Positions 1-28,735 of a stretch of 28,735 bases of DNA are shown one piece after another (position 1 is the stretch's first letter; every line of letters begins with the position of its first letter). Made by a program: the position numbers and the translations under genes. Source of the DNA: Ginkgo biloba. Its lineage: Eukaryota > Plantae > Ginkgophyta. Below the pieces are notes generated by a model. The model ran no database searches. It saw only the letters and a program-made list of their open reading frames with translations, and was not told the DNA's origin. Location: positions 57,725,040 through 57,753,774 of the forward strand of contig JANKJI020000002.1 in assembly GCA_024626585.2 (NCBI GenBank), read 5' to 3'.

Positions 1-320
1 CCTCTATTTCAAAACTCCGATATCCACCCTTGGTGTTACTTCTATGATTATTATCTCGCCAATTCTTAGTCGCCTCGTCTTTCGTGAGATATACTCAAGT
101 TTCTTTAGTTCTATGGGTTGTAGGTACATTCCTCCATGCTATGGGAATTCACGTTGTAGATGTCACAATACCAACTCCTATGTTGAGGACAATTTGCTTC
201 TAGGTACCCTTGTTGCTTGCATCTAGTGCACCAAACGGATTTTTCTCTTTCAATGTTTTCATAACTTCCTTCATCAACCTTGCCATATCTTCCTGCAATG
301 CCTCAACCGCTAATGCACCT
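1..320 (-). mobile_element. Degenerate LTR-retrotransposon gag fragment with two zinc knuckles (probably Ty3/gypsy)
   Basis: Manual minus-strand translation of ~233->117 gives WCTRCKQQGYLEANCPQHRSWYCDIYNVNSHSMEECTYN. This is two CX2CX4HX4C knuckles, each with one ligand changed to Y. A helical stretch (EALQEDMARLMKEVMKTL) precedes it in another frame; stops and a frameshift are present. Confidence 0.7.
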
Positions 321-1755
321 TAAAATTGGGAAAAAATTGTACAGTTCCAACTGATGGCCCACAAGGGAAAAGTTGAAGCATTTCCTACAAGCTCCAAAAC
401 GAACCCAAGAGGACGAAAAACAGAGTGGTGGATCAAAAGTTATGGTAAAATCCATGGTTGCCTATAAAACAAATAAAATTGCATGTTTTTCCTATTAAGC
501 TGGAAATCTGAAAGTAATTTGGATACAATTTCTTCATGTGATGATAGATGCCTCTGAAACTAGTATAAATCATATTGGAATGGAAGATTTCCTTTAATTT
601 TTAAATTTTAAAACTTGAAGTAAATTATTTTAAGCTTGAAAAGTATTAAACTTTAACAATTCAACACTTAGTCAAATTTTAGAGTTTAAGTTTTGGGGAT
701 TTTAGGAGTTTAGGATACTTAAGTGAAGACATGTCAATGACTCTTCTTAAAAATATCAAATTGAATGGATCTAAAAAGTTAATAAAGAAAATTTGATCTT
801 CAAGATTTTAGAGGTTGAGAATTGAAAGGAGATACCTCATGATACTTGGATGGAAAAACTCCAAATTAAAAAATGTTGAAAATATATCTCCAAAAGAGGG
901 CCCTGCGAATAGTTATGAAAACAATTCAACTTCTTGAATAATTAGGGTAACTATAGGAACTCAAAAGGTAAAAAGAAAAAAATAGAGAACATAAGCAAGA
1001 GGTAGAGAGAAAGGAAAGGAAGGAGAGAACAAAGAGAGGAGAACATATCCATTCAAAGAGAATATAGAATAGTCCTATAAGCAATAAGAAGTGCACAAAC
1101 AAAATATTTAAGAGATTCTTGTTTGGTTAAGATAAAAAAGCTCCACACCATTTTTTAACATGTATTTTCTTGTGCAAATATTTATGAGTTGCATCTCATC
1201 AATAGAGGCATAGGCACAGTAATTCATAATTCTTGTTGAGAGAAGAGACTAATACCATTCTAGAGTTTTATTTTCCATGAGGGTTTATATAGTTAAAAAC
1301 TTGTCCATTTGTGTAAGAATGTGTGTGTTTCTAATTTCTATTTTCTCTTGAATTTTTTAGAATTTAAGTTGATAGGATTGCATGCACTTTTAGACACACT
1401 ATTTTCTATNNNNNNNNNNNNNNNNNNNNNNNNNNNNNNNNNNNNNNNNNNNNNNNNNNNNNNNNNNNNNNNNNNNNNNNNNNNNNNNNNNNNNNNNNNN
1501 NNNNNNNNNCATGTTCATATTAGTTAAGGGGTCATGTTTAGCTTAAATACCCCTTAAGATTCGCTTGATATTTTCTATTAAGGCATTTTCATTCTCTTGG
1601 AGTACTTTATGCATTAATGTTGAATTTTCTCTAATAGAAGTCAACTGGAGAATCTTTTATTAAATTTTTTCAGGTTTTATTTTAACCCCTATAGGACAGT
1701 ATGCAATAAGCATGCACATAGCATATGATTTGCTCAAACTTGTCTCAGAGTGTAC

Positions 1756-2067
1756 CTTTTTTAATCGTATTGCATCTTCATCTGTAGAGCAGCATAAAAC
1801 TGCTGCCTTCTCATCCTTGCAGGTGCCATGCTTCCCTCCACTCTCTAACTACATTTGTAGGTCAAGACGTGTGGCCTCTAATTCCTGGCAGCAACTACCT
1901 TTCTCTTCAAGTTCTGCTTGCAAAGAGTTCAATTTTTCCTGTGCCTGACTTAACTCAGTTCTAGTAGCCCTAAGTTGGTAATCAAGTTTTTCATTCATAG
2001 AAATATGGTGTTCTATATGATCTTCTATTGAATGTTTTGAATCCTTAGTTGCAACAAGAACCCTCTA
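1756..2067 (-). pseudogene. Stop-interrupted 3' part of the large FPP exon
   Basis: Continues in frame past the ORF-track stop: *RVLVATKDSKHSIEDHIEHHISMNEKLDYQLRATRTELSQAQEKLNSLQAELEEKGSCCQELEATRLDLQM*LESGGKHGTCKDEKAAVLCCSTDEDAIRLKK. It ends at a phase-0 AAG|GTAC donor at 1756/1755. LEEKGSCCQELEATRLDLQM*LES matches the FPP7-type LEEKxxCCxELEATCLELQLQLES motif as I recall it. Confidence 0.85.
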
Positions 2068-4496
2068 TAAATTCATAATTGTTTGCTCTGATTCCAAAAG
2101 TTGAGCCTTAAGATCCTCAATATTCTTATTTGCAAGTTGAAACACATTTTGTAACTCTTCTTTATCTGATCTTACACATTTAAGCTCATCTTTAAGTCCA
2201 CTGATTTGTTTATTCAATTGGCATTCAACCACTTCTTTTTCTGATAACAGTTTTTGAGCCCCCTCAAGCTGATCAAGAACATTTGCTGCAGAATTGTTTG
2301 ACTCAGGACATACAGTAGCTAATGTAGAAATCAAAGATTCATTTTCATATTTCCCTTTATCAAAATTATTAGCCTTTCCTAGTCCAAATGTTGGACTATT
2401 TGCACCTCGAGCTTCTGATTCACTGCCACTATGTGATTCATCATCCCATTCAAGTCGCTTCTTGATTGTAGCTCTCATGCTCGATACGTCTTGAAGTGAA
2501 AAGAAATGATTTACAAGCCAGTCCAATGCAGAACCGACTTCTTCAGCAAATTCTACCATTTCAGCTCTTCCTTGAAGGAGATCATTGCAAACTTTGACAA
2601 GACTTTGAATGATAGCATTGAATTCCGAATTCTGCCACTGCAAAACACGCACAGTATATCCTGGAACAGCTGTAGGGTTTCCAAATAGCAAAGAACCAGA
2701 AGCATTCTGTGGCATGGTCTGAGAATGATCATGATCCACCGAATTTGACTGAACAAAGCCTTCAATAAGCCCCAGTATCTTGTTAATAGATGCATTCAAT
2801 TTTGATCCACAAGAGGCATCTTTACTCTCTTTAGAATTTGAAAATGGACCCATTTCTTCTTCAGAAGAATTTCCTTCAGAGGGAGATTGTGGTGAAAATG
2901 TTTCTGAGATTACTCCTTCAAGAGAGCCATTGTTTGGGCGTTCAGTACTTAAACATTTTAGACTAGTTAATCTTTCTTTTATTTTGCTAACTTGCTCAGC
3001 ACCGGAATACTGTGATTTTGTAATAGCAGCCTTCACTTTCTCCAACACTTCTACCATGTTCTGCCCCTTTGCATGGGCTTCCATAATTGTATGGAAAAGA
3101 TCTTGAAAACTGGCGAGTGTAACTTTATCAGCCAATGTCCTAGATTGAAAGGAGGATAAATGCTGCTCTATAGATGTGTGGTTATCAGCACTCTCTTCCA
3201 TCATAGGAAAGGCATTGCTATTTTTCTCTGTCTTCAGTTCCCTAGGTTCATTTGTTTTCTCCTCTATTTCTGTAGGAAGTGTTGAAACTGCAGCCTCCTC
3301 AGAAGAAACTGTTGCTAAACGTTCCATCTCAACAAAATCGTCCATCAAATCTAACTCTGTTGACTCAAGCACTTTATTTGTGGGGATCCCTGGCTTCACT
3401 TTCTTAAATTGTGCTAATTCAGAAATCAATGCAGATGCCCAAGATTCAGCACAGCTAACTTCGTCCTCATTGCCTCCATCCACAGAAATTGAAGCAAGGC
3501 TTGGTTCATAACTCATGCGGACACCTTTTGACATTTCCACATGGCCATCAATAGCCATGCTACCTATTCTGCCAAGACCTTGTCCCCTACACAAAGCATC
3601 TAGGTGTGACTCAACTTGTGATAACTTACCAGCTGTCCGTGCGCACATGACCCGTGAAGCTTGAAGTTCACTGATTCTCTTTGTTAGAGTCTCTTTAAGA
3701 ATTTCATTTTCTTCTTCCATAGCCAGCAGGCGCTCAGAAAGAGCATTTATCTGTTTTATGCCATTTTCCCGAGAATTGTCATGCAAAGAATCCCCCATTG
3801 TTGAACCTGCCAAAATCAACCCTTTGCCTGCATGCAACCTTTTTTTCTTCCATTCAGCTGTCTCCCTACCCAGTGTTTCGACTTCCATTTTCATCTGAGC
3901 CACTGCAGCAGGACCTGGCAATCTTTTACGAACTAGCACCCGCAATCTTTGGCATTCAGTCTCCAACTTGGCTATCTTTTTCATACTCTCCAAATGTTGC
4001 TTGTTGGATGCATCGGCTGATCTTCTATTATATTCTCTCTCTTCATTACGGATTTCAAGTTCTTTGTCTAGTACACGAAGCTCATACTTAACTGCGGCAT
4101 TCTCATCCTCCAGAGATTCTAGTCTGACCTGCAGCAGATTTACTTGAGCTTCAGCATGAGACTTGCTCTCACTTAGTTCATTAAGTGATGTTATTCTCTC
4201 TCGAAGAGATTTGTGGATTGCACTATTCTCTGCAACTGCTTCTAGTAGCCTTTGGTTTGTCTCAGCCAGTTTTTCTTCTAGTTCTATCCGAATTCTATCC
4301 AGTTCTCTAGTTTTCTTCATGACAGCATCATGAATACTCTGCTCTTGTTCTTCTCGCATGTGTCTTAGCTGTCGCATGCATTCTTTCAGAGCTCCATCCA
4401 AATGAGAGACTCGATCTTCTGCTGCAACCTTCAGCTGAAGTGCAACATCTAGTTCTTGTTTTAGAGACACTGCCTCTGCCCCAGCTTTTTCCCAGC
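2065..4496 (-). CDS. FPP7: Filament-like plant protein (DUF869 coiled-coil, FPP7-like), large coding exon up to the first in-frame stop
   Basis: FPP family motifs: GWEKAxAEAxxLKQEL, RVSHLDGALKECMRQLR, LEIRNEERE, KIAKLETECQRLRVLVRKRLPGPAAVAQMKMEVE, SCAESWASALISELAQFK, LMDDFVEMERLA. An FPP7-type block is also present (GYTVRVLQWQ...LDWLVNHFFSLQDVSSMR). Acceptor GATTGAAG|GC at 4497/4496 is phase 1 and fits the upstream exon. The subfamily call is from motif recall. Confidence 0.92.
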
Positions 4497-4783
4497 CTTC
4501 AATCACATCAGTGTCAAAATTTAGTTGTGGATTATCTTAAATCAAACTTTTCTGGATAACAAAACTTTACTACAAGACATTTCAAATTCAGATGCAAGTT
4601 TCTACAAATTGTCTGAGGATCAGATTAAGGTACTTGGGAGGCGACATTGAACAAGCCTAACATCAAGAAGCAAAATCTAAAGTTTCACCCAATCCTGGAT
4701 TTGCCATTTGACTGAAACATGAGAAGTACAAAAATCTAGAGAATACAAGTTATATAAAACAGAAAATACAAATGCAATTCTAC

Positions 4784-4952
4784 CTGAAACTGCTTCTTCT
4801 GCAACCTTTGCATGCTGCCTCACTAGAGCATCTTTAGCATTGCTTTCAGCTAGAGCAGCAGATAGTTTCTCATTTAGGTTTTTCACTTTGTCCTCTAACT
4901 GCAACGGACTGACTATCTTATCTAAGTTCACTGGCACATTCCTATTCACATC
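4784..4952 (-). CDS. FPP7: FPP coding exon (169 bp)
   Basis: Acceptor TTTTGCAG|GAT at 4953/4952 and donor TCAG|GTAGAA at 4784/4783. Encodes DVNRNVPVNLDKIVSPLQLEDKVKNLNEKLSAALAESNAKDALVRQHAKVAEEAVS. Splicing to 4496 rebuilds the family motif QHAKVAEEAVSGWEKA. Confidence 0.92.
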
Positions 4953-5088
4953 CTGCAAAATTTATGATAGGTTAGCATACATATCTAAATGAAACACATA
5001 TTATGTGCAAAAGGATGAACTCTGCTACAATTTCACATAAAATATAGGACTTTAATGACACTACCCTGAACATAAGTAGCATGCTTAC

Positions 5089-5238
5089 ATACTGCTAGTT
5101 TACATAAAATATTCCACACGATCCATCCTCACTTGGTAAAATCTTATGGAGAAATGGGAAGAAACTAATAAACTATTTGGTGCTGGGCAGAATCCAATTG
5201 GGAGAATACCGGAAGATAGGAGCTCTGGATACTCAAAC
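5089..5238 (-). pseudogene. Probable first coding exon of FPP (5' UTR part plus truncated start M-D-R)
   Basis: Acceptor CTATTTGTAG|GTTTGAG at 5239/5238. ATG GAT CGT at 5126-5118 matches the usual FPP start MDRRSW, but the frame reads MDRVEYFM* (stop 5100-5102). A good donor AT|GTAAGC lies at 5089/5088. Confidence 0.5.
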
Positions 5239-6624
5239 CTACAAATAGTTTTATCACTTTAATTTGGAATATAATATCAACTTTTTACGATTAGAATGTC
5301 CATACATTTTCAAGAGACTGTTCAAGGTGATATTGCCAGAACATAGAACAAAACCTGTAGAATGAACGGCAGAATCAAGACTCTGAAAATCAAGAACTGG
5401 ACTCAGGAATGTAAATCTTCGAGGAAAAATATAAATAACTACACTTGCAGTTGTCACGTGGAGCCCATGAGAAGTCTCCGTTCTCATTTATAAAAAATCA
5501 AAAGATGTCTATTGAGACATTGTAATATTCTCATGTGGAAGTACTTTGATATATTATAGCAGTCTCATGTGGAAGTTTGGTTTGATATCATGCCTTCGTA
5601 TTATACGAAAACTACTCAGAGCCTCTTNNNNNNNNNNNNNNNNNNNNNNNNNNNNNNNNNNNNNNNNNNNNNNNNNNNNNNNNNNNNNNNNNNNNNNNNN
5701 NNNNNNNNNNNNNNNNNNNNNNNNNNNNNNNNNNNNNNNNNNNNNNNNNNNNNNNNNNNNNNNNNNNNNNNNNNNNNNNNNNNNNNNNNNNNNNNNNNNN
5801 NNNNNNNNNNNNNNNNNNNNNNNNNNNNNNNNNNNNNNNNNNNNNNNNNNNNNNNNNNNNNNNNNNNNNNNNNNNNNNNNNNNNNNNNNNNNNNNNNNNN
5901 NNNNNNNNNNNNNNNNNNNNNNNNNNNNNNNNNNNNNNNNNNNNNNNNNNNNNNNNNNNNNNNNNNNNNNNNNNNNNNNNNNNNNNNNNNNNNNNNNNNN
6001 NNNNNNNNNNNNNNNNNNNNNNNNNNNNNNNNNNNNNNNNNNNNNNNNNNNNNNNNNNNNNNNNNNNNNNNNNNNNNNNNNNNNNNNNNNNNNNNNNNNN
6101 NNNNNNNNNNNNNNNNNNNNNNNNNNNNNNNNNNNNNNNNNNNNNNNNNNNNNNNNNNNNNNNNNNNNNNNNNNNNNNNNNNNNNNNNNNNNNNNNNNNN
6201 NNNNNNNNNNNNNNNNNNNNNNNNNNNNNNNNNNNNNNNNNNNNNNNNNNNNNNNNNNNNNNNNNNNNNNNNNNNNNNNNNNNNNNNNNNNNNNNNNNNN
6301 NNNNNNNNNNNNNNNNNNNNNNNNNNNNNNNNNNNNNNNNNNNNNNNNNNNNNNNNNNNNNNNNNNNNNNNNNNNNNNNNNNNNNNNNNNNNNNNNNNNN
6401 NNNNNNNNNNNNNNNNNNNNNNNNNNNNNNNNNNNNNNNNNNNNNNNNNNNNNNNNNNNNNNNNNNNNNNNNNNNNNNNNNNNNNNNNNNNNNNNNNNNN
6501 NNNNNNNNNNNNNNNNNNNNNNNNNNNNNNNNNNNNNNNNNNNNNNNNNNNNNNNNNNNNNNNNNNNNNNNNNNNNNNNNNNNNNNNNNNNNNNNNNNNN
6601 NNNNNNNNNNNNNNNNNNNNNNNN

Positions 6625-7400
6625 GAACCTTTATCCTTGATGATTCTATATGCCAACCCATGATGATTCTAATTTTTTCAGATCTATGTGAAGACCATCT
6701 TTATCCACTGTGTCCAAGGCAGGGAACAGATTTCATTACAAAATATAACTTGTTTAGGTTTGTTTGTTGTTTGATACCTTTGATGTTCTTCCAAAATTAC
6801 CTTGACATGCTGCACAAGCACTTGCAAGTTTTTATTGAATACCAGTATATCATCCAAGTAAACCATAATAAATGCATTGAATGGTCATAATGCATCATTC
6901 ATCAATCACATAGAAGTAGCTGAAGTGATGGTTAAGCCAACAACATCACCAACAATTGATACAAATTCTATCTTGTATTCACTGTTGTCTTCCAAGTGTC
7001 TTCCTCCTAAATCCACACCCTACAACAACCAGATTTCAAATATACTTTGATAATATATTTGGCCCTTGGAGTTGGTCTTGGAAGTCTTTGATCCTAGGCA
7101 ATGAATATCGTCACTTTGTGGTTATTTTGTTTTATGCCCTATACCCTATGCACATCCTTCATAAGCCATTGTTGTAACAGGACCACTAATGAATCACAAG
7201 GCAATGCACTTGGCATTATGTGCTCCGTGTCCAGTAGCTCTTGGCAATGTCTCTTTATCTTCCCATTCTCTAAATGTACAATACTGCATTTGGAAACACT
7301 ACTCTTTGTTCCAACTCTATAGAATATTGAACTGCTCTTTTTCGAAGGCATAACTATAGCTTCTTGAAAAAGATCAGAGTATGCTGTCGACAACCTATTT
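6625..7400 (-). mobile_element. Degenerate Ty3/gypsy pol (reverse transcriptase) remnant
   Basis: ORF 6684-6866 has MVYLDDILVFNKNLQVLVQHVKVIL (RT YxDD motif). Upstream decayed pieces (QELLDTEHIMPSALPCDSLVVL, LKSG...EEDTWKT) match gypsy RT blocks in the expected order, with many stops and frameshifts. Confidence 0.85.
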
Positions 7401-7687
7401 ATTTGCTTTCATTGTTCTTCACTTTCTATTGTTGAAATCTAAATGCTTGACAAATTATTCTCTCTTGTCAATAAATGAATTGACGTCTTTTCCATTTTAT
7501 GGTTGTAACCCTAACTCTAGGTATCCTTACATTAAATGTTTTGTCCTTTTCTCTCTTCATTAATTGCACCCTATTTTAGGGTAATAAATATGATGTAGTA
7601 GAAGCATTTAATGTGCCTTAATTAACTCTAATGAATTTGGGTTATGAACTACGTTATTATCCCTAATATTTGCGACTTTATTCAGGT

Positions 7688-7900
7688 CGACTTTGACTAG
7701 CATTTACCATGACTTTGACTAGGCATTGACCATGATTTTGATCAGCATTAATGTGATGTATTCAACTCATCTTGACCAACTTTAACTAGGTCTTGACTAT
7801 CATTAATGTGGTTTATTCAAGTCATCTTGACTAGATTTAACCACAACTTTGACGATCATTAAATGTTGTGACATTGACGATGACTTTGACTAGCATTAAA
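7688..7900. repeat. Degenerate 22-23 bp minisatellite (GACTTTGACTAGCATTGACCAT-like)
   Basis: Recurrent TTGACY/TTGATC cores about 10-12 bp apart at 7693-7745. Further copies extend to ~7897. Confidence 0.7.
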
Positions 7901-9823
7901 TATTGTCCTTTTCTGTGATTTAATCAACATTTAATCTTGCAATTAGTATGATTGCTTAAGCTACACTTAATACGACTATGTTTTCTTTTAATGTCACAAT
8001 TAAGGTGTCATTTTAGCGCTGACATCATGCTTTATGCTGCTACTACATCAAAAATGCAATGCCATCAAGGTCATGCCACATNNNNNNNNNNNNNNNNNNN
8101 NNNNNNNNNNNNNNNNNNNNNNNNNNNNNNNNNNNNNNNNNNNNNNNNNNNNNNNNNNNNNNNNNNNNNNNNNNNNNNNNNNNNNNNNNNNNNNNNNNNN
8201 NNNNNNNNNNNNNNNNNNNNNNNNNNNNNNNNNNNNNNNNNNNNNNNNNNNNNNNNNNNNNNNNNNNNNNNNNNNNNNNNNNNNNNNNNNNNNNNNNNNN
8301 NNNNNNNNNNNNNNNNNNNNNNNNNNNNNNNNNNNNNNNNNNNNNNNNNNNNNNNNNNNNNNNNNNNNNNNNNNNNNNNNNNNNNNNNNNNNNNNNNNNN
8401 NNNNNNNNNNNNNNNNNNNNNNNNNNNNNNNNNNNNNNNNNNNNNNNNNNNNNNNNNNNNNNNNNNNNNNNNNNNNNNNNNNNNNNNNNNNNNNNNNNNN
8501 NNNNNNNNNNNNNNNNNNNNNNNNNNNNNNNNNNNNNNNNNNNNNNNNNNNNNNNNNNNNNNNNNNNNNNNNNNNNNNNNNNNNNNNNNNNNNNNNNNNN
8601 NNNNNNNNNNNNNNNNNNNNNNNNNNNNNNNNNNNNNNNNNNNNNNNNNNNNNNNNNNNNNNNNNNNNNNNNNNNNNNNNNNNNNNNNNNNNNNNNNNNN
8701 NNNNNNNNNNNNNNNNNNNNNNNNNNNNNNNNNNNNNNNNNNNNNNNNNNNNNNNNNNNNNNNNNNNNNNNNNNNNNNNNNNNNNNNNNNNNNNNNNNNN
8801 NNNNNNNNNNNNNNNNNNNNNNNNNNNNNNNNNNNNNNNNNNNNNNNNNNNNNNNNNNNNNNNNNNNNNNNNNNNNNNNNNNNNNNNNNNNNNNNNNNNN
8901 NNNNNNNNNNNNNNNNNNNNNNNNNNNNNNNNNNNNNNNNNNNNNNNNNNNNNNNNNNNNNNNNNNNNNNNNNNNNAATTTGTTCCTTGTGCAATCTGTT
9001 AAAGGGAGAACTGCTGGAATTTGTCCTGCTTCTAAGTATTATTGTCTAGTCTAGACAATTAGATTATTCCCAAAGCTTGAAACCAAGATCCTTTACCAAA
9101 TTTTGATCTAGTTCATAAGTGCTTGTATGCAAAAATTTAGAATAACTGCAAAATAGAGTTGTCCCTTTTCCTTTTACCATGCAAGAAACCAAGATCACGA
9201 TGTTTTTTTTATTTAGCTAGAAATTAGCAATGCTCATTGAGCGACAACATACAAACTTTTTCCAACATTCTAGTTATCTATTTTTTGTATTGTAAATGTG
9301 TACATGAAATCTAAATTCTCCACCTAACAAAGCATAAACCTAAATAAGAAGAAGAAGAAGACAAAGAAGTTCCTCCCTTTATTTCTACCCCATTTCTCTT
9401 TTCTCAACAAGAGGGCAATTTGTGAAATAAATTCCACAGCATTAAGATAAGGTTTGCACAGTATCACAATCATTGGGCATATGATTTGGGTGTAACCCAA
9501 GAATCTAACAACTAGGCATGCACTAACTGATATTCAGTTATGCAATCTCTCTCAAAACACCTCTTCCTTTCTTTCAAAGATTCTACCGAATCAAATGATG
9601 GGCTTCCTGATTCCAAGTAAAAATCCATCCATGCATGTGGCTTAGCCTTCGCAGTCTTTCCTTCTTCCAACTATCACTTGGCTGCAATATTGCATATTAT
9701 CAAGTTAGCTACCTATAGGAAGATCACAATCCTTTTTTTTCTTGTTGATCTTAATATGATCGCAGGTCGTGGATTGTACAAAATCTTGGATCGTGGATTG
9801 TAGCAACTTGTGGACTATAAATC

Positions 9824-10163
9824 TAATTCTGGGAATGAAGAGGATGGAAGGGTCGGGTGCAGGAAGCGGTGCCAATGGTGTGGGTGGTAGGGTTTCTGTG
9901 AGCCCTGGGGTGGAGGGTGTTGCTTTGTAAGGTCTGGTGGGTGGTTCCATGGAGTCTCCATTGGATCCTTCTGGTTCTTTGGATAAGCCTTTCGATCCAG
10001 GAGCTTCTTCGTGGGTCAGTATCTTGAAAGGANNNNNNNNNNNNNNNNNNNNNNNNNNNNNNNNNNNNNNNNNNNNNNNNNNNNNNNNNNNNNNNNNNNN
10101 NNNNNNNNNNNNNNNNNNNNNNNNNNNNNNNNTTCAACACCCCTTCAACTATAATCAAAAAAA
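9824..10163 (+). mobile_element. 5'-truncated non-LTR retroelement (LINE-like) insertion with target-site duplication
   Basis: Exact 19-bp direct repeat AACTTGTGGACTATAAATC at 9805-9823 and 10164-10182. The insert is G-rich, unlike its flanks, and ends in ATAATC plus an A-run (10157-10165). It contains a 100-N gap. Confidence 0.75.
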
Positions 10164-10204
10164 AACTTGTGGACTATAAATCATGGTTGTAGAAAATTGT
10201 TGTG

Positions 10205-10430
10205 AGAGCATCTCAACCTCCTTTTGAGAGAAGAGCGTAGCCTAGTTTAGCAAGATCCTAACCTCTATATGCAACAAATTATCACCTAGTTTAGTATAAT
10301 CACAATCTTTCTTTGAAAGAAGATCACAACATAATTTAGCAAGATTGCAACCTCTCTTTATAAGATAATTATAACTTGCACTAGGGAAGGATCATACCTT
10401 GGGATCAAGAAGATCGTAGCCTATCTTTTA
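10205..10430. repeat. Degenerate tandem repeat with alternating ~21/24 bp subunits (~45 bp dimer)
   Basis: AAGATC-like cores at 10231, 10252, 10276, 10296, 10320, 10341 and 10365. They are followed alternately by (C)CTAGTTTAGC and CCTCTCTTTG-type tails. Confidence 0.7.
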
Positions 10431-10660
10431 GCAAGGCCACCTCATTTTCTAGAACTAATAAATGGTACAATCGTGAATAAAAACATTTGTGCCCTGCCTT
10501 TCATCACACAAGCCATCTCATCATGTCTTGTCTCATCATAAAAAGTGCATCATTCTTGAAGGTTAGCAATATCTAAATAAGCTACACACCCATTAATATG
10601 ATGCCCCTTCTTACATTGAGCACCAAAATGTTCATCCTTTGTCTCAACCCTCTTTAAACT

Positions 10661-13100
10661 GACCTTTAGACGGTCCTTATATATGTTAAGAACAAAGTAA
10701 TTTGAGTCTCACATCTTGTCGAGTGGTGTTACTAAACTAGTTAAGCAAACCAAGTATGGGTTTGGATTTAGGAATGTTGTTACAATGTTATTTTTGGACA
10801 TGAAACTCTAAACAAGGTAGATTTTATGCTTCTTCTATTACAAACCAAACAAATCAAGCAAAGTTCACTCTAAGAAGGGTGGAAGTCAAGGAAATGAGTG
10901 AAGTAGCTAATAGGTGGGCCCTATAATTACTGTCTCACCACCAATAGTAATTGTGATGAGGAAAAGGGTAAAATTGTCAAGTAGCAATTTGAAAACCTAG
11001 TATAGGGCACTCCCAATGAAGAAGTGACATGTGGCAAAAGACACAGGTTGGTTGGGCATAGGGCGGTCTCAACTGAGTATAACTAATCTATGGAAGATTC
11101 TAGAAATGACAAGCAATGCTATTTAAGGAAGGTCAAGCTTGGGCTTGACAACTTTGGGGATTTTTAGCATTTTTGAAGGACTGAAATTAGATTTAAATAG
11201 CTACAACTATTATGCACTAGGACATCTCTTTAGTTTGGATTTTGGCTCAAGGAAGGGGGATGTAACACTTCTTAGGCTAACATCACACCTTGGCAAGCAA
11301 TTTTAGCACAGTAGCAACGCAAGCAACCCCCAAAAACCCTAGAAGGTGAGACAAGCATCTCTGGAGCACAACGCCCTTCACTGTAGGAAATTTTGGCACC
11401 AAATGTCGGTTGCATTTTAAAGAACTGTTGTAGCAAAAGTTGTTGTGGGAGAACCTAGCTATCTATATACAAGGACATCTCACTATTCAAGGATTTTATC
11501 GAGTAAACTAACCCCAACTCATAAATATTGTTAAAAATACCCCAATTGCATAAGAATTCCTTGGATTGGTGTGCTTGCATACAAATCTACTTTGGGATAT
11601 GGCATAGTAATCACATGAAAAGAATGCTTGAAGTAGGGTGACTCTCTTTAAAGGTATTATGAGAGGGTTTTGATTGTCGTATGGCTCATTATGATCAAAT
11701 GCATGCTAATTGATTTAGGAAATCCTTCCTTATGTATGCTTAATTATTTTTTCCTATCCTATGTCAAACCCTAAGTCTTGGTCGTAGGGTAGCATAAGGA
11801 TGCATTGATTGTCAATTAGGGGATAATGAGCTTAGTTATTTTTATGCTTTTGTGGGTTTTTGTATAAGCTAGCAACAGGGTTGAAATATACTTGATCTTT
11901 TAGTATGATTATCAAGTTTAAATAATACCCACTAAACTATTATCCATATGGATTAAAATATAGCCAAGATTTAAGGTGGTTATCGAGTTGAAAGGATACT
12001 CACTAAATTGTTAGTCATCAAGCACCATAAATTAATATAAGTGGNNNNNNNNNNNNNNNNNNNNNNNNNNNNNNNNNNNNNNNNNNNNNNNNNNNNNNNN
12101 NNNNNNNNNNNNNNNNNNNNNNNNNNNNNNNNNNNNNNNNNNNNAGAATACTTATAGTAGGGCATCTCTCTCTAGAGTATTTTAGGAGGGTTTTCGATGG
12201 TTTTATGGCTATTTTTGATGAATTGGCACATTGTATAAATTAGAAAACTCTTCCTTATGCATGCATAGTGACAATTGCCCTACTTTCTAACAAACCCTAG
12301 GTCTTGACCATAGGGTCGAATGGGAATGCAATGGAAGTCCATTACAAGATATGGAGCCCAATTTATTTTTATGTTTAATAGGCATTTTGGTTTGAGCTAC
12401 TAGAAAGGTTGAAATATACTCAATGTTTTGGTATGCCTATTGGGTTGAAAGGATACCTACAATTGAAGGTACCAGAAATTAATATAATTAAATATTGTTA
12501 GCTGAGGGCAAAATCTACTTAGGTTTCCATGTGCTAAAAAGGTGTTGAAAAGATACCTAAGGCCCAACACCATGATTGACGTTGGGTGGAGGGATGGAGT
12601 CTAGAGGATCGATAGTAGTTGGTAGGGACTAATAGTTGCATGGGGATACAACTAGAGGTTTGGTTGCCATCACAATGAGCCCTTAAGGTCCACCCCAAGG
12701 GAAACAATGGATGTTATTATCCCCATATCACTATACGATAGATTAGTAGCCCTAGTTGTGTACCCTATGGTATGTGAAAGATTATATTATATATTCTAAT
12801 GCTTAGTGTGTGCATGTTAGAGCACAATTATTCTTACAAGTACAAATAGCAAAGCTATTACATCTTCATAAACATTTCCATTCATTGGTGGAAAATTGGA
12901 AAATGTCCCCAGAAAGTTTAAGATTACTATAGTAACTTTGATTTTGACATAAACAAAGCCCAAGTCATAATGATAAAATAACCCTCAGATGGTCCTTATG
13001 TATGTTACGAACATAATAAGTGGGGTCTCATATCCATATCCTCTTAGCTACCGAACTAGATGAAACCAAGTTGGATTTGTGTTTAGAAACACTTTACAAA
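10661..13100. repeat. Old repeat-derived block with two pairs of diverged direct repeats (10661-10785 / 12981-13100 and 11621-12040 / 12145-12495)
   Basis: By-eye alignment: GACGGTCCTTATATATGTTAAGAACA vs GATGGTCCTTATGTATGTTACGAACA. Second pair shares GAGGGTTTT, CTTCCTTATG, CAAACCCTA(A/G)GTCTTG and GGTTGAAATATACT in the same order. Confidence 0.65.
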
Positions 13101-15049
13101 TTTCAAACCTCTTAATGTGCATTTCAATTCATTGTGGCAAACTATAGACCATACAAGGTAAGTTCAAAATTAATTTGGTTAAAATACTAAGAACCCAAAC
13201 CCACTATTTGCAGGGTATTTATCTAAACTAATAATGCAAACTACCAANNNNNNNNNNNNNNNNNNNNNAAACGATGATGTGACATCCACAGAGGGCATGG
13301 CAAGAGCAGAAGATGAAATCCAATCAAAAGCATCTTAAAATAGGTCAAAACCACCTTAAGGTAGGGCAAAGTTGCCTTAAGGAAGGTCAAAACCACTCAA
13401 ACAACTAGTCAAGCAGTATTGACTTAGTCAAAACAACCCTATGTCACTGGTTAAACACAATCCAAATGATGATGTTGTACTCNNNNNNNNNNNNNNNNNN
13501 NNNNNNNNNNNNNNNNNNNNNNNNNNNNNNNNNNNNNNNNNNNNNNNNNNNNNNNNNNNNNNNNNNNNNNNNNNNNNNNNNNNNNNNNNNNNNNNNNNNN
13601 NNNNNNNNNNNNNNNNNNNNNNNNNNNNNNNNNNNNNNNNNNNNNNNNNNNNNNNNNNNNNNNNNNNNNNNNNNNNNNNNNNNNNNNNNNNNNNNNNNNN
13701 NNNNNNNNNNNNNNNNNNNNNNNNNNNNNNNNNNNNNNNNNNNNNNNNNNNNNNNNNNNNNNNNNNNNNNNNNNNNNNNNNNNNNNNNNNNNNNNNNNNN
13801 NNNNNNNNNNNNNNNNNNNNNNNNNNNNNNNNNNNNNNNNNNNNNNNNNNNNNNNNNNNNNNNNNNNNNNNNNNNNNNNNNNNNNNNNNNNNNNNNNNNN
13901 NNNNNNNNNNNNNNNNNNNNNNNNNNNNNNNNNNNNNNNNNNNNNNNNNNNNNNNNNNNNNNNNNNNNNNNNNNNNNNNNNNNNNNNNNNNNNNNNNNNN
14001 NNNNNNNNNNNNNNNNNNNNNNNNNNNNNNNNNNNNNNNNNNNNNNNNNNNNNNNNNNNNNNNNNNNNNNNNNNNNNNNNNNNNNNNNNNNNNNNNNNNN
14101 NNNNNNNNNNNNNNNNNNNNNNNNNNNNNNNNNNNNNNNNNNNNNNNNNNNNNNNNNNNNNNNNNNNNNNNNNNNNNNNNNNNNNNNNNNNNNNNNNNNN
14201 NNNNNNNNNNNNNNNNNNNNNNNNNNNNNNNNNNNNNNNNNNNNNNNNNNNNNNNNNNNNNNNNNNNNNNNNNNNNNNNNNNNNNNNNNNNNNNNNNNNN
14301 NNNNNNNNNNNNNNNNNNNNNNNNNNNNNNNNGACATTCAATGCCATTCTTTATCACACGTATTACATCCTAGATACACTCACAAGCAAATAGGATTATT
14401 TTTTCGTCTCCACTTCTATCAAACACTAGAAGTCTCCAAGAAGCCTCCATAATGTTTATTATAGTTTTAAAACTTTTAGTTATTACTAATTGATGAAATT
14501 GTAATTAATTATATAACTTATCTTAAATTAATACCATGTATAAACCACCTTAGAGCTCTATTTCCTCTTGTTTTCCTTTTGTACAATATTCTTCTTACTT
14601 TATTTAGTAGATTATCCATTTTTTCATTTATTTTTCTTTAAATATTCATAGTCTTTAAATATTTTGAAGGATTCAATAATTATTTTAAGAAATTGTCTAA
14701 ATATTTCTCAACACTTAAATTATAAATACAATTTACAATCAAATTTGTGACAGTACCATGTTATAATCAACACAATACTATATCACTAAATTTTTTTGAT
14801 TTACAACTAATCTTTTTCTTACTCTAACTGGATGTTCACATATATTTCTATGATACATAGCATTTTTATTATTATTAGATGAATTTGGACATAATATTTT
14901 TTCTAGATGCTTCCTTCCTGTCTTTTTGTGCAATGATTTAGTATTAATCATAACAGAAATTATCCACAAATGGAGAGGATGAAAGATGTAAGGATTTAGT
15001 GGTATGTTGCCATTGTTGGAGGGTTTCATGTGGTTGCTCCTCAGTGAAC

Positions 15050-16179
15050 TTTTTCCATCAACAATAAAGTCCCCAAAGTGGATGCAATATGGATGGGTCC
15101 CACACCACAAGAAGTAAAAGAAAGCATCAAAAAGGGAAGCAAGGTCAAAGAAAGATGGATAATGTCAAAAACTTCAAAGGGTTAGGCAAATATGGAGGTC
15201 AATGGCCTAAAGCGCCAATTCAAAAGAGGCCAACCCCAGAGGAAATGATGGAATTGGAAGAAGAGGGATGCACATTTTGAACTACCTCCACTATTACAAA
15301 AGGAAGAATGGATGGGCATGAAAACAACAGATTTTACTATCAAAGTTCAAGATGAAGACGAGGGCAACAAATTAGAGAATGAGTATCTATTAGCCCTTAC
15401 TCCCCCTAGTACAAAGTACTCACTCGTGCAGAAGGGAGCTGGTCAGGCAAGAGAGCAGAGAAAACTTTCTAGCCACTCATTGAGGGAAACAAAGGGAAGA
15501 GTGAGGTCATCTTTAAGGCCATCGGGTGAGATAAACCTGTCAGTGGAATCACAAGAGGAACCCAGAAATCTTCCAAGAACATATCAACAATGCAGAGTAT
15601 GCAAGGTAAATGTACAGAAGAATGAAAAGGGAAAAGAAATCTTAACAATTCAGATGGCTGGAGGAAAGGCAGAGGAGCCAAAGGCTGTCCAAGTCCATAC
15701 CTGAGACATTTGTCTAGTGCAAGAAGACTATCATGGTGCAGATGGAAGCCAAATAAGCAAGAAAGATCATTGTTCACGCCATGTGGCCTCTCCATACATT
15801 CTTGCATTCAAATGGTACTTCCTGGCATCATGCTTTTATATATTGTGGAAGCATGAGCTATGCCAGCAGATTGTTTGAAGGGCAACTTTAGAACTGTCTT
15901 AGGGAATGCTTAAGCATGCAACCAAAAGACATGAGTAGAACCATCTGCAGAATGTGCACAGCTGAGTGCATAGCAGTCTGGAGCAGGACAATGACTGAAG
16001 TCAGTATGCTGCAGACTGAACCCTCTATCTATAGTGCCCTTGCACATGTACGTGAGGAAGCTAGATCAACTGCCTTGTAAAGAGGAGCAAAAGCACTTCA
16101 GACTGCACAAAGGTGAAGAATTTGATCCCTTATAGGCATCCTCCAAACACAGCTATATCAAAGGCCTTGAGGAGGAGCC
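15050..16179 (+). pseudogene. Decayed coding-like sequence of unknown, probably transposon-derived, protein
   Basis: Purine-rich with overlapping plus-strand ORFs (15089-15280, 15312-15704). A further stop-interrupted frame runs ~15650-16170. No family motif recognised. Confidence 0.35.
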
Positions 16180-16794
16180 NNNNNNNNNNNNNNNNNNNNN
16201 NGAGGTGCAAGATGACCTGCACCCCCATGCCACCACAACATGGCAGCTTTGATTCAAAACTAAATGTTGATTAGTTCAAAGCATGTCGACAAAAAGCATT
16301 ATTTTGGTTGCTGCACAAAACAAGCATATACATAATGGCTATAAAATGATGGTTGCATTAGTTAGGTCAAGTTTTACAAAATGCTTACATAAAATGAGAT
16401 TAGCTCAACTGTAAATGGAAAGTAAAATGGGCATATGAGCAAATTGTAATTAAAAGAATATAACTAATGGGCAGAAGCTATAGAAACCAAAAGATTGTAA
16501 TTAACCTTTGGGCATTCTAGATCCATCTAGCAGAGAAGATGAATAGAGTGCATATGTTGATGCATTAAGTCTTGGATATAAAACATTTAGGGTCACTTCA
16601 CACTCTCCACTATCTGCACATAAATTAGATTAAGTATTTTTGTTCAAAGTTAATTAATGTAAGGCACAATAATTTTCTTAAAGTACCTGCCCAAGCACTT
16701 TAAGAAAGCACCAAAACTTGAATGATTTAATCAAACTTATTCTGACTTATGTTTAACAGAGTCTATTAACAGAATTCAGTGCCAAAGGGATAGT

Positions 16795-17126
16795 AATCCT
16801 ACTTATCTTACTTTAATTTAACATTCCATCGGAAGTGACCCTTAGTCAAATGACAGATACCTGTCCTTGCTATGCAAGGAAACTTGGTCTTTTTTTTTTG
16901 GGGGGGNNNNNNNNNNGCGCCGTTATGCAACTCTTTTCTACTGAAAGCCTGTGGGGGTTATGCAACTCTTTTCTACTGAAAGCAATCCTACTTTATCTTA
17001 CTTTAATTTAGCATTCCGTCGGAAGTGGCCCTTAGTCAAATACCTGTCCTTTCTATGCAAGGAAACTTGGTCTTTCGGGGGGGGGGGGAAGCCGTTATGC
17101 AACTCTTTTCTACTGAAAGCCTGTGG
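16795..17126. repeat. Local tandem duplication (period 189 bp) with a triplicated 27-mer
   Basis: Copies start AATCCTACTT at 16795 and 16984. GTTATGCAACTCTTTTCTACTGAAAGC occurs at 16922, 16957 and 17094. Copy 1 spans a 10-N gap next to a G-run. Confidence 0.9.
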
Positions 17127-19129
17127 CTTATCTAAATGGAAGAGTCTAAGGGCATCAAATTCTATGAATGAAAAAATATTTTGTGTTTTAAAAGAAAATG
17201 TCTACAAGCAGTTTGACCAGCTATAACACCTACGGTCACTGGCAGCCAAACAAAAGTGTATTTATCTGCAAAAAACAGAGCACATCTATGGTAGATGGGC
17301 TGCAACCTCAGGAAACATGTTAGACTGCTTGACATCAAAATCCTTGATCCTTGATCCTAAGCATATATCATATAGCGAAATAGGCCTAGATCCTTTTCTG
17401 TTTGTCAGCTGACATCCTGGGAAAGGCACAAAAAAGAAGATGCAGCATACAGAAGGCCACATAAGCACACACCCGGGCAAGTGACAAAGATTTACCTTGT
17501 GATGATTTAATTAAGGTCTAAACCTCAAAGTGCCTAATAATCTCTCTTTCTCATTTATTGATGTCTATGGGACACCGCACCATGGCCTCTACTAGGGATT
17601 GTATAAGGACACGTACCAGCAGTTGCCTGAAGGAAAAGCTTGTTGTCACTTGATGATTCCCATAAAGGGCATGACTTATAGAAAAGAAGTAATGAAATCA
17701 AACTATTTAAACAAGGCTTCCCCAAGTTTATGTGCACTTAATAGCACTCCAAATTGAAAATTTTGGATTTGTTTTTCCTGAGCAAGATTTTTTTCAACGA
17801 ACCATCTTTTCAACAATGCACACAAAGGTTAAATTGAAACACCTTATACGTACTGGTAACTTATGCACCACTCCCAGCAGAGAAGGAATAAGAAAGTTGA
17901 GATCATCTCCCAAGATCGTATGTCTCTGATATTAAATTTAACGGCATCTTCCCAGCAGGATCCTGAATCCTGCTAAATAGGTGCAAATAGCTGAAAATTT
18001 CTAAAAATGCAACTACAAAAGCGGTAATACCCAACTGACATTTATCAGGACCAGGATCGCAGTAAATACGCACAATGTTCTTCNNNNNNNNNNNNNNNNN
18101 NNNNNNNNNNNNNNNNNNNNNNNNNNNNNNNNNNNNNNNNNNNNNNNNNNNNNNNNNNNNNNNNNNNNNNNNNNNNNNNNNNNNNNNNNNNNNNNNNNNN
18201 NNNNNNNNNNNNNNNNNNNNNNNNNNNNNNNNNNNNNNNNNNNNNNNNNNNNNNNNNNNNNNNNNNNNNNNNNNNNNNNACCTTTGAATTTAATATACTA
18301 GAGTCTTTGAGTGCATATCTAGTCTTTATGAAACATCGTAATGGCTACCACAAGATAAATCCCATGTAACATCATAGCACACTTATGTTGACCTTTTCAA
18401 GCACTATACAACATTGTGACACTTCAGAAATTATATAATTGGAAAAATATCCATCACGATCACTTGTTAACTTCAATCAAAATTCAAATCGCATAATCAC
18501 TTGTTCATATACACATTTTGTAATGATCTATGTAGATTTGTCTAGAAGGGATTAAGATTCCTCCCACTTAGTTAGGTATTCAATTGTTGCCACAATATAC
18601 CTGCATCGCCCTTAGCAGGAAGGATGCCTAAAGGGACCATCTAAGACTTGGCCCCAATGTTTAAACAATTCTTGAGGCAAGTTAAATGCAAAAGCATAAA
18701 ATCCATTTGATGTAACATCCAACAATAGTGGAAAAGATAGTGGAAGAAAACCAAAAGAGGAAAAACGCCGATCACCGGTAACAAACCGTAAAGAAAACAA
18801 TGACGAAACGCGTCTGGAGAACTGTAGATTCAGAGACGCACATGCCAAACCTTCCAGTAAATAAATGTATGCAGAAGATTACAGGTGTGTAAGACTAGAC
18901 GGCACCAGTTGTAGATGTTCGCGGCTTTACTTTTGAGGAAGCGAGCTCTCCCAAACGAGTATTGTGCAGATTAATTTACTCTAACCAAGAATTGGCTTGA
19001 TTGCATGCCAAAGTCCAAGATAAACTTTACATAAACAGAATTCTTTTTTTTTATTAGGATGCTGAAGATTGCTCGTATCGAAATCTGGATCTGAAGATAG
19101 ATCTGCACTCGAGAGTATTTTATTGTACG

Positions 19130-19930
19130 GTTAGGTGGAACTGAGCTTTAAAGATTTTGTTTATTGAATAGGTTAAGCGAAAACTGGATTTAAGCTTTAA
19201 AAAGGCGGCAATTAGAGGAAACTAAGCACAATGGGGAGGTATTTGGATGAACGAAGACGAATTAGAGTTCAAATCGGGTGTGTTATCTGATACTTGCCAA
19301 ATTTAAGCTTGAAGTCTCTGTTCCTGACGGATTCGGGCTTGAATTTGAGCCAACTCTCGAAAACTGGACGAATTTACACTTGCAGATGACGCATTTTACG
19401 GAACAATTGGCAAATTGAAGCTGGAAGTTGAGACATTCTGTTTGAAATTTGACGAAGCCGCGCTTGCAGACATTTAAACCAAGCAGAAACTGACAAACTG
19501 CGCCTGAGGCTACCGAATTTGGAGAAATTACACTTGAACTCGAGACATTTATCCAAATTTTGGAGAAACCGCGCTCGAAGTTGACAAGTTTTGTCGAGAA
19601 TTGGCGAGTTAACTCTTGCAGATATGGTGTTTCATCAAGCATAAGGTGAATTGCGGCTCTAACTTTAGTGCAAGAATGCAAATTCGGCTTAAAAATGTGC
19701 CTCTTCGTCGAACACCGCGCGAATTTCAACTCAAGCTTTATGTCGACCAAAGCTGCAACATCCTGTTGAAGACATTGATGAATCTCCTTCAATTTCGTCC
19801 TTCCTGAAAGAACTTAAGCTCGAAGTTCCGGCATTTTCTCGAGCAATAGGCGAGTACATCCTCAAAAGTCATACATTTAGGTCAAAATTTTAGCAAAAAT
19901 CATAGTCAAATGTGAAGAAATATGAACAGC
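19130..19930. repeat. Cryptic helically phased ~41-42 bp degenerate tandem array
   Basis: Approximate consensus TTGRCGAAWTYRMRCTYGAAGWTGASRCATTT. CTYGAA-like anchors at 19267, 19308, 19338, 19379, 19421, 19463, 19503, 19533, 19574, 19615, 19657, 19688, 19730, 19819 and 19861, with weaker units on either side. Confidence 0.8.
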
Positions 19931-20159
19931 ACCGAGCAACAGGAGGGATTTTTAACATATACTCGCGAATTTCACGAATATGGTCCCGGCGGCCTGGTAT
20001 TTTGTCCAATAAGACGGTGCATTCTGTCAGACATTTTGTCAAACACTTTGGCTACGTTGGTGCCAGCGAGCATGATTTCCGAGGCATTTTCTTTACCACT
20101 TGGTGCACGTAGACTTAAAGTTGAAGTATTAAATTGGTTTCGAGGTATTAAATGCGCTG

Positions 20160-20202
20160 TCGTGGTGATTGCCCACTGCGAAAGGAGGAGTGAACTATAT
20201 AG
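20160..20202 (-). promoter_or_regulatory. Candidate core promoter: TATA box, Y-patch and initiator
   Basis: The minus strand reads CTATATAG (20195-20202), then TTCACTCCTCCTTTC (pyrimidine patch), then AATCACC about 30 bp after the TATA. It sits at the upstream edge of the CpG island. Confidence 0.4.
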
Positions 20203-21609
20203 TGACAGATGGCCATTGAATGTAAAAATCAGCAATCGGAATACGTCAATCGGAAAATTTTTGGAATTTGTGTAAAAGTGCACTGGGGTTATTGAAGAAA
20301 TAGATGGAATTTCAACATAAATAAATATGTGTCGAATTTCAATGTTTAACAATTCCATAAGCAAGGACAATGGTATGTTGATGGAATCGCAACATGGAGA
20401 TCTAGGGTTGAATTACCAAAATGGTGGAATTGCAATAAATTTTTTGCAATAGTTGAAATTACAATGTTATCCTTAATTTTGTCAGTCCAAATTTTAGAGC
20501 TTGAAAAGAGTGCAATCAGAGGTAGTTTGTCACCTCCATAGTTTACTCATTTTGAGACGATATGCATTAAATGCCTTACGCACACAAAAAATGAGTGTTG
20601 TCTATAATGTACTTTATTGCATTTTAATGATCAATTCAAATGGGTTGAAACTCTTATATGGCGCACAAGAGGAGAGAAAAACTAAATTCAATTAAAAAAA
20701 ATTGTATTTGTTTTATGATTACAATTGCAACTGTTGATCTTTGCAACATATCAAATTATCTGATAGTTTTTTCAAGAGATTTAAGTGCTCTATTGAGCAA
20801 CACACTACAAGAGACACTACTAGTTACAATCCGAAATTTCACTTCTGACAAGACCATGTGCTTCAATAAGTTTCTTGTAATACACTATTTCTCTCTATNN
20901 NNNNNNNNNNNNNNNNNNNNNNNNNNNNNNNNNNNNNNNNNNNNNNNNNNNNNNNNNNNNNNNNNNNNNNNNNNNNNNNNNNNNNNNNNNNNNNNNNNAT
21001 AAGGGGGGTGGGGGTGGGGGATGGCATGTTAATATGGAGTACCAAATTTAGAGGGCTAGTGGAGGACAAGTGACCACTCACATCTTATTATTTGGCCTTC
21101 CAACAACCAACCTCAAGATGTCGAAGATGACAAAAAGTGTGTCCTCCTATCCATCTCATGCGATGATCCATCCCCTTGTGGCTATGAATCATGATTCTAA
21201 CATTTGTCGGTCGAGACTCTAATGGCTCAGAGATTATGTTAAAAGGGTTATGATCAATATTGATCTAGTGAATTTGGTTGTTAGCAGATGGTGTTTGCCA
21301 ATTATATCAGAATAGATCTATTGATAAGCAAGTGGTGTTTGCTAATTTGTTTTGGTGTTTGTTTGAGGCTTGTGACTTCATAGCATGTTTGAGTCAGATT
21401 ATCGTGGCCCTAACTCTTCACTATAGCCTCGCACTCATTTTTGGAAAGATCTTGGTTAGGACGGGGGGGGTTTGGTGGAACGTCGGAGTACCCTTCAGCC
21501 CCACCTACCCACTTCCTCCCTGCATCATCGAGGACTAAGGAAGGTTCTTTGTTATTTTTAGAAATTAATTTGGCTTTTTCTAGGAAAAATTAATAAAAAA
21601 ATAAACTTG

Positions 21610-21900
21610 TAGTGAGAAATACAATTTTGCAGTCATACATACAATTTTGTAATTGTAAAATATAGTTTTACATTACAATATACAATTTTGCATTACAACA
21701 TTTGCAAAAAATTTATAAATGAAGAAATAAGGAATTTTTAATTTTTTTTTTTTTTGTAATTAGCAAAATAAGGAATTTTTTTTTGTAGTTAAGCAAATAA
21801 AGTAAAAAAATCATTTGATATTTTATAATTGGGCTGAAAAACATTTTAATTTAAGAGAAATAAGGATAAAATATTTTTATAATCGAAGGAATAAGGTGGA
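21610..21900. repeat. AT-rich degenerate minisatellites (~20 bp ATACAATTTTGCA-type; AAATAAGGA-type)
   Basis: ATACAATTTTG repeats about every 20 bp at 21619-21700. (A)AATAAGG or a close variant recurs five times at 21725-21897. Confidence 0.6.
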
Positions 21901-22175
21901 AGACTCATGTATTTTTGACAATTTATTTTTTGTATTTGGAGAGGTAAGTCAAAAATTTGCCCAGTGACTAGGAATTGGTCCTAAACGGACTTCACTGTAG
22001 TTAGCATATCAATAAAAATATTATATTTTATTGTTGGTGGGGAGATTTTTAATGCCCTAGCCTATGTGTCTTACCCTCCTTAGCTTAGTGTGTTGGAAAG
22101 GGCCTTCTCTTTCTGTGTATCTTGCATCATTTGGCTTGTGTTTTTTGAATTTATACACTAGAATTTGATCACATC

Positions 22176-24720
22176 ATGTCTAAATTACTTGGTAATATCC
22201 CCAATGACTCTGAAAAACTCTCCACATCAAATTATTCACAATGGTGAATGTTGATGGAAGACATTTTAATCTTTCATAAATTGTGGACTATTAGAAATAA
22301 AGAAGAGAAAAGAACCCCTAATAATAAACGAGTCAAACAATCACATGTGCAAGATAAAATTCATTCTTATGAAGCATGGGGAAAACTGTCAGAGTTGTTG
22401 AATAAGAAATTGAATAAAAATAAGAGGGATCTATAATTAAAACTACTAAATGAGATAATTCTTGAAGGGGGGGTTAATTATAGCGAATTTTGACAACATC
22501 AACAAGAATTCAATACATTTTGTAAAAGATCATCAAGAGATTAAGGAGGAAGACAAAGAAAAATTATTCATGGTAGTAGATTCATAGGATTCATTGGATG
22601 AGATATGGATATTGGATACAAGATCCACTCAACATATGACATTTCAGAGGAAATTTCTTTGGAATTTTAGGAAGGAAGATTTGAGACTAATAAGTTTGGC
22701 AGATAATACCTCACATCCTTCAGTTGGAATTAGAGATGTGAAGATGCTTCTTCCAGATGGCAAGGCAAAGATCATCAAGAATATTTAGTATGATCCTACT
22801 TTTAAAAATAACTTTCTATCATTGACTCAAATAATTAATCAAGACATGCAGATAGTGATGGAGAATGGAAAATATTCCATCAATAATGCAAAGAAAGGGT
22901 ATATCACAGTTGCAATAGGTTATGTGGAGAAGAAATTGTTGAAATTCCAAGGAAAATCTATTGTTCAACAAAAGATAATGAAATAAAAATAGATGATGAA
23001 ATGAAGACAGATGATGAGATGAAGATAGATAAAAATTTAGATGAAAATCTTCTACGTCTAAATTTTTAGAACATAGTAGTGATAGGGAATTTTCTAAGAA
23101 CAATTTGCCTAAGTTTTCTAAGGAAAATTCATCTAATTCTAAATCAGTTTTGTAGAAAAGAAGACTTAGTGAAATTGATCTTGATGAAACTCAGAGTGTT
23201 CCAAAAATGGAAAAATGGGCTAAGAAAACTTTGAAATATGCTAATCTTGAGGAGTTATCTAGATCTGGAAGAAGAAGTTCTCGAAAGAATGAACAAGTAA
23301 ATTATGCTCTTATGGAAGAAGTTATGAATTCCTTAGAACCAAAAAGTTTTGAAGAAGCAGTAGATAAGAAAGAGTGGTAGGAGGATATGCAAGAAGAATA
23401 CATAGCCTTGATAAAAAATAACACTTGGAAGTTGGTTGATTTACCACCTGGAGTGAAACCCATTAGTTGAGATTGCATTTATAAAATAAAATATAAATTA
23501 GATGGATCAATAGACAAGTACACAACAAGATTTGTGGCAAAGTAATATGCTTGACAAGAAGGAATCGATAATACATAAACATTTTCACCCATAGAAAAAT
23601 GGAACATGATAAGGACCATCATGGAATTTGGATGGAAGGTACATCAAATGGATGTCAAAAGTTCCTTTTTGAATGGAGACTTGAATGAAGAAGTTTATGT
23701 TTACCAACCTCAGGGATTTGAAGTGAAAGGAAAAGAACACATGGTTTGCAGATTGGTCAAATCATTATATGGTTTAAAATAGGCTCCTCGAGCATGGTAT
23801 TCTAAGATAGATGAGTATCTTAGAAAATGTGATTTCAAGAAGAGTGCATCAGATGATAATCTCTATGTAACGAAAAGGAAGGATAGTATTGTGATTATTT
23901 TTCTCTATGTTGATGATTTGATCATCACTGGGAATGATGATAATTTGATTGAAAAAGTGAAGAGGGAGTTAATGAAAGGATTCAAGATGACAAATCTAGA
24001 TCTACTTCAATATTATCTTAGAATTGAGGTTTGGCATCTCAGGGATAAGATTTGCATATCCTAGTTAAAGTATGCTTCTGAGATCTTAAAGAGATTAAAG
24101 ATGGAAGATTACAAGGCATCAACAAGTCCTATGGAACATAGAAAAAAATTCTCATTAGCTGAGGATGGAGAAAAATTTGATGCAATATTATATAGGCAAC
24201 TTGTTGGAAGTTTGATTTATCTTATTACCACAAGACCTAAATTATCTTTTGTAATTAGCATTTTATCACTATACATGCATAGTCTAAGGTTAGATCATTG
24301 GAAAGAAACAAAAAGAGTGTTGATATATTTTCAAGGCATAATTCATTTTGGATTGGAATATGATAAGAATGATAACTTCAAACTTGGAGGGTTTTCAAAT
24401 GTAGATTGGGCTAGAACCCTAGACGACACGAAGTCAACTACATGATATGCTTTTCATATGGGCTCATGAGTTATTTCATGGTGTTGTAAGAAGAAGAGAA
24501 CTATTACTTTATCATCAACTGAAGTTAATTATATTGGAGTTGTAACTGCAGGACATAAGGTAGTTTGGTTGAGGAGGATCTTGAAAGATCTTGGTTTCTC
24601 ATATAATGGTCCAACACAATTGTTGATTGGAAATCAAAGTACAATCAAGTTAGCAAAGAATGCAGTGTTCCATTCAAAGACAAAACATGTTGAGATCCAT
24701 CATCATTACATCCGAAAGCT
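22176..24720 (+). mobile_element. Degenerate, internally deleted Ty1/copia retrotransposon (gag N-terminus, protease, RT, RNase H)
   Basis: gag start MSKLLGNIPNDSEKLSTSNYSQW*MLMEDILIFHKLWTI. Protease WILDTRSTQHMT. RT from 23336 (EPKSFEEAV...NNTWKLVDLPPG...HQMDVKSSFLNG...SLYGLK*APRAW...LYVDDL, with YVDD at 23906-23917). Then YRQLVGSLIYL, and RNase H FSNVDWA...FHSKTKHVEIHHHYIR. Many premature stops; runs into a gap; no LTR or PBS recognised. Confidence 0.95.
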
Positions 24721-26589
24721 NNNNNNNNNNNNNNNNNNNNNNNNNNNNNNNNNNNNNNNNNNNNNNNNNNNNNNNNNNNNNNNNNNNNNNNNNNNNNNNN
24801 NNNNNNNNNNNNNNNNNNNNTTTTCTCATTTACTTAAATGGAAATATTAGGTAAGGAGTTGTCAACTATCTCATAGGTATTGGTGACCATCAAAATTGAA
24901 TATATTTAGGGATTTCTTGAAAAGAATTTTTTCACTGGTAGTAAGAGTATAATGCTTATATGTACCCTACCATATCTAACACATTTTGAAATGATGATAA
25001 AGTATAGAAAAGTAACATAAGGAGATAAAATAGTAGTAGGTGAGGCAATTGGTTACAAACACTACACAACATATTATTAATATGATGGCAACTTCTTAAC
25101 ATTATATACATTTTTGTGTGCATCTTATTTTCTTAGATTCATTTATATTTGTTATAACGTAAATGTTCATTGTTATATAGTTTTGTTGAATAGTTTTTTT
25201 AAATAAGAGGGAATGAGGATTTATGTGGGAGGAGGAAAGGTTGATAGTGGTCAATTCTCTCATGCTTAAAATCATTTCATGAAGTTAAACCCCTTGCCAT
25301 TGCATAACATACCTTGATTTGCAATTTTTTTTACTATTCATGATCTCCAACTACCTTCAAGACAAGTATTCTTAAGAATGCATGGCACTTGCAACTCATT
25401 CACATTCAATTTCATAAACTTATGAAAGTGATTATATTCTTTGTATTAGATTTGCTTCCCACTAGTAAATAAATAAAATAAGTTGGAATGCCAAATTATA
25501 TTGCTCCAAATAACTTTCTCNNNNNNNNNNNNTTAGGAATAAATTAAAATAGCATTTACTAGATTCTAATCTATTTTACTCTCTCTAAATTTAAAAGGTC
25601 ATGCCTTAATTTAATCTAGAAAGATTCCTTTAAGCTTTGTATATTAACCACTTTGAAGTGGCCCTTAACATCACAACCTTGTCTACATGAGATGAACTAG
25701 GGCTATAAAATAATGCTCAAGAAGGCTCCTAAGTTTATTGCCAAGGTATTCCATGAGGTGAGTGGTCATTTGGCGGTATATGTTTTATCCTTTACATTTT
25801 GGATTTGTTGTTTAACACATATGTTGGTAGGATATGTTATTAGTCCATTGCCTATGGATATCATTCTTTAAGTTATGGGTTGGAGAGTAATAAGAAGTCT
25901 ATGACTACAATCCATTCCATTCACATTGTGATAAAGAGATTTTACTTATTTCTTAGAAGATAAAGCCGTACACTAATATGTTATCTAGAAATCCATCATT
26001 GTGTAATGTTTCTTAATAGAGAGAGTTATGTTATTTACTACTTAAATTGGGTCAAGTTTCCAACTATTTCCATGCCCTTCTAAAAATACATGAAAGCCCT
26101 TATTACACTTGTTGCCATCCAGAATTCCCACTTCATTCCCCCTAGGACGAAGTGGTAAAAATTGACTCCAACAACCTCTAAATGGTATAAGTGAGAANNN
26201 NNNNNNNNNNNNNNNNNNNNNNNNNNNNNNNNNNNNNNNNNNNNNNNNNNNNNNNNNNNNNNNNNNNNNNNNNNNNNNNNNNNNNNNNNNNNNNNNNTAA
26301 ATATTAACTATTAATATTAATTACTCTACTTTATTAATTATTAATTACTAAAATCTATTAAATATTAACTACTAATATTAAATATCATTTACCCCCTCCT
26401 CTAAAAAATAAAGAATAAAATAATTATTGTATGACTATGAATGAAAAAATTCAAGTCAGATATAATAATCTTCTGTAATATATATTGAGATATATTATCT
26501 ATATCTTATAAATAATGGCGAATTAACTTATAATGTATTTGCATATTTGTTAAGGTTCTTTAGGTGTTTCTTCATTCTTTTTTAACCAT

Positions 26590-26780
26590 GGACTATCTAA
26601 ACATGATTGTAGATGTACTAGGGTTCTAGAGGCATCTTTTCATTCTTCTTCTGCCATGATCTTTGCGTATGATTGTCCATCTAAATCCAGTTTTTAAGGA
26701 ATATCTTTGTTCTTCTTCTTCTATAGCCTTTACGTATGATCAACCATCTAAACAAGATTGTAGATCTACTAGGGTTTGTT
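26590..26780. repeat. Short diverged tandem repeats
   Basis: CTATCTAAACATGATTGTAGATGTACTAGGGTT (~26592) vs CCATCTAAACAAGATTGTAGATCTACTAGGGTT (~26744). TTT(G/A)CGTATGAT...CCATCTAAA also occurs twice. Confidence 0.6.
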
Positions 26781-27977
26781 GATTTCTCTATCTCTTATCT
26801 TCTCCAAGCTATATCACCTTTGTCTTCTCTAAACTATGTTCCCTCTATCATTTATTAGTATTTTTCCTTCCTCCTTTCCCCATACCTTCTCCAAATTGTT
26901 CCCTCTACCTTCTCTAGGCTATATCAAAGGTGTAAGGGACATACTATATCAATCGTATCTATTATATGGTCAAATCATATGAACATGTCCTTAATAATAT
27001 CATTGCAAAAGGAGAATTAGATTGATATGTCTATAATATGTTCATAATTCAAATGCAATGGTGATTTAAGAACTATTACTATTGATGTGCATTATGCTAC
27101 ACTTGCATGAACTATTGCACCTTCACAAAAACATTGCAATGCTTGCAAAAATAATGAAGAAAATAGTTTGAAAAAAATATGACTATTTATGACTATTTTT
27201 TGAAAGGGAATATGTCGATGAGGAGTGAACAAAGGTTGTCTAAAAATATCAAGATGAAAGACTCCTTCATATTCCTTCACCTTCACCTCAAGAGTTATTA
27301 GAGATATGCAAAAGTAATATCATGGATCACCTAGGCCACAATATAGTAATATATATAACACCATCTATTTTCATGATGCAGAAGGTTGGATAAATTATTT
27401 TTTGTGATAATTACATTACTTCNNNNNNNNNNNNNNNNNNNNNNNNNNNNNNNNNNNNNNNNNNNNNNNNNNNNNNNNNNNNNNNNNNNNNNNNNNNNNN
27501 NNNNNNNNNNNNNNNNNNNNNNATAATTGCCTATTGACAAGTGCCTTTTCTTATTGTCTGGATTCTATGCGTCTAAGGTGTAATAAGAAGTTTTGCCTTG
27601 GATATAACAACCCTCATAAAAAGACTTTCTCGTATGCTACTTGAACAAATTACTTTCTCCCCACCTAAGATCTAGATGAATTTTGAATTTTGTTATAATT
27701 TAATAATGGATTATTTAAAAATCATAATATCATCAAATTTTGAACCCGTTATGTTAAATAACACTTTTAAACTCATTACTTTCTTTCATACTATATGTCA
27801 AGAATATGATAAAATTCCTCATCTTAAAACATTAATCACATTCTATTGTCAAACTATATAGTAATTCTAAATATGTATACCATATAATAACATTAGATTC
27901 TTGTAGTAAAATATTTTCAAGTTTGTGTATTTAAAAAAAATCACTTTATAAGATAAAAATAAAGGTGCTATATACAA

Positions 27978-28018
27978 TATCTATCTATCTATCTATATGT
28001 ATATTTGTGTATGTATGT
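27978..28018. repeat. (ATCT)4 microsatellite followed by a degenerate (TATG) tract
   Basis: ATCTATCTATCTATCTATATGTATATTTGTGTATGTATGT read directly. Confidence 0.7.
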
Positions 28019-28735
28019 CAGTATAGGTAAAAAAAGGATAAAATATATATACACAAATAAATTAAATATTAATTTTGAAGNNNNNNNNNNNNNNNNNCTA
28101 ACACTAAATGATTGATTACATAAATAGAGGAAACACAATAGAAAGATTGGGGATATTTGTGTTATTAAAAAAAAAAATCTTTTAAAAAAATGTCACTCTA
28201 TCAAGAAATTTAAAATTTTAAAAGGGTTTGAAATTTTACCTACAAAATGAGGATTATTAGTTTTAAATATGAAGAATAAAATAAGCTAAAATCCACATAT
28301 TAGAGGGGATTTGCTGCAAAAAATTCAAGATATCAAGGTTTGGTTAGGAAATATGGAGGATCTATAAAGTTTTGGCAAAGAGTGTGATTAAAGAGATTTA
28401 AACAATATGAATGTACAATATAAAAAAAATTAAAGAGTAATGAAACAATATGTGAATATAATAATCTATCTACAAACAATAAGAATTTAGAAACATAAAA
28501 TTGCAAAGAAAAGATTATTTCTTGTTTAAGGAAGAACGTGGATTTTTGAACAAGAATAGTTTCAAAGGCCAAGCATTGAAGATATATGGATCCAATGCCA
28601 ATGATTCACTATGTAATGGTATGTGTACAAATCATTACTTATAGTTCTTATAATAACATCCTTGATTTTTTTAATCTGAATTACCCATAGTTCAAGCCTT
28701 AAGCCCACTTTCATGAATACCCTTTGCTATGAAAT

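Follow-up and report, generated by a model that had tools for sequence, protein, structure and literature searches.

Gene setting and transcribed leader

The window, by which we mean the whole 28,735-nucleotide stretch of Ginkgo biloba DNA that was analyzed, carries a minus-strand gene for a filament-like plant protein (PF05911), which matches Ginkgo Gb_04431 (FPP7-like) at 100% identity. Its large coding exon occupies positions 2065 to 4509, and coding exon 2, which encodes residues 37-94 of Gb_04431, occupies 4782 to 4955. Coding exon 1 of Gb_04431 was absent from the called bases between 4955 and 18745, as was the exon after the leader; both probably lie within an N gap or were misplaced in the assembly. 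Using single exons or existing protein sequences as database queries, we recovered conifer FPP7 genes; a quick protein tree grouped these with Gb_04431 as sister sequences and set the Gb_23430 paralogues apart (support 97-100). A group of six conifer sequences is referred to below by the inferred name "Pinaceae-type".

Contigs from two runs, X14 and X16, span 18745-20093 (within a contig of 6520 nt) and 18745-20276; each of them exits the window at 18745, with a probable donor at 18752/18751. Although these runs were taken as RNA by guess, a splice joint at 19102-19298 supports that assignment. The joint defines an alternatively spliced 195-nt GC-AG intron (19103-19297, minus strand) with its donor, G/GCAAGT, inside a repeat unit and its acceptor at TGCAG/. 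Since this intron has a consensus donor and acceptor on the minus strand, the direction of transcription is fixed, and a plus-strand transcript was dropped as a reading because the intron is canonical solely on the minus strand. Exon 1 of the leader of the Gb_04431 transcript thus spans 19298-20276 on the minus strand, 20276 being the contig end rather than a mapped start site, and a second leader segment spans 18745-19102, with the next exon not among the called bases of the window. A block holding the branch point and acceptor (19087-19154, minus strand) aligned with the leader-intron acceptor of Cryptomeria FPP7 (L014, ~10900-10967), at which a 330-nt intron is missing from a Cupressaceae-type transcript. 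A raw RNA run (X22) contributed 32 reads, almost all of which belonged to other loci, and yielded neither a start site nor an expression level.

The repeat array described below is therefore situated within exon 1 and the alternative intron of a long leader that shares its strand with FPP, and the assignment of this leader to FPP comes from orthology rather than from contig read-through. The original prediction had placed the array inside a CpG island upstream of FPP; the island and the position at a gene 5' end held up, but the array lies within the transcribed leader and not upstream of it. The Ginkgo leader contains 22 upstream ATGs. More generally, gymnosperm FPP7 leaders (Ginkgo 18745-20276; L001, L013 and L016) measure 1-1.5 kb, contain 17-22 upstream ATGs and retain introns alternatively, features that suggest translational or splicing control.

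CpG and CHG sites are depleted across most of the window and retained from ~18500 to 20500. Within this island (18501-20500, observed/expected ratio 0.7-1.24), the CpG ratio reached 1.0-1.24 at 19001-20000, compared with mostly 0.1-0.5 outside, which bears out the prediction that CpGs are kept here and suggests from base composition that the island is unmethylated. Just past the 5' end of the RNA contigs, 20280-20680 is a multi-copy repeat with a depth of at most 14 times single copy that also occurs in other transcripts. Further away, 24101-24850 holds decayed Ty1/copia-like reverse transcriptase-RNase H fragments that were recognized from their translation, the piece tested giving no Pfam match.

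A leave-one-out matrix and self-identity analysis delimited an array of ~15 diverged 41-bp units at 19215-19880 (minus strand), in which 30/31-bp variants are one subunit short. Anchors fell at 19227, 19268, 19308, 19338, 19379, 19421, 19463, 19503, 19533, 19574, 19615, 19688, 19730, 19819 and 19861, giving spacings of 41, 40, 30, 41, 42, 42, 40, 30, 41, 41, 73, 42, 89 and 42; the 30-nt unit cores had a mean pairwise identity of 0.45. The matrix thereby reproduced the predicted recurrence of a diverged unit about 15 times and its spacings, except that a unit proposed at 19657, which had split the 73-bp interval into 42 + 31, was too weak to be picked. Self-identity of the array was maximal at lags of 41 (z 6.8) and 42 (z 4.1), with minor peaks at 21, 31, 62, 71 and 111, so that the array is a minisatellite in the usual sense of a head-to-tail unit of 10-60 bp. 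Tandem Repeats Finder missed it, the units being too diverged. The 41-bp consensus also resembles itself at lags of 10 (16/41), 20/21 (19/41) and 31 bp (16/41), with ~11 matches at other lags, and slippage by one subunit is thus expected mechanically.

We also examined whether the array could be read as protein or act as RNA. A sense frame free of stops for 176 codons crosses it (19283-19810, minus strand; P 0.01 versus shuffles), within which a 169-codon open frame (19283-19792, minus strand; 119 aa from the ATG at 19642) amounts to a non-conserved uORF of no known family and with no homologue. Neither a Pfam match nor a homologue nor a period-3 signal was found across the array, and neither frame nor peptide was kept in conifers, so the stop-free frame probably arose by chance within the repeat. 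A uORF end seemingly shared by Ginkgo (KMRHLQV*) and L001 (KLRHLQE*) was rejected, as L007 and L008 do not keep the frame intact. The claim that the spacings break any reading frame was accordingly too strong, since the stop-free frame does cross the array, but the frame is not conserved and the array is non-coding. At the RNA level, Rfam gave no match for the leader array, and its folding was no better than that of shuffles (z +0.95).

Partial second copies of the array, 19300-19496 and 19856-19973, were found in one DNA-type run. This run (X1) was not counted as independent of the assembly, since its reads appear assembly-derived, given a uniform depth of ~75 and an exact join over an N gap, and it covers only part of the genome; the copies seen in it were few, decayed and partial. 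Nine of the 13 differences listed for the 19300-19496 copy were C>T or G>A, changes that make the second copies look like decayed, methylated captures of the leader. At least three other contigs contain the 19856-19973 segment with an identical GC-rich flank, which suggests capture by a mobile element. In addition, the assembly differs from both RNA-run contigs at ~10 clustered sites in 19872-19903, mostly by deamination-type changes, and the RNA allele is closer to the subunit consensus than the assembly allele; this patch is probably an assembly mosaic or a gene conversion from a decayed copy or paralogue.

Helical phase of the array

The prediction of AA/TT periodicity at ~10.3 bp, alternating with GC, was borne out. 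Spectra of AA/TT and of WW dinucleotides over the array had their global peak at 10.25 bp, at 23-26 times the shuffle mean, and none of 1000 dinucleotide shuffles matched it; the SS spectrum peaked at the same period. The array thus has the WW/SS antiphase at 10.0-10.5 bp by which rotational-positioning sequences are recognized, and 10.25 bp is the helical period of nucleosomal rather than free DNA. Phase analysis showed that the signal is coherent over ~90 turns (19100-20030), with 38 A-tracts in register over ~900 bp (Rayleigh R 0.70) and 42 CpGs lying 5.0 bp out of phase with them. A wedge model predicted a bend of 54.7 degrees per 62 bp, compared with 39.8 +- 4.4.

Two features of this signal departed from what had been predicted. 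First, a further Fourier peak at ~41.5 bp was expected, whereas nearly all WW power lay at 10.25 bp (10.8, versus at most 0.3 at 41, 20.5 and 13.7 bp). Because, in addition, arrays built from random 41-mers reached the observed power in <1% of runs, the 10.25-bp peak is not a by-product of the 41-bp repeat. Second, the 89-bp jump had been called off-phase, but WW phase is constant from ~19100 to 20030 with this gap included. The in-phase signal even continues past the recognizable units on both flanks (z 2.6 and 3.3).

The strength of the periodicity was then compared with that of real DNA, using ~1,400 control windows for which a protein scan supplied mostly angiosperm loci. The array had an 800-bp WW score of 30.3, whereas the ~500 gymnosperm windows otherwise scored at most 18.6, and the 893 windows from other plant FPP loci at most 14.3. 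The array is real and unusual.

Conifer orthologues and the origin of the phase

Part of the array (19404-19756, minus strand) is collinear with the orthologous Pinaceae-type leader (L001 371-732; E 0.001-0.004), and a second leader block (18841-18972, minus strand) aligned with a conifer transcript (L012 55-193). With the Ginkgo-unit matrix, all Pinaceae-type leaders of sufficient length gave a cluster on the same strand (scores 36-58; none of 500 shuffles), and these leaders were the top 16 of 103 loci, although an unrelated angiosperm locus reached 35.7. In the reverse direction, a profile made from conifer leaders alone recovered the Ginkgo array with E 3.8e-4 from 253 kb of sequence. A recurrent sense-strand core, TTCAAG / TGCAAG / TTCGAG, stands at near-integral turns in Ginkgo and occurs in the conifer orthologues too. 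The scores for this homology are modest, yet concordant in strand, order and position, and the collinear block of ~350 nt shows that the repeat predates the Ginkgo-conifer split and is not a recent transposon repeat. Ginkgo and conifers separated ~300 million years ago. The same matrix found no units in the Cryptomeria leader or in paralogue leaders and only weak ones in L013; a search for a cycad orthologue found none, and a metagenome pattern scan for the array gave no match. Exon 1 of Cupressaceae (L014 10128-10620; L013 1-493) nonetheless has a WW period of 10.5-11.1 bp (P<=0.003) without recognizable units, and the Cupressaceae leader keeps its CpGs despite having lost the units.

If phase had been kept by selection, as was proposed, orthologous arrays should have evolved more slowly than neutral sequence and through phase-preserving indels. 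This was not seen in conifers. Among Pinaceae-type sequences, identity was 0.87-0.89 in the unit block, 0.88-0.90 across the whole leader, 0.90-0.91 in the 3' UTR and 0.89-0.92 at four-fold sites, so the block changes at the four-fold rate. Conifer leader indels (+1, -2, +3, +5, +7, -9, +14) are not whole turns, unit spacings are 69/70, 32, 40 or 47, and 30, periodicity in Pinaceae-type leaders is weak (P 0.02-0.2), and in Cupressaceae the units are gone. Since four-fold identity between Ginkgo and conifers is 0.69, detectable leader homology is expected without selection. A separate block of ~85 nt near the 3' end of the leader (L001 874-959 / L014 11370-11455) shows 87-88% identity when Pinaceae-type sequences are compared with Cryptomeria, against a four-fold identity of only ~0.67 for the pair, and so may be a leader element that is truly under constraint.

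By contrast, the neutral alternative that had been raised, an old minisatellite of ~10-bp subunits that slips by whole subunits, fits the data at least as well, given the self-similarity of the consensus and the outcome of simulation. Neutral decay of the observed consensus reached the observed power in 45-85% of runs (53% with 1-bp indels) and in 14% when free 5-20-bp deletions were allowed; starting from the observed consensus makes this simulation partly circular. Moreover, whole-turn quantization in the Ginkgo array comprises only ~3 independent events. Selection on phase is thus unnecessary for explaining the data.

We therefore favor, with roughly even confidence, a reading in which the 5' leader of the Ginkgo FPP7-like gene holds a very old hierarchical minisatellite whose helical phase has persisted passively. 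A subunit of ~10 bp, combining an A-tract with CG, would have expanded first to ~20.5 bp and later to a 41-bp unit, all before the Ginkgo-conifer split, the order of these steps being our reconstruction, and unequal exchange among similar subunits would have added or removed whole turns to leave the 30/31-bp spacings. With the leader presumably unmethylated and Ginkgo evolving slowly, CpGs and phase could survive as unit identity decayed. The minisatellite array probably has physical effects on chromatin: its predicted curvature would bend the DNA one way and set the rotation of nucleosomes ~250-1150 nt downstream of the start site, and the phase may have been made sharper by mutation bias linked to nucleosomes or transcription. 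Some observations sit less easily with neutral descent, namely that phase extends past the recognizable units and that Cupressaceae exon 1 is periodic without them. Furthermore, the simulations with random 41-mers indicate that the founding unit was already helix-periodic, which a neutral account leaves unexplained.

A possible, though unlikely, alternative is that selection maintains the array as a structural cis-element comparable, in plants, to the periodic An/Tn clusters (PATCs) of Caenorhabditis (PMC4947018). Its phased A-tracts would fix nucleosome rotation or absorb transcriptional supercoiling at the gene 5' end and help to keep out the methylation of the surrounding transposable element (TE) DNA. 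The array has the strongest 800-bp WW signal of all windows compared, a period of the nucleosomal type, a predicted bend of 54.7 degrees per 62 bp (against 39.8 +- 4.4) and ~90 coherent turns; it is transcribed and non-coding, lies in a CpG island amid TE-dense DNA, and its origin in an old transcribed minisatellite parallels a recent proposal (bioRxiv 10.64898/2026.08.08.743475). However, the Pinaceae-type orthologues have neither excess conservation nor whole-turn indels, the units were lost in Cupressaceae though leader CpG stays, methylated Cryptomeria intron repeats reach WW scores of 15-18, so that periodicity alone does not mark protected DNA, and the case concerns a single locus. Pinaceae may have lost a function that Ginkgo keeps. 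We are somewhat more doubtful still of the broader form of this idea, in which gymnosperms, with their giant and heavily methylated genomes, co-opted old leader minisatellites as helix-phased PATC counterparts that hold nucleosomes in register and 5' ends unmethylated, with the Ginkgo array intact and its conifer orthologues decayed.

It is also conceivable, but improbable, that mutation itself wrote most of the periodicity: nucleosomes stably positioned downstream of the start site would make mutation and repair rates depend on the minor groove and, in the course of hundreds of millions of years, would have remodeled a repeat that was not periodic at first. This would account for the in-phase signal outside the units and for the unit-free periodicity of Cupressaceae exon 1. 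Such processes have precedents in the 10-bp WW periodicity found downstream of start sites in broadly expressed genes of worm, fly and zebrafish (PMC7706728) and in the remodeling of a minisatellite by mutation reported for PATCs (bioRxiv 10.64898/2026.08.08.743475). Against it, the consensus subunits resemble one another at the base level, beyond W/S; an unbroken phase over several nucleosomes requires quantized linkers; and known +1 signals cover ~150 bp, not 900.

We hold it to be quite improbable that the array binds proteins on one face of the helix or acts at the RNA level through splicing, uORFs or structure: the recurrent core at near-integral turns, conifers included, the GC donor within a unit and the 22 upstream ATGs would fit, but the cores are only 45% alike, conifer spacings include 47 and 32, and neither the folding and Rfam results nor the broken uORF frames of conifers agree with it. 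Least likely is an internal repeat of a TE inserted near the gene or a decayed region encoding a repeat protein, to which the partial second copies and the stop-free frame had pointed, since the second copies, with mostly C>T and G>A changes, look like decayed leader captures, the collinear conifer homology rules out recent insertion, and period-3 signal, Pfam match and homologue were all lacking. The retained CpGs and the orthologous, collinear position in conifer leaders likewise agree with the expectation of no recent high-copy TE origin, whereas an earlier origin from a TE, preceding the divergence of Ginkgo and conifers, may be compatible with the data.

Comparison with known systems

A literature search found no plant equivalent of a helix-phased leader array, many subscription papers lying outside its coverage. 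With its defined unit, phase and orthologues, the array offers a concrete plant test case for how genes are kept unmethylated among transposons in 10-Gb gymnosperm genomes; even if neutral, it represents a repeat structure that has persisted in a gene leader since before the Ginkgo-conifer split.

The closest anatomical likeness that had been suggested was to PATCs, nematode sequences that guard germline-expressed genes against silencing, and the phased A-tracts in ~10-bp register over ~900 bp (R 0.70) do match them. Like PATCs, which are called at a value above 60 with the Fire et al. 2006 algorithm (PMC4947018), the array consists of short An/Tn clusters that keep a ~10-bp register over hundreds of bases, ~1 kb in all, with predicted curvature. 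It is likewise non-coding and within a transcribed gene region, as the RNA-run contigs, the GC-AG intron and the lack of a conserved ORF indicate, and it derives from an old minisatellite at a gene with repeat-rich surroundings. PATCs go back to a 35-bp minisatellite internal to a Helitron, which was later remodeled, and old transcribed minisatellites have been proposed to become mechanical insulators in a study whose main text does not include plants (bioRxiv 10.64898/2026.08.08.743475). In contrast, the Ginkgo array belongs to a plant, lies mostly in an exonic 5' leader rather than an intron, has a period of 10.25 and a 41-bp unit that is itself four turns and predates the Ginkgo-conifer split, came with no Helitron link or other TE context, and does not have its phase conserved in orthologues. 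The Helitron origin fails, and we did not class the array as a PATC; the likeness is one of anatomy.

The array also resembles the +1 nucleosome signal (PMC7706728) in its WW/SS antiphase downstream of a start site. That signal is, however, an average over many promoters and ~150 bp long, while the Ginkgo array is visible at a single locus, extends ~930 bp, is based on a repeat and starts ~250 nt from the contig end.

Long-range WW periodicity of ~10.4 bp is shared with the internal arrays of gymnosperm LTR elements. In a Cryptomeria FPP7 intron (L014 45282-47973), 16 copies of a ~41-bp palindromic motif stand mostly 166-167 or 176-177 bp apart, close to one nucleosome repeat, with the two spacing classes one helical turn apart; the array probably lies inside an LTR element. 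It differs from the Ginkgo array in being CpG-depleted, palindromic, well homogenized and intronic, and its motif has no similarity to the Ginkgo unit.

Finally, phased A-tracts are characteristic of curved satellites, kinetoplast bent DNA and Widom-type positioning repeats. The Ginkgo array is like these sequences in that its repeat length comprises whole helical turns, its A-tracts share one face and bending is predicted, and unlike them in being short, low-copy, unhomogenized at 45% identity, apparently unmethylated by its sequence signature, and located in an mRNA leader.
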